Assembly (NCBI GenBank): GCA_963782505.1 | Contig: CAWAKG010000023.1 | Span: 10,409 to 74,408 of the forward strand | Direction of reading: 5' to 3' | Length of the DNA: 64,000 bases | Source: an uncultured Acidobacteriaceae bacterium | Lineage (GTDB): Bacteria > Acidobacteriota > Terriglobia > Terriglobales > Acidobacteriaceae | Part shown: positions 1 to 64,000 of the stretch, piece by piece | How the letters are laid out: each line of letters begins with the position of its first letter | Position numbering within the stretch: the first letter of the stretch is position 1 | Program-made: the position numbers and the translations under genes | The notes under the pieces: model-generated | The model's input: only the letters and a program-made list of their open reading frames with translations | Told to the model about the DNA's origin: nothing | The model's database searches: none

Positions 1-54
1 TGATATCCAAAAGGCGAGCCTTCGAGGAAATAATCGAGGAGAGCCTCTTTGCTC

Positions 55-2196
55 CTATTCCCACTTGATACGATTTCCGCTGCCACCCCCCAAGGCGTAG
101 TCGCCGGCATCAAACTTCAGATCAACCAGCTTGTTGTTCCTCGACACCATGTTGCCCCAAAGGGTGTGGATCTCTACCTCCGGAAAAGCAGACAGGATAG
201 CGCGATTCCCCGATTCGGAAGAGAATGGCGCGACAACGAGTGGAGCATTCGCCGAGTCAAACCCCTCGCCTGCTCGGTCCTTAAGGGCCTGCAAGGCAAC
301 TCGAACGGTGGCCCCGCTATCGATAATAAGGTCTAGCAGAAGATATCTTCCGTGTGACGGCTTTCGGGGAATGTCGCCGTAACAGATCTCCGGATTTGCG
401 GTACGCTCACTCCGTGACGGCATGAGAATCCCGAGGGGAGACGAGGGAAACACTGCTTTGTAAGGTCTCAGCAGGGATAGGCCCGATCGCAGAATAAATA
501 TGGGCACGAGTTCTCCCGCGGTCCTGTTCGACGGAGACGTTCGCACATGGAACAGAAGAATTCCACTTATAGCCTCCAGACGGTCGACTGTTTTGGAAAC
601 ATTTTCCTGCTCAAGCAGCATTTCTGCCTTCAGTCGCTCAGCCTCTGCGTCCTTGTACACGCGAGGTTCACCGGCACGATTTGACCGGATTGCACGCAAT
701 AAGTGCCTTACTACTTCCGGAATACCGTCAGATGAGTGCGCCGCAACCAGGCCCGCTAATGCTGGCGAATGCTTCGCCAAGGCGGCGCGATCTAACCCGT
801 GCAACACGGGAAGGATTACCTTGAGACCATTTGTTTCCATGGCAGCCAGGGCATTTAACTCCTTCTTCGGCCAACTCTTTGCGAAGTAATTTTGGCTTGC
901 GATGACTACGCCAAACCTAGACTGTGCCAGGGCCTCATCAATGCTTGTTTGCACAGGGTCGCCCACCTTCAGTTCCAAACGGTCATACCAGACTTCCAGG
1001 CCTCTAGCTATGAGTTCTTGAGACAGTGGTTCAACGAATCCTTTGTCTTCGCTCGCATAAGAAATGAAGACATCCCATTGCTTTTCACCAGAGCCTGGAC
1101 GCTCAGGCACGTGCATCTCCGGGAATCGAGGCGGGCTCGAAGGTACTACGCTCCGCTCGGCTTGCATCGAAAGCAGTCGCAGCATCAGGTCTTGTGATTG
1201 CAGCCTCTCACTCAACGGGCCGAGGCTCACCACCGCCTCCTTAATAGCCCAAAGGGGCTGTGAGTTGGGAAAGCTACTCACCTCCCAGAAGCCTTGCGGA
1301 TTCTGTCGGTTCATAATCGTGATAGCGGCTGCTGCCAGTGCGTCGGTTTCCACGCCAACCCCGAGCCTAAGCAAAGACTGCACCATAAGCTCCTTTTGTG
1401 GCGAGGTCCAATAACTTTCAATGCTGCGGCCTTCAATCTTACAAGCGTACGTCTCCGACAACTGTTCCTTAGCGTCCTTGCATTGCACCATCCAATCTAT
1501 CGCTCGCAGGAAGATTGCAGCTCCCTTACGCTCGCCGCACGCCAGCAACGCCATAGTGGCGTCGGCCGTGTAGGCCAGTTCGCCCGGCTCGTCGGGATGT
1601 GCTCCCCAGGACGAGTCGTTGTTCTGATTGTTCTTGAGCCAATCTCGACCTCTCTTGATCGCGTCGCCAAACTCTCTTTCCCTCCCAGGGTATGCCGTCA
1701 GGGCCTTGAGGGCATAAGCAGTACTGGTGGTATCGCTTTTTTCGCCTGGGATGATTCCCCATCCGTGGTCAGCATTTTGAGCTCGCTCGAACCACTCGAC
1801 TCCTCTTTGCACCTTTGGTGATTCGTAGGGCTCACCAGTTTCCAACAGCGCAAGAAGGGCCAGGTAGGTAACACGTGCAAAACTGCACTCATCGCTGGAA
1901 TCACTGGTACCCCATCCGCCATCTTCGCGCGCCTTAGCTAGGATCAGTGCTTTCCCTGCTGACATTTGGGGAGAATTTTCTCGCTCACCGCAAGCCTTTA
2001 GCGAGATGATGGCGTTGGCTGTCCCACTGACACTGGGAGGCTTTGAAGTCTCCAGTGACTGACACCATCCGCTTTTCCCTTCTCCTTTGTATTGGAACCT
2101 GCTACGTATGTAACCCTGGGCTCTCGATAAGGCCCCACCGATCCGCTGTCGCAGGCCCAGTAGTTCTTCGATTTTCCAACTCGCAGCGGCCATCAT
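55..2196 (-). CDS. Three-module fusion: N-terminal prenyltransferase/terpene-cyclase-like alpha/alpha-toroid repeats, central TIR domain, C-terminal uracil-phosphoribosyltransferase-like (type I PRTase) domain
   Basis: 713-aa ORF. aa ~90-310 carry repeated GGWG/DHGWG/SSWG/QGFWE motifs. aa ~373-505 read 'WDVFISYASEDK...SQNYFAKSWPKKEL' (TIR with the W-x-x-x-E Glu motif, nt ~682-1080). aa ~535-705 read 'ILRSGLSLL...LLLDLIIDSGATV...FPEVEIHT...FDAGDYALGG', colinear with UPRT motifs (nt ~82-594). Confidence 0.75.
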   Translation of the reverse strand: MMAAASWKIEELLGLRQRIGGALSRAQGYIRSRFQYKGEGKSGWCQSLETSKPPSVSGTANAIISLKACGERENSPQMSAGKALILAKAREDGGWGTSDSSDECSFARVTYLALLALLETGEPYESPKVQRGVEWFERAQNADHGWGIIPGEKSDTTSTAYALKALTAYPGREREFGDAIKRGRDWLKNNQNNDSSWGAHPDEPGELAYTADATMALLACGERKGAAIFLRAIDWMVQCKDAKEQLSETYACKIEGRSIESYWTSPQKELMVQSLLRLGVGVETDALAAAAITIMNRQNPQGFWEVSSFPNSQPLWAIKEAVVSLGPLSERLQSQDLMLRLLSMQAERSVVPSSPPRFPEMHVPERPGSGEKQWDVFISYASEDKGFVEPLSQELIARGLEVWYDRLELKVGDPVQTSIDEALAQSRFGVVIASQNYFAKSWPKKELNALAAMETNGLKVILPVLHGLDRAALAKHSPALAGLVAAHSSDGIPEVVRHLLRAIRSNRAGEPRVYKDAEAERLKAEMLLEQENVSKTVDRLEAISGILLFHVRTSPSNRTAGELVPIFILRSGLSLLRPYKAVFPSSPLGILMPSRSERTANPEICYGDIPRKPSHGRYLLLDLIIDSGATVRVALQALKDRAGEGFDSANAPLVVAPFSSESGNRAILSAFPEVEIHTLWGNMVSRNNKLVDLKFDAGDYALGGGSGNRIKWE

Positions 2197-2470
2197 GTCT
2201 CCTAATTACATACTTCTTTCGTGACTGGCCAGAACTCAGGCTCACCGAAACTCACTTACTCAGACGTGACCCTGCGACAAGCTATTTATCACATTTTGAC
2301 GCGCCTCGCCCACCGAAGAAAGTTGCGAGAGGCGTTTCATGATCTTCTGGCCATTTCTAAGTGCTTTGTATAGAACACACAGTTATCATCGTGATGCGCC
2401 TGTGCATTCGCGCGGTTTTCAACCCCACTTAAACCCTTATTCACATCGTTAATGCACAATAACAGTAGCC

Positions 2471-3280
2471 ATGAAACCACAACGGGTGTGGCATAAGTTC
2501 AGTTGGCCTATTCGCTTTCATCCCAAGCCCGCCATTCCCCGATACGTTCCTCCGCTCGAGGAAGGCAAATATACAGTTAAACTGGCGAACGACGCCAACG
2601 AGTTCCGCGAAGCCCTTCGGTTGCGCTATCGCGTCTTTAACCTTGAGTTGCGCGAGGGACTGGCGACCTCCCACTCCACCGGCCACGATTTTGACGAGTT
2701 CGACCCTGTTGTCGACCACGTCATTGTCAAGTGCACCGCCGACGATGCCGTGATCGGCACGTATCGCCTTCAGACCGGCCTATCGGCGGCGAAGAACATC
2801 GGCTACTACAGCGAGCGCGAATTCGATTTCACGCCCTATGATCCGCTGCGCGCCGAGGTGCTGGAACTGGGACGCGCCTGCATCGAACGGGCGCACCGCA
2901 AAACGCCGGTGCTGACGCTGTTGTGGAAGGCCATCGCGCAGTACGCCCTGACACGCGGTTGCCGCTACCTCATCGGCTGCAGCTCGCTGACCTCGCAGGA
3001 CCCGATCGTAGGCTCCAAAGTCTACACCCAGATGCAGGACTTTCTGGCCCCGACGGAGATGCAGACCGTGCCGCGGCCGGCCTATGCCTTCGAGCTGCGC
3101 GACGGCGAAACCAGCGAAGAGGCCAAGATTCCCAAGCTGCTGCGGGCCTACCTGGCAACAGGAGCTCAGATCTGCGGGCCCCCGGCCATGGACCGCGAGT
3201 TCCGGACCATCGACTTTCTTACTTTGCTGGACTTAGGTAGAGTGCCCAAAGGCGCACGTGTGCGCTTTATGGGTGAATGA
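2471..3280 (+). CDS. olsB: GNAT-fold N-acyltransferase, OlsB-like (ornithine/lysine lipid N-acyltransferase)
   Basis: 269 aa. The N-terminal 'FREALRLRYRVFNLEL' region is typical of the OlsB/hemolysin-like Acetyltransf_5 family. Its stop overlaps the start of the PlsC-type acyltransferase (ATGA at 3277-3280). Confidence 0.6.
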   Translation: MKPQRVWHKFSWPIRFHPKPAIPRYVPPLEEGKYTVKLANDANEFREALRLRYRVFNLELREGLATSHSTGHDFDEFDPVVDHVIVKCTADDAVIGTYRLQTGLSAAKNIGYYSEREFDFTPYDPLRAEVLELGRACIERAHRKTPVLTLLWKAIAQYALTRGCRYLIGCSSLTSQDPIVGSKVYTQMQDFLAPTEMQTVPRPAYAFELRDGETSEEAKIPKLLRAYLATGAQICGPPAMDREFRTIDFLTLLDLGRVPKGARVRFMGE

Positions 3281-4026
3281 TCGAGTTCTTCCTCCGGCAA
3301 TCGCGTAGAGTTCGCCGCATAGTTCACTTCGCAGCCGTTCTGTCGCGCTGCCGGGTGCAAGCCGTCCGCCTGAAACGCTCGGCCTCGGCCAAAGCCTCTG
3401 TTTGCGTGCAGCTTTTGCAGGGTTGGTGCGCGGCTTCGCTGGCCGCAATGGAAGTTAAAGTAGAGGTTGAGGGTGTCCCGCCAACCGGTGGCCTTATTGT
3501 AAGTAATCACCTCAGCTATCTCGACATCCTGGTGTATAGCTCGCTTACGCAATGCGCCTTCGTCTCCAAGGCCGAGGTGGCCCGCTGGCCGATCTTCGGG
3601 CAGTTTGCGAAAGATGGAGGAACCATCTTCGTACAGCGCGAAGACCGCTTCTCCTTGCGCCGTGCGAATCAGCAGATTGCCGAATATCTGAGAGCCGGTG
3701 TCGCCGTCGCGCTCTTTCCGGAAGGCACCACCACTGACGGCTCCCACGTTTTGCGCTTCCATCCCTCGGTGTTTCAGTCGGCCATCGACGCGGGAGTTGT
3801 GGTGACCCCCTGCGCCCTCTCTTACACTGCGCTCGGCGGTAGTGAAAAAGAAATCGCCTGGTGGGGCGACGTGACGCTCATGCCGCACGCCTGGAAGCTG
3901 CTCGGCCAGCGCCAGGTGAGCGCGAAGGTGATCTTCGGAGAACCGCTGGCCGTGACCGGGGCGCGCAGAGAGCTTTGCGATCGAGCACGGGAGCGCGTCG
4001 TCGCGCTGAGGGAAGAGCTGGTATGA
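3277..4026 (+). CDS. olsA: Lysophospholipid (PlsC-type) acyltransferase, OlsA-like
   Basis: 249 aa with 'NHLSYLDILV' (H-x4-D) and 'FPEGTTTDG' motifs. Translationally coupled to the upstream olsB-like gene. Confidence 0.6.
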   Translation: MIEFFLRQSRRVRRIVHFAAVLSRCRVQAVRLKRSASAKASVCVQLLQGWCAASLAAMEVKVEVEGVPPTGGLIVSNHLSYLDILVYSSLTQCAFVSKAEVARWPIFGQFAKDGGTIFVQREDRFSLRRANQQIAEYLRAGVAVALFPEGTTTDGSHVLRFHPSVFQSAIDAGVVVTPCALSYTALGGSEKEIAWWGDVTLMPHAWKLLGQRQVSAKVIFGEPLAVTGARRELCDRARERVVALREELV

Positions 4027-4532
4027 ATGCGAGTGGAAGAGCCAGTGATTTTCGCCAATTCTTCTGCCCTGCGTTTGGCATAACGATACTTCTGTTGCTT
4101 GTAGTTTTGTGCGGATGCAAGCACGCTGACGAGGCAGCGAAGGTCACTGACTATATGCACGATTTGCGGGAAGCCTTCAACAAAGGAAACTGCGAAGCGA
4201 TTTACACCGAAGCCGACCCAGCCTTTCGAACTCAGTCGGCGGAGAGCTGGGATAGGCAATGTGCCGAACTTCGGCACAATCTCGGAAGCTGGAACAGTTT
4301 TCGTGAAAGCCAGTCTCATGAGAAGAGCTCGGACCCCCGGTTGCGCCTTGTAATTGGCGAGGCAGTGTTCGCCAATGGCAGCTACCATTTGGAGGCTGTG
4401 TGGAACGTTACCGGCCCCCGCAGTCGGCTTTGCTATATGCAGATCGGAACGGAGCCTGATTTGATCACGGTTCCACCTATGAAGTGGCGTAACCCGAGGG
4501 ACGTTCCGCGACTTCCGCTGCCGTCAGGTTAG
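4023..4532 (+). CDS. Hypothetical lipoprotein
   Basis: The internal Met of ORF 3861..4532 overlaps the olsA stop (ATGA). The hydrophobic leader ends in lipobox-like 'VVLCGC'. Confidence 0.5.
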   Translation: MNASGRASDFRQFFCPAFGITILLLLVVLCGCKHADEAAKVTDYMHDLREAFNKGNCEAIYTEADPAFRTQSAESWDRQCAELRHNLGSWNSFRESQSHEKSSDPRLRLVIGEAVFANGSYHLEAVWNVTGPRSRLCYMQIGTEPDLITVPPMKWRNPRDVPRLPLPSG

Positions 4533-4689
4533 AGGATCTTCGTCGGTTCTTATCATTTCCGGCGTAACGAGCGACTTCCCTCAGAGGCTAAAGGCGGGGT
4601 CAGACCGAACCCTCGACGCGGCTGAAGACGCCCTCTTCCCACGCCGCTGCTTTTCAGCGATGCTATACGGTTGTGTTCGCGAGGTTCCT

Positions 4690-5268
4690 ATGTCCGATGC
4701 CGCCACCACCTGGACCACGAAAGTCCGCCAGCATCCCGAGCGCTCCGTTCCCGAGCGCGCGCAGGAATTCCTCGCCACCGGCCAGGTGGCGCATGTCGGC
4801 TTCGAGTTCGACGGCCTGCCCTACGTCATTCCCATGCTTTACGAGTATTCGTCCAAGCGGCCCGACCGGATGTACTTGCATGGAGGCCCTTCCAGCCGGA
4901 TCTTGGATGCGCTGGGTTCCGGCATTCCGGTGTGTGCGACGGTGACCCAACTCGACGGGCTGGTGTATTCCCGAGATGCGAAGTATCACTCCGCGAATTA
5001 CCGCTCTGTGATGTGCTTCGGGCGCGGACGCCTGATTGAAGATGAAGACGACAAGCGCACCATCTTCGAGGAGATGACGCTACGCTACTTCCCCGGACGC
5101 ACTGCCGGACGCGACTACATTCCGGCGCCACCGGCGCACCTGGCGACCACGATGGTGATCGAAGTCGTGATTGAGGAGGTCACCGCCAAGATGCGCGAAG
5201 GCGGGCCCAAAGGCCCACACGATGAGGACGACACCGCGCTTGGCACGCGCGGCGTGGTCGAGCTGTGA
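4690..5268 (+). CDS. Pyridoxamine 5'-phosphate oxidase-family (FMN-binding split barrel, NimA-like) protein
   Basis: ORF 4660..5268 has a probable start at MSDAATTW preceded by GAGG. 'GQVAHVGFEFDGLPYVIPMLY...YHSANYRSVMCFGRG' is typical of the Pyridox_ox_2 family. Confidence 0.6.
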   Translation: MSDAATTWTTKVRQHPERSVPERAQEFLATGQVAHVGFEFDGLPYVIPMLYEYSSKRPDRMYLHGGPSSRILDALGSGIPVCATVTQLDGLVYSRDAKYHSANYRSVMCFGRGRLIEDEDDKRTIFEEMTLRYFPGRTAGRDYIPAPPAHLATTMVIEVVIEEVTAKMREGGPKGPHDEDDTALGTRGVVEL

Positions 5269-5269
5269 C

Positions 5270-5536
5270 CTATTCTTTCGGGCGCAGCACCAACGTCTGA
5301 TCCAGCCGGAAGTACATCTCCGCCTCCGCCGGCACCTTGACCTGCTTGCCGCGAGTAAACAACTGAGTGAGACCGCCGCTCACCGCGCCTGCTGCTGCTC
5401 CAATGCCGGCGCCCTTGCCGCCGCCAAAGATTCCACCGAACATGGCGCCCAGGCCCGCGCCTCCACCGGCGAACTCCAGCGTGCGCTTGTTGGCGCGCAG
5501 CCCGGCGCGCCCCTTCTCCACTTCATCGGAGGTCAT
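5270..5536 (-). CDS. Small glycine-zipper protein
   Basis: Internal Met with an AAGGAG RBS. Gly-rich 'GGGAGLGAMFGGIFGGGKGAGIGAAAGAVSGG' segment. Confidence 0.45.
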   Translation of the reverse strand: MTSDEVEKGRAGLRANKRTLEFAGGGAGLGAMFGGIFGGGKGAGIGAAAGAVSGGLTQLFTRGKQVKVPAEAEMYFRLDQTLVLRPKE

Positions 5537-5641
5537 CACGCGATACTCCTTTTTCGATATTCGATCGGATGAGGAGCGGGCAGAAGCCGCTCGGAAGATG
5601 TGCCCGCACTCTATCACTTACTACCGAACGGTTGCCAGCCG

Positions 5642-7114
5642 CTACTCCGACTCGAGCACGAGGTAGCTGAGTGCGCCATCGCGTTCGATTTGCAAAACGA
5701 CCGGGGCGCCTCGCTTTACCCCGCGCAATTTCTCGCGCAGCTCGGCCACGTCTTTTACCGGCTGGCCGTTGACGCTGTGGATCACGTCTCCCGTCTGCGG
5801 GCCTTCACCCAGCAACGCGGCCGTAGGGGTCTTGGCGGCAACCACCACTCCGCTGGGAATCCGCAAGTCAGGCAGCATCTGTTTCAACTCGCCCTTGAGG
5901 CTGACGCCAACCACGCCGAGCCGTGACACGAGATTGTCGGGCCCGGTGACCAGATCGGCAAAACGCTGTGGATCGTCGGAGCGTTCGATCAGCGTCACGG
6001 AGTAATCCAGCTTTGTCTCACCGCGCAGCACTTCGATCCTGGTCGTCTGGCCCACCTTGTACTCCATCAGATCGAGGGCGAACTGTCGCACATTGGTCAC
6101 CGGCTTTCCGCCCAGGGAGGTCACGACGTCGCCAACCTTCAGGCCTGCCTTGTCGGCGGGCGAATCCGGGGTGATATCTTCCAGCAACACGCCGCGGGCA
6201 GTTGGCAGATTCAGGCCTTCGAGCAGATCGGGAGTGATGCTACGCACCGCAACGCCAATCTCCACGCGATGCACATGGCCTTCGGTGCGCAGTTGCTCGT
6301 AGATGTTCTGCACTACGTTGCTGGGAACTGCAAAGCCGAGGCCTTCATTTCCGCCCGATTCCGACAGGATGAACGTATTGATGCCGACCACCCTGCCATC
6401 CACGTCCACCAGCGGGCCGCCACTATTGCCAGGATTGATGGGCGCGTCGGTCTGAATGTAGATTGCGGGATTATCGGGATCGATCTGCCGCTCGGTGGCG
6501 CTCACCACGCCCATGGTGACGGAATTCTCCAGCCCCAGCGGGCTGCCGAATGCGAAGACGACCTCTCCCTGTCTCAATTGACTGGAGTCGGCAAGCTGGA
6601 GCGCCGGCAGGTTCTTCACGTCGATCTTGAGCACGGCCACATCGGAGATCTGGTCTACGCCGACCAGCTTGGCCTCCAGCGGCCCATGCACCGCGTCCAT
6701 GTCCTGCTTGATCCCCTGCAGGCGCACGCGGATTTTCCGCGCGCCTTCCACTACGTGCGCGTTGGTCACGATGTAGCCATCGGAGCTCAGAATCACGCCG
6801 GCGCCCACTCCGCGCTGTGGAGTCAGGTAGGCGGTCGAGGTGTCAGCCTTATCACTATCGCTGTTGCTGTCGCTACCGCTGCCGCCTGTGCTGAGGCCGT
6901 AACCGACTGTCAGCACCTGCACCACGGATTTCGTTACAACGCTCGATAGTTTCTGCACTGACTGACTGAACTCATGAAGAGGATCGTTCCTCAGCAGTAC
7001 TGTAGGAGTTGGGGATGGCGCAGACTGGCTGGTCTGACCTTGGACGAAAGTGGCTGCCAGAAGAAGACAAACGAGGCTGGTAAAGGTCGAGCGCGCACGA
7101 ACGGACATAAGCAT
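5642..7114 (-). CDS. htrA: HtrA/DegP-family periplasmic serine endoprotease with two PDZ domains
   Basis: 490 aa with a signal peptide, 'TNAHVV' His, 'GNSGGPLV' Ser motif and two C-terminal PDZ-like segments. Confidence 0.9.
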   Translation of the reverse strand: MLMSVRARSTFTSLVCLLLAATFVQGQTSQSAPSPTPTVLLRNDPLHEFSQSVQKLSSVVTKSVVQVLTVGYGLSTGGSGSDSNSDSDKADTSTAYLTPQRGVGAGVILSSDGYIVTNAHVVEGARKIRVRLQGIKQDMDAVHGPLEAKLVGVDQISDVAVLKIDVKNLPALQLADSSQLRQGEVVFAFGSPLGLENSVTMGVVSATERQIDPDNPAIYIQTDAPINPGNSGGPLVDVDGRVVGINTFILSESGGNEGLGFAVPSNVVQNIYEQLRTEGHVHRVEIGVAVRSITPDLLEGLNLPTARGVLLEDITPDSPADKAGLKVGDVVTSLGGKPVTNVRQFALDLMEYKVGQTTRIEVLRGETKLDYSVTLIERSDDPQRFADLVTGPDNLVSRLGVVGVSLKGELKQMLPDLRIPSGVVVAAKTPTAALLGEGPQTGDVIHSVNGQPVKDVAELREKLRGVKRGAPVVLQIERDGALSYLVLESE

Positions 7115-7190
7115 GATTGTAAGCTGGATTTTCAGGCCGGCTGGAGATCGCCCACTTGGTAATTCCCCTCTCTGAGGACAACGGTTCCAC

Positions 7191-9521
7191 TTATCGCGGC
7201 ATTTGCCAGCGCAGCCCGACGCGCACCAGAATCGGTTGTCCGAGATTCACGACCGGCGTGCGTGCGATTTCATAGCTGCTGTTAGTGATGTTCTCGCCGG
7301 CAACAAAGATGTCTATTCCCTTGTGGAGGGAATGCGTGACGCTGCCGCTCATCACGAAGTAAGAGCCCAATGGAAGCAGGTTCTGGTCGTCATCATATTC
7401 GTTGCTGGCGGCTCGGCCCTGCAGGGCGACAAAGAAGTGGCGTGGCGCGGCCCACGTTCCCTGGAAGGTCACGCTGTTGCGCGGCACCAGCGGCACCAGG
7501 TTGCCCACCAGCGCCGGATTCGCAGAGAAGGAAATCACTGTCGAATCAACGAACTGATACGCGGCGGAGAAATTAATGTGCTCGCTCACGTGTAAGTTCG
7601 CGCCTAGCTGAAATCCGGGAGCCCAGATTTCGCCGAGGTTCTGTCGCTGCCGCAGGATGAGCGCATTCGTCACTTCCAACGTCACGTTCGCGATTGGCGT
7701 GGTCACGTATCCCCAGAAAAACGTGCCGTTCACGCTCAGCCGGTCGTGCAGCATGGTGGCCCGCACGCCGGTTTCAAGGCCCTTGAAATGCTCGGCCACA
7801 AGATAGGGATTCGCCAGCGTCAACACATTGCCGACGCGAAAGCTGCGATACAGCTCGTTCAGCGTAGGGGCGCGGAATGATCGATAGCCTGAAGCATACA
7901 ACACCACGCCGTTGTTCATGCGGTACGACAGCGTGGCACGCGGATCGAACGAGTTCTGCCCTCGCGCGGGATAGTAGACAGTGGCCGTCTTGCCGCCAAT
8001 CGGCGTGCGCGAGGAGTGGGCATCGAAGTTGCTCCACAGGTCTTCGCGACCGGAGACCGATAGCGCCCACCGATTCGTGAACTGGAAGATTCCTTCCACA
8101 AACGCGCCGAGCGACTGCTGGCGTCCTCCGTTGGCGAGGTTCGCCGTCGGCTTGCTCAGCACGTACGACGTCTCCAGGCTCCAGCCCTGCACATCCTGGC
8201 CGTCCAGGCCCGCCAGCAGGCTGAACTTCGAATTAATCGCCTTCGACCACTGCCCGATGAACCCCATCTGCTGCACCGGCACGTATTGGTTGTTGGTCAG
8301 CGCCTCTGAATTGCGGTTCGGGCTGACGGACGAGAACGTCTGGTGGTAATTCTCGGTCCCGCCAAACAGTCGCAGTGTGAACAGGCCTGCGCTCTGTGAT
8401 TGCCAGTCCGTACCGAAACCGAGATTGCGCAGGGTAGTCGAATTGATCTGCAACGGCGTGCCATTGTCGCGGTTCTCCCCGTACAGCGACCCTTCGAGAA
8501 ACATCCGGCCGTGGTCACCCAAGAAACGCTCCACTTTCACGTCGCTCGTGCCGTGCTCAGACGACACCGGAGTATCCACCGAGCCGCGCACATTCGCCGG
8601 TACATCGATGTAGCCGTCGGTGTTGAAGGCTTCGAGGCTTCCTGACATCGCCCACTGCCCCACGCGCACACCGCCGTACACCGAGCCGAAAGGAGTGTTG
8701 TTGTTCCCCCACGAGGCTTCGGCGGCGAAGTTCGTCTCCACCGCAGAGCGCGTCTCCAGGTTGATCACGCCACCGAGGGCATCGTTGCCATACAACGACG
8801 ACACACCTCCGGGCACTACCTGCGCTTCATCCAGCGAAGCCACCGGTACACGTCCCCAGAAGATCCAGCTTCCAAAGGGATCGTTGATCGGAATCCCGTC
8901 TTGCAGCACCAGCGCACGGCTCGCGCCACTGGCTCCCAGTCCGCGCAGCGAGACGCCTTGCGCAGTGGGGTTCGCTGTCATGCTGCCCGAACGCCGCAAT
9001 AGCGAGAAGCCGGGTACCTGGCGCAGCTTGTCGTCGACGGTGATGGCCCCAAACTGCTGGAGCTTTTCGGACGGAAGAATGGTAGTGCTGGGCTGAAGCT
9101 CAAGATCTTCGGCGCCGGTGGGCAGGATGGCGGTGCGTGTGGCCGTCACATCGAGGGTCTGCACAATGGCGCCCGGAGGCAAGACGATGAGAAGTGGCTT
9201 GCCACCCGCATGCCAGGCCTGCGTGACGGCAGAGAATCCCGCCGCCGAAACTGTGATCTCGCCGGAATCGGTGGCGACGTCTGAAAAGCTGAAGGTTCCC
9301 GACGCGTTGGTCGTGGCCCTCAGGACGCTTCCGCGGGCGTTCAACGTGACTTGGGCTGAAGGAATGACCGCTCCACTGCGGTCCTTGACCGTGCCAGCGA
9401 CACGCTCGCTTGCCTGGATTGGAAGGCAGAGGCTGAGAACGAACAATATGGCGGCCAACAATCCCAGGGAGAATGGCAAATGTGATGGGCCACGTTGGGA
9501 AGTCAAGGAAGCCTGTTTCAT
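7191..9521 (-). CDS. TonB-dependent outer-membrane receptor with N-terminal carboxypeptidase-regulatory-like domain
   Basis: 776 aa with a signal peptide, 'GTVKDRSGAVIPSAQVTL' CarboxypepD_reg-like start, a plug region and a beta-barrel ending in an aromatic-rich C-terminus. Confidence 0.85.
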   Translation of the reverse strand: MKQASLTSQRGPSHLPFSLGLLAAILFVLSLCLPIQASERVAGTVKDRSGAVIPSAQVTLNARGSVLRATTNASGTFSFSDVATDSGEITVSAAGFSAVTQAWHAGGKPLLIVLPPGAIVQTLDVTATRTAILPTGAEDLELQPSTTILPSEKLQQFGAITVDDKLRQVPGFSLLRRSGSMTANPTAQGVSLRGLGASGASRALVLQDGIPINDPFGSWIFWGRVPVASLDEAQVVPGGVSSLYGNDALGGVINLETRSAVETNFAAEASWGNNNTPFGSVYGGVRVGQWAMSGSLEAFNTDGYIDVPANVRGSVDTPVSSEHGTSDVKVERFLGDHGRMFLEGSLYGENRDNGTPLQINSTTLRNLGFGTDWQSQSAGLFTLRLFGGTENYHQTFSSVSPNRNSEALTNNQYVPVQQMGFIGQWSKAINSKFSLLAGLDGQDVQGWSLETSYVLSKPTANLANGGRQQSLGAFVEGIFQFTNRWALSVSGREDLWSNFDAHSSRTPIGGKTATVYYPARGQNSFDPRATLSYRMNNGVVLYASGYRSFRAPTLNELYRSFRVGNVLTLANPYLVAEHFKGLETGVRATMLHDRLSVNGTFFWGYVTTPIANVTLEVTNALILRQRQNLGEIWAPGFQLGANLHVSEHINFSAAYQFVDSTVISFSANPALVGNLVPLVPRNSVTFQGTWAAPRHFFVALQGRAASNEYDDDQNLLPLGSYFVMSGSVTHSLHKGIDIFVAGENITNSSYEIARTPVVNLGQPILVRVGLRWQMPR

Positions 9522-9763
9522 CCAGAACGAGTTTAATCGGGCAAATGCTTGCGAGTTCCAAGAATCGCGTTGATAGCTCCTGACGGCTCCATTTCGTGCC
9601 GCTGAGAAGCCTTGGCGCGTCGGCCGGGCAGCCTAGCCAGACACGGAAGCAGCTCGCGGCCGAATGTCCATTCTTAACCCAAAATATTGATCAAGAAATA
9701 ACTTCCCGGAATCTCCGTTTTGTGGTAGCCTTTTTCCGCCTTCGTGCGAGGAGGAGGAACACT

Positions 9764-10495
9764 ATGATGAATCGCAGCTTTGTCCGGATGTGCGTGCTCG
9801 TTACGTGTATCGCGTTGTTCGCGACCATCTCGAGTGCAACGGTAGTTCTTGGCGGCACCGCCCAGACCTACATCGCGCAAGCCCTGCAAACCCTCAACGT
9901 TCAGTACACCGACGTCAACAGCATGTTCGTGGATCCGACCGGCTACGGCGCAGGAGACACCATCATCCTCTCGGAAGACGGCGGAATCGACAACGGTTAC
10001 GATTACACCAACTTCCTGAATGCCGGCGGACACCTCATTCTCATGGGTGGAAGCAACTATGACCCCTACCGCAGCTGGGTTGGTAATTACTTCAACATTA
10101 CCAACACGCAGAACGGCTGGTACCAGGACGGTGCCTGGCACAAGGACGGAAACTACCAGCAGACGCAGTTCATGCCGAACGACTACTCGTTCAATAATCC
10201 GTCCATGACGTATCACATGCTCTCGTTCCTGCCGACGCAGAACACCCTGCTGCTGGGGCATGACGACGAGCCGGCGGAAATTGCCGCCATCCGCGGCTAT
10301 GGGAACGGCGGTTTCTTCTACTACATGGCGTTCGATCCGGGCCCGTACTCAAGCGACCCGGGCGATTTCAATAACTGGACCGTTCCCTTCGTCGAGAGTG
10401 CGCTGGACGCGCAGAGCCCCGTTCCTGAGCCCGGCACCATTGCCCTGCTGGGAACCTCGCTTTTGTCGATGGGCTTCTGGCGCCGCCGGAAGTAG
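9764..10495 (+). CDS. PEP-CTERM sorting-domain secreted protein
   Basis: Internal start MMNRSF follows a GGAGGAGG RBS. Signal peptide present. C-terminus 'VPEPGTIALLGTSLLSMGFWRRRK' is PEP + TM + basic tail. Confidence 0.8.
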   Translation: MMNRSFVRMCVLVTCIALFATISSATVVLGGTAQTYIAQALQTLNVQYTDVNSMFVDPTGYGAGDTIILSEDGGIDNGYDYTNFLNAGGHLILMGGSNYDPYRSWVGNYFNITNTQNGWYQDGAWHKDGNYQQTQFMPNDYSFNNPSMTYHMLSFLPTQNTLLLGHDDEPAEIAAIRGYGNGGFFYYMAFDPGPYSSDPGDFNNWTVPFVESALDAQSPVPEPGTIALLGTSLLSMGFWRRRK

Positions 10496-10536
10496 AGTAT
10501 CTTCGTCGGAGCGTAGCCTTTTATAACTCGAGACCC

Positions 10537-10567
10537 GGGGGATGTGAGTAGCCATCCCCCCTTTTTT
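10537..10567 (+). terminator. Rho-independent terminator after the PEP-CTERM gene
   Basis: Stem GGGGGATG (10537-10544) pairs with CATCCCCC (10553-10560) around an 8-nt loop, followed by a T6 tract (10562-10567). Confidence 0.8.
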
Positions 10568-10577
10568 GGCTTCTTGG

Positions 10578-11333
10578 CTACTGACAGTCTGAGTGCCCTC
10601 CCGTCGTTACCGCCCCGTGCTCCGCGGCCCACTCCAGGAATCCTGATGGCGCATTACGCACCTGCTGGAGGCTGGCTCCCTTCACGCTTTTGATCTTCTG
10701 CCACTTGATGTGCGCCAGATCGGTATTGCCCAGGTCGGCCCCGTCAAATGTCGCGCCGCTCAGATCTGCGCCGCTCAGGTTGGCCGCACAGAAGTCGCCT
10801 TCTCCAAGGTCCGCGTCCTCCAAAACGGCATCGCTCAGGTTGCTGTTGCGAAAGTTCCCCGAATGCAGGTTCGCCGTGCTGAAATCGGCGCGCTTGAAGT
10901 CGCTGTTGCGGGCATCGACCGCATTGAAGTTTGCTCGCACTAACTTGGCCCCCGGCAGACGCACACCTTGCAGGAATGCGCCCGCGACATCCACTCCCAC
11001 AAGAGGAACTCCGTCCATGTTCAGCTCCTGTAGTGCATCGACCCGTCCACCGCTCCCGCCTTTTCCCTGTGCAGTATTGATGACCTGCCACGCCTGATAG
11101 TGCTTTTGCTTCAAGCGGTCACCCGACTCGCTGAAATAGAAGATCACCGCGATCAGAATGGAAAAGCTACCGAGATATTCCAAGGTTTCAAGGAACGCCC
11201 ACCGGCTCAGGAAGTAAGCCAACCAGTCAAACGGATACTCGACTGCGTGCAGCGGAACCATCCACCAGTGTGGTAGTGCCTTACGTCTTTCACGCCACGG
11301 CTCAGGGCGGCTTCTCGGCGCATGCAGGATCAT
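10578..11333 (-). CDS. Membrane-anchored pentapeptide-repeat protein
   Basis: 251 aa with N-terminal TM segments and long A(D/N)LxG-type pentapeptide repeats ('ANLSGADLSGATFDGADLGNTDL'). Confidence 0.8.
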   Translation of the reverse strand: MILHAPRSRPEPWRERRKALPHWWMVPLHAVEYPFDWLAYFLSRWAFLETLEYLGSFSILIAVIFYFSESGDRLKQKHYQAWQVINTAQGKGGSGGRVDALQELNMDGVPLVGVDVAGAFLQGVRLPGAKLVRANFNAVDARNSDFKRADFSTANLHSGNFRNSNLSDAVLEDADLGEGDFCAANLSGADLSGATFDGADLGNTDLAHIKWQKIKSVKGASLQQVRNAPSGFLEWAAEHGAVTTGGHSDCQ

Positions 11334-11581
11334 CGTTTCTCCAGCACTCCTTTATCGTGGAAAACTATTTTTGTGACCATCTGTATGACTCCGGCGGCAG
11401 CATAAAGCAACACGCCTCTTTCGCATTGTGAAAACTCCTGGCAGCTGTAACTTTCTCCCTCCAGATACGTCTTAACGGCCAGCGGTCTGGCGTGGTACAG
11501 TGCTGAACACCAACCGCATGGCGAAATCCAGCGGTCGCCACCTAAGTGGGGGATCGTAGAAATACCTCGGATAGAAAACAT
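11330..11581 (-). CDS. Small Cys-containing hypothetical protein, possibly coupled to the pentapeptide gene
   Basis: 83-aa ORF whose TGA overlaps the ATG of the downstream gene (ATGA). No recognisable motifs. Confidence 0.3.
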   Translation of the reverse strand: MFSIRGISTIPHLGGDRWISPCGWCSALYHARPLAVKTYLEGESYSCQEFSQCERGVLLYAAAGVIQMVTKIVFHDKGVLEKR

Positions 11582-11691
11582 TTGCCTTGCGGGAGCAAAT
11601 CCCGGAAGATTCCCCGCACGTATTCAATCTGGGTGAGGTCACTTCAACTGTGGCCCGCTCCAAAAACAAGAACGGTAGAGGAGAGTAACAC

Positions 11692-11979
11692 ATGACGAAG
11701 TCGATGAAGTCCCTGATGATGGGCGCCGCACTGGCTGGTTTCATGGCTGGTGGCACCCTGGTCGCGCAAACCCATTCCAGCAGCACCACCGTTTCCTCGG
11801 CAGACAACGGCTCGTACGCCGCTGACTTTTCCAAGGACAAGCACGCCTGCAAGGGCCAGAACTCCTGCAAGGGCAAGGGCGGCTGCAAGACGGGCGACAA
11901 CGGCTGCAAGGGCAAGAACTCTTGCAAGGGCAAGGGCGGCTGCGCCACCGACGGCTCCAAGCCGCCTGACCAGCAGTAA
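11692..11979 (+). CDS. bufA: Bufferin-type RiPP precursor (Sec signal peptide plus 6-Cys repeat core)
   Basis: 95 aa with a GAGGAG RBS. Signal peptide 'MTKSMKSLMMGAALAGFMAGGTLVAQT'. Core 'CKGQNSCKGKGGCKTGDNGCKGKNSCKGKGGC' has 6 Cys in CKG-type repeats. Sits directly upstream of a DUF692 gene. Confidence 0.75.
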   Translation: MTKSMKSLMMGAALAGFMAGGTLVAQTHSSSTTVSSADNGSYAADFSKDKHACKGQNSCKGKGGCKTGDNGCKGKNSCKGKGGCATDGSKPPDQQ

Positions 11980-12057
11980 CCCGGTCCATCAACCACAGGG
12001 CCGGAGCTGGCAGGCTTCGGCCTTCTAAGGTTTTCGAAGTTCCTGTTCTGAGCATTT

Positions 12058-12900
12058 ATGCCAGCCAATCGCTTTAACGGATTTACGCAGTACGGTGTTG
12101 GGATCGGCTTGCGCATCCCCCATTACAACCACATCCTGGAGAAAAAACCGGTCGTCGACTGGTTCGAAATCATCTCCGAAAATTTCATGGTCGATGGTGG
12201 CCGTCCGCTGCACATCCTCGACCAGATTCTTGAGCAGTACCGCGTCGTGCAGCACGGCGTGTCGATGTACTTCGGCTCGGTCGAGCCGCTCAACCGCGAG
12301 CACCTGAAGCGCCTGAAGGCGCTGGTGCGCCGCACCAATACGCCCTGGCTGTCGGACCACCTCTGCTGGGGCAGCGTTGACGGCAGCTACTCGCACGACC
12401 TTCTGCCTATGCCGTACACGTTCGAGGCGGCGGACAAGACCGCGCAGAAGATTCGCCAGGTGCGCGACTTTGTGGAAGTTCCGGTGGTGGTCGAAAACGT
12501 CAGCAGCTACGCTGAGTTTCACGCCTCGGAGATGACGGAGTGGCAATTCCTCACTGAGGTGGTGGAGCGCGCCGACTGCGGCATTCTGCTCGACGTCAAC
12601 AACATCTATGTCTCATCGCGCAACCACAGCTTCGATCCTTACGAATATGTCAACAGCGTACCCCATGAGCGCGTCGCACAGATCCACATCGCCGGCCATT
12701 CCAAGTACGAGAAATACATCCTCGATACGCACGATCATCCCGTGATAGATCCGGTATGGGACCTGTACGCGCGCGCTATCGAACTTATCGGCCCGACCGC
12801 CACTTTGCTGGAGTGGGACGACCACATTCCCTCCTTTGACGAGGTCCACAACGAGGCGCTCAAGGCAAACCGCTATGTCGCCGAAAAGGTGGGTGCCTAA
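12058..12900 (+). CDS. bufB: DUF692/MNIO-family (multinuclear non-heme iron oxidative) RiPP-modifying enzyme
   Basis: 280 aa. 'GIGLRIPHY...WFEIISENF...VVQHGVSMYFGS...LSDHLCW...ENVSSY...LDVNNIYVS...HIAGH' matches the conserved DUF692/MbnB-like TIM-barrel pattern. Confidence 0.85.
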   Translation: MPANRFNGFTQYGVGIGLRIPHYNHILEKKPVVDWFEIISENFMVDGGRPLHILDQILEQYRVVQHGVSMYFGSVEPLNREHLKRLKALVRRTNTPWLSDHLCWGSVDGSYSHDLLPMPYTFEAADKTAQKIRQVRDFVEVPVVVENVSSYAEFHASEMTEWQFLTEVVERADCGILLDVNNIYVSSRNHSFDPYEYVNSVPHERVAQIHIAGHSKYEKYILDTHDHPVIDPVWDLYARAIELIGPTATLLEWDDHIPSFDEVHNEALKANRYVAEKVGA

Positions 12901-13766
12901 TGTCGCTCGATCACATCCAGCGCAGCATGTTCGACGCCATCCGCCAGCCCCTCACCGCGGACGAAAATATGCGGCAGCGCTCGCGCGATGGCAAATCCAT
13001 GCGCGCGATGGCTGACGAGATCATCAAGCCTAACGACCGGCTCACCTCGTTCGAGCGTCTGGAGATCTACAACCGTCAGTACTGGTTCCGCATTCTCTCC
13101 GCGCTGTCGGAAGACTTCCCCGGCCTGCGCGCCATCATCGGCGAGAAGCAGTTCGACAAAATGGCGGTCGAGTATCTGTACGAATGTCCGTCGTGTTCCT
13201 TCACGCTGCGCAATCTCGGCTCACGCCTGGAATCGTGGCTGCGCCTGCATCCCCAGCACATCGCGGGCAACGAAGAGATCGCGCTCGACATGGTGCGCCT
13301 GGAGTGGGCGGAAATCGAGGCCTTCGACGAAGCCGCCCGGCCACGTCTCAGCGAAGCCGACCTGCCTTTGCTCGGACCTGATCCCAGGTTCAAGCTGCAA
13401 CCTCACATCCGGTTGCTCGACTTGAGCTATCCGGTGGACGATCTGCTAATTCGCGTTCGCCGCGAGCTGGACGAAACCGACATCGTGAGCAACGCCGTTG
13501 CAGAGCGCGTGCACTCCGGGCAGAGACGGCGCCGGCTGCCCGGGCCCGAGAAGATCTTCCTCGCGGTCCATCGCGCTGACAACAGCGTCTTCTTTAAGCG
13601 GGTCGACGAAGAAGCGTTCACCATCCTGGTTGCGCTGCACGACGGCAAGAGTCTTTCCGACGCCGTCGATAAGGTAGACTGGAGCGGCCGCAACCTCGAA
13701 GAAGCCATGGGCGACGTTCAAAACTGGTTCGCCTATTGGTCCGCACAAGGATGGTTTTGCAAGTAA
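12900..13766 (+). CDS. bufC: DUF2063-family partner protein of the MNIO enzyme
   Basis: 288 aa. The start overlaps the bufB stop (TAATG). 'RLEIYNRQYWFRILSALSEDFPGL' is characteristic of DUF2063. Confidence 0.75.
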   Translation: MSLDHIQRSMFDAIRQPLTADENMRQRSRDGKSMRAMADEIIKPNDRLTSFERLEIYNRQYWFRILSALSEDFPGLRAIIGEKQFDKMAVEYLYECPSCSFTLRNLGSRLESWLRLHPQHIAGNEEIALDMVRLEWAEIEAFDEAARPRLSEADLPLLGPDPRFKLQPHIRLLDLSYPVDDLLIRVRRELDETDIVSNAVAERVHSGQRRRRLPGPEKIFLAVHRADNSVFFKRVDEEAFTILVALHDGKSLSDAVDKVDWSGRNLEEAMGDVQNWFAYWSAQGWFCK

Positions 13767-13818
13767 CTTTCTGGGAAATTCCGAATCCCACGTCTGCAAC
13801 TCACCCTGGGAATAAAAC

Positions 13819-14289
13819 ATGAATGCATTGCAAAAGCTGTACTCTCTGCTCGTAACCTGTGCCAACTCCCTGCAGTCGTTGTTTCTGCTGTTTGTGCGGC
13901 TCTACTGGGGATGGCAGTTCGCAGTCGACGGCTGGGGTAAATTGCACAACCTCGGGAGAGTGACCGAATACTTCGGCACCCTGGGATTGCCGGCGCCCGG
14001 CCCCACAGCACTGTTTATCTCAATCCTGGAGCTGGTTGGCGGACTTCTGCTTGCGCTAGGACTCGGAACTCGCTTCATCGCTCTGTTGCTCGCGGGCAAC
14101 ATGACCGTGGCCTACATCACCGGCGATCGCGAGGCATTGATGTCCTTCTTCTCCGATCCCGACAAGTTCATCGCCGCGGCACCGTTTTCGTACTGGATGG
14201 CGTCGCTGATCATCCTGTTCTTCGGTCCGGGACAATACTCGCTCGACGCTTTGATTGATCGCATGCGCTCTTCTCGACATCCAATGTAG
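13819..14289 (+). CDS. DoxX-family membrane protein
   Basis: 156 aa with four TM segments. 'LFLLFVRLYWGWQFAVDGWGKL...LELVGGLLLALGLGTR' is the DoxX pattern. Confidence 0.8.
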   Translation: MNALQKLYSLLVTCANSLQSLFLLFVRLYWGWQFAVDGWGKLHNLGRVTEYFGTLGLPAPGPTALFISILELVGGLLLALGLGTRFIALLLAGNMTVAYITGDREALMSFFSDPDKFIAAAPFSYWMASLIILFFGPGQYSLDALIDRMRSSRHPM

Positions 14290-15285
14290 ATGCCGCAAAT
14301 CCCAGGCTCGCCGGCGGACCAACGCGAGCGATTGGCCGGTAGCCGTAACTTGAAGGTTCGTTTCTTGCTGGCGATTTTCGCTGTAGGCGCTGCCCTGCTG
14401 CTGGCTACCTTTGTGTCGCGACCCGTTTCCGCAATTTCCACGCAAACCGTATCCGCATGCGGCTCAACGATTGATGTCCGCTTCGACAATGATTCCACCA
14501 GCCTCTCCAATGAGGTGCTGCTGAACTGGATCCGGCGTGCCTCGACTGCGGTCTGCACCTACTATGGCAAATTCCCCGTTCCGCAGCTCAGGCTCCAGGT
14601 GCATGTGCGCGGCACTGACGGCGTGCAGCATGGTGTGACCTACCCTGCCGACAACGGCGGACTCATCCGTATCTCCGTAGGCGCCGCGACCACTCAGGCT
14701 GAGCTGGACAACGATTGGATGCTGACGCACGAAATGATCCACCTCGCCTTTCCCTCCATGGCGGAAAACCACCACTGGATCGAAGAAGGCATCTCGACCT
14801 ATGTGGAGCCGATCGCCCGAGTGCAGGCCGGCCAGCTCTCGGCGGCGAAGATGTGGAGCGATGTCGTCCGCGACATGCCGCAAGGCGAACCCGAGGCTGG
14901 CGACCGTGGCCTCGATCAGACTCCCACGTGGGGCCGCACCTACTGGGGCGGAGCCATGTTCTGTCTCATGGCGGATGTCCATATCCGCGAACAGACGCAC
15001 AATCGCAAAGGCCTGCGGGATGCGCTCCGCGGAATTCTGAATGCCGGCGGCAACATCACGCAGGACTGGGAGATTGAGCAGGCATTCGCCCAGGGAGATA
15101 AGGCCACCGGCACCACCGTGCTTACCGATCTCTACCACCAGATGCGCAACCAACCGGCGCCGGTCGACCTGAAAGACCTCTGGCAGAAACTTGGTATCCA
15201 GCACCAGCCCGACGGCACTGTCGAGTTCCGGCAGAACGCTCCTTTGGCGAATGTTCGCGAAGCCATCACCCGCCCGATGAACTAG
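14290..15285 (+). CDS. Predicted gluzincin metallopeptidase (HExxH...E), membrane-anchored or secreted
   Basis: 331 aa with an N-terminal TM/signal and 'THEMIHLAFPSMAENHHWIEEGISTY' (HEMIH plus a downstream Glu, M1/M61-like). Abuts the DoxX stop. Confidence 0.55.
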   Translation: MPQIPGSPADQRERLAGSRNLKVRFLLAIFAVGAALLLATFVSRPVSAISTQTVSACGSTIDVRFDNDSTSLSNEVLLNWIRRASTAVCTYYGKFPVPQLRLQVHVRGTDGVQHGVTYPADNGGLIRISVGAATTQAELDNDWMLTHEMIHLAFPSMAENHHWIEEGISTYVEPIARVQAGQLSAAKMWSDVVRDMPQGEPEAGDRGLDQTPTWGRTYWGGAMFCLMADVHIREQTHNRKGLRDALRGILNAGGNITQDWEIEQAFAQGDKATGTTVLTDLYHQMRNQPAPVDLKDLWQKLGIQHQPDGTVEFRQNAPLANVREAITRPMN

Positions 15286-15445
15286 ACCTGCTCTCCTTGT
15301 CCTTTTTGCGGAATCTGGGCTTGTAGTTGCTGGCAACTTCATGGCTGGATGGCGAATCCCACGATGGGAGGCGTTAGTACGAACGCCGCTGTCGGAGTCG
15401 CGTTCACCTGGCAAACGCTTGCTATAATTTGGGTCTCCCCGCCTA

Positions 15446-16984
15446 GTGTCCCGGGATTGCTCTATGCCGTCCTCTGAATCCAAGGCAAGTGAAGAAGCGT
15501 TGAGTGCATCAAAGATGGCCCGTAGCCTCGAGGAGCATGCAGCTCAACTGGAGTCCCTGTTCGCCAACGCTCCCGTGGGCCTTGCCTTTCTCGATCGCGA
15601 GCACCGTTATCTTCGCCTCAATGAGCGGCTCGCGGAGATCAATGGCGTGCCAGCGGAAGCTCACATTGGGCGCCGCGTCTCCGACGTGCTGCCGGTCAGC
15701 GCCCATATCCTCGACCCGATTCTCGAAGAAGTCTTTCGCACCGGCCGGCCGGTCATGCGCGAGGTTGCGGGTGAAACTCCCAAAGAACCCGGCGTCACGC
15801 GTCATTGGCTGACCGGCTTCTTCCCGGTCTTCAGCGGGGACTCCCAGCCCAGTGCCATAGGCGCTTATGTTATCGAGGTCACCGACCGCATTCGCGCCGA
15901 GGATGCACTCCGTCACAGCGAAGAGCGTTTTCGCGCTTTCGTCAATGCCAGCTCCGATGTCGTCTACCGCATGAACGCCGATTGGAGCGAGATGCGCCAA
16001 CTCGAAGGCCGCGGCCTTATCGCTGACACCGCAACCTGCAGGCAAGACTGGCTCCACGAATACATTCACCCTGACGATCACAAACAGATGCTGAAGGCGA
16101 TTGCCCACGCGATCCGGGCCCGCAGGATGTTTGAACTGGAGCACCGCGTGCGGCGTATGGACGGCACTCTGGGATGGGTGCTGTCGCGAGCTGTTCCGAT
16201 TTTCAGCTGGGACGGCAAGATCATTGAGTGGTTCGGCACAGCCAGCGATATTACCGCGCACAAGAAGGCTGAGGAGGCCCTGATTCGCAGCGAGAAGCTG
16301 GCGTCCGTGGGACGCATGGCTTCCACCATCGCCCACGAGATCAACAACCCGCTCGCCGCAGTGATGAATCTCCTGTTCCTTGCACAGAATGATCCCGATT
16401 GCCCGGACTCAGTGCGGCGGGACTTGGCGAGGGCGGAGTCCGAGCTCAAGCGCGTTTCTCATATCACCCGGCAGGTGCTCGGCTTCTACCGCGACTCCCG
16501 GCTTCCCGGCCCGGTCTCTCTCTGCACCATTCTCGACGAGGCGCTGTGCCTGTTTGAGGCGAGAATCGTCGCCAAGGGGATTGGGATTGACAAACGCTAC
16601 ACCGAAGACCGCCGCATCACCGGCTTGGCTGGAGACTTGCGACAGATCTTCGCCAACCTGATCGCTAATAGCCTGGATGCCCTTCCCGAGGGCGGTACTT
16701 TGACGCTGCGTGTTGCGGGGACGGCATGGCAGGGCAAGCCGGTCGCCCGTGTCACCATCGCCGATAATGGTGGCGGCATTGACCGCTCGGCCTTGCCCCA
16801 CATCTTCGAACCGCTGTTCACCACCAAGGAATCCACCGGCACCGGTCTCGGATTGTGGGTAAGCAAGCAGTTGGTCGAAAAACATGGCGGTTCCATCCGT
16901 TTCCGTTCCAGCACTCGACCCCCACGCCCCGGAACCACCTTTGTGATCGACCTGCCTGCGGTTTCTGTTGACTCGCCTTCCTGA
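15446..16984 (+). CDS. PAS-domain sensor histidine kinase (no adjacent response regulator)
   Basis: 512 aa with two PAS-like segments, H-box 'STIAHEINNPLAAV' and ATPase motifs 'DNGGGI' and 'GTGLGLWV'. Confidence 0.9.
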   Translation: MSRDCSMPSSESKASEEALSASKMARSLEEHAAQLESLFANAPVGLAFLDREHRYLRLNERLAEINGVPAEAHIGRRVSDVLPVSAHILDPILEEVFRTGRPVMREVAGETPKEPGVTRHWLTGFFPVFSGDSQPSAIGAYVIEVTDRIRAEDALRHSEERFRAFVNASSDVVYRMNADWSEMRQLEGRGLIADTATCRQDWLHEYIHPDDHKQMLKAIAHAIRARRMFELEHRVRRMDGTLGWVLSRAVPIFSWDGKIIEWFGTASDITAHKKAEEALIRSEKLASVGRMASTIAHEINNPLAAVMNLLFLAQNDPDCPDSVRRDLARAESELKRVSHITRQVLGFYRDSRLPGPVSLCTILDEALCLFEARIVAKGIGIDKRYTEDRRITGLAGDLRQIFANLIANSLDALPEGGTLTLRVAGTAWQGKPVARVTIADNGGGIDRSALPHIFEPLFTTKESTGTGLGLWVSKQLVEKHGGSIRFRSSTRPPRPGTTFVIDLPAVSVDSPS

Positions 16985-17150
16985 CGAGCATACGATTTTC
17001 CAGCAACGGGTAGAGGGAAAGGAGCGCTTTCCCTATGGCTGAGTGTGTCGCCTTCTGCCCATTCCCTTGCCTCCCAACCTTCAGGTGGGGGCGGCTTCCC
17101 TCACATCCTTCTCTCATCTGCCTTCCCATGCGCCCTACACGGAGTCGCCA

Positions 17151-18920
17151 ATGACGGAAGTCACGCATGATCTCGCATCCCTCGTCGAGCACTTGAACGA
17201 CCGAGTGATGGAATTGGAGCAGCGCGTCTCCAGCCTGGAGGCTGCCCGTCAGGCTACCCCGCCCAAAGTTGCTACGCCGCGACCCGCCTTGGAGGGGCTC
17301 AAGCCTTCGGCCGCGCGGAAGGGCCCCCGGCCCGCAGAGCGTCCTGCTGGAGCAATCCCTGTGCTCGGCAAGGCGGTGCTCGCCATGGCCGGGGCTTACC
17401 TGTTGCGCGCCGTAGCCGAGTCGAGCCTGATGCCCAGAACCCTGGTGCTGATCGTCGCCATCCTCTATGCCTACGGATGGCTGGTGTGGGCGGCGCGCCT
17501 GTCGAGTCAACGTTTCGCCAGCGCGACTTACGCGATAACATCTGCCCTCATTCTCTCGCCGTTGCTTTGGGAATCCACGGTCCGGTTCCAGGCGCTTTCT
17601 CCGGCAGTCGCGGGTCTGATGCTGGCGGCCTTCGTCGTCTTGAGCTTCGTGATCTCCTGGCGTCGGCAGTTGCAACTTATTCCCTGGATCGCGATTCTGA
17701 TGGCGGTTGTAACTGCGCTGGCCCTCATCGTCGAAACCCGCGAATTTGTCCCGCTCATTAGTGCCCTGTTATTCATCGCTATGGCTGCCGAACTGGCTGC
17801 CTGTCTGGGGCGGGAATTCAAAGCGCGCACGGCGGCCGCTGTCGCTTGCGACTTTGCCCTGGCGCTGCTGTTACTGATGGTCGCTTCTCCCGAGGGCATT
17901 GGTCAGGGCTTTCATCCGGCCAGTTCCGCTGCTTTGATCGCTTTGAGCGCCGGCCTGCTGGCCATATACGGCGGGAGCATCGGAATTCGCGTTCTCGGCC
18001 GGCGGCAGCGGATCACCATCTTCGAAGTCGTGCAGAGCGTTCTGGCGTTCGTCATTTCCACTGTCGGACTCTTACTTGCAACGCACGGCGCCGTGGCTCC
18101 GGTGCTTGGCGTTCTCTATCTCGCGCTGGCTCTGGTTTGCTACTGGGGAACTCTGTCGCGTTTCCTCGACCAACCATACAACCGCAATCGGCGCGTGTTC
18201 GCCAATTGGGCCGGCGCGCTGCTGATCGTGGGCAGTTTCCTGCTGCTGCCCGCCAACTTCGCCATCGCCTTTCTTTCCCTGGGGGCGATCATCTCCGCGG
18301 TGTGGTACGCCCGCAGCGGAAAGATCAGTCTCGGCCTGCATGCTTCGCTATTTCTGCTGGCAGCCGCCGCGGTCTCCCCCTTGCCTGCATATTTGCTGAA
18401 GGCGCTGGCTTCTGTTGTTCCCGGCGCACCGAGCTGGACGGTTTGGATCGTCGCCGCTTCCTCTGCTTTCTGTTACCTCATCGGATCGCGCAGGCTGGAA
18501 GAGAAACGCAGCCGGAGGGCGCTTTGGCTGGTGCCTGCTCTTCTGTTCAGCTTTACCGCAGCGGCCCTGCTCGACGTGGCCGTCGTTGGGCTCGCCTATG
18601 GTCATCTCGGGCTCAGCCCTTCCCGGCTGTCGGTGGTGCGCACCATAGTGAACTGCGCGCTGGCTCTCGGGCTTGGCTATCTCAGCCTGCGCTTCAATCG
18701 GGTGGAACTGCGCTGGGTGGCATACATCGCGCTGGCCTTCGGCACACTGAAGCTGCTGTTTGAAGACCTGCGCTTCGGCAATCCCGCATCGCTGGTGCTC
18801 TCGCTTCTGTTCTACGGATTGGTGCTGATCCTGCTGCCGCGCATGACCCGGCGCAGAGACGCGGAACTCGAAACCACCGAGGAGGGTGAGGACCCCAGGC
18901 CGGTGGAGACAGCTAGATAA
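17151..18920 (+). CDS. Polytopic membrane protein, DUF2339-like
   Basis: Internal start MTEVTHDL follows GGAG. N-terminal coiled segment 'LEQRVSSLEAAR' is followed by more than 12 predicted TM helices. Confidence 0.55.
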   Translation: MTEVTHDLASLVEHLNDRVMELEQRVSSLEAARQATPPKVATPRPALEGLKPSAARKGPRPAERPAGAIPVLGKAVLAMAGAYLLRAVAESSLMPRTLVLIVAILYAYGWLVWAARLSSQRFASATYAITSALILSPLLWESTVRFQALSPAVAGLMLAAFVVLSFVISWRRQLQLIPWIAILMAVVTALALIVETREFVPLISALLFIAMAAELAACLGREFKARTAAAVACDFALALLLLMVASPEGIGQGFHPASSAALIALSAGLLAIYGGSIGIRVLGRRQRITIFEVVQSVLAFVISTVGLLLATHGAVAPVLGVLYLALALVCYWGTLSRFLDQPYNRNRRVFANWAGALLIVGSFLLLPANFAIAFLSLGAIISAVWYARSGKISLGLHASLFLLAAAAVSPLPAYLLKALASVVPGAPSWTVWIVAASSAFCYLIGSRRLEEKRSRRALWLVPALLFSFTAAALLDVAVVGLAYGHLGLSPSRLSVVRTIVNCALALGLGYLSLRFNRVELRWVAYIALAFGTLKLLFEDLRFGNPASLVLSLLFYGLVLILLPRMTRRRDAELETTEEGEDPRPVETAR

Positions 18921-18991
18921 CGCTCGCGCGGCAACGACAGGTTACGGCGGCGACGCATGCTTCTTCATGTGTGTTGCCGATTCGCCTTCGT

Positions 18992-20438
18992 TCAGGCTGA
19001 CCCCGCCATTCTCCTCTTCCCCACCCAGTACAGTCCCGCGCCCACGCCCACCAGCACCGCGCTCAATACGACGACCTTGATTACCGCCAGAGCTTTATTC
19101 GGCTCGCTCGCATCAGGAATTACCGACCCCATGATCACCAGCACTGTCGCCGTGAAACCTGTCACTGCAACGGCGATCGCACCCCGCCTGCCTCCCGGGA
19201 TGCGTACCACCCCTGGCTCTGCGGGCTCGCCTTGCAAGCGGATCAGCGCCGCGAACATAAACAGATAAGGAATGAAGGTGGCGATGACGGTGGTGCTTAT
19301 CAGTACCTGGTAAGCGCCATGGATGCTGCTGCCCGCCTGGCCCAAGACAACGAACAGCACAGAGCAGAGCGCCTGTACGATCAGCGCGACGTATGGTGTC
19401 CCCCAGCGCGGATGGACCCGGGCAAATATCGGCGGAAGATAGCGGTCGATGCCGACGACGAACGGTAGCCGCGCCAGGGCTGCCAGATAAGCCCCGACCG
19501 CACCCAGGTTCGAGACACAAATGAGCAGCGCTACCATCGGCCCCAACCCGCGCCATCCCACACGCTGCAGCGCTGCCGGAGATCGCCTGCATGAGTCCCT
19601 CCAGGCTGTTGAGCTGCTCGCGCGGCACAACGACCAGGATCGCGATTGTGCCCAGGACGTATCCGGCTACCACCAGAAACCCGGCGATGATCAAGGCGCG
19701 CGGTATGTCGCGTCGGGGACGCTTGATCTCACTGCCCATGAATGACGCCGCCTCCGCTCCGGAGAACGCCGAAAGCATGGTTGCCCAGATGCCGAAATTT
19801 GCAACCGTCAAGCTCGGCTTGAATGCCTGCGGTCGAAAGCTGCTGGCAGGGCCGAATCTCCACCACGCCATAAGCCCCAGGCAGAACAGCAGGGCCACCG
19901 GGATCCAGGTGCCGATCGCGCCCAGATTGTTGAGCCACTTTCCGATGTTCAGCCCGACAATATTCACCATCAGCGCCAGCACCAGCCCGACCACCGAAAA
20001 CGTGATGAAGAAGGATGCGCTGCTTTGCAGGCCGTGCCAACGTTCGCCGCCAACATACAACGCGTTGCTCGCCGCGAAATAGAGGAGCACCGGGAAGTAC
20101 GGCAGGTTGCTGGTCCAGTAAATCCACCCCGTGAGGAAGCCCGCCGAATCGCCAAAGGCGCGCTTGCTCCAGATGTACATTCCGCCTTCCTGCGGATAGC
20201 GCGACGACAGCTCCATCACGCACAACGCAAGCGGAAGAAAGACCACCACGACACCCACCAGCCAGATGACGATGGTGCTGGGGCCGGCGGCAGCCGCCAG
20301 AGGCAGCCAACGCAGGCTCAAGGTGACGACTACGTAGAAAAGCACCAGGTCGCGCAGTCCGAGCTCGCGGCGTGGCTGGACAGCTGGTTCATTCGGGAGG
20401 AGGGTCTCAGGTGAGCCTTGCAGGTTGTCGGTCGCCAT
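18992..20438 (-). pseudogene. APC-superfamily amino-acid permease, frameshifted as sequenced
   Basis: The N-terminal two thirds lie in ORF 19113..20537 (start MATDNL at 20438). The C-terminal third ('LQRVGWRGLGPMVALLICVSNLGAVGAYL...') lies in ORF 18992..19630. The frames switch near 19575-19590. Confidence 0.7.
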
Positions 20439-20553
20439 CGTGCTTGCGTGTCGCGATAGATTATCATGACGCGTCAAAACGTCCTCGTTCCCTCCGGCAG
20501 CCGTTTTGCCAACTTGCCTGCTATGATTCTGCCGCACGTTCTAAGGAAGGCTT

Positions 20554-20653
20554 GATTAAAGTCCGGCTTTGAAGGGGACGGCCTTCAGGCCGTCCGCAAG
20601 TGCCTGGAATAAAGCTGGGCTTTAGCCCCTGAGGTCTTCGGGCGGACTTAATC
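20554..20653. repeat. REP/MITE-like structured intergenic element
   Basis: Flanked by inverted GATTAAAGTCCG / CGGACTTAATC. Contains a perfect hairpin GGACGGCC-TTCA-GGCCGTCC (20576-20595) and GGGCTTTAGCCC. Related motifs recur at 55821-55976. Confidence 0.6.
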
Positions 20654-20674
20654 AGACCCTCCCTAACGACTCCG

Positions 20675-21781
20675 ATGGCTACTGTCCTCGACGACCTTCT
20701 CTCCTCCTACGACGATCACGCGCCGCTCGATCGGGCGTCCACCATTCCGAGCTCGTGGTACACAGACAAGCGCATCGCGCAGCTTGAGCGCGAGCGCGTC
20801 TTCGGCCGGACGTGGCAGATGGTGGCTCGCGCCGATCAACTGCGAACGCCAGGCGAGTTCGTGACGGCGGAACTTGCGGGCGAGCCGCTGCTCATCGTTC
20901 GCGGCAAAGACAACCAACTGCGCGCCTTCTTCAACGTCTGCCGCCATCACGCCGCGGCGGTCGCGACCGATAAGCAGGGCATAGCGAGTCTCTTTCGCTG
21001 TCCCTATCACGGCTGGAGCTACGGCCTCGACGGCTCGCTGAAAGGTGCGCCGGAGTTCGAAGGCGTCTGTGAATTCGACCGCTCGCAAAACGGCCTGCTT
21101 CCGGTCCGAGTCGAGCCCCTCGAGCAGTTTGTCTTCGTCAACCTCGATTCCGACGCCCCCTCGCTGGCGGAATTTCTGGGAGGTTTGGTCCCGCGCGTCG
21201 CACCGCTCGACGTCAGTTCCCTGCACTTCTTCGAGCGCCGCACCTACACCCTCAACTGCAACTGGAAGGTCTTCATCGATAACTATCTCGACGGGGGCTA
21301 TCACGTGCCGCATCTGCACAAGGGCCTGAACAGCGTTCTTGACTACCGGCAGTACACCATCGAGACCGAAGACCGCTACTGCCTGCAATCGAGCCCGATG
21401 GTCGCGTCGAGTGAAGACGCGAATGTCGCCGCCACCCGCACCGGCGACCGCGCGTGGTACTTCTGGCAGTATCCCAATTTTATGATCAATCTCTATGGCG
21501 GATACATGGATACCAATCTCGTGCTTCCCGACGGCATTGATCGTTGCAAGGTAATCTTCGATTTCTACTTCGATGACGTGAGCGATGCGGTGGCTGAGCG
21601 CAATCGCCGGAGCGTCGCCGTCGGCGAGCGCGTTAACGATGAAGACGTCGCCATCTGCGAGGCCGTGCAGCGCGGCTTGCATTCCCGGGCCTACAATGCA
21701 GGACGTCTGTCGGTTCGCCGCGAGGCGGGTGAACATTTGTTTCACCGGTTGCTGGCGGCAGATTTGAAGCGAGTGTCGTAA
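20675..21781 (+). CDS. Rieske [2Fe-2S] aromatic-ring-hydroxylating oxygenase alpha subunit-like protein
   Basis: 368 aa with Rieske motif 'CRHHAAAV...CPYHGWSY' and a C-terminal catalytic domain containing 'DNYLDGGYHVPHLH'. Confidence 0.85.
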   Translation: MATVLDDLLSSYDDHAPLDRASTIPSSWYTDKRIAQLERERVFGRTWQMVARADQLRTPGEFVTAELAGEPLLIVRGKDNQLRAFFNVCRHHAAAVATDKQGIASLFRCPYHGWSYGLDGSLKGAPEFEGVCEFDRSQNGLLPVRVEPLEQFVFVNLDSDAPSLAEFLGGLVPRVAPLDVSSLHFFERRTYTLNCNWKVFIDNYLDGGYHVPHLHKGLNSVLDYRQYTIETEDRYCLQSSPMVASSEDANVAATRTGDRAWYFWQYPNFMINLYGGYMDTNLVLPDGIDRCKVIFDFYFDDVSDAVAERNRRSVAVGERVNDEDVAICEAVQRGLHSRAYNAGRLSVRREAGEHLFHRLLAADLKRVS

Positions 21782-21828
21782 GAGGTTCTGAAGTACTTGC
21801 TTGGAGAGTAGGAATCACGAGTGTAATG

Positions 21829-21855
21829 GCCTGATTTCGCCAGTCAGTCAGGCCG
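21829..21855 (+). terminator. Possible terminator hairpin after the Rieske oxygenase gene
   Basis: GGCCTGA (21829-21835) pairs with TCAGGCC (21849-21855), followed by a moderately T-rich stretch. Confidence 0.35.
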
Positions 21856-22135
21856 GTATCGTTGTTGATTGTCGTCGTTTACGGATCATTCCCTGTGTTG
21901 TCGGCTTCTTAGACGGTCATCTGAAAGTTATCTCGAAATCACCTCTTGGCAATTGAACCGGAGAGGTAAAGCGCCCATAATCACCCGCAAAATTCGACGT
22001 TCAGCAGCGGTGGGCTGCGGTCAATAGCCGTTAAGGCATGCGGTGGCGATGACTGGACAACCAAACCGAGATGGACGACTAGAGTATCTGTAGACCAATT
22101 CTTGTTCCGAGCGTCTCAGTGAAGTAAGAGGTGTA

Positions 22136-22942
22136 GTGATGAGTTTCCTACGTGTCCTATTCTATGGTTTAGTCTTGGCGCTAATGTACAGCGAAGCGGC
22201 GCTTGCTCAATCGGCTACCAATTCTGACGACCTTAAAGCCTCGTTGCGCTCCTGCGAGATCATTCGGCAAAGCATGAAAAACCGAGCGGAGGCAATACCA
22301 GCTTCGAAAATTCCAGCAGACGATGACGACACGGCTGTGGCAAGGGCCTGCGATACGCTTACCGCAGCAATTGCCACGTCTGATCAGCAGCAAGCTCAGT
22401 CCGCAGCTGCAGCCCTTCGCCCCATACTGGCACGGCTTGGCATGAAGCCCACTACCCCGCAGGAACAGCTCGCTGCATTAGAAAAGCAAACTTCCGGTGC
22501 AACTGGAATGGAGCTCTTCGACCACCTGCCTCAGCTCGCGAAGCGAGCCATGAAAGCCGGCGAGACGGACAAAGCGGAAGCCTATGCGAAGCAACTCCTG
22601 CAAATGGCGCCACAGTATCCCAAGAGCTGGAACTACGGCAACGCGATCTTCTATGGCAACGTGGTGCTCGGCCACGTGGCCCTGCAGCGTGGCAATTTGG
22701 AACAAGCAGGTCACTACCTTCTGGCCGCAGCTGACACGCCGGGTTCGCCGCAGCTCGATAGTTTTGGGCCAAACATGGTTCTGGCGAAGGAACTACTCGA
22801 CAAGGGCCAATCCGATGTCGTGCTGCAGTACTTCGCGCTTTGCAGAAACTTCTGGAAGCGTGACCATGGGCGCCTGGATGAATGGAGCGCGACCGTACGT
22901 GAGGGCAAGGTGCCCGATTTTAGAGCTAACCTGAATTATTAA
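22136..22942 (+). CDS. Secreted hypothetical protein (helical, TPR-like appearance)
   Basis: 268 aa with signal peptide 'MSFLRVLFYGLVLALMYSEAALAQ'. No catalytic motifs recognised. Confidence 0.5.
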   Translation: MMSFLRVLFYGLVLALMYSEAALAQSATNSDDLKASLRSCEIIRQSMKNRAEAIPASKIPADDDDTAVARACDTLTAAIATSDQQQAQSAAAALRPILARLGMKPTTPQEQLAALEKQTSGATGMELFDHLPQLAKRAMKAGETDKAEAYAKQLLQMAPQYPKSWNYGNAIFYGNVVLGHVALQRGNLEQAGHYLLAAADTPGSPQLDSFGPNMVLAKELLDKGQSDVVLQYFALCRNFWKRDHGRLDEWSATVREGKVPDFRANLNY

Positions 22943-23112
22943 CTCTATTGCGACGAGAAAGCTGTTCGCGAGACCGACTGCTCTTTGCCCCCGGCGAGCT
23001 TAGCGGAGAGTTCGCCAACCTCAAAAACATCTACTTCAATAACGGAACTGAGGTGTGGAACGTTATCTAGATAATGGTGGCGGCTATATCGCAATCCGAA
23101 GCCGTTGCGACT

Positions 23113-23194
23113 CCTGAACCCCGGAACGCTGGTCATGCTGGGGCCGGGCGTTCTTGTCCTTGCGGGCGTTCTGCGCCGCAAGGTCGGGTTCTGA
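23113..23194 (+). pseudogene. Remnant of a PEP-CTERM sorting domain (frameshifted fragment)
   Basis: '...SEAVATPEP' is followed, after one extra C (CCCC at 23119-23122), by 'GTLVMLGPGVLVLAGVLRRKVGF*'. No intact upstream ORF. Confidence 0.5.
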
Positions 23195-23393
23195 TCACAT
23201 TGCAAATTGTTGAACGTTAGGGCAGCCTTCGGGTCGCCTTCGTTACTTTGATTCCAACATTGCCGCTAAATGGTGATAAATCGCCATAGCACTCATTGGC
23301 GCCGAAATGACCGGCTGTTGACAACGCTCATCCGCAATTCGTGTGCAACCTCGTGCGGAGTGGTCTGGAATGATCCGGCCCTAAGCCCGCAGG

Positions 23394-23560
23394 GCGAAAC
23401 AATCTGTAGCCCAGGACGGAAGTCCTGGGTAAGCATCCTCCTTCGAATTCTCTGGAGCCCCTTCAGGGGCGGCATGTCTGTGCCACCGGTTGAGACCGGC
23501 TCAATCCAATTGTGTGGGTTCCCACCCAGGACTTCCGTCCTGGGCTATAGATTGTTTCGC
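23394..23560. repeat. MITE-like element: ~36-nt inverted repeats around an ~95-nt spacer
   Basis: Left arm GCGAAACAATCTGTAGCCCAGGACGGAAGTCCTGGG (23394-23429). The right arm (23525-23560) is its reverse complement with one mismatch. Confidence 0.7.
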
Positions 23561-24336
23561 GCTTCGCCGCTTGGCTCTTACCCACGTCACACACACATGT
23601 GACAAACTCGCTTGGTCAAAGTCGCTCAGTTCAGTAAACTAGCAACGTTGAGGACGAAGGAAGGTTTGTCTCTCTCCGAATCGCGCCCTGAACGGGGAGG
23701 CGTGACCCGCAGGAATCGTCATAGCGCCTGTTGGCCGCTGTTAACCACTTCTAAAACAATCCAACTCGTCCATCTTCAGAAAACCGCACTTAAGTCCTTT
23801 TGTTGTAAGATTTTGCATCTAAGTCTAACGCGCTCAAGATTTTGCAGACCAACTTTTCAGCTCGGGTAATAATACACTTGACTAACCCATAGTAATCAAC
23901 TAATAATTGCAGAGACAGGGCAGCTTTCCCGGCAAAATCGATTCCGAAGCGTCGCTCATCGCGGCTTTGGAATCGTGTGCCCGTTCGGGCAAGTCAACCC
24001 TTCCCACGTCCAAGAAGCAACGTATTCTCTCCACTCTTCGGAAGACATCGGTGTGGTTATCGGTGCAAATACTGGCAGGCGAAGGTCGCAGGTTTTGTCT
24101 TCGCATTCGAGCCATCCTCTGTAATCCCACGGTGATGTATAGGTTAAGACTACCAGCGGCCCCCACGGTGGATTATGGCTTTTCACTGCCAGATCGTACC
24201 TTTGCAATTGCTTGCAATAAACACATAAAGCAGCTACGTGCTCAGTATCCTTGGTGTGGGATGCTAGAGGCTGAAATGCTGGGCCTAGCTTTTCAAGCGG
24301 GAGTTCAATGGTATGCCGATGACCTGCCCCCCATTT

Positions 24337-25291
24337 TTAGTCCAAGGATAATGAGACTTTCTCCGGTTTTTGTTCGCCCCACTGATCTGGCGTAGCGGGG
24401 ATGGGGGTGTGGGGCAAGGGGCCGGCGTTTGAGGCCCCTGGCCCCACTCCAGTTCTGTCGAAGCTTTTCACTTCAGCGGCAAACTCCTCCGGCGTTCTGT
24501 AGCCCAGGGACGAGTGCGGACGCTCCTGATTGTAGTGTCGCCGCCACTGCTCGATGATCTGCCGCGCATCGCTGAGCGAGACGAACCAGTTCTCGTTCAG
24601 GCACTCGTCGCGGAACTTGCCGTTGAAGCTCTCGATATAGCCGTTCTGCATCGGTTTTCCCGGCTGGATGAAGTGCTGCTCCACCCCTTCGGCGAAGCAC
24701 CACTGGTCCAGCGCACGCCCGGCGAACTCCGGGCCGTTGTCGGTGCGGATCTGCCGCGGTTCGTCCGCGCTGGCGGACCAGCCGCTCCAGCACCCGCACC
24801 ACGCGCGCTCCCGGCAGCGAGGTGTCCACCTCTATCGCCAGGCACTCGCGCGTATAGTCATCCACCACGTTCAGCGTGCGCAGCTTGCGCCCCGAGCTGA
24901 GCGTGTCGGCCATGAAGTCCAGCGACCACACCTGGTTCGGTGCCGTGGGCGCCGGCAGCGGCAGCCGTGGCACGCCTGCACAACGCTTACGCCGCCGCTT
25001 CCGCACCTGCAACCCTTCCAGCCGGTAGAGCCGGCAGATCCGCTTGTGGTTCACCCGCCAGCCCTCGCGCACCAGCCGGTCATGCAACCGGCGATAGCCA
25101 AAGCGCCGGAACTGGTGCGCCAACTCGCGCAACCGCTGCCGCAGCCGCCCGTCCTCCGAGCGCCGCGCCCGGTAGCGGTACGTCCCCCGATGCAGTCCGA
25201 TCAGCCCGCAGGCGCGTCGCTCCGAGACCGCGATTTCCGAGCGCATCACTACCGCCGCCTGCTTCCGCATCTGCGGGCTTACCACTTTTTT
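24337..25291 (-). pseudogene. IS3-family transposase OrfB (DDE integrase core) with an extra disabling frameshift
   Basis: A -1 frame from the slippery site gives 'KKVVSPQMRK...NQVWSLDFMAD...'. The conserved '[18 protein letters not shown]...[22 protein letters not shown]' continues in another frame, with the switch near 24755-24770. Confidence 0.75.
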
Positions 25292-25545
25292 GCGACCACC
25301 GCCTGCAACGCCTGCTTGTCCAACGTCAGGTCCGCTACCAGGTGCTTCAGCCGCCGGTTCTCCTCTTCCAGAGCCCGCAACCGCCGCGCCTCGCTCACCT
25401 GCATCCCGCCGTACTTTGCCTTCCAGCGGTACAGGCTCGCTCGCGTAATGCCATGCCGGCGACACAACTCGCCGGGATCGGCCCCGGCTTCCGATTCCCT
25501 CAGAATGGCGATGATCTGTTCTTCGTTGAATCGACTCTTGCGCAC
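25279..25545 (-). CDS. IS3-family transposase OrfA (HTH)
   Basis: 88 aa. 'EEQIIAILRESEAG...ELCRRHGITRASLYRWKAKYGG' plus a leucine-zipper-like tail. Ends at the A_AAA_AAG slippery site (25291-25285). Confidence 0.85.
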   Translation of the reverse strand: MRKSRFNEEQIIAILRESEAGADPGELCRRHGITRASLYRWKAKYGGMQVSEARRLRALEEENRRLKHLVADLTLDKQALQAVVAKKW

Positions 25546-25681
25546 GACTCCTCCTCCGCCCTAGCGGGCTATGTTAAGGGGAGAAGTCTCATTTCCGCTG
25601 GACTAATTTCCGGGGGGCAGGTCACCGACACTTACAAACAATTTGATAATGCAACCCATCGCCCATAATTTTCTCCTTATC

Positions 25682-25704
25682 GGTTAGTCAAAAGAATTAT
25701 TACC
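25682..25704. repeat. Third, internal copy of the IS1595 no. 1 terminal repeat
   Basis: GGTTAGTCAAAAGAATTATTACC, in the same orientation as the right-end copy (27694-27716). Lies between the 247-aa cargo gene and the Cys-motif gene, with its TTGACT facing that gene. Confidence 0.7.
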
Positions 25705-25737
25705 ATGTATTTGTCCAAAGAAAACGGAGCCATAGAT

Positions 25738-26481
25738 TTACGGGAAGAATCGCTCGAAACGTGGGATCACTGCCGTAGCAATGAAGTGGTATATCTCAGC
25801 GATACCATGGGGACTCTCAGAAATTCCAGAAATGTCGCCGCCGAACTTTATCGTAACGGAGACGGTTGGGTAGAAATCCAGTTTGTACTTCATGGCCAGC
25901 GGGACGCTTACTATATGGCAATCATTCGTTGTGACCGTTTCCACCAATCCGCTGGCATAGTCCCCAGCGGTGAGGCTGGGGAAGTAAAACAGAACCTCGT
26001 GCCCATTAACCGGAATACGCCTGTGCTTGTCGAGGTTACACATCTCGTTAAGCCTCCAAAGCGGATGCGTTTTGTAGGCTGTCCCTCTGTTGTATGGCTG
26101 AAGAAATTCAAGCTCACAAAGAGCTTCCTTGGGCAGCCCTTCCGTTTGATTACGAAAGCGATTTCTGCTTTCGAGAGTATTGACTTCGAGAATAGGAAAT
26201 TGGGTCTTTTCGGGGATACTTTTAAGTCGAGCAAGTGCCCAGATCAGTTGGTCGAGCGAAGATCGCATGTTGTAGAAGGCATCTCCGACAATCAGCGCAA
26301 AGGTTTCGGGCAAATCGACGAGCTGCATGTGCAAGATGTACCGCTGATTTTCAATGTCTTCCTCGCGGACAACGGTGCAAGCATCAGAGGAAGCGGCAAA
26401 GGCCTCAATTTCCCTGTCGAGTCGTTGCAGATGTTGGTACGCCCAACTCAACTTCAGCTTAGCGTCAGATATTCCTGGCAT
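25738..26481 (-). CDS. Hypothetical cargo protein with an 'LNxxCNLDKHRR' motif
   Basis: 247 aa with a GGGAGAA RBS and a helical N-terminus ('AKLKLSWAYQHLQRLDREIEAF'). 'DKHRRIPVNGH' fits R-x(4-6)-H (HEPN-like), unproven. A 266-aa ORF (25705..26505) overlaps it on the opposite strand. Confidence 0.5.
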   Translation of the reverse strand: MPGISDAKLKLSWAYQHLQRLDREIEAFAASSDACTVVREEDIENQRYILHMQLVDLPETFALIVGDAFYNMRSSLDQLIWALARLKSIPEKTQFPILEVNTLESRNRFRNQTEGLPKEALCELEFLQPYNRGTAYKTHPLWRLNEMCNLDKHRRIPVNGHEVLFYFPSLTAGDYASGLVETVTTNDCHIVSVPLAMKYKLDFYPTVSVTIKFGGDISGISESPHGIAEIYHFIATAVIPRFERFFP

Positions 26482-26510
26482 GGAGACGCTTCTCCCAACG
26501 TATAATCGGC

Positions 26511-26690
26511 ATGATGAATAAACCGAAGTCGCCTGAAATGCAGAGATTTGAGAGTGCGCTTAAAAGTGTACTCTCGGTATCAAAATCCGATATGAAGAAA
26601 ATGCTGGCCGACGAAAAAGCGGCCAATGCTGGCAAACCGAAGCGCGGCCCAAAGCCTAAGACTTCCGCTTCGGGCCGCGAGGCTTCCTAA
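26511..26690 (+). CDS. Small basic-tailed hypothetical protein (59 aa)
   Basis: Below the ORF-track cutoff: 'MMNKPKSPEMQRFESALKSVLSVSKSDMKKMLADEKAANAGKPKRGPKPKTSASGREAS'. Its stop overlaps the convergent transposase stop. Confidence 0.4.
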   Translation: MMNKPKSPEMQRFESALKSVLSVSKSDMKKMLADEKAANAGKPKRGPKPKTSASGREAS

Positions 26691-27667
26691 AAGGGTTCGG
26701 CTGTCGCTTCACTGCCAGTCTTGCCAGTTAGCTCTTTGAACGTCAGGCGACGATTGGAGACTTGCGAGAGAGCCAATACGAAACGGTCAGCATCGGTCAA
26801 TGGATTGTCTTTGGTAGCGCGATTGTTGAATCTGAAAATCTGTTCGTCAAGATACCGCTCCATGTGGAATGGCTCAACAGCAACATACGTTCCGCGCAAC
26901 GTGCGCTTCAGTAGCGACCAGAAATTCTCAATCCCGTTCGTGTGGACTTGTCCATCAACATAGCGCTCAGTATGGTCTACAAACTCATGCACGAAGCGGT
27001 GACGCAGATCGTCGTAACCGTGCCAGCCATCCGTATAGACTTTCGAGCCGTGCTTTACTTCGTGCAGCACTTCAGTCTGAAGCGTTTCGCGCTTTACGTT
27101 TGGAATAACCTTCGCACGCACTTGGCGCAGATCGCGGTCAAGCAATCCAATCACGATGGTTTTACCCTTCGTTCCGCCTTGCCAGTCGATGTTAAGAGCC
27201 AGCCGTTTGTCCTTGTGCATATTCTTCAGCTTGCCGCCGATGAATGTCTCATCTATCTCGACCGGGCCAGAATTTCCCCCAAGTTTGAAAGCGAAGTCTT
27301 TGCGCTTCAGAACTGTTCTCAGGCGATGCAACACGAACCAAGCGGACTTCTGAGTTATCCCAAGTGCGCGGTGAATCTCGTATGAAGAGACGCCATTCTT
27401 CGCTGATACCAGCATCCACAGCGCAGGGAGCCACTTCTGCAATGGGATGGGCGAGTCCTCAAAGATTGTGCCGACCTTCACTGAGAATTGCTTGCGGCAA
27501 GCCTTGCACTTCCAGCGCTTCTGGGTTGCAAGATAGTAATGCTCTTTCGCAAAGCAATGCGGACAAATCGGGCCATCGGGCCAACGAAGCGAAGCAACGG
27601 CATCAATGCAAGTCTGTTCGTCTGCAAAGTATTGAACCGCTTCGAGTAAGGTCATTGGCTCTTTCAT
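26687..27667 (-). CDS. IS1595-family (ISXO2-like) transposase
   Basis: 326 aa. N-terminal zinc ribbon 'CPHCFAKEHYYLATQKRWKCKACRKQFSVKVGTIFEDS', an HTH region and a DDE region 'VEIDETFIGG...'. Confidence 0.85.
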   Translation of the reverse strand: MKEPMTLLEAVQYFADEQTCIDAVASLRWPDGPICPHCFAKEHYYLATQKRWKCKACRKQFSVKVGTIFEDSPIPLQKWLPALWMLVSAKNGVSSYEIHRALGITQKSAWFVLHRLRTVLKRKDFAFKLGGNSGPVEIDETFIGGKLKNMHKDKRLALNIDWQGGTKGKTIVIGLLDRDLRQVRAKVIPNVKRETLQTEVLHEVKHGSKVYTDGWHGYDDLRHRFVHEFVDHTERYVDGQVHTNGIENFWSLLKRTLRGTYVAVEPFHMERYLDEQIFRFNNRATKDNPLTDADRFVLALSQVSNRRLTFKELTGKTGSEATAEPF

Positions 27668-27674
27668 GATTCAA

Positions 27675-27703
27675 AGTCTATGCCTAATCCTTTGGTTAGT
27701 CAA
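27675..27703 (-). promoter_or_regulatory. Putative sigma70-type promoter inside the right IR of IS1595 no. 1
   Basis: On the minus strand: TTGACT (27703-27698), a 17-nt spacer, TAGACT (27680-27675), and the ATG 8 nt further on. This implies a near-leaderless transposase mRNA. Confidence 0.45.
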
Positions 27704-27810
27704 GTAAATTATTACCTCAGCTCGCTCAATGCTATCAAGATTTTAGAGGCGAGATTATCCTGTTGACAAAAGTTTTAGTTCATGCGAGGATGTTTGCATG
27801 GACGCAGAAG

Positions 27811-27939
27811 TTATTGCTTTTTCTTTGGTTTATCCGCTGGTGCCGCTTTCAAGATGCGGCGAATATCGTGCTTTATCGAAGCAACTAGCTGTCGCGTCGG
27901 TATTTTCTTCAGTTGTTCCTTCTTCTGCTTCTCATCCAT
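27811..27939 (-). CDS. Small basic-tailed ORF antisense to the transposase no. 2 leader (42 aa)
   Basis: 'MDEKQKKEQLKKIPTRQLVASIKHDIRRILKAAPADKPKKKQ'. Its tail resembles that of the 26511..26690 product. Confidence 0.3.
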   Translation of the reverse strand: MDEKQKKEQLKKIPTRQLVASIKHDIRRILKAAPADKPKKKQ

Positions 27940-27952
27940 CGCGGAGGCTCCC

Positions 27953-28873
27953 ATGACGCTGCTGGATATCGTCTCCAAGTTTGACTCCGATGACCGCTGC
28001 CGTGAATTGTTAGAGCGCCTGCGCTGGCCGCTCGGCCCGGAGTGCATTCGCTGCCATACTCAAGAACTGGCGCGGCTCAATAGCAAACTGTTCTACTGTA
28101 AAGCCTGCGACTATCAGTTTACCGTAACTGCAAACACGATCTTCCATGATTCTCACTTGCCGCTGATTAAGTGGTTTGTTGCGGTCATCCTGCTTTGCCA
28201 AGCCAAGAAAGGCATGAGCGCCCATCAACTCAAGCGAACCCTGTGGGGCGTCAATAAAGGCTCGTATCAAACTGCATGGTATCTCTGCCATCGCATACGT
28301 CGCGCCATGAAGCAGGTACAACAGTCCGCGATGGCTGGTACTTGCGAAATGGACGAAACCTATATCGGCGGTTGTCATAAGGGTGCTGGCCTTCGCGGAC
28401 GTGGCGCTGGCAAGGAAACCGTCATTGGCATCCGGCAACGTGATGGTGGTCTGCGCTTCTTCCACGCTCAGGACGTGAAGTCTGGAACGCTGGCGGCCTA
28501 CATCAAGGAGAACGTCAGCACTGACGTGGAAGTTATCGTTACCGACGATTTCGCTTCCTATCCGTTCGCCATGACGAAGGCGGGAGTCGAAGCTGGAAAG
28601 CACAAGCGTATCAATCACAGTAGCGGAGTGTATGTCGATGGGGAGGTCCATACTAACTCAATCGAATCCGCCTTCTCGCTGCTCAAGCGCGGCATAGTCG
28701 GAAGCTGGCACAAGATCAGCGCCAAACATCTTCAAGCGTACCTTGACGAAATGACTTTCCGGTTCGACCGCCGCAACAACCCCAATCTGTTTGTAGATAC
28801 CTTGCGCCACATGATTACCGCTGACCCGATGACGTTTGAGGAGCTGACGGCGGACAAGGAAAGTGCTGCATGA
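27953..28873 (+). CDS. IS1595-family (ISXO2-like) transposase, second divergent copy
   Basis: Internal start MTLLDIV follows GGAGG. 'CIRCHTQELARLNSKLFYCKACDYQFTVTANTIFHDSHLPLIKW' zinc ribbon and 'CEMDETYIGG' DDE region. Confidence 0.85.
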   Translation: MTLLDIVSKFDSDDRCRELLERLRWPLGPECIRCHTQELARLNSKLFYCKACDYQFTVTANTIFHDSHLPLIKWFVAVILLCQAKKGMSAHQLKRTLWGVNKGSYQTAWYLCHRIRRAMKQVQQSAMAGTCEMDETYIGGCHKGAGLRGRGAGKETVIGIRQRDGGLRFFHAQDVKSGTLAAYIKENVSTDVEVIVTDDFASYPFAMTKAGVEAGKHKRINHSSGVYVDGEVHTNSIESAFSLLKRGIVGSWHKISAKHLQAYLDEMTFRFDRRNNPNLFVDTLRHMITADPMTFEELTADKESAA

Positions 28874-29343
28874 TGGCAGAGGAACTCACTGTTCGCTGTG
28901 ATTGCGGGCACACCATTCGACTCCCCGTGTCCAAGCCTCCACAATCAGTGATACGTCAACTGCCGTTAACCAAGGGCGGGCTGCCAAGAAACGTTTTATG
29001 TCCTCACTGCAACCGCGTGTCCGCCTATTCACCCGATAAGTTCCACAAGAAGTCTTTTCAAAGAACTGTCCGAGATCAACTCCGTGGAGATCAGGTCTGT
29101 GTTTGCATACGAATGCAATGCGGTGAACAAGGTTGCGAATCTCGGGTAAACATTCGACTGTCAATGAGAGTGGCCCGCTCTCAAGACATGCGAGAAGAAG
29201 CGTTGAACATGATCGGGAAAGCCACCCCATCCAATGTCGTGTGTGAAGACGGACACCCCCAATCCGTCTTTCGGGACGTTCTTGCGGTGTTAGTTGATCC
29301 GGGGCAGGAAGGTCTGGATTGGAATTCGATACCAGAGGGGTAG
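28870..29343 (+). CDS. Four-Cys-motif small protein (paralog of the IS3-disrupted gene), coupled to transposase no. 2
   Basis: 157 aa. The start overlaps the transposase stop (ATGATG/TGA). Motifs: 'CDCGHTIRLP', 'LCPHC', 'QCGEQGCESR', 'CEDGH'. Confidence 0.65.
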   Translation: MMAEELTVRCDCGHTIRLPVSKPPQSVIRQLPLTKGGLPRNVLCPHCNRVSAYSPDKFHKKSFQRTVRDQLRGDQVCVCIRMQCGEQGCESRVNIRLSMRVARSQDMREEALNMIGKATPSNVVCEDGHPQSVFRDVLAVLVDPGQEGLDWNSIPEG

Positions 29344-29431
29344 ACACGACGGCTCTTTGCCTCCTGTGCGATAATGAAGTCGCGCAGAAAGCACCCACAG
29401 CGGGCTCGCTGGTGGAATAACGGTTTGCGAT

Positions 29432-29470
29432 GGCCACGGCTAGCACCGTGGCCTTTCTATTTATGTTTAT
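29432..29470 (+). terminator. Rho-independent terminator after the transposase no. 2 / Cys-motif gene pair
   Basis: GGCCACGG (29432-29439), loop CTAGCA, CCGTGGCC (29446-29453), then TTTCTATTTATGTTTAT. Confidence 0.65.
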
Positions 29471-29501
29471 AGCACGGCTGACAAGTACTACACTTTCCGA
29501 C

Positions 29502-29828
29502 ATGACGAGAAAGATAGCTGTGTGCGTTCTGTTTCTGCTCTGCTGGATACCGCTTGCGAAGGCTCAAAAGCCGACTGCGACGCCGACTAACAACCCTCCC
29601 TCCGATCGCTACCAGCTAATACCTGTAAAGGTTGAGATTCAAAACGGAAACGGAGAGGTAAACACGCTGTTTCTGTTGGACACAAAGACCGGCAAGGTCT
29701 GGCGTTATCAACCCTTCTTCATGGGGAAGAACAAAACAACGAACGAGCAGCGGATTGACGACGAAGTGTTCATCCCGATTGGATTCGCGGAATACGTGCC
29801 GAAGGGTAAAGCGAGTCCAGGGCAATAG
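29502..29828 (+). CDS. Small secreted hypothetical protein (cargo of IS1595 no. 2)
   Basis: Internal Met of ORF 29430..29828. Signal peptide 'MTRKIAVCVLFLLCWIPLAKAQ'. 108 aa. Confidence 0.5.
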   Translation: MTRKIAVCVLFLLCWIPLAKAQKPTATPTNNPPSDRYQLIPVKVEIQNGNGEVNTLFLLDTKTGKVWRYQPFFMGKNKTTNEQRIDDEVFIPIGFAEYVPKGKASPGQ

Positions 29829-29847
29829 GAACCGCCAGGGGGTGCTA

Positions 29848-30729
29848 TTACGTGATCTCTTCTCCGCCTAGAGAGTGGAACTTCATCTCCCGATATTCTC
29901 GACTTTGGTAAGCAATTACTGTATCAACCCGCTGGCTGAACACCTCAATACGTTCGTCCGTTTGAGAGACAACTGCATTTGCCGCCATCCGTAGTAAAAC
30001 ATCGAGCCCTCTTCCCATATCTTCAGCAAACTTCATATCAAGCGGCAATACGTGAATAGGCGGTACATGCTCAGTCTTTAGAAGCACTGCGTTCGTTCTG
30101 CCGCCGCAAAACGCCCCGTAATCCTTCTTGGCTCGGTACATGAGATAGGAGATTTCCAGTAACCGAGTGCGTGGCGGTGCCATCCTAGAGAAAAGTGAAC
30201 GATAGAGCGGGTCGGTTGCACTTGCGCCAGTTCCGACTGCGACATAGCCGTAACTATCGTCCGACCAAGTATGCCGCCTCACCGTGTTCGGCGGCTCGCA
30301 GAAGTAGAGTGCCAATCCTCCACCCGCAACGGAGTCAACAAACGCCCCGACAACCATCTGAATAACGGGAGCAGTGCTGAAGGCTGATACCCAGCGCGTC
30401 ATTCTGTTTATTAGTACGTCCTCAACTTCTATAAGCGTCTTGGGGTCCATTTGCTCAAGATCGCGCAATATATGTGGTATTAGAGTGTTGGCCGCATTGC
30501 CGTCTGCCGTCGAATTGGCGATGACGTAGCAACCTGATTCGGTCACGGTGGAATGAACCTTAGTTGCATCGAATGTGGAACCGTCCGCCCCAACGACACG
30601 GGTATCGGCAGCGACGATCAGCCCACCTCCGCAGAGCACGCCTAAGGCAATGGTCACTGGCGGCAATTCCTTCCGCTTGAGCCGCTTTGCTAGAACTGCG
30701 ATTGCTTCGGGATGCGGCCTAATAAACAT
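29848..30729 (-). CDS. Proteasome beta-subunit-like (Ntn hydrolase, T1 family) protein with a C-terminal extension
   Basis: 293 aa. 'PPV-TIALGVLCGGGLIVAADTRV...DATKVH...YVAVGTGAS...RAKKDYGAFCGGRTNAVLL' is colinear with 20S beta/HslV motifs. Thr26, Asp42 and Lys57 correspond to T1/D17/K33. Confidence 0.6.
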   Translation of the reverse strand: MFIRPHPEAIAVLAKRLKRKELPPVTIALGVLCGGGLIVAADTRVVGADGSTFDATKVHSTVTESGCYVIANSTADGNAANTLIPHILRDLEQMDPKTLIEVEDVLINRMTRWVSAFSTAPVIQMVVGAFVDSVAGGGLALYFCEPPNTVRRHTWSDDSYGYVAVGTGASATDPLYRSLFSRMAPPRTRLLEISYLMYRAKKDYGAFCGGRTNAVLLKTEHVPPIHVLPLDMKFAEDMGRGLDVLLRMAANAVVSQTDERIEVFSQRVDTVIAYQSREYREMKFHSLGGEEIT

Positions 30730-30935
30730 TCAACCCCTCGAACAAACTTTTGTCAAAAGGATAATCTGTTTAGAGGTATACGGGGGGAGGGGGTACCTCT
30801 GGCATTGCACCAGAAGCAGTGCAATCGAAGAACACGCAGATATGTAACCAACAAGTTAGCACCGGTTGCCGCTCCGGAAGCCATCGCAGCGTTCGCGCTG
30901 CCTTCGCTGGCACCTCTCCTTTACACTGTTTTGCC

Positions 30936-32681
30936 ATGTCCAATGTCATAGGGGTTGCTCGCCGCTCTCTCTCCGTCGCTGTCGTTCTCGCCACGCTGGT
31001 TCTCTTTTCCTTTGCTGCCTTCGCCCAGGCGCCGCAGTTCTCCATCTCCTTCCCTGCCGCGCGCAGCGCGCAGGCGCTCGACGGCCGTATGTTGCTCCTG
31101 CTCTCCACCAATCCCTCGGAAGAGCCGCGTATGCAGATCGACGACACGCCCAAAACGCAGGTGGTGTTCGGCGTAACTGTCGAGGGGCTCAAGCCCGGCG
31201 AGCCGGTCATTGTCGATGAAAACGCATGGGGCTATCCGATCCGCAGCCTGCGCGACGTGCCTGCGGGCGATTACTACGTACAGGCGCTGCTCAACATCTA
31301 TGAGACCTTCCATCGCTCCGACGGCAAGACCGTCAAGCTGCCTCCGGATCGTGGCGAAGGCCAGCACTGGAACCTGGCGCCCGGCAACCTCTACAGCAAG
31401 CCGGTGAAGATCACGCTCGGCCACGGCGGCGCGCCCATCAAGATCGTTCTCGACCAGCAGATTCCGCCCATCCCTGCGCCCGTTGATACGAAATACATTC
31501 GCCATATCCGCATCCAGAGCGAGCTACTCACCAGGTTCTGGGGGCGCCCGATGTATCTCTCCGCCATCGTGCTGGTGCCCTGGGGATTCGACGAGCACCC
31601 CGAAGCGCACTATCCGCTGATGCTCTTTCATGACCACTTTGTCTCGACCTTCGACGACTTTCGAACGGAGCCGCCCGATCCCAACCTGAAGCCCGACTAC
31701 AGCGACCGCTTCCATATCTCCGGCTACAACCGTATTCAGCAGGAGGAGGCCTACAAGTTCTATCAGCAATGGATCTCGCCCCACTTCCCACGCTATCTCG
31801 TCGTCAAGCTGCAGCACGCCAATCCCTACTATGACGATTCCTACGCGGTGAACTCGGCCAACCTCGGGCCCTACGGCGACGCCATCGAGACCGAACTCAT
31901 GCCCGCGCTCATGAAGAAGTTTCGCGCCATTCCCGACGGCTGGGCGCACTTCACCTACGGCGGCTCAACCGGCGGATGGGAATCGCTCGCGGCGCAGATC
32001 TTCTATCCCGACCACTACAACGGCGTCTTCTGCGCCTGCCCCGATCCCATCGACTTCCGCGCCTACACCTTGATCGACATCTACAAAGACCCGAACGCCT
32101 TCTATCTCGAAGGCGCGCATAAGCGTGTCGAGCAGCCCGGCATGCGCAACTATCTTGGCAATACGCTCATCACCATCAAGGACGCCAACGCCTACGAGCT
32201 TGCGCTGGGAGACCACGGCCGCTCGGGCGAGCAATGGGACATCTGGCAGGCTGTGTACGGGCCGGTGGGGGCCGATGGCTATCCGCAGCCCATCTTCAAT
32301 AAAGAGACCGGCGAGATCGACCACAACGTTGCCGCTTATTGGAAAGAGCATTACGACCTGCGCGCCATCCTGGAGAAGAACTGGGCGACGCTCGGTCCCA
32401 AGCTACAAGGCAAGATTCACATCTACGTCGGCAGCGCCGATACGTATTTCCTGAACGATGCTGTCTACCTCATGCAGGATTTTCTGGAGGGCCCGAAGAA
32501 TCCTTACTACGACGGCGAGATCAAGTACGGCGACCGCGCCGAGCACTGCTGGAACGGCGATCCCAAGCTGCCCAACTATCTCTCACGCCTGCACTACAAC
32601 ACCATGTATCTGCCGAAGATCCTGGACCGCATCGAGAAGACTGCCCCTCCCGGCGCGGACTTGAAGACCTGGAGGTACTGA
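30936..32681 (+). CDS. Secreted alpha/beta-hydrolase-like protein (putative esterase/peptidase)
   Basis: Internal start MSNVIG gives signal peptide '...AAFAQA'. 'YGGSTGGWESLAAQ' is a G-x-S-x-G nucleophile elbow. Confidence 0.45.
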   Translation: MSNVIGVARRSLSVAVVLATLVLFSFAAFAQAPQFSISFPAARSAQALDGRMLLLLSTNPSEEPRMQIDDTPKTQVVFGVTVEGLKPGEPVIVDENAWGYPIRSLRDVPAGDYYVQALLNIYETFHRSDGKTVKLPPDRGEGQHWNLAPGNLYSKPVKITLGHGGAPIKIVLDQQIPPIPAPVDTKYIRHIRIQSELLTRFWGRPMYLSAIVLVPWGFDEHPEAHYPLMLFHDHFVSTFDDFRTEPPDPNLKPDYSDRFHISGYNRIQQEEAYKFYQQWISPHFPRYLVVKLQHANPYYDDSYAVNSANLGPYGDAIETELMPALMKKFRAIPDGWAHFTYGGSTGGWESLAAQIFYPDHYNGVFCACPDPIDFRAYTLIDIYKDPNAFYLEGAHKRVEQPGMRNYLGNTLITIKDANAYELALGDHGRSGEQWDIWQAVYGPVGADGYPQPIFNKETGEIDHNVAAYWKEHYDLRAILEKNWATLGPKLQGKIHIYVGSADTYFLNDAVYLMQDFLEGPKNPYYDGEIKYGDRAEHCWNGDPKLPNYLSRLHYNTMYLPKILDRIEKTAPPGADLKTWRY

Positions 32682-32934
32682 TCCGTTCACCGCCGATCAC
32701 GCTGCAATTAAAGCCACAACCTTTCTTAACACTCGACGGAGAACATCTTCCCACGCGCAGGGTTTCAGCCTGTGCGATCGAATTCCCGGCGCGGACAGAA
32801 GCGTGTATAACCAGTTCCACAAGAAGTTCGAAGAAGTAGTGATTCTCATGGCGACCTCGGGTTCGCCCGGTTGGACTCTCACGCTCTATATTCTGGCTGT
32901 AACTTTTCACCCCTTGTTCAAGGAGTTTCGAACC

Positions 32935-33351
32935 ATGAAGCAAGTTTTCCTGCGCAGCGCCCTTGCACTTGCCGTGGTCTTCGGCGGCGCCACCGCTTAT
33001 GCCCAGATGGGCGGCCCGGGCGGCGGACCGTATGGCCAGCATCAACCCATGTCGGCCGACCAGCACCTGCAAATGCTTACTCAGCAGCTCGACCTCACCA
33101 GCGATCAGCAGGCGCAGATCAAGCCGATCCTCGAGAACGAGTCGCAGCAGATGGAGTCGCTGCGCTCCGACACGTCGCTCTCGCAGCAGGACCGCATGAG
33201 CAAGATGCACGAGATCCGGCAGAATACCGCGGAGCAGATCAAGCCGATCCTCACCCAGGAGCAGCAAACCAAGTGGGAGCAGATGATGAGCCATCAGGGC
33301 CATCGCGGCATGGGTCCGGGCGGCGGCGCGCCTCCGCAGACCCCGCAGTAG
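32935..33351 (+). CDS. Periplasmic Spy/CpxP-like (LTxxQ-motif) protein
   Basis: Internal start MKQVFL follows AGGAG. Signal peptide present. 'LDLTSDQQAQIKPIL' and 'ILTQEQQTKWEQM' repeats. Confidence 0.6.
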   Translation: MKQVFLRSALALAVVFGGATAYAQMGGPGGGPYGQHQPMSADQHLQMLTQQLDLTSDQQAQIKPILENESQQMESLRSDTSLSQQDRMSKMHEIRQNTAEQIKPILTQEQQTKWEQMMSHQGHRGMGPGGGAPPQTPQ

Positions 33352-33415
33352 CAGGCGGCTGCCCCGTGATCTGCAGTCGCCAGCGAGGAGTAGTCGAACC
33401 AATGGAAAGCTGCGA

Positions 33416-34816
33416 CTACTTCCCTTTCTCTGCCAGGGTCGGCTCCAGCATTTTTCTGGGGTCGACCACGCGGTCGAACTCCTCTTCTGTCACGTAGCCG
33501 AGTTGCAGCGCGGCCTCCTTCAGCGTGAGGTCGTGGTCCATGGCGTAGTGCGCCAGGTGCGCGGCCTTGTCGTAGCCGATCACCGGAGACAGCGCCGTCA
33601 CGAGCATCAGCGAGCGCTCAACGTACTCGGCGATCTTCTTGCGGTTGGGCTTGGCGCCGTCGATCAGGAATTGCCGGAAATTCGTGCAGCCATCCGTCAA
33701 TAGAGTGATTGACTGTGCGATGTTGTGGATCATCAGCGGCTTATAGACATTCATCTCCAGATAGCCGCCGGCGCCGCCGAAGCCAACCGCGATATCATTG
33801 GCCATCACCTGGACCGCGATCATGGTCAGCGCCTCGATCTGAGTCGGGTTGACCTTGCCAGGCATGATCGACGATCCCGGCTCATTCGCGGGGATGTGCA
33901 GCTCGGCGAATCCGGCGCGCGGGCCGCACGACAGCAGGCGAATATCGTTGGCGATCTTGTAGAGCGACACTGCCAGCGTGCGCAGTGTGCCCGAGAGCTG
34001 CACCAGCGCGTCATGCGCTCCCTGCACGGCAAACTTGTTGGGCGCGCTCACGAATGGCAGACCGGTGATCTTCCTCACCTCCTCCGCCGCCGCTTCGGCA
34101 AATCCCTGCCAGGCGTTGATGCCCGTCCCCACCGCCGTTCCTCCCAGCGCAAGCTCATACACGCCCGGCAGCGCCGACTCGATTCGCTTCAGATCGTCGC
34201 CAAGCATCACCGCATAGCCGGACCACTCCTGCCCCAGCGTAAGCGGCGTCGCGTCCTGCATGTGCGTCCGGCCGATCTTGATGATGTCCTTCCACTCTTC
34301 GGCCTTGGCAGCGATCGAGTCGCGCAAAGCCTGCACCGCGGGCATCAGGCGCTGCTTCACACCCATCGCGGCGGCAATGTACATCGCCGCGGGAAAAGTG
34401 TCGTTCGACGACTGCGACATGTTCACGTGATCGTTGGGATGCACTGGCCGCTTCGAGCCAAGCGGCGTCTCCGCCAACTGGCAGCACCGGTTGGAGATGA
34501 CCTCATTCACGTTCATGTTGAACTGCGTGCCGCTGCCCGTCATCCACACATGCAGGGGAAACATGTCTTCATGCTGCCCGGCCAGGAGTTCATCGCACAC
34601 TTGCGAAATTAAGCGATATTTTTCCTCAGACAGATGCCCGCCCTCGTGGTTGGCGATCGCCGCCGCTTTTTTTATCACCGCATAGGCGGTAATCATCTCG
34701 CGCGGCATCAGCTCCGTGCCAATGCTGAAATACTTCAGTGAGCGCTGGGTTTGCGATCCCCAGAGTTTCTCCTCCGGGACCTCGATTTCGCCATGGCTGT
34801 CCGATTCCTTGCGCAT
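33416..34816 (-). CDS. fumC: Class II fumarate hydratase
   Basis: 466 aa with the '[13 protein letters not shown]' signature and full-length colinearity with FumC. Confidence 0.95.
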
Positions 34817-34879
34817 GACGCTATGAGAACACTTTTGCGGGGTTCTTGCAGGGTTACCACGGGGCGGCGTAGGGATGCT

Positions 34880-35782
34880 CTACTGCTTCGTCTCACCTCC
34901 CGAGTTGTTCGTCGTTCCTAACCCGAGAAACGGTGAACCACTAGGGCCGGGCTTTACAGGAATCGGATTGCCGAACTGATCGGGAAACGGCAAGTACTGC
35001 GCAGGCGTGTTGCTTACCGGGATGGGGTGGCCTTGCGCGTCGGGAAAAGGCAAATACGGTTGCGGCTGGCCGCCGCTGCCGGTGAAGAGCATGGTGGCGC
35101 CCTTCGGCGCACTTTGTCCGGGAGCTCCGGTACTTGCCTGCGCTTCCGCATTCGTCGCGCCTGCCGGTTCAACCGGACTCACATCTGGAGTGGGCTCCTC
35201 CAATTCTGACTGCGGCGGCGGGGGAGGCTGGGTCGGAACGTTGCCAGGAAACGGATGCGAGTGCAGGGGCTTGAACTCGGGCGTCGGAGGCGCCTCCGGT
35301 GTGGGAACCGGCGCGCTCCCCTTCGGAGCGTGCCCCAGGAACGCGATGGAAGTCGCGCCCCCGTCGGCCGAGCGCGAGAACTCGTAGTTAACGTCGGTGC
35401 CTTCCACCAGCTTGGAGATCACCTGCCGCAGTGTGCCTTCCACCGACATCGCGGGCCCACGATACGTCGTCAGCGTCTCCGTGCCCGTGCACTTGATCTT
35501 CTGCTCGCTGCACACTGATGACATGACCGTGCTCAGCGGCGCCTGGTCGGGCACATTCACCTCAAGTTGGTCGCCATGCGAGGTGACTTGGACTGGCTGA
35601 GCCGCTGCTGACGTCGCGCTAGCGGGCACATTTCCGCTCGCTGCAACGGGCGTTGGCGAAGGAGTCGGGGCTGCCTGTGCCAGACAGAAACTGCCTAGCC
35701 CTACGATCAGGGCCATAAAAAGGCAAGCATTCGCGATTGAGCGCATATATCGCATGACACACTTTAGTTTACCTTCGATCAC
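34880..35782 (-). CDS. Secreted Pro-rich hypothetical protein
   Basis: 300 aa with a signal peptide ('...GLGSFCLAQA', true start probably MRYMRS) and a Pro-rich C-terminal half. Confidence 0.5.
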   Translation of the reverse strand: MIEGKLKCVMRYMRSIANACLFMALIVGLGSFCLAQAAPTPSPTPVAASGNVPASATSAAAQPVQVTSHGDQLEVNVPDQAPLSTVMSSVCSEQKIKCTGTETLTTYRGPAMSVEGTLRQVISKLVEGTDVNYEFSRSADGGATSIAFLGHAPKGSAPVPTPEAPPTPEFKPLHSHPFPGNVPTQPPPPPQSELEEPTPDVSPVEPAGATNAEAQASTGAPGQSAPKGATMLFTGSGGQPQPYLPFPDAQGHPIPVSNTPAQYLPFPDQFGNPIPVKPGPSGSPFLGLGTTNNSGGETKQ

Positions 35783-35892
35783 GGCTGATGCAGAAATGAA
35801 TTACGCGGCTATCGAAGTCCTACGCCCCATATTTGACCATCGAGCAACGTAGGCACAGCCGGACGCACCATCCCCCAGGAATGCATTTCTTT

Positions 35893-36792
35893 TCACGAAT
35901 TCTGCATCGTCGCCCGTACCTCGTCCATACTCCATTCCGGAATCGCTCCCGCCTTGCTGGCTACCACTGCACCGACGGCGTTGGCAAAGCGTCCAATCTG
36001 CTGCACATCCCAGCCCTGGCTTAGGCCATGGACAAAGCCTGCGGCGAACGCATCGCCCGCGCCGACCGTGTCCGCAATCTGCACACGAAAACCGGGTACC
36101 TGCGTCACTTGCCCTTCCTTCAGGATCGAGCAGCCGCGTTCGCCGCAGGTGACGCACACGATCTCCGGACCGAAGCGGCCGGCCCAGCGGCGAGCGAAGC
36201 CCGCGATTGAATCCTGCTCGTCCTCCTCGTCAAAGCTTGCGTCGAGGCACTCGGCCTCCCCATCATTCAGCTTCACCACCGTCGAGTGTGACGAAAGCTG
36301 CTCGATCGCCGTCAGGTTCCAGTTGTTGTCGCGAATGTTGACGTCGTAAAAGCGCTTCGCCGAAGGCAGCGCTTGCAACAGCCTCAAAGTCGAGCTCAGC
36401 GCCGCGCTGGAAGTATGGAAGAGCGTGCCGAAGTAGACCCACTGCGGATCGAGCTTGCACAGCGTCTGCAGATCGCCACGCGACAGCTCCACGAAGTCAT
36501 AGGCTGCGGGGCGCACGATGCGAAACGTTGGTTTGCCGTCAAGGTCCAGCTCCACTTCGGCGGTGCCGGTCGGCCTGCCCGGCAGCACGGGAATGAATTC
36601 CGTCGAGATGCCGAGGCGGCGAATCAGCTCCAGCGCACGATGGCCGCGCCGGTCATTGCCGACCGCGCTGAGCGGAACCACCTCGTGCCCCAGCTTTTGC
36701 GCATGGGCCGCAAAATTCAGCGGAGCGCCGCCCAGATGTTCGCTCTGGCCGATGACGTCCCACAGGATCTCGCCCACGCTCAGGATGCGCAT
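35893..36792 (-). CDS. PfkB-family carbohydrate kinase (fructokinase-like)
   Basis: 299 aa with an N-terminal 'GGAPLNFA' and a C-terminal 'DTVGAGDAFAAG' ATP-binding motif. Confidence 0.85.
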   Translation of the reverse strand: MRILSVGEILWDVIGQSEHLGGAPLNFAAHAQKLGHEVVPLSAVGNDRRGHRALELIRRLGISTEFIPVLPGRPTGTAEVELDLDGKPTFRIVRPAAYDFVELSRGDLQTLCKLDPQWVYFGTLFHTSSAALSSTLRLLQALPSAKRFYDVNIRDNNWNLTAIEQLSSHSTVVKLNDGEAECLDASFDEEDEQDSIAGFARRWAGRFGPEIVCVTCGERGCSILKEGQVTQVPGFRVQIADTVGAGDAFAAGFVHGLSQGWDVQQIGRFANAVGAVVASKAGAIPEWSMDEVRATMQNS

Positions 36793-36902
36793 GACTTAGA
36801 CTTTCCCGTTCGTCACAGATCGCTTCGATGCGCGTGACGGCTCAACTCAAACTCCAGACCTGTCCGAATCCGCGCCCTCCGCGCTCATCCGCGGTCACCT
36901 TC

Positions 36903-38390
36903 TTACTTCCGCTTCCAGCGCACGCCGTCCTTGGTGTTTTCCAGAATGATTCCCTTCTCCGCGAGCTGATTGCGAATTTCATCCGAACGCGCGAAGTTGC
37001 GGGCCTTACGCGCCTGCGAATGTTCGGCTACCAGGCGCTCGACCTCCGCGTCGGAGAGCGCCGCAGCCTTGGCGAGCTCGGCCGCCGCCGGCGTGACCTT
37101 GTCCTGCAAGCCTTCCTGCTGCGCCCATTCCACGATGGCGCGCACCTTGCCGGCATCGTCGTCCTGCAGTACGGCGAAAATTTCGTCGAACTGTCCCAGG
37201 GCTTTCAACACGTCCGCCACATCGTTTTTGCGCACCTCGCCCGTATCGGCCCCGGCGTTCACGTCGCGCACCAGGTCGAACATCGCGCCCAAGGCGCGCG
37301 CAGTGTTCAGATCGTCGCTCAGCGCGGCCGTCATCTCCTCCGACGCCTTCGTCGCCATCGCGGCTACCGCAGGATTGGAACCTTCCGGCCACTGCGTCGT
37401 CTCCAGCCGGAGCTTGAAGTTGCGCAATCGCTCAACCGAATTGGCCGCTTGCGTCAGGCCGTCGAAGGTGAAATTGAGCTGCTTGCGGTACGGTACCGAC
37501 ATCAGCAGGAAACGGACCGATGACGGCTTGTGGCCCATCAGCACCAGATCGCGCACGGTATAGAAGTTGCCGAGCTTCTTCGACATCTTCTCGCCTTCCA
37601 CCAGCAGGAAGCGCGAGTGCACCCAGAAGTGCGCGAAGGGCTTGCCGGTCATCGCCTCTGACTGCGCAATTTCGTTTTCGTGGTGCGGAAAGATCAGGTC
37701 TTCCCCGCCCGCGTGAATATCAAAGCTCTCGCCGAGGTACTTCATCGACATGAGCGAGCACTCGATGTGCCATCCCGGACGCCCCGGCCCGATCTCGGTG
37801 TCCCACTGCGCCTCGCCCGGCTTGGGAGCTTTCCACAGCGCGAAGTCACGCGCATTGTCCTTCTCGTACTCGTCCACATCGACGCGCGCGCCGTCCTCCA
37901 TGCCGCTGAAGTCTTTCTTCGACAGCTTGCCGTACTCGGGAAACTTGGCAATGCGGAAGTAGTACGAGCCATCCTCGGCCGGGTAGGCGTAGCCCTTGTC
38001 ACGCAGGCCGGCAATGAAGTGCGCCATCTCCTGAATGTGGTCGGTCGCGCTCACCAGCAATTCAGGATGCTGGATGTTCAGCGAGTCGGCGTCCTCCAGG
38101 AAAGCTTTCTTGTACTTTGCGGTGTACTCCTGCACGGTCACGCCGTCGCGCGCGGCGTTGCGAATAATTTTGTCATCCACGTCGGTAATGTTCATGACGT
38201 GCTTCAACTGGTAGCCGCTCTGCTTCAGGAAGCGGCGCAGGGTGTCGACCACGATAAAAGTGCGGAAGTTGCCGATGTGTCCGTAGTCATACACCGTGGG
38301 ACCGCAGGCGTACATCCGGACCAGGTTGTCTTCCAGCGGACGGAACTCCTCGACCTTCCCCGACAGGGTGTTAAAAAGCTCGATTGCCAT
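36903..38390 (-). CDS. cysS: Cysteine--tRNA ligase
   Basis: 495 aa with 'HIGN' and 'KMSKKLGN' class I signatures and the '[13 protein letters not shown]' N-terminus. Confidence 0.95.
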
Positions 38391-38488
38391 GAAGCCTTTC
38401 AGATGCGACGAAAGAAATTCGATTGTAGGGGTGGGCGAGAAACAGGGTCAACCGCGGAGGGTATCAGATATCAGGTGTCAGTTCTGAG

Positions 38489-38603
38489 TTGTCATTCTCA
38501 GCGAGGACCCGAGCAGCGAGAGGAGGACGAGCCGAAGGACCGCTATGCCTGCGGCAACCTCTTCGATTTGTCATTCTGAGCGAAGCGAAGAACCTGCTTT
38601 TTC
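38489..38603. repeat. Two copies of the 'TTGTCATTCT(C/G)AGCGA(A/G)G...' intergenic repeat
   Basis: Copy a starts at 38489. Copy b (38568-38603) reads TTGTCATTCTGAGCGAAGCGAAGAACCTGCTTTTTC. A related copy lies at 41797-41832. Confidence 0.7.
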
Positions 38604-38701
38604 TATGACAGCAGCACATCCTTCGCTCCGACTCACTGCGTGCGCGCGCTCAGGATTACAAGCTATTTCTCTGGAACACGCGACGTTCCCAGAAAATTCC
38701 A

Positions 38702-39991
38702 CTACGGAGTGATCTCAAAAATAACGCCTCTGCTATAGGCTCCGCCGCGAGAAGCCGTTCCATAGATGTTGCCATTGGCGTCGAATACCAGGCTGGAATA
38801 CGGATTGCCTCCATCGGCTAGGCCAGTGAAGTCGTGCAGCGAGCTATAGGTCCAGGTATTGCCGGAACGCGTCAGCTTGAAAACCGAGCCACCATGGTAG
38901 GCGCCGTCGCACCGCGTGGTGCCGTAAAGATTGCCCGCGGCGTCCATGACGAGAGTGCCAAAGGGTCCGCACTCCACCCCGCCGGGGTTGGTGAGCCCAT
39001 AGAGCACGCTATAGTTCCAGTTGGATCCCGAAGGAGTCAGTTCGAAAACGGTACCGCCCGCGCCGGAACCCGCATCCGATGCGGCCCCGTAGAGATTGCC
39101 CGCCTGATCGAAGATGAGCCCGACATACGGAAGGCCTCCGTCGTTCCCGCCCTGAAAAACGTAAATGTCGTTCTCCATCCAGCCAAACTGGCCCTGCGTC
39201 AACTGAAAAACCGTGCCTTCCTCAGGTTGGCCGCCGATGAACGTCGTGCCGTAGAGATTGCCGCTCTTGTCCATGACAAGCCCGTTAAAGGGCTCCTTGC
39301 CCTGCACCGCTTGCCCAAAGCTCCAGAGCCTGGTCTTGATCCAGCTATTGCCGTTCCGCGTCAACATGTATACCGTGCCGCATCCGACACCCACAGGAAG
39401 ACATTCCTGTGATGTGCCGCCCACCTGCGTCGTGCCGTAAATGTTGCCGGCCTGGTCGAAAATGAGAGCGCCAAAGGGGTCTGCTCCGTCAACGCCGCCC
39501 TGGAATTGAACCAGTTGGGTTTCTTTCCATGGGCAATTGGCGGTCTTGCAAATGGTCGGCGAGGGATGCAGGCTGTACAACGTGCCACAGCCATAACCAT
39601 TACATCCGAAATTACCGCCGTTCTCCGTGGTGCCATACAGCGCGCCGTCGGGGCCGATGGTGATGGCAGCAAAAGGCTGCGCCCCGTCACTGCCGCCCTG
39701 GAAGCTGTAAAGCGGTGTCAGTGACCAGTTGGAACCGACTCGATTCAAACTGAAGACTACGCCTTGGTTGGCCGTGCCGCCGAAGTACGCCGTGCCGTAA
39801 AAACTTCCCGGGGCATAAGGCGTCAAGCCGGTATAGGGATTGGCTCCGTCGGCACCGCCGCTAAAGTCATGAATCACCTTAAATGTCTGCGCCTGGGCTA
39901 CGCCCAGCGTTAGTAACAAGACCAGAGCGAGGGCAGAAACTGCCGCCCGTACATTTCCTTTCCGGTAGAACTTTCCAGATGAGTAAGACAT
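38702..39991 (-). CDS. Secreted tandem-repeat protein of the GloVer type (choice-of-anchor repeat)
   Basis: Internal start MSYSSG follows GAGGAG. Signal peptide present. About 8 repeats of 'GG.DG..P...L..D..GNLYGTT..GG'. Confidence 0.75.
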   Translation of the reverse strand: MSYSSGKFYRKGNVRAAVSALALVLLLTLGVAQAQTFKVIHDFSGGADGANPYTGLTPYAPGSFYGTAYFGGTANQGVVFSLNRVGSNWSLTPLYSFQGGSDGAQPFAAITIGPDGALYGTTENGGNFGCNGYGCGTLYSLHPSPTICKTANCPWKETQLVQFQGGVDGADPFGALIFDQAGNIYGTTQVGGTSQECLPVGVGCGTVYMLTRNGNSWIKTRLWSFGQAVQGKEPFNGLVMDKSGNLYGTTFIGGQPEEGTVFQLTQGQFGWMENDIYVFQGGNDGGLPYVGLIFDQAGNLYGAASDAGSGAGGTVFELTPSGSNWNYSVLYGLTNPGGVECGPFGTLVMDAAGNLYGTTRCDGAYHGGSVFKLTRSGNTWTYSSLHDFTGLADGGNPYSSLVFDANGNIYGTASRGGAYSRGVIFEITP

Positions 39992-40046
39992 GGGAGTGCT
40001 CCTCGGCTTCGGATTATAGGCTCGTGTTCTCCGCCCCAAAACGAAA

Positions 40047-41120
40047 ATGCCTGGAATTCAATCAGCCATTCAAAGCGGGGGCGAATTGCGCTACTCTGTT
40101 GGCGTGATCGCTGTCGGGACACGTTTGCGAATCTTTTGTATGGGGCTGCTGCTTGCGCTGCTCGCCGCGAATGTCCATGCCGCCGGTCAGACGCTGACAC
40201 CCTCTCCCAAGCTCTCGCCTCGCACGCGAACAACGTCATCAACCCCCAAGACTACGACCGTTCCTCTCCCGTACGATGCTCTGCTTCCTGTGCCTGCCAG
40301 AGGCATTCCCGCCGGGCTGGAGCCTTTCTTCCAGCTCGGTAACTCGGACATCAAGTTTTCCTTCGACCATCTGACAGAGATCCTGCGCGACAAAAAGCAT
40401 GAGGGCTGGGTATTGGCCGCTTATCCCGATCCCAAGACCAGCGATCCGCTGATCGGCGCCGGCTTCACCCTCAGCTTGCCGGCGCGGGAGCATCCGCAAA
40501 GCGATCCCCTAAATCCGCACCAATTCCTGGAACCTTCCTCCGAGCAGTTATGGCAGGCAGCCGGCTTCGATTCGCAGCGCCTCCAGTCCATCCTCAACCA
40601 ATACGAATCCAACCTGGAGGCGTGGGGCACGCGCAAATATCGCAAGAAGATTCGCACCCACGAACTAACCGACCAACTGACCGAGGATGAGGCCCTGAGT
40701 CTGCTCCGGGTTGCTGAAGTGCAGGCGATCCACAACGCCCGCGCTTATTGCCGCAGCTTCGATCAGCTCACCGCATCGCAGCAGATGGCCCTGACCCAGC
40801 TGGTCTACCAGATGGGCATCAACCTGGAGGAATTCACCCAGTTCCTGTCGCTCATCAATCAAGATCCACGCTTCGAAAATGCGTCCTTCACCATCGGCGC
40901 GGGAACCGATCGCCAATACTGGCAGGAAGTGCAGGCCAGCCTGATCCACAGCCAATGGGCGCGCAAGTATTCGACGCGCGCCATCACCGTGATCGCCATG
41001 TTGGACCCCGACTACGCCGAAAGCCCATCAGCCGCAGAGCGCCGGGTGAAAGCTACTCTTCAGCCGGCAAGACATCACCACAAAAAGAAAAAGAGCAAGT
41101 CCCGCTCCGCCGAGGCGTAA
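40047..41120 (+). CDS. Secreted protein with a phage-lysozyme-like (GH24-like) domain
   Basis: 357 aa (start possibly at MGLLLALLAANVHAAG). 'HEGWVLAAYPDP...PLIGAGF' and 'SQQMALTQLVYQMG' resemble GH24 motifs. Assignment is tentative. Confidence 0.4.
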   Translation: MPGIQSAIQSGGELRYSVGVIAVGTRLRIFCMGLLLALLAANVHAAGQTLTPSPKLSPRTRTTSSTPKTTTVPLPYDALLPVPARGIPAGLEPFFQLGNSDIKFSFDHLTEILRDKKHEGWVLAAYPDPKTSDPLIGAGFTLSLPAREHPQSDPLNPHQFLEPSSEQLWQAAGFDSQRLQSILNQYESNLEAWGTRKYRKKIRTHELTDQLTEDEALSLLRVAEVQAIHNARAYCRSFDQLTASQQMALTQLVYQMGINLEEFTQFLSLINQDPRFENASFTIGAGTDRQYWQEVQASLIHSQWARKYSTRAITVIAMLDPDYAESPSAAERRVKATLQPARHHHKKKKSKSRSAEA

Positions 41121-41160
41121 AAACAACGGGTGTCCTCCTGTAGACTTTGTCTATTCGCGC

Positions 41161-41772
41161 ATGAACAGCAACCACTTGGGTTTTACTCCGGCGGAGCTAC
41201 GCAAGCTGAGCAGTTTCAAGGAGCCTTACGGAATCCAGCGCTTCCTCGACGGCCTGCCCTACCACCTCGAGGACACGGCCTGGTCGCCGCGCCGCGTGCT
41301 GCGCGAAGGCACCGCCCACTGCCTCGAAGGAGCCCTTTTCGCCGCCGCCGCATTGCGCGCGCTCGGCCATCCTCCGCTGATCGTCGACTTCGAAGCCGAG
41401 CACGACACCGATCACGTCCTCGCTGTCTTCAAGGTCAAGAACCACTGGGGAGCGCTGGCCAAGTCGAACTACACCGGATGCCGGTATCGCGAGCCCGTCT
41501 ACCGCTCGCTGCGCGAGCTCGCCATGAGTTACTTCAACATTTACTTCAATATGCGGCGCGAACGCTCGCTGCGCACCTTCTCGCGGCCGGTCAACCTGGC
41601 GCGCTTCGACGATCACCACTGGATGACGAGCGAGCAGCCCATCTGGTTCATCCCCATTTACCTCTTTGAAGTGAAGCACTACCCGCTACTTACCCCGGCC
41701 ATGATCAAGCGCCTGCACCGCGTGGACGAACGGACCTTCCAGGGCGAACTCCTGGGCAAGGCACTAAAGTAA
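41161..41772 (+). CDS. Transglutaminase-like cysteine-peptidase-fold protein
   Basis: 203 aa. 'GTAHCLEGALFAAAALRALGHPPLIV...DHVLAVF' has Cys/His spacing typical of the transglutaminase core. Confidence 0.45.
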   Translation: MNSNHLGFTPAELRKLSSFKEPYGIQRFLDGLPYHLEDTAWSPRRVLREGTAHCLEGALFAAAALRALGHPPLIVDFEAEHDTDHVLAVFKVKNHWGALAKSNYTGCRYREPVYRSLRELAMSYFNIYFNMRRERSLRTFSRPVNLARFDDHHWMTSEQPIWFIPIYLFEVKHYPLLTPAMIKRLHRVDERTFQGELLGKALK

Positions 41773-41796
41773 GCAAACCCAATCCATTACTCAGGA

Positions 41797-41832
41797 TTGT
41801 CGTGACGAGCGAAGCGAGGCATCTGCTTTTTC
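41797..41832. repeat. Copy of the 'GTC(A/G)T...GAGCGAAGCGAGG...CTGCTTTTTC' repeat
   Basis: TTGTCGTGACGAGCGAAGCGAGGCATCTGCTTTTTC. Compare 38568-38603. Confidence 0.6.
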
Positions 41833-41955
41833 GCCTGCGCGCCTAAGGGTAAATGCTCTTCTTCACCACCGAGGGCACGAGAACACGGAGAACCCAGACT
41901 TTCGGATTCCTCCGTCGCCTCTGTGGCAAACACTTTTCTTCTACAATCCCCTCTT

Positions 41956-42693
41956 ATGGTCTTTCGCTCCGACAATCGCTCCCCCGAACAGATGCGCCCG
42001 GTTAACATCGTGCCCGACTTCATCTCGACCGCTGAGGGCTCGTGCCTCCTCGAACTGGGCAACACCCGCGTCATCTGTACTGCCACCATTGAAGATACGG
42101 TCCCGCAATTCCTGCGCAACAGCGGCAAAGGATGGGTCACAGCCGAATATTCCATGCTGCCGCGCGCCACGCTGACTCGTACCCCGCGTGAGGTCGCCAA
42201 GGGCCATCCCAGCGGACGCACACAGGAGATCCAGCGCCTTATTGGCCGCTCGCTGCGCGCCGTCACCGAGATGGACAAGCTGGGCGAGCGTACGCTGTTT
42301 CTCGACTGCGACGTCATCCAGGCCGACGGCGGTACTCGCACAGCGTCGATCACCGGAGCGTTCGTTGCCATGGGGCTCGCCATGCTGCGCATGATGGAGT
42401 CAGGCGCCATCAGCGTGGCCCCGATTCGTGACTATGTCGCCGCCACCAGTGTCGGCATTGTCGACGGCGAGGTCATGCTCGATCTGGCCTATGAAGAGGA
42501 CTCCCGTGCTGATGTTGACATGAACCTGGTCGTCACCGGCAGCAAGCGCATCATCGAAGTGCAGGCTACGGCGGAGAAACGTCCGTTTGATGACATTCAA
42601 TTCAACAAGATGATGGCGCTGGCCCGCGGAGGGATCGAGTCTCTCATCCTTAAGCAGCAGGCCGTGCTGAAGGGACTGCTGCTGCGGCAGTGA
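41956..42693 (+). CDS. rph: Ribonuclease PH
   Basis: Internal start MVFRSDNR. 'AEGSCLLELGNTRVICTA...GWVTAEYSMLPRAT..R..RE' and 'DCDVIQADGGTRTASITGA' motifs. Confidence 0.9.
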   Translation: MVFRSDNRSPEQMRPVNIVPDFISTAEGSCLLELGNTRVICTATIEDTVPQFLRNSGKGWVTAEYSMLPRATLTRTPREVAKGHPSGRTQEIQRLIGRSLRAVTEMDKLGERTLFLDCDVIQADGGTRTASITGAFVAMGLAMLRMMESGAISVAPIRDYVAATSVGIVDGEVMLDLAYEEDSRADVDMNLVVTGSKRIIEVQATAEKRPFDDIQFNKMMALARGGIESLILKQQAVLKGLLLRQ

Positions 42694-42697
42694 CCTC

Positions 42698-42732
42698 GCT
42701 CTTGGCTGTTGGCTCTTGGCCTTTAGCTTTTG
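42698..42732. repeat. Heptad array (5 x GCnnTTG-type 7-mers)
   Basis: GCTCTTG GCTGTTG GCTCTTG GCCTTTA GCTTTTG, starting 4 nt after the rph stop. Confidence 0.75.
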
Positions 42733-42937
42733 CCATCCTAAGCGGAGGACCTGCTGTTCTTGCATCCCGATCGAGTCATCGTAAGCGAACGCTCTTCATC
42801 CGCAAAAGCTCGCGTTGCGGGGCAGCGACTGCGTGGTCGGCCCCAAGGCGCAAGCCCGGGGTGGATTGCATCGTTACGATGCCTGGCCGCGTTGCGGCCC
42901 GCGAGGGCCAAAACCCGGATACAATCTTTGAGTCTCG

Positions 42938-44447
42938 ATGCCGCAACCCGCACAGGCGCCACCACCGCCCCGAATTTACAATGGCCCTGCAACCGGTTTT
43001 CTTACGGCCGTCATCTTTTTCTTCTTCGGCCTGTTTGCCATCTTGCTGCCCTGGTCCATCAAGGGCGCGCGCTATGCCTGGATTGCCGCCTTTAGTCTAT
43101 GGATTGTCGGCCTCATCCTCGAACGCAAGCGCCTCTATCCGCAGCCGCTGGCGCTGCCTCTGCTGGCTTACATCGTTCTGAGCGGTCGTCTCGTGCGTCT
43201 TCTCCTACGAGCCTTACATGAGTTGGCCGCACATGAAATTGGTCTGCTGGACCGCGCTAATCGCGACCCTCTTCGCCCAGAACCTTCGCCGCCTTTCGCA
43301 GGTCCGCACTCTCGTCCTCCTGCTGCTGCTCTCGGCGACCGCGGTTGCAGGCTTCACTGCGTGGCAATACGTGCGCGGGATCGGTCTGCGCATCGTCTCC
43401 GTCGTCTACCAGTCTCCGCTTCATCTCGCCGGACTGCGTCCCGACGACACACTAGTCGCCATCAACGGCTACTCCTTGCACTCCTCCTCCGACGTGGTCA
43501 AGGCAGCCGCGGCGGTCCCGGGCGACACCATCGTGCCCGTGCGCTTTCTTCGCGGGTTTCCGGTGCGTCGAAAAGACACCTTTGCTCGCGCCGGCGACTT
43601 CGTCAGCGCCAACCAAGTGACGCCCACACTCGTCCTTGCCAAAGCCCGGCCGTTGCGCGCCCAGGGCACGCTCGGCCATCCAGGGATCCTTGCGGAGGTG
43701 CTGGCACCGATCGCGTGTCTGGCATGGGCGCTGATGCTGGGGACGCCGGCGCGCCGGCGCCTACGCCAACTGTTCTTCGCCGCCACCTTCCTTGCCATCA
43801 CCGCTGCCGTTTTCGCCACCCAGAGCCGCTCTGCCCTCAGCGGGCTGCTGGCCGGCTGCCTGATCGCCCTCTTGTTTATGGCTCCCCGGCGGGCGCGTCT
43901 CTGGCTGATCGCGGCGCTGGTTGTGCTCGCGCTCGGCGCCGCCTTCTGGATTCAGCACACCCGCGGCCTGAAGTGGGTCGATATGCGCGACCCCGGCACA
44001 CAATATCGCGTGCTAATGTGGAAGGACGGTGCGCGCCTCGTCCTGCAACATCCTCTGTTCGGCGTGGGCATGGACTCGATCCAGAACCACTGGCCCGAGT
44101 GGAACCTGCACGGCTTCGAGCGTTTCCATGAGTTCTGGAACTTCCACTCCGACATCGTGCAGCTTGCCGCCGAGCGCGGCCTGCTGACGCTCGCGGCGTG
44201 GTTGTGGTTCGTCGTCGCTTACACTGTTTATCTGCTGCGCCTGCTGCCTCAAATGTGGCAACGAACGCGCTTTGGCTGGGCGGCCGTCACCGGCATTCTC
44301 ACCGGCTTCGTCGCATTCCTTCTTACTTCTTTGGTCGAGTCGTCCCTGGGCGACGACACGCTCGTTATGCTGCTGTTCTTCTGCTGCGGCGTCGCCATCG
44401 CGATGGAGCGCATGCTGGGCGAGCGCGGCGCCATCGACGTGGCGTAG
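42938..44447 (+). pseudogene. O-antigen ligase (Wzy_C)-family membrane protein with an inserted PDZ-like domain; frameshifted as sequenced
   Basis: N-terminal TM segments lie in ORF 42938... The remainder ('SCVFSYEPYMSW...ATQSRSALSGLLAG...FHSDIVQLAAERG') lies in ORF 43218..44447. The frames switch near 43180-43190. Confidence 0.7.
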
Positions 44448-44454
44448 GGAGGCC

Positions 44455-44510
44455 GCTTTTGGCTTTTGGCTTTTGGCTTTTGGCTTTTGGCTCTTAGCTC
44501 TTAGCTCTTG
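44455..44510. repeat. Heptad tandem array (8 units)
   Basis: 5 x GCTTTTG (44455-44489), then GCTCTTA GCTCTTA GCTCTTG. Confidence 0.85.
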
Positions 44511-44706
44511 TAACCACGAGCGCCTTCCTTTTAACGCGAGGGACCTGCTCTTGCTCTGCATTAAGAACCGCTCACCACGGAGAAGTCCGAGATCACGGAG
44601 GAAGCCGCATTCCTGATATGTCGTCCTCGATGACCTCCATGTCCTCCGTGGTGAATGTTTTGGCCCTTGACATCCGGAATTAGCGGCCGGCTCGAAGAAC
44701 CGCCAT

Positions 44707-46390
44707 TTGCCAAACGCCAAGTGCCAAGTGCTAAATGCTAAGTGCGACTTATCCATCGAGACTGCCACCATCGCCGCACGATCCAACTCGCCTCGCCTTC
44801 GCTTGATTCCCTGCGTGCTGCTGGCGCTCTTCGCGGCGCAATCGCTCTGGTTCGTCGCGACTCAATCGCTCACCTATGACGAGCCGGCGCACATCCTCGC
44901 GGGTTCCGACGCGTGGCGGCTCTGGCAAGTTCGAACGCTGGAACGATCATCCGCCGCTCGGCCGTCTCTGGCTGACACTGCCCGTCGCGTGCACGGCAAT
45001 CGACGCCCAGGTCGAATTCAGCGAACGCAACTTTCTCGTGACCCGCCTTGCCCCCGGGCCGGAGTGGCTCGCATGGCGCACGCGCCCCATGAACACCTTG
45101 CTCGGCCTGGCCCTCGGAGTGGCATTGTGGTTCGCCACGCGCCGTCTCTTCTCCGAAGGCGCAGCTAACGTGGCGCTCACGCTGTTTGCGTTCACTCCAT
45201 CGCTCATCGCGCATTTCTCCGTCGCCACCACCGACGGCATAGGCACGCTTTTCATTTTTCTGGTTGCGATACAGCTCATCCGATGGCGACACCGCCGGAG
45301 CGCCGGGCAAACCGTGCTGATGGGTCTCGCGCTCGGCGGCCTTCTGCTGTCGAAGTTCTATGCGCCGCCGCTGGTCTTGCTGGCACTGGTCCTGATGCTG
45401 ATCGTCAACCCCGATGAAAGCCGCCTGCTTTCGCGCAGGCTCAACTGGAAGCCAGCTCTCGCAGCGCTGGGCATCGCCCTGTTTGTGCTCTGGGCCGGCT
45501 ACTTCTTTCATGTCTCGCATCTCGAAGTTGGCGATGGCCACGTTCGCGCCAGCTTCCCCCACCGCCCGGTGCGCGACTGGCCCTCGACCACCAAACTTCA
45601 CCTCAGCACGTTTGTCCCCGCAGGAGAATACGTCGAAGGCCTGCGTGAGCTCGCCCGCAGCAACCATAGCGGACGCCCGGCATGGTTTCTGGGCAAGCTC
45701 TATCCGCATGGGGGAATTCTGGCGTACTATCCGGTGGCCATCGCGCTGAAATGGCCGGCCGTTCTGCTGCTTTTCCTTGTGTGCGGGCCTGTGCGTCCGC
45801 ATCCGGAAGAAATCCCGCTCGCCGTCTGACCTGCTCTTGGTCAGCTGTTTCCCATCGTCTTCTTCGTCTTTGCGCTGAACGCAAGGTTCAATATCGGCGA
45901 GCGACACATTCTGCCGCTGTATCCTTTCGCTTTATTGCTCGCAGGCGGCATTTGGGAGCGCGCTCGCGCCTCAAACCTCGGCAGGACACTCGTAATCCTG
46001 GCCCTTTGCCTCAACGCCGCCGACGCGCTGCGCTATGCTCCCGACTATCTCGCGTACTTCAACGTCTTCGTTCGCCCGCAAAACAGTTGGCATCTGCTCA
46101 CCGACAGCAATCTCGACTGGGGACAAGGCTTGATCGCGCTGCGCGACTACCAGCAGCAACACCCTGACGAGCCGATCTATTTGGCCTACTTCGGATCAAT
46201 CGACCCGTCGCTCTATGGCATCCACGCCACGCCCCTCGCAGCCAACGAGCAGCTAAAAGGAACGCTCATCGTCAGCCCTACTCTCCTCTCCGGCCAAAAT
46301 CTGGAAGACAGCGACGCCTATCGGTGGCTCGGGCCGTATGCTCCGGCGCGGGTGCTTGATCACTCGCTGTGGGTGTACGACGTGCGTTAG
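44707..46390 (+). pseudogene. GT39/GT83-like (ArnT/PMT-type) membrane glycosyltransferase, disrupted as sequenced
   Basis: 'YDEPAHILAGSDAW' switches frame near 44911-44920 to 'GKFERWNDHPPLGRLW...'. An in-frame TGA at 45827-45829 separates ORF 44876..45829 from the same-frame continuation '...FPIVFFVFALNARFNIGERHILPLYP...' ending at 46390. Confidence 0.65.
44709..44743. repeat. Heptad array in inverse orientation to 44455-44510
   Basis: GCCAAAC GCCAAGT GCCAAGT GCTAAAT GCTAAGT, partly complementary to the GCTTTTG array. Confidence 0.75.
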
Positions 46391-46593
46391 CGCGACTCTC
46401 CCACCCAAGGCCAAGACAAGGCTGGGACGGGCACCCTGACAGCCGATGCCTGTTACCCATCCCATTAACTGGCGGCTGATAGCTGATAGTTTCTGACAAA
46501 GGCTGGCATCTGCTGGCCAGCGGCTTTAAGATAAAGAGTGCCCGCCGTTTTGCCGCGCCCTGACTCGTCTTCTTCAGAAGGAAGGACTCATAC

Positions 46594-49345
<2,752 letters not shown>

Positions 49346-49849
49346 TACCACAACAAGGAATCTATGAGGTTGCCATCCTGAGCTCGGTCGCCCGACCTTT
49401 GGCGGGCCGAGCGAAGTACCTGCTGTTTCCTTCCTTGTCGCCTTCTTCTGGACGACAGGGGAGGGCTTATACTCCACTTGTTATGCGGCATCGACTGCTC
49501 TTACTGACTGCGATCACAGTGATGCTCTGCCTCGGTTCGAGTTACGCTCAGCAATCAGATATCCCTTCGGAACTTATGAAATCGCCGTCGCCCGACGGGA
49601 GAACCGCCCCTTAGAGTCTCTGGCGCTTATGGCGGGTCCCCTGAACATTCGCGCATTTCGAATGTGTGGGGAATAAATCTGAAGGAACTGAGAAATCCAG
49701 AATTCGCAATCCATCGAGAGCAGAAAGTTGTTCGATTCGGCAACAAGGATTTTGATTCGCCCCACTCCCGCCGATGCTACAATCGCGCGCATTGCCCTTC
49801 TGGGCGAATGTGCCGTCTGCGCCGCGACGGCCGCATGATCGGAGACCCC

Positions 49850-50602
49850 ATGAGCACTGCGCCCACCGCCGCCGTTCCCGAAGAAGCTCCCGCGCTCTCC
49901 CAAGTCGAGCGCGTCATTGACACCTTCATTGCACCGGCCAAGACCTTCACCGACATTCGCCGCAGCGCCAGTTGGTGGCTGCCGTGGCTGATAGGCGCCA
50001 TCGTCGGACTCGCGCTGGTTTACATCGTCGACACCAAAGTCGGCATGGACAAGGTCGCCGAGAACCAGATCCAGCTTCAGCCCAAGCAGGCGGCCAAGCT
50101 CGACCAGCTCCCCGCCGATCAGCGCGCCTCGCGGATGGAGCTTTCGGCCAAGATAACGCGCATCTTCGCTTACGGCTTTCCCGTTCTTAATCTGGTCATC
50201 GTCGCCATCATGGCCGCGGTGCTCATGGGCACCTTCAACTTCGGCCTCGGCGCCGAAGTCAGGTTCTGGCAATGTTTCGCCATTAGCATATACGCCTTTC
50301 TGCCCGGATTGATCAAGGCGCTGCTGGTCATCCTTACGCTAGTGATCGGTGGCGGCGAGAACTTCACCTTCCAGAACGAGCTGGCCAGCAATCTGGGTGT
50401 GCTGTTCGATCCCAACAGCTCGCACTTTCTGTATTCGGTCGCCTCCTCCGTTGACCTGTTCAACATCTGGATTCTGGTGCTGACCGGGATTGGCTACTCT
50501 TGCGTAACTCGCGTGAAACGCGGCACCTGCATGGGAGTGGTGTTTGCCTGGTGGGCGGTCGTCACACTCGGCGGCGCAGCCTTCGGCAGCCTGTTCTCCT
50601 GA
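49850..50602 (+). CDS. YIP1-family membrane protein
   Basis: Internal start MSTAPT follows GGAGA. 'VIDTFIAPAKTFTDIRRSASWWLPWL' plus 5 TM segments. Confidence 0.6.
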   Translation: MSTAPTAAVPEEAPALSQVERVIDTFIAPAKTFTDIRRSASWWLPWLIGAIVGLALVYIVDTKVGMDKVAENQIQLQPKQAAKLDQLPADQRASRMELSAKITRIFAYGFPVLNLVIVAIMAAVLMGTFNFGLGAEVRFWQCFAISIYAFLPGLIKALLVILTLVIGGGENFTFQNELASNLGVLFDPNSSHFLYSVASSVDLFNIWILVLTGIGYSCVTRVKRGTCMGVVFAWWAVVTLGGAAFGSLFS

Positions 50603-50899
50603 GCCCCCAGCTTGGGCAAGGGTAGCCTGTGGCCAGAGGGTGAGCCTGTTAGTTCCGCAAATGAAACTGGCATCTGAATTGGCGCGCCTTCATCTCCACG
50701 AGGCGCGAACATGGGTTATACTTCGGCTAATAGGGAGTTGCACAAAGAAAAGTCTGCCGGAATGGTGTTACCGGCAAAGGCGGGGCGCCTCATTATTCAT
50801 AAGCCCCGACGAGTTTCTTACTAAAGGCCCAACAGCGTCTATGGAAAGTGGCTTGCAGGCCGTTGTCCCAGCCGTTCCGGCCTACTAAGCCTGCCCCAG

Positions 50900-52024
<1,125 letters not shown>

Positions 52025-52113
52025 CCACAGCAGTTGGCACTTGGCAGGTAGCCCTTTACGCTTAGCCAAATGCTAAGTGCCAACTAACGGCCAAGTGTTA
52101 CATTCGTAATTTC

Positions 52114-53523
52114 ATGTTGAAGCCTGTTCTCACTGCCCTAACATGTGGCATTCTGCTGCTGTCCGCATCTCTTGCCTTCGCTCAGGCCGGCAGCGCCCAG
52201 GTGACCGGCTCGGTCACCTATCGCGAGCGCATCGCCCTGCCTCCGGATGCGATCATCGACGTTCAACTCGCCGATGTCTCCGTGGCCGATGTTGCCGCGC
52301 AAACAGTTGCAGAATCGTTTATCAATGCCGAAGGCCGACAGGTGTCGGTGCCCTTTACGCTGACCTACGATCCGGCGCAAATCGTGCCTGCGCATCATTA
52401 CTCGGTGCGCGCCACCATTCGCGCCGGCAACGGCATGATGATGTTCAGCAGCACGCAGGCCTACCCGGTCCTCACCCACGGCGCACCGTCGAAGGTGAAC
52501 CTGGTGCTTCACATGGTGGGACACAGCGGCAAGCCGGGTGCGTCTGCGAAGAAGCAGCACGAGCCTTCCGCACCCGAAGGTGCAGAGACTGCTTCGGCGA
52601 CTGCGCCATCGACGGCAGGAACGACGCCTGCGACGGGTGGGCCGACAAGTGCCACAACGGTTCCACCTGCCGCCGAGCCGCCGCCGTCGAATACAAAGGC
52701 CCCTGGTTCGCAGCCCGCGGAGCAAGCGCCGAAGCAGAAGGCCGAGCAATCGGCTGCGCCGCCCGAATCCGCGCCTGAGCAATCCGCCAAAGCTGCCGCC
52801 ACCGCGCCTGCCCAATCGGAGAGCGCGCCCGCTGCCAACGAGCCGCCGCCGGCCACAGAGTCGTCTTCCGCCGGACAGCCCTCCACCCAGCCCGAAACAC
52901 CCGCGCCCGCGGAAGCGCAATCCACCGCGCCTGAATCGGCAGTGCCATCGTCACCGGCTTCGGCTGCCGCACCCGAATCCGCGCCGGCGTCACAAGCTTC
53001 AACTGCGGCTACGCCGCCCGCAGCCAAGACTGTTGAGCCCGAACAGCCTTTGCCTGACTCGCCCTCGGCCACCAAGAGTGCCGAGCTCGCAGCCGAAGCG
53101 CCGGAGTCGACAGAAGCCGAGCCGCCGCCGGAGCCCATGCCCGAACGCCCGCGTCCCCTTGCTGTCACCGGTTCAACTCCCCTGGCCAACACGCAGTGGA
53201 GACTGGTGCAGCTCGGAGGGAAACAAGTGGTCATCACGCCGCCGCAGCGCCCCGTCACCCTGGCCTTCAGTCCGGAGGGCACGCGCATCGCCGGCTCGGC
53301 CGGCTGTAACAGCTATCTCGGCACCTTTACCGATGACCATGGCCATCTCAAGCTCAATCCCGGCGGCATGACGATGATGGCCTGCGCCGACCCCGCAGGC
53401 ACGCGCGAGCAGAAGTTCATTGCTATGCTGCATTCTGCCGACGGCTACAAAATCAGCGGCGACTATTTGCTGCTCACCAGCAATGGAAAAACAGTTGCCA
53501 AGTTCATAAATAATCCATTCTAA
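52114..53523 (+). CDS. Secreted fusion of a YbaY-like domain, a long P/A/S/E low-complexity linker and a META (HslJ-like) domain
   Basis: 469 aa. 'GSVTYRERIALPPDAIIDVQLADVS...' is YbaY-like. The central third is low complexity. The C-terminal 'TQWRLVQLGG...AGSAGCNSYLGTF...MMAC' is META. Confidence 0.65.
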   Translation: MLKPVLTALTCGILLLSASLAFAQAGSAQVTGSVTYRERIALPPDAIIDVQLADVSVADVAAQTVAESFINAEGRQVSVPFTLTYDPAQIVPAHHYSVRATIRAGNGMMMFSSTQAYPVLTHGAPSKVNLVLHMVGHSGKPGASAKKQHEPSAPEGAETASATAPSTAGTTPATGGPTSATTVPPAAEPPPSNTKAPGSQPAEQAPKQKAEQSAAPPESAPEQSAKAAATAPAQSESAPAANEPPPATESSSAGQPSTQPETPAPAEAQSTAPESAVPSSPASAAAPESAPASQASTAATPPAAKTVEPEQPLPDSPSATKSAELAAEAPESTEAEPPPEPMPERPRPLAVTGSTPLANTQWRLVQLGGKQVVITPPQRPVTLAFSPEGTRIAGSAGCNSYLGTFTDDHGHLKLNPGGMTMMACADPAGTREQKFIAMLHSADGYKISGDYLLLTSNGKTVAKFINNPF

Positions 53524-53598
53524 TGACCCGCTTCCGGAGCGACTACGTGACAGGCGCTGTCTTGGGTTATTTGACAACCGACAACGGACAACTGAATT

Positions 53599-53961
53599 AT
53601 GCCCACACTCATCGCACAACCCACACGCATCGCCGCCGCGGGCAACAAGCCCAAGCTCATCGACGAATACATCGGCCGGGTAAACTCGCAGACCACTGCG
53701 GCCAGCGTGGCTCACATGCGCTCACCCAGCGGATGGGTCGAGCGGGGACAGACCCCTGAGTTCGACGAGTTCACCATCGTGTTGCGCGGTACGCTGCACG
53801 TGAAGAGCAAGAAAGGTGAGTTCGACGTGAACGCCGGCCAGGCCGTCATCGCTCACGCCGGCGAGTGGGTGCAGTACTCCACGCCCGGCCCCGAGGGCGC
53901 GGAGTACATCGCCGTCTGCGTGCCCGCATTCGACATGAACACGGTGCACCGCGACGGGTAG
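53599..53961 (+). CDS. Cupin-domain protein
   Basis: 120 aa with beta-barrel-type sequence 'FTIVLRGTLHVKSKKGEFDVNAGQAVIAHAGEWVQYS'. Confidence 0.6.
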   Translation: MPTLIAQPTRIAAAGNKPKLIDEYIGRVNSQTTAASVAHMRSPSGWVERGQTPEFDEFTIVLRGTLHVKSKKGEFDVNAGQAVIAHAGEWVQYSTPGPEGAEYIAVCVPAFDMNTVHRDG

Positions 53962-53970
53962 TCGCGCTCT

Positions 53971-55657
53971 CTACATCTCCCCTAGCGTCCGATGCACCAG
54001 GCTGATGGCCATCGAACCTTCGCCTACCGCCGACGCCACTCGCTTGACGTTGCCCGAACGCACGTCGCCCACGGCGAAGACACCGGGCAGGGTGGTCTCC
54101 AGCATCTGTGGCGGACGGCGCAGCGGCCAGCCGGCAGATTGCAGTACGGCGGTGTCGATGTCGCGGCCGGTGAGGACAAATCCTTTGTTGTCGAGTGCGA
54201 GGCAGCCTCGCAGCCAATCAGTACGCGGCGACGCCCCGGTCATCATGAACACATGATGAATGTCGCGTGTCGCGCTCTCGCCAGTGGCTTTGTCCTGCCA
54301 GGTGACGCGCTCGAGTTGGGCATTGCCCTCCAGATCAGTGATCTCGGTGTGGTAGTGCAGTTCGATCTTCGGGTTCTCCTCGATGCGGCGAATGAGGTAG
54401 CGCGACATGGTGTCGGCAAGCTGTCCCGAGCGCACCAGCATGTAGACCTTGCCCGCGGTTTGCGAAAGAAACACCGCGGCCTGTCCGGCCGAGTTCCCTC
54501 CGCCCACCACGATGATGTCGTCGCCTTCGCAGAGCTGCGACTCCATGAACGTCGCACCGTAGTAGATCCCCAAACCATCGAAGCGCGACAGGTTGGGAAT
54601 GGGTGGCCTGTTGTATTGGGCTCCGGTTGCGATAACCACGGTACGGGCGGCGAGCTTGGTATCGTCTTCCAGAAGAATGTGGTAGGGGCGCCGCTGGCAA
54701 CTGAGCCGCACGGCGCTGCGCGAGACCATGATGTTGGCGCCAAACTTAACTGCCTGCGTCATGGCCCGGTTCGTCAGCTCCTGGCCCGAAATGCCGGTGG
54801 GAAATCCGAGGTAGTTTTCGATCTTGGAGCTCGAGCCCGCCTGTCCGCCGGGATTAGCGGTTTCCACCAGCAGCGCGTTGAGCCCCTCAGAGGCAGCATA
54901 GACTGCGGCCGCCAGGCCCGAAGGACCTCCGCCCACGATGATCAGATCGCGGATTGTGCTTTGATCGACGTTCGCGTTCAAGCCCAGGCAATCGGCCAGT
55001 TGCTGAATCGATGGGTTTCTCAACACGTGGATGCCGTTGCAGATGGTGACCGGAATCTGATCAGGCGTAATGTCGAAACGATCCAGCAGCTCCTGCGACG
55101 AGGTGTCCGTGTCCAGATCGCGATACTGATATGGATAGCCATTGCGGCCCAAAAACTCGCGCAGCCGTAGCGTGCCCGCCGAGTGGCGCGAACCCAGCAG
55201 AATTACGTTGCCCAGGCCGCCACTGATTAAGGCGAGGCGACGCAGGATGAACGCTCGAAGAAAGATCTCGCTGAGCTCCGCATCGCGTCCGATCAGTGCA
55301 CGAAAGTCCTCGTGCCTCAGCTCCAGAAAATCGCCCGCGCTCGCCACACGTCCCAACATAAAGGCGCGCTGCCCCGACATGGTGGTGATTTCTCCGGCGA
55401 AGCTGCCCGCGATGTGGGTCACAACCACCGGCTGGTCTAGCTTGGCTGGGCTGCACGATTTCCAGGCTGCCGGAAAGCAGCACGAAAAAGGGCACGTGCT
55501 CATCGCCCGGCTGGAATAGAACGTCGCCGGGCTCAACATGTCGAACCCTTGCCCAAGGACGAATGCGGTCAATCTGCGCGGGAGTGAGGTGCGGAAAAAT
55601 CTGGGCCTGGTAGTCGAGAGCGCTGGGAGGAAGAGTCGCGGACAATGTCATGGCCAT
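53971..55657 (-). pseudogene. Cyclic-nucleotide-binding domain fused to a thioredoxin-reductase-like FAD/NAD(P) oxidoreductase; frameshifted as sequenced
   Basis: The N-terminus in ORF 55061..55657 ('...HVEPGDVLFQPGDEHVPFFVLLSGSLEIVQPS') continues in ORF 53971..55572 ('AKLDQPVVVTHIAGSFAGEI...IIVGGGPSGLAAA...'). The frames switch near 55445-55455. Confidence 0.75.
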
Positions 55658-55820
55658 CCTTACTCTATGAAAAGTTGCCGTGCAGCAGTAGATGATGGGA
55701 AGGGTGGCCGGGCTTCAGGGCCGCGTGGATTGGGTGTCAGATATCAGGTGTCTGCGAGGTTTGTACCATACCAGGGCGCGCAGCTTTTGCTGCCGGGATG
55801 TGCAGAGGCTCGGATCGCCG

Positions 55821-55976
55821 CTTTGTATCAAGGCCTGACTTTCAGTCGGGCCGTGACAGGCCAGGAATCTTGCGGGCTTCAGCCCCCTGACCCGAGAGGC
55901 GCGAAGGGGGCTAAAGCCCAAAACAAGACACAAGGGCGATTTTCCGCCCGGCTAAAAGTCGGGCCCTGATACAAAG
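55821..55976. repeat. MITE/REP-like element bounded by 15-nt inverted repeats
   Basis: CTTTGTATCAAGGCC (55821-55835) pairs with GGCCCTGATACAAAG (55962-55976). The interior holds GGGCTTCAGCCCC and GGGGCTAAAGCCC hairpin-prone motifs like those at 20554-20653. Confidence 0.65.
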
Positions 55977-56103
55977 CTCGATGTGGCCGCGTTTGCCGGT
56001 TGGCAAATCTCTTAAAGCTGGTAGCTCTGAGCTAACGGCTCATAGCTGACAACTGTCCTTCCCGACACCCGGCCCCTGACACCTTTTTCTATAATCAAAC
56101 CTT

Positions 56104-57390
56104 ATGCCCTCGTTCCTGCCAGTCGCCGAACAACTGGAATACCTGCGCAAAGGCGCGTCTGAAATCATTCGCGAAGGTGATCTCTGCGAGCGCCTCGAGA
56201 AATCGTTGCGCACCGGCAAGCCCATGCGAGTAAAAGCGGGCTTCGATCCCACCGCGCCAGACCTGCATCTGGGACACACCGTGCTCATCCGCAAGCTCAA
56301 GCACTTTCAGGACATGGGCCACACCGTCATCTTCCTCATCGGAGACTTCACCGGGCTCATCGGCGATCCCTCGGGCCGCTCGACTACGCGTCCGCCGCTT
56401 ACCCGCGAGCAGATCGACGCTAACGCCGAGACTTACAAGGCGCAAGTCTTCAAGATCCTCGACCGCGACAAGACTGAGGTGCGCTTCAACAGCGACTGGC
56501 TGGGCAAGCTGGGATTCGAAGGCTTCATCCGGCTGGCGGCGAAGTTTACCGTCTCGCAGATGCTGGAGCGCGAAGACTTCCACAAGCGCTTCACCGAAGA
56601 GAAGCCAATCGCCATGCACGAGCTGCTGTACCCCATCGCGCAGGGCTACGACTCAGTGGCGCTCGAAGCCGATGTGGAGCTCGGCGGCACCGATCAGAAG
56701 TTCAACCTGCTCATGGGCCGCCAACTGCAACGTGACTATAACCAGCCGCCGCAGATCGTGCTGACCATGCCGCTGCTGGAAGGCACCGACGGCGTGCAGA
56801 AGATGTCGAAGTCGTATGGGAATTACATCGGCATCACCGAGCCGCGGCAGGAGATATTTGGGAAGGTGATGTCCATATCCGACGAGCTGATGTGGCGCTA
56901 TTACGAGCTGCTCACCGACCTGACGACGCGCGAAATCGACGCAGCTCGAGCAGGCGGTGGCGAAGGGCACAGCCCACCCCATGAAGCTCAAGCAGGACTT
57001 GGGCAAGCGCATCGTCGCGGACTTCCATGGATTCGAAGCGGCCGAGCATGCGGCAGCAAGATTGGTCAGCAGCATGTTTCAGCAGCGGTGGCGCCGGAAG
57101 ATCATGCCGTTGTCAGTGTGAAGTTTGAAGAGGTGGCTGTCCCATGGGAACCGGCGTCGGCCGCAGACGGAGTTGCCCAGGTAAGGCTCGACAAGTTGCT
57201 TCATCGCACCCGGCCGTTGGCGACCAGTGCCAGTGATGGAGTGCTGCAAGCTGAAACAAAGGGCCAGTGGAGCGTCGACGGAGAAATCGAAAACTGATAT
57301 GCTCCCGCGGTGAAGCTCGGCTCCGAGTTCACGCTGAGGGCGACTCCAACAGAAGATCGTCCGGGTGACGCGTGGAGGCCGTGAAGGATC
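56104..57390 (+). pseudogene. tyrS: Tyrosine--tRNA ligase with several frame changes in its 3' quarter as sequenced
   Basis: The first ~280 aa are intact ('HLGH', 'KMSKS'). From ~56941 the recognisable sequence '[39 protein letters not shown]' lies in another frame. It returns near ~57057, and S4-like pieces ('...SVDGE', 'KIVRVTRGG') are scattered over frames up to ~57390. Confidence 0.75.
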
Positions 57391-58253
57391 GCATGTCTTC
57401 ACACCGGATTTTATATATCCTACCTGTGTTATAATCCACAGCGCGTGGCCCGGCAAGATGCCGCGTGGCTTGTCGAAACCAGAGAAGGACGAGACGATGC
57501 CGCTCCTGGTGGCAGTCCGCGCAACGGTCTAATCTCACCATGGCCGAACAAGTTGGTGCGAGGGCATCGAGGAGTGAAGAAGCCTTGCCAACGTCAACTT
57601 CGCGCATCGGCGCTGAAGCTCACGTCCGCGCGCGGCTAGAAATAGTCATCGAGAGTAACAGCCATGGCCAGCTACACGGTGGACGTTATCCATTCACCGG
57701 TTACCGCTTACGTAGAACCATCTCCGAGTAGCATCGCGGTCGCAAAAAGAAGCACGGAAGAGGAGACCGGTGGGGAGCGCAAGTCCTAGATCCGGAATTC
57801 GACGGACGACGGTAGAGGAGATCGTTCGTAACCGCAAGCCTCGGAATCGCTCGCAGACTGGATCGGGGCGAATGATCCTCGAGACGGTCAGCATTGTGGG
57901 ATCGCCGGCGAAAGGCGTGGGCATACTGTTTCCCACATACTCGAACGGGTACGCGCATCGCCGAGGCAAGCCGCGAAGCGGCATCTCGTCTGGCATTGGA
58001 GCGATCTTAAGGCGACGCGGCCGTGACGGCGCATGGAACTGCTGGAATGTTCGGCGTGCGCAAACCAGGTATGAACCGAATGCCCGCGCATTTCCAGATG
58101 ATTCCCGGCCTAAGCAGCGCTTCGCTTTATAAACCGGCTTGAAATTGAGCTCGCCTCGTCGGGGCGGTTTCGCGCGTGTCTCGGCAACCGCCGCTTCTTG
58201 CTTCTCTGCCCCATTCCACCGCACAATAGGGGCCAAGACCGGGAGAGCCGCCT

Positions 58254-61042
58254 TTGGACATCGATGCCGGAAGCACCCTTCTGCAGTACACCATTGTTCG
58301 CCGCCTGGGAGCGGGCGGCATGGGCGTGGTCTACGAAGCCGAAGACAGCAAGCTTGGCCGCCATGTCGCCCTGAAGTTTCTGTCCGGCGAAGCCGAGCAG
58401 GACATCACGCGCTGGAGCGCTTCAAGCAGGAGGCGCGTGCCGCCTCGGCCCTGAACCACCCGAACATCTGCACCATCTACGCCATTGAGGAGTGCGACGG
58501 GCACAGCTTCATCGCCATGGAGCTGCTCGAAGGCCAGAGCCTCGACGAGAAGATCAACGGCTACGCGATGACCCTGGACAAAATCCTTGACATCGGTATT
58601 CAGGTGACGGACGCGCTCGACGTGGCCCACCACAAAGGTATCGTGCACCGCGACCTGAAGCCCGCGAACATCTTCATCACCACGCGCGGACAGGCCAAGA
58701 TTCTCGATTTCGGACTTGCGAAACTGATTCGCGACCGCCGCGCGGCGATGGAAACCATCGGCGGCGATGAGCCGACCTATGCAGCGCCCCACCTGACCTC
58801 GCCCGGAACTGCGGTCGGGACGGTCGCCTATATGTCGCCGGAGCAGGCACGCGGCGAGGAACTCGATGGCCGCAGCGACCTCTTCTCGATGGGGTCGATC
58901 CTCTACGAGATGGCAACCGGCCGCATTCCCTTCGCGGGCAACACCTCCGCCGTGATCTTCAGCGAGATCCTCACGCGCAATCCACCGGCGCCGACCGAGT
59001 TCAACTCCGCGCTAGCGCCAAGGCTGGAGGAGATCATCGGCAAAGCGCTGGAGAAGGACGTCGATCTACGCTATCAGACGGCAGCCGAGATGCGCGGCGA
59101 CTTGAAGCGGCTGAAGCGCGACAGCGACTCGGGCAAGGTCGCAGCCCATACTTCGACCGGATTTGCCCCGGCAGGGACCTCACCAGCCTCTTCTCCTGCA
59201 CAGCCCACTTCCAGCTCGTCGGAGACGCCCAGCGCGCAGATGCTCGCGGCGCAAGCGCATCCCAGCTCCCCCGTCATCCAGGCGGCACGCGAGCACAAAG
59301 GCCGCACGGGACTGGTGCTCGCCATCGCCCTCGTGGTGCTGGCGGCAGCCGCTTTCGGCGTCTACTCGTTCTTCCAATCCAGAAAAAACGGTGCGCAGCC
59401 GTTTCAGAACGTCAGCTTTGAGAAGCTCACTGACTCGGGCAAGGTCAAGCTGGCTACGATCTCCGCTGACGGCCGTTACCTGTTCAACGTTCACTATGAT
59501 GGCCGCGGCACCCAGAGCTTGTGGATGCGGCAGATCGCTACCGGCAGCGACAAAGAGATCATCCCTGCCACCGAGGCGCGGTACGTCGGCCTGACGTTTT
59601 CACCTGACGGGAATTATCTCTACTTTGTGCGCAACGAGCCACAGCGACCGGACATAAATTTTCTCTATCAGGTCCCGACGCTGGGAGGCACTCCCCGGTT
59701 ACTGATTACCGACGTGGACAGTGCGGTGAGTTTCGCGCCCGACGGCAAGCGGTTCGTGTTCCTGCGCGACAGCGGCGTCGAGGCGAACTCCAAGCTGATC
59801 ATCGCCAATGCCGACGGCAGCGATGAGCGCGTGCTCGCCACGCTTCCCTTGCCCGGCTACAAGGACCCGGCGTGGTCGCCCGACGGCAAGACCATCGCGG
59901 CTGCGATTCTCGATCCCGGCGGCGAGAACCTGGGCAGGATCGTGGGACTGGATCCGGAGACGGGCAAGGAGCGCACCCTCTACGCGGCGACCGCCCAGCT
60001 CAGCAAGCCGACATGGCTTCCCGACAGCAAGACTCTGGCCCTGATCTTTCAGGATGTGTCGACCAACTGGAACGCGCAGATCGGAGAGGTGAGCGCGCGT
60101 GATGGGCAGTTCCGGCGCATCAGCAACGACCTGAATGATTACAGCGTGGCTACCCTGGCTGCCACCAGCGACGGCAAAGAATTGGTCGCTGTGCAGTCGA
60201 CTCCGGATGTCGGCATTTATACGATGAGTTCGGAGCCGAACCCTCCGGGCGCTCCCACCATGGTCGACAATCGGGAAGACGCGTACGTTGGCTGGACCAA
60301 TGACGGAAAGCTCGTGGCCATCGACTGGGAGGGCCACATCGTGAGCATGAATGCCGATGGCAGCAATCGCACCGTGGTATATTCCAACCGGCTATTCATG
60401 ACCAACCTCTCCGTCTGCCAGGATGGAAGGCGTGTTCTTTTCAGCATGCCCAACAAAGAGACCAAGGGGTTGAGCGTTTTCCTGCTCGATCTGCAGGCCG
60501 GAACCACGAAGCCCATAACTTTCGGCAAAGCTGATTTGAATGCGTTCTGCTCGCCCGACAGTACGTTCTTCCTCTACACCAAGCTGGAGAATGGGAAGAA
60601 GCTCTTGACGCGCCAGCCGCTCAACGGAGGCGAAGCCAAGCAGATTTCCACTGACTTTGCCGAGTTCGGCAGCTTAACGGCCGACGGAAAAACCGCAGCC
60701 GTACTTACCTTCGAGGGTAAAGGCCTGGATACCAAGACCGTGATCAAGCTCATCGACGCCGACGGCGGCCCGGTAACGAAGACGATCCATCCGGTCAAGT
60801 CGATATCGGGCTTGATGACGTTCTCGCCCGATGGCGAATACCTCTACTATCCGGTCATTGAGCACGGGGTTTCCAACCTGGTAAAGCAATCGGTCGACGG
60901 CGGCGATCCGGTTCCGGTAACGCACTTCGATGATCTCGTAATCTACGATTATTCTTACGACTGGGCCAACAAGAAGCTCGCGGTAACCCGTGGCCGGTCC
61001 AACAGCGACGCGGTGCTCATTAAAGACCAGCGGGCGGAGTGA
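58254..61042 (+). pseudogene. Ser/Thr protein kinase with TM segment and C-terminal TolB-like (PD40) beta-propeller; frameshifted near the N-terminus as sequenced
   Basis: ORF 58254..58454 holds '[12 protein letters not shown]...VALKFL'. ORF 58139..61042 holds '[18 protein letters not shown]...HRDLKPANI...DFGLA...' plus PD40-like repeats. The frames switch near 58400-58408. Confidence 0.8.
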
Positions 61043-61073
61043 AATTCAAACTGGCGGGGTTATAGAGGAAGCA

Positions 61074-62063
61074 ATGTTCTGCACCAACTGCGGCGAGCAG
61101 ATGCGCGATACTGACAAGTTCTGCGCCGAATGTGGCGCTCCGGCGGCCCCGCGGCCAGCGAAGAAGCGGACGGCGTCCGCGGCCCCGGCAGGGCAACCGG
61201 CGCCGCCGCAAGCGATCCCTGCTCCGGCGCGGGTACCTCAGCCACCGCAACCGGCTCTGTCGCCCCAGGAACAGCAGCAGGTCCTGCTGGAGGCCGAGGA
61301 GATTGCTTCCGTGCGTGGCATGACACCCATCGATCTGCTCCCGGAGATCGTACCGGCGGCGGCGCGGAAGGCCGCACCCCAAGCCGTCGCGACACAGACG
61401 TGTGCCTCATGCGGACGGGCGAATCCGGCGGGGAACCAGTTCTGCGAAGGCTGTGGCCGCGCCTTGCAAGCCGCTCCAGCGCGATCGGTACCAGCGCCGA
61501 TTACGCAGACTAGCTGGCTGGATGACAAGGAGCAGGCTTCGCGGCCCGTCGCAGCGCCGGTGGCACCGCCTGCGGAAGCCCCAGCCGCGCCGGCTGCGAC
61601 GGCCACTCCTGCCGCCGCTCAGGATGACAATTTCTTCTACTACTACGACGACAAAGTGGCGCACCGTGGCAATCGCACGCTGCTCATCGTGCTGCTGGTT
61701 GTGCTCGTGGCGGCGATTGGAGTCGTGTCTTACCTGATGCTGCGCCCGCCAGCGAAGAGCGCTGCCGCGGGCAATGTCACGGTGACTCTCTCTCCTGAGG
61801 AAGCCAAGGTTGTGGCTGGCGGGACCCAGGACTTCGCCGCGACCGTCAAAGGCACCGGCGACATCGATGTCACCTGGTCTGTAGCGGAAGGTGACACTGG
61901 CGGAAAGGTGGTGAACCGAGGGGCGCAGGCCGAGGGAGGCAGTGTCGCTATCATGGCGATTTACGCCGCTCCCAAAACGCCGGGCACGTATCACGTGGTG
62001 GCTACGAGCAAAGGCGATCCCGCGAAATCCGCGACCGCAGAGGTGACGGTCACAGAGCAGTAA
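61074..62063 (+). CDS. Zinc-ribbon / Pro-rich / single-TM protein with a C-terminal Ig-like domain
   Basis: Internal start 'MFCTNCGEQMRDTDKFCAECG' follows GAGGAAG. A second ribbon reads 'CASCGRANPAGNQFCEGCG'. One TM helix, and a C-terminal 'VTVTLSPEEAKVVAGGTQDFAATV' Big_2-like segment. Confidence 0.65.
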   Translation: MFCTNCGEQMRDTDKFCAECGAPAAPRPAKKRTASAAPAGQPAPPQAIPAPARVPQPPQPALSPQEQQQVLLEAEEIASVRGMTPIDLLPEIVPAAARKAAPQAVATQTCASCGRANPAGNQFCEGCGRALQAAPARSVPAPITQTSWLDDKEQASRPVAAPVAPPAEAPAAPAATATPAAAQDDNFFYYYDDKVAHRGNRTLLIVLLVVLVAAIGVVSYLMLRPPAKSAAAGNVTVTLSPEEAKVVAGGTQDFAATVKGTGDIDVTWSVAEGDTGGKVVNRGAQAEGGSVAIMAIYAAPKTPGTYHVVATSKGDPAKSATAEVTVTEQ

Positions 62064-63926
62064 TCACACCGTGACCATTTGCCGGGTGCCGCTTCCACCC
62101 AGCGCTTCCAGCACATCGACGGCGCAGGAGTAGCGGCCGAAGGGAGCGGCGATCTGCGCGCCCTGCACCATGCCGCGCACCGCGGTCAGCATATCGCGGG
62201 CAATGGCGACGCCTTCGGCGCGCGCAGCGTCGGCGGTGTTGGCCTTCACCATGCGCTCGATGATGGCGTCAGGGATGGACACCCGCAGCTCGTTCTTCAT
62301 GAACTCGGCATTGCGCGCGCTGGTCAGCGGCCAGATACCCGCAATCAGCGGAATGTGGCAGTGCTCGATCTTCTTCAGGAACTGCTCGAGCAGGCGCAAG
62401 TCGAACACCGGTTGCGTGACGACGATTTCGGCGCCAGCCTCGACCTTGTACTCAAAGCGGCGCAGCTCTTCGTCGATATTGTCGGCGCCGGGGTTTGCGC
62501 CCACGGCAATTACGAATCGGGTGGCAGTGCCGATGGGATTGCCGCCGATGTCCAGCCCCCGGTTCAGGTTGTGAACGATGTTGACCAGCCCAATGGAGTC
62601 GACGTCGAAAACGGCGGTTGCGTCAGGATAGTCGCCCATGCGGGGAGGGTCGCCGGTGATGCAGATGAGATTGTGAATGCCTATGGCGCTGGCGCCCAGC
62701 AGGTCCGACTGGATGCCGAGCACGTTGCGGTCGCGGCAGGTGTAGTGCAGGATGGGCTCGATGCTGACCTGCTGCGCGATCAGCAGGCACAGTGCCTGGT
62801 TGCTCATGCGCGCCGAGGCACGCGGGCTGTCGGGAATGTTCACCGCGTCTATACCCACCGACTTCAGGAACTTTGCGCCATCGATCTCCCTGGCCGCGTC
62901 GATACCCTTGGGAGGAACGATCTCGACCATGGTGACAAACTCGCCTTCGGCGATCTTCCGCCCAAGTTTCGAGCGTTCCTTCAGCGGAACGGGGTCCACC
63001 GGATGCGCGACAGGAGCGGATGCCGTCTTGAATCGCTGCACGCGGCTCTTGCTGACCGCCAATTGCGACTTCATGGCGTGAATATGTTCCGGAGTGGTTC
63101 CGCAACAGCCGCCCACCAGCGTCACGCCTACGCCGACAAACTTCTCCGCGTAATTCGCCATATATTCGGGCGAGCACAGATAGATGTTCCTTCCCTCAAC
63201 GTTGCGCGGCATGCCGGCGTTGGGCTGCGCTGAAAGTGGAGCCGTCGTCACCGCGCGAACCCGCTCCATGGCGTCGAGCATGGCAACCGGTCCGACGCTG
63301 CAATTGCAGCCGACGACGTCGGCGCCCCACTCCTGCAACTGCGGGCCGTAGTGCTCGGGGCTGGAGCCATCGAGGCAGTTGCCGTCTTCATCGATGGTCA
63401 CCTGCGCCACGACCGGCAGCTCTGGATTGACCTCGCGCGCGGCGAGCAGGGCCTGGTGCAACTCCTCCAGATAGCCGAAGGTTTCCAGAATCAGCAGGTC
63501 GACGCCCTCTTCGTTGAGGGCCTCGATCTGTTCGCGGAAGGCGTCGCGCGCTTCGGAGAGGGCGATCTTGCCCAGCGGCTCGATGCGCACACCGAGCGGC
63601 CCCACTGCGCCTGCCACGAGAGCGTCGAAGCTCTTGGCCGCCTCGCGAGCGACGCGAGCGCCCATGCGGTTGATGTCAGCCAGACGGTCCAGACATCCGT
63701 GCTTTCCCAGGCGAAACGAATTGGCGCCAAAAGTGTTTGTCTCTATGACCTCTGCCCCGGCCTGGAGATAGTCGTGATGGATGTTACGGATCAGGTCAGG
63801 CTGCGAGAGGTTCAACTCGTCGTAACAACGGTTGATGAAGATGCCCTTGGCATACAGAAGCGTGCCCATGGCGCCGTCGCAAAGCACCGGACCACCTTGT
63901 AATCGAGTTAACAGATCGATCGCCAT
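62064..63926 (-). CDS. Bifunctional homocysteine S-methyltransferase domain / 5,10-methylenetetrahydrofolate reductase
   Basis: Internal start MAIDLL. The N-terminal 'DGAMGTLL...ETNTFGAN...GGCCGTTPEHI' is a Hcy-binding domain. The C-terminal half is MTHFR-like ('HYTCRDRN...ITGDPP'). Confidence 0.85.
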   Translation of the reverse strand: MAIDLLTRLQGGPVLCDGAMGTLLYAKGIFINRCYDELNLSQPDLIRNIHHDYLQAGAEVIETNTFGANSFRLGKHGCLDRLADINRMGARVAREAAKSFDALVAGAVGPLGVRIEPLGKIALSEARDAFREQIEALNEEGVDLLILETFGYLEELHQALLAAREVNPELPVVAQVTIDEDGNCLDGSSPEHYGPQLQEWGADVVGCNCSVGPVAMLDAMERVRAVTTAPLSAQPNAGMPRNVEGRNIYLCSPEYMANYAEKFVGVGVTLVGGCCGTTPEHIHAMKSQLAVSKSRVQRFKTASAPVAHPVDPVPLKERSKLGRKIAEGEFVTMVEIVPPKGIDAAREIDGAKFLKSVGIDAVNIPDSPRASARMSNQALCLLIAQQVSIEPILHYTCRDRNVLGIQSDLLGASAIGIHNLICITGDPPRMGDYPDATAVFDVDSIGLVNIVHNLNRGLDIGGNPIGTATRFVIAVGANPGADNIDEELRRFEYKVEAGAEIVVTQPVFDLRLLEQFLKKIEHCHIPLIAGIWPLTSARNAEFMKNELRVSIPDAIIERMVKANTADAARAEGVAIARDMLTAVRGMVQGAQIAAPFGRYSCAVDVLEALGGSGTRQMVTV

Positions 63927-64000
63927 GTGTAGTAACTGCCGCCTTCCCTTGGCAGGTTGAAGTCTATGGTACATGACGCGGAGCTGCGCTATCCAACCGC

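Follow-up and report, generated by a model that had tools for sequence, protein, structure and literature searches.

The window analysed here is a stretch of 64,000 nucleotides from an uncultured Acidobacteriaceae bacterium (contig CAWAKG010000023.1). At its left edge it carries a single intact reading frame of 713 aa that joins three modules: a toroid, a TIR domain and a UPRT-like phosphoribosyltransferase (PRTase). The features of this gene are given below, with the evidence for each in brackets.

55..2196, minus strand: whole ORF, 713 aa plus stop (stop codon at 55-57)
1177..2196, minus strand: N-terminal alpha/alpha6 toroid of the SHC or class II terpene-cyclase type, aa 1-340 (Pfam, phmmer, family alignment, AlphaFold, Foldseek)
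1087..1176, minus strand: remnant of a helical stalk (aa ~341-350), then the Pro-rich linker SVVPSSPPRFPEMHVPERPGSGEK (family alignment, hydropathy)
682..1086, minus strand: TIR domain of the AbTIR/PdTIR/TcpB type, aa 371-505 (Pfam, PDB sequence matches, PADLOC)
859..861, minus strand: GAG codon of the catalytic Glu E446 in W-x-x-x-E (SWPKKEL) (alignment)
58..669, minus strand: complete UPRT-fold type I PRTase, aa 510-713 (Pfam, PDB UPRT sequence matches, alignments, AlphaFold, Foldseek)
304..342, minus strand: PRPP / ribose-5-phosphate loop LLLDLIIDSGATV, aa 619-631 (alignments)
85..114, minus strand: FDAGDYALGG, aa 695-704 (alignments)
2199..2203, minus strand: AGGAG, a Shine-Dalgarno-like sequence 3-7 nt 5' of the first ATG (read from the upstream sequence)

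The first-pass annotation had described one 713-aa ORF with three modules, which translation and Pfam confirmed: the TIR, PRTase and toroid calls all lie above the gathering thresholds, and the toroid and PRTase folds were recovered by AlphaFold and Foldseek. The motifs quoted in it were found in place: GGWG (aa 93-96), DHGWG (143-147), SSWG (195-198), QGFWE (301-305), SQNYFAKSWPKKEL (434-447), the PRPP loop and FDAGDYALGG. Public gene calls start at the second Met and give 712 aa (P0001); the exact 713-aa product had no match in the public protein look-up. An identical protein is encoded by an ENA contig and by two Logan assemblies from different runs, and because these three further assemblies carry the identical ORF the fusion is taken as real and an assembly chimera or artefact was ruled out.

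The gene stands alone as a monocistronic unit, with a divergent neighbour on one side and a convergent one on the other, and its AGGAG lies within a divergent intergenic region of 274 nt (2197-2470). No sigma-70 consensus site was identified in the promoter scan, terminator-like hairpins were below chance level, and the Rfam scan of the window gave no match. The gene is also AT-richer than its surroundings, as had been proposed: its GC content is 54.8% against 59.5% for the window, and its GC3 is 0.58 against 0.72 +/- 0.08 in 42 other long ORFs. The neighbours are OlsB/OlsA-like acyltransferases, DegP, a TonB receptor, a phospholipase-B-like gene and GluRS; no defence gene flanks it. Partner genes had been expected beyond coordinate 1, and there are none: a contig 99.6% identical to the window carries unrelated genes on the opposite strand at that place.

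The toroid (domain limits aa ~10-340) contains 5 QW-like repeats and matches the Pfam families SQHop_cyclase_C/N (1e-15 and 4e-14) and Prenyltrans (4e-7), above their gathering thresholds. Its AlphaFold model (pLDDT 91, pTM 0.90) is a single 340-aa barrel with a family-specific beta-hairpin at aa 245-266. Foldseek matched it to SHC, MstE (6sbc), drimenyl-PP synthase and the myxobacterial 8pak, with which it shares the alpha/alpha6 barrel and the QW repeats, but the TM scores are only 0.6-0.65 and the identities 15-18%. The DxDD acid motif of class II cyclases is not conserved in the alignment of the toroid family, and the SHC equivalog model TIGR01507 scores 48.5 bits, not reaching its cut-off of 431. 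A catalytic terpene cyclase was rejected on these grounds: a single barrel instead of the beta-gamma double barrel, no DxDD and a score below the equivalog level. In contrast to the single-domain class II cyclases, the toroid here comes joined or linked to 2TM, TIR and PRTase modules, and it is therefore probably a module for binding or sensing rather than a cyclase. The closest relatives of the window toroid (31-39% identity) belong to a family of ~450-aa toroid-coiled-coil-2TM proteins. Its sequence shows the signature of this family (GGW.Q, DGGW twice, SDVT.TAY, W..-.ER and AP.WA..EA) and has 13 invariant columns in common with it. The Pro-rich linker stands at the position where the family proteins run on into a coiled coil and two TM helices; by hydropathy the window protein has no TM segment and nearly all family members have two.

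The TIR domain matches Pfam TIR_2 at aa 376-474 (4e-22, 79 bits against a cut-off of 28), and its best PDB sequence matches are AbTIR (8g83, E=1.2e-29) and PdTIR (3h16, 1e-29). It is ~50% identical to the NADase AbTIR, which produces 2'cADPR (bioRxiv 10.1101/2022.05.07.491051). The alignment with AbTIR, PdTIR and TcpB(BtpA) (8g83, 7uwg, 3h16, 4lqc) covers the full length of the domain at ~1e-29, including the FISHASEDK-type N-terminal strand. The N-terminus of these proteins is merely a short coiled coil, whereas in the window protein a 340-aa toroid precedes the TIR and a 200-aa PRTase follows it. E446 is aligned with the Glu in AbTIR 'DWTNYEL' and PdTIR 'EWPQKEL', so that the catalytic Glu proposed at nt 859-861 is kept and W-x-x-x-E is conserved with AbTIR; the domain is predicted to be an NADase of the AbTIR/TcpB class. 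In PADLOC it matched the candidate PDC-S66 (3e-46) and ThsB (6e-20). The first match covers just the C-terminal TIR half of the model (positions 142-279 of 282) and membership of PDC-S66 was not accepted; Thoeris was also rejected, Pfam identifying no ThsA-type gene (SIR2, SLOG, Macro/TM) among the neighbours within 10 kb on either side. In its nearest relatives the TIR is joined to TPR, CHAT/STAND and phosphoesterase modules. TIRs of this class also act outside phage defence, as the Brucella virulence factors TcpB/BtpA do. Other examples are NAD-RNA decapping enzymes (PMC10937652).

The C-terminal module had been described as colinear with UPRT, with a PRPP loop and the FDAGDYALGG tail, and Pfam, alignments and Foldseek all agree with this. 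Pfam UPRTase (PF14681) matches aa 562-680 (5e-13, 49.4 bits against a cut-off of 27), the AlphaFold model has a pLDDT of 79 and a pTM of 0.82, and the best 26 Foldseek matches are all UPRT (TM 0.71-0.77). The module is colinear end to end, at ~40% identity, with stand-alone proteins of ~220 aa (P0080, P0112, P0139 and others). The PRPP loop (D-x-x-x-x-SG-x-T), whose D and SG.T are invariant in this PRTase family, is aligned with UPRT 'IVDPMLATGGS', and FDAGDYALGG (F, D, G, D, Y and G invariant) with the base/Mg site 'GDAGDR'. All 17 family-invariant residues are kept. The full UPRT fold (TM 0.77), the RxG arginine, the loop arginine, the PRPP loop and DAGD are common to Upp/Fur1 and the window PRTase, but this family has invariants of its own (Y, Y, W, Y, R...W). 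Identity with Upp was rejected, since the scores fall far below both NCBIfam equivalog cut-offs (TIGR01091, 31.8 bits against 208; NF001097, 31.9 against 114). The PRTase is always coupled to a toroid protein, so that uracil is not necessarily its substrate.

A type I PRTase core is also the nucleotide-directed module of several conflict systems: ShosT, a PRTase defence effector (PMC11961720); Retron-Eco11 (type III-A), with a PRTase-like defence effector (PMC12746101); and PRTase-CE, where CE stands for 'conflict effector' (PMC12871103). The window protein matches none of their models and is much closer to housekeeping UPRT. With PRTase-CE (PF24390) it has no match at E<=1; among its relatives L010 reaches 28.2 bits (cut-off 27), P0112 23 bits and the L020 PRTase a 'weak' match, and their PRTase_III-A matches are faint. 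ShosTA was rejected as there is no PADLOC ShosT match and no DprA-like ShosA/SLOG neighbour. A type III-A retron was rejected as well, with no reverse transcriptase among the neighbours and no ncRNA in the window (Rfam).

The relatives of the toroid and the PRTase form a two-gene cassette. The stand-alone PRTase gene lies directly 3' of the toroid gene, on the same strand, in all 10 loci where the upstream gene is visible (L004/5, L006, L007-9, L010, L011, L013, L014, L015, L020 and the P0079 contig), and the pairing is obligate across phyla. In 6 of the 10 the two genes overlap by 1-8 nt at the stop/start, a sign of translational coupling; a small indel would be enough to fuse them. The toroid proteins of the cassette nearly always have a C-terminal module made of a coiled coil with two TM helices. 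Frequent companions are a PfkB kinase, a methyltransferase, an ITP/XTPase, and a HAD or NUDIX protein, these nucleotide-tailoring or -degrading enzymes being a dedicated subfamily. These companions vary from locus to locus: L004, L006 and the window with its flank have none of them, and L020 stops at the contig edge. The window protein has both the toroid signature and the joined FD[AI]GDYA[LF]GG PRTase; as a variant feature, the linker and the TIR stand in place of the family coiled coil and 2TM. It is the toroid/PRTase pair fused, with a TIR replacing the 2TM module. A more distant toroid protein, P0081 (22% identity), also has a TIR at the 2TM position, with neither TM nor PRTase, and by alignment 2TM and TIR alternate at the same position behind the toroid. 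P0077, considered as another toroid-TIR protein, was rejected as it has an unrelated N-terminus, two TIRs and TM helices.

The cassette is very rare and sporadic, scattered over Deferribacteres, Chloroflexota and uncultured lineages; 2 loci were found in GTDB genomes and 4 in JGI metagenomes, with one duplicate (L016 = L011). The relatives of the window protein surfaced only by exhaustive phmmer, a word-indexed search with the C-terminal module alone giving none. Neither family profile identified relatives in the IMG/VR viral contigs. In PLSDB plasmids the PRTase had no match, and all matches to the toroid were ordinary SHC or prenyltransferase-repeat genes, none of them a true member of the family. 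No signal emerged from the mirror-tree/Mantel comparison of toroid with PRTase distances (r=-0.15, p~0.65), since the members all lie at about the same distance from one another; the comparison is uninformative on co-evolution. As for the fusion, the sole full-length match among 5.8 billion proteins searched, and likewise among 1.84 billion proteins scored exhaustively, was the protein itself. There was no other three-module protein among 1.8 billion representatives, in line with the earlier remark that this architecture was not known as a described system. PADLOC has no model for the cassette, the toroid or the PRTase, and no report of the domain combination or of the cassette was found in the searchable literature. 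The cassette is a rare and apparently undescribed two-gene system and may be a new nucleotide-centred conflict (anti-phage) system.

The surroundings of the cassette are mixed. Mobile-element neighbours were identified at about a third of the loci. Some loci adjoin defence or mobile genes: a type IV restriction enzyme and a MobA/L relaxase in L006; ParA, DnaD and an AEP primase in L020; a transposase in L004; and an integrase with a viperin-like radical SAM gene in L012. Together with the low GC3 of the window gene, these are read as hints of mobility and defence. L007, L010, L011 and L013 look housekeeping; there a dedicated PfkB of the ribokinase-like kind is accompanied by a methyltransferase, a HAD phosphatase and an ITP/XTPase. 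This set reads as modified-nucleotide biosynthesis or salvage, which an effector model does not explain. The first-pass annotation had held that homologs sitting consistently in housekeeping operons, with no defence association, would speak against it. This objection applies in part: the homologs of two of the three modules do lie in a conserved operon with nucleotide-metabolism enzymes, and defence or mobile genes adjoin only some of the loci. Its label of immune/signalling protein stays plausible from the AbTIR-like TIR, the PDC-S66 and ThsB matches and the fusions of the TIR relatives, the genomic context being equivocal.

The best explanation, with a probability of about 0.4, is that the window protein is a horizontally acquired single-chain derivative of the rare two-gene cassette and acts as a conflict protein. 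The toroid-coiled coil-2TM gene and the UPRT-like PRTase gene would have been fused, an AbTIR-type TIR taking the place of the membrane module, and the product would be a conflict device of the abortive-infection type. The cytoplasmic toroid may be the platform for sensing or assembly. Once activated, the TIR would self-associate in the way of AbTIR and cleave NAD+. The tightly associated PRTase would form another nucleotide-directed head with the PRPP/nucleotide pool as its target, much like ShosT, the retron III-A PRTase and PRTase-CE; if it burned PRPP or split an NMP, it might conceivably block NAD+ resynthesis as well. Pycsar and CBASS effectors likewise alternate between 2TM and TIR behind a sensor domain that stays constant, and the toroid family follows the same logic of a constant sensor with an interchangeable membrane or NADase effector. 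The likeness is architectural only; a cyclase or CD-NTase gene is absent, and no domain is homologous. The same holds for PUA-Calcineurin-CE-HAD, with its tight complexes of sensor and nucleotide-degrading enzyme (PMC12871103), where again no domain is homologous. Counting against the conflict reading are the absence of defence flanks, the housekeeping-looking loci and the lack of family members in the IMG/VR viral contigs and the PLSDB plasmids. The missing PADLOC models for toroid and PRTase, the lack of a PRTase-CE match in the window protein and the roles of AbTIR-class TIRs outside phage defence weigh on the same side. The fusion is moreover a singleton, so that selection for it is conjectural.

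It is rather unlikely that the system works by nucleotide signalling, with the PRTase as a synthase (PRPP plus an infection-derived or unusual base giving an NMP), the toroid cavity as receptor and 2TM or TIR as effector. The NMP might be tailored or degraded by the PfkB, methyltransferase, NUDIX, HAD or ITPase, and the window protein would be synthase, receptor and effector in one chain. The parallel of a ligand-binding-type domain and interchangeable 2TM/TIR with Pycsar and CBASS agrees with this, as do the conserved PRTase catalytic motifs and the accessory enzymes, all of them nucleotide-tailoring or -degrading. Modified nucleotides also have a precedent as immune triggers, in PUA-Cal-HAD and m6-dAMP (PMC12871103). 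However, signal synthases usually work in trans to their receptors, and translational coupling or fusion of the two, the rule here, is otherwise rare; the receptor pocket is putative, toroids of this type bind isoprenoids, not nucleotides, and the window and its flank lack the accessory genes. A non-immune specialised metabolism appears improbable to a similar degree: the cassette would make or salvage a modified nucleoside or nucleotide at the membrane, possibly a ribosylated isoprenoid, and the window TIR would be an N-glycosidase feeding or regulating it. The combination of PRTase, Nudix/HAD and kinase resembles nucleoside-antibiotic or salvage pathways, the nearest folds of the toroid in Foldseek are terpene cyclases and the sugar transaldolase AprG, and the housekeeping surroundings and the phage contigs and plasmids searched without finding a family member point the same way. 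Arguing against it are the single barrel without a conserved DxDD, the very rare, sporadic occurrence in unrelated phyla with mobile elements next to about a third of the loci, the inconstant accessory genes and the swap of a membrane anchor for an AbTIR-type TIR, which is typical of conflict systems. Were the cassette metabolic, it would point to a novel modified-nucleotide pathway that has its own kinase and methyltransferase, and to an unusual non-immune setting for this type of TIR.

The first-pass annotation had proposed that a ribose-phosphate nucleotide made by the adjacent TIR is processed or sensed by the PRTase-like module; with an ADPR/cADPR derivative as that nucleotide, the proposal was undercut and is now very unlikely. 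The two modules are physically fused, the ribose-5-phosphate moiety of ADPR could bind a PRPP-loop fold, and phage NAD+ reconstitution pathways include PRTase-like enzymes that use ADPR-pyrophosphate. Yet none of 12 related cassettes has a TIR, which makes the handling of a TIR product by the PRTase unlikely. Their PRTases keep the same invariant residues as the fused one, which is no more diverged (36% identity between fused and stand-alone copies, 35% among the stand-alone ones). The exhaustive phmmer search identified no TIR+PRTase protein devoid of a toroid, and P0081 combines toroid and TIR without a PRTase. Least probable of all is that the fusion arose recently by accident and has no selected function, the chimeric gene being neutral or in decay in one lineage. 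A singleton among billions of proteins, with atypical composition and no operon partners, could be such a gene, but the 2.1-kb frame is intact, all catalytic and ligand motifs of the three modules are kept, the Shine-Dalgarno is good and the sequence is identical in three other assemblies.

A wider form of the conflict reading is possible but doubtful: the toroid-PRTase pair would be the core of an unrecognised nucleotide-centred immune family, in which the toroid is a new small-molecule or infection sensor, the UPRT-derived enzyme makes or destroys a (modified) nucleotide and 2TM or TIR executes abortive infection, the window protein being its sole known single-chain NAD-depleting form. If the conflict reading is true, two module types would be added to the bacterial immune repertoire, an SHC-type toroid sensor and a UPRT-derived partner PRTase, neither of them present in PADLOC-DB v2 (2023) or found in the searchable literature, and NAD+ depletion by a TIR would be linked with PRPP/nucleotide chemistry in one polypeptide. 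The fusion can further be taken as a 'Rosetta stone': because toroid and PRTase are fused in the window protein, they would act in one complex. It also offers a soluble, single-gene entry to the biochemistry of this cryptic cassette, free of the membrane protein and of the operon.

What is new here is a conserved cassette pairing an SHC-type toroid with a UPRT-derived phosphoribosyltransferase (PRTase), plus a unique single-chain form that also carries a TIR domain; neither was found in PADLOC-DB v2 or in the searchable literature. The fusion exposes this conserved, uncharacterised cassette and offers a tractable soluble representative. That the toroid-PRTase core is a truly new immune system family we consider rather unlikely, at roughly three chances in ten, and the function, trigger and immune role of the window protein are ones that we infer.

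The window gene is listed as a single ORF of 713 aa (55..2196, minus strand). The first-pass annotation had quoted several motifs, all of which were found at the residues given (the GAG codon at nt 859-861 is E446), and had called three domains, each of which exceeds its Pfam gathering score:

aa ~43-240, SQHop_cyclase_C/N and Prenyltrans (Pfam, above gathering scores)
aa 376-474, TIR_2 (Pfam 4e-22; Pfam TIR also matched)
aa 562-680, UPRTase (Pfam 5e-13)
3-7 nt 5' of the first ATG, AGGAG box

The gene is also, as claimed, AT-richer than the DNA around it, with a GC of 54.8% vs 59.5% for the window and a GC3 of 0.58 vs 0.72 +/- 0.08 in 42 other long ORFs. An assembly artefact was ruled out as the source of the fusion because the identical protein (P0001, starting at Met2) was identified on a 177.8-kb ENA contig and in two Logan assemblies from different runs.

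A word-indexed search gave no full-length match besides the protein itself, and exhaustive phmmer identified no other three-module protein among 1.84 billion representatives, so that the architecture is unique and the complete fusion a singleton. The same exhaustive search identified toroid relatives in ~18 clusters, comprising proteins of 440-474 aa aligned to aa ~10-340 at 31-41% identity, with a C-terminus formed by a coiled coil and then two TM helices (2TM). An exception is a Chloroflexota protein of 396 aa (L011, 711-1901) that stops just past the coiled-coil start and lacks the 2TM, so the membrane anchor is not universal in the cassette. Stand-alone PRTases of 216-225 aa (P0080, P0112, P0139 and later P0218-P0221) aligned to aa 510-713 at ~40% identity. 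Toroid proteins with a TIR were rare in the exhaustive search, being P0081 and the double-toroid P0105. The latter (L019, 684-3092; 802 aa) has two SHC-like barrels and a C-terminal AbTIR-type TIR, therefore fusions of SHC-type toroids with TIR arose more than once.

The toroid-PRTase association is obligate in the 10 loci with the upstream region visible (L004/5, L006, L007-9, L010 from a Deferribacteres MAG, L011 from a Chloroflexota MAG, L013, L014, L015, L020 and the P0079 contig): in all 10 the PRTase gene comes immediately after the toroid gene in the same orientation, and in 6 the toroid stop and PRTase start overlap by 1-8 nt. Accessory enzymes were counted over 12 loci, adding L017 and L018, whose contigs end inside the PRTase gene. 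The most frequent was a dedicated ribokinase-like PfkB (6/12; 1e-86 to 1e-98 between loci), followed by a class I methyltransferase (4/12), an ITP/XTPase-family NTPase (2/12), a HAD-IB phosphatase (1/12) and a MutT-like NUDIX (1/12). TIR was absent from all 12. The PfkB genes form a tight subfamily far under the NCBIfam ribokinase cut-off (45 vs 300 bits):

L007, 8623-9612
L010, 6614-7543
L011, 3382-4284
L013, 2217-3095
L015, 2557-3471
L018, 238-1170

Across toroid proteins, 2TM and TIR alternate at one position. The window protein is thus the fused form of the cassette, its toroid and PRTase genes being in one frame with TIR replacing the coiled coil and 2TM.

The TIR is unexceptional and belongs to an enzyme class that is already known. 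Its best matches among PDB sequences (phmmer) were AbTIR (8g83, 1e-29), PdTIR (3h16), 7uxr and TcpB (4lqc), with ~50% identity to the AbTIR/PdTIR/TcpB group across the whole domain and W-x-x-x-E kept. AbTIR cleaves NAD+ and forms 2'cADPR (bioRxiv 10.1101/2022.05.07.491051). PADLOC hits on the window protein were confined to its TIR and fell on the TIR half of PDC-S66, a candidate system (3e-46), and of ThsB (6e-20); tested for membership, the protein belongs neither to PDC-S66 nor, by its criteria, to Thoeris. Fusions between a TIR effector and a sensor domain are likewise a known kind of protein, and the nearest TIR relatives here are fused to TPR, CHAT plus STAND ATPase, or metallophosphoesterase.

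The C-terminal module matched uracil PRTases exclusively among PDB sequences. A model built by AlphaFold from the family alignment (pLDDT 79, pTM 0.82) had UPRTs as its top 26 Foldseek hits (TM 0.71-0.77 across the entire fold of ~208 residues), with much lower scores for PyrR and purine PRTases. The UPRT ligand motifs (ILR-x-G arginine, loop arginine, PRPP loop D-x4-SG-x-T and DAGD) are all aligned and family-invariant, and the window PRTase keeps every family-invariant residue. It is as close to the stand-alone forms (36% identity) as those are to each other (35%). An Upp ortholog was rejected (32 bits vs cut-offs of 114 and 208), as was membership of ShosTA and retron III-A. Family members gave at- or near-threshold matches to Pfam PRTase-CE, where CE is 'conflict effector' (PMC12871103): L010 reached 28.2 bits vs a cut-off of 27 and P0112 23 bits, whereas the window protein gave no match at E<=1. 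A PRTase-like effector is in use in Retron-Eco11 (PMC12746101).

The toroid was modelled confidently as a single alpha/alpha6 barrel (pLDDT 91, pTM 0.90), with SHC, drimenyl-PP synthase and the single-domain class II cyclases MstE and 8pak as nearest folds (TM ~0.6-0.65, 15-18% identity). No DxDD-type acid motif is conserved in the family alignment, which makes a binding or sensor scaffold more likely than a cyclase; the window protein falls outside SHC itself.

The toroid and PRTase probably act as one complex, since they are translationally coupled in cassettes and fused in the window protein, which retains the catalytic Glu of its TIR as well as the ligand motifs of its PRTase. In Pycsar and CBASS, a constant sensor is classically followed by either of two interchangeable killing modules, 2TM or TIR. 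By analogy with this swap, the toroid would serve as a platform for sensing or assembly, with the TIR as an NAD+-depleting effector switched on by self-association like AbTIR. The PRTase, whose role is the least certain, is favoured as a second nucleotide-directed head; PUA-Calcineurin-CE-HAD, a sensor tightly complexed with nucleotide-degrading enzymes (PMC12871103), is a worked example. The main alternative, a PRTase making a nucleotide ligand for the toroid, better explains the dedicated kinase and methyltransferase but fits poorly with obligatory coupling or fusion. Least supported is the original proposal that the PRTase handles the TIR product, because toroid-PRTase pairs occur in the complete absence of TIR.

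Evidence for the cassette or the window protein as a defence device is mixed, and the cassette may be purely metabolic. The class of the TIR, the partners of its nearest relatives, the rarity and patchy phyletic spread of the family and the window gene's low GC3 all favour defence, as do mobile or defence neighbours at about a third of loci:

L006, type IV restriction enzyme (PADLOC 6e-79) and MobA/L
L020, ParA, DnaD and AEP primase
L004, transposase
L012, phage integrase and viperin-like radical SAM gene next to the toroid-TIR protein P0081

In L012 (4259-9539), the genes ahead of P0081 on its strand encode the integrase, the radical SAM/SPASM protein (similar to PADLOC pVip, 3e-19), an ADH_N protein and a YfcD-like NUDIX; they could be a nucleotide-modifying defence cassette in its own right. 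Against defence are the housekeeping surroundings at the window, L007, L010, L011 and L013, the biosynthesis-like accessory enzymes, the lack of family members on the viral contigs and plasmids searched, and the lack of a PADLOC model for toroid or PRTase. What survives of the earlier immune/signalling reading is the set of domains and a likely conflict role directed at NAD, but not the partner genes or the coupling of the PRTase to the TIR product.

The stop codon of the window gene lies 54 nt from the window end, and partners had been expected beyond coordinate 1. Contig L001, 99.63% identical to the window along 12.2 kb (36 mismatches, 9 gaps), adds 9.9 kb there and holds only unrelated genes. 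The gene surroundings are:

beyond coordinate 1 (L001), opposite strand to the window gene, split phospholipase-B-like gene, then TPR protein, porin-like protein, C1 peptidase and GluRS
2471-4026 (+), overlapping Acetyltransf_5/FeeM-like and PlsC-type acyltransferase pair (OlsB/OlsA-like), divergent from the window gene

With upstream neighbours divergent and downstream genes on the opposite strand, the window gene is monocistronic and partnerless; no cassette accessory enzyme was found in the 64-kb window or the L001 flank. The OlsB/OlsA-like pair is of the ornithine-lipid synthesis type, with no relation to the fusion protein, and is followed by DegP and a TonB-dependent receptor. On L001 (12191-19867) the phospholipase-B-like, glutamyl-tRNA synthetase and peptidase S13 genes are each broken into 2-3 consecutive ORFs, probably by long-read assembly frameshifts rather than as pseudogenes. 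ARAGORN called a 98-nt tRNA-Pro(TGG) at 11899-11996 (-), anticodon at position 38, while Rfam at gathering threshold gave no tRNA in the whole window; the call may be a false positive or a tRNA bearing an intron or insert. Finally, a low-GC patch (24473-30729; 0.49-0.53 vs ~0.60), ~22 kb from the window gene, forms either an IS cluster or a small mobile island and carries several ORFs without Pfam match in addition to:

24473-25465 (-), rve-type integrase
26687-27667 (-), IS1595-family transposase
27782-28873 (+), IS1595-family transposase
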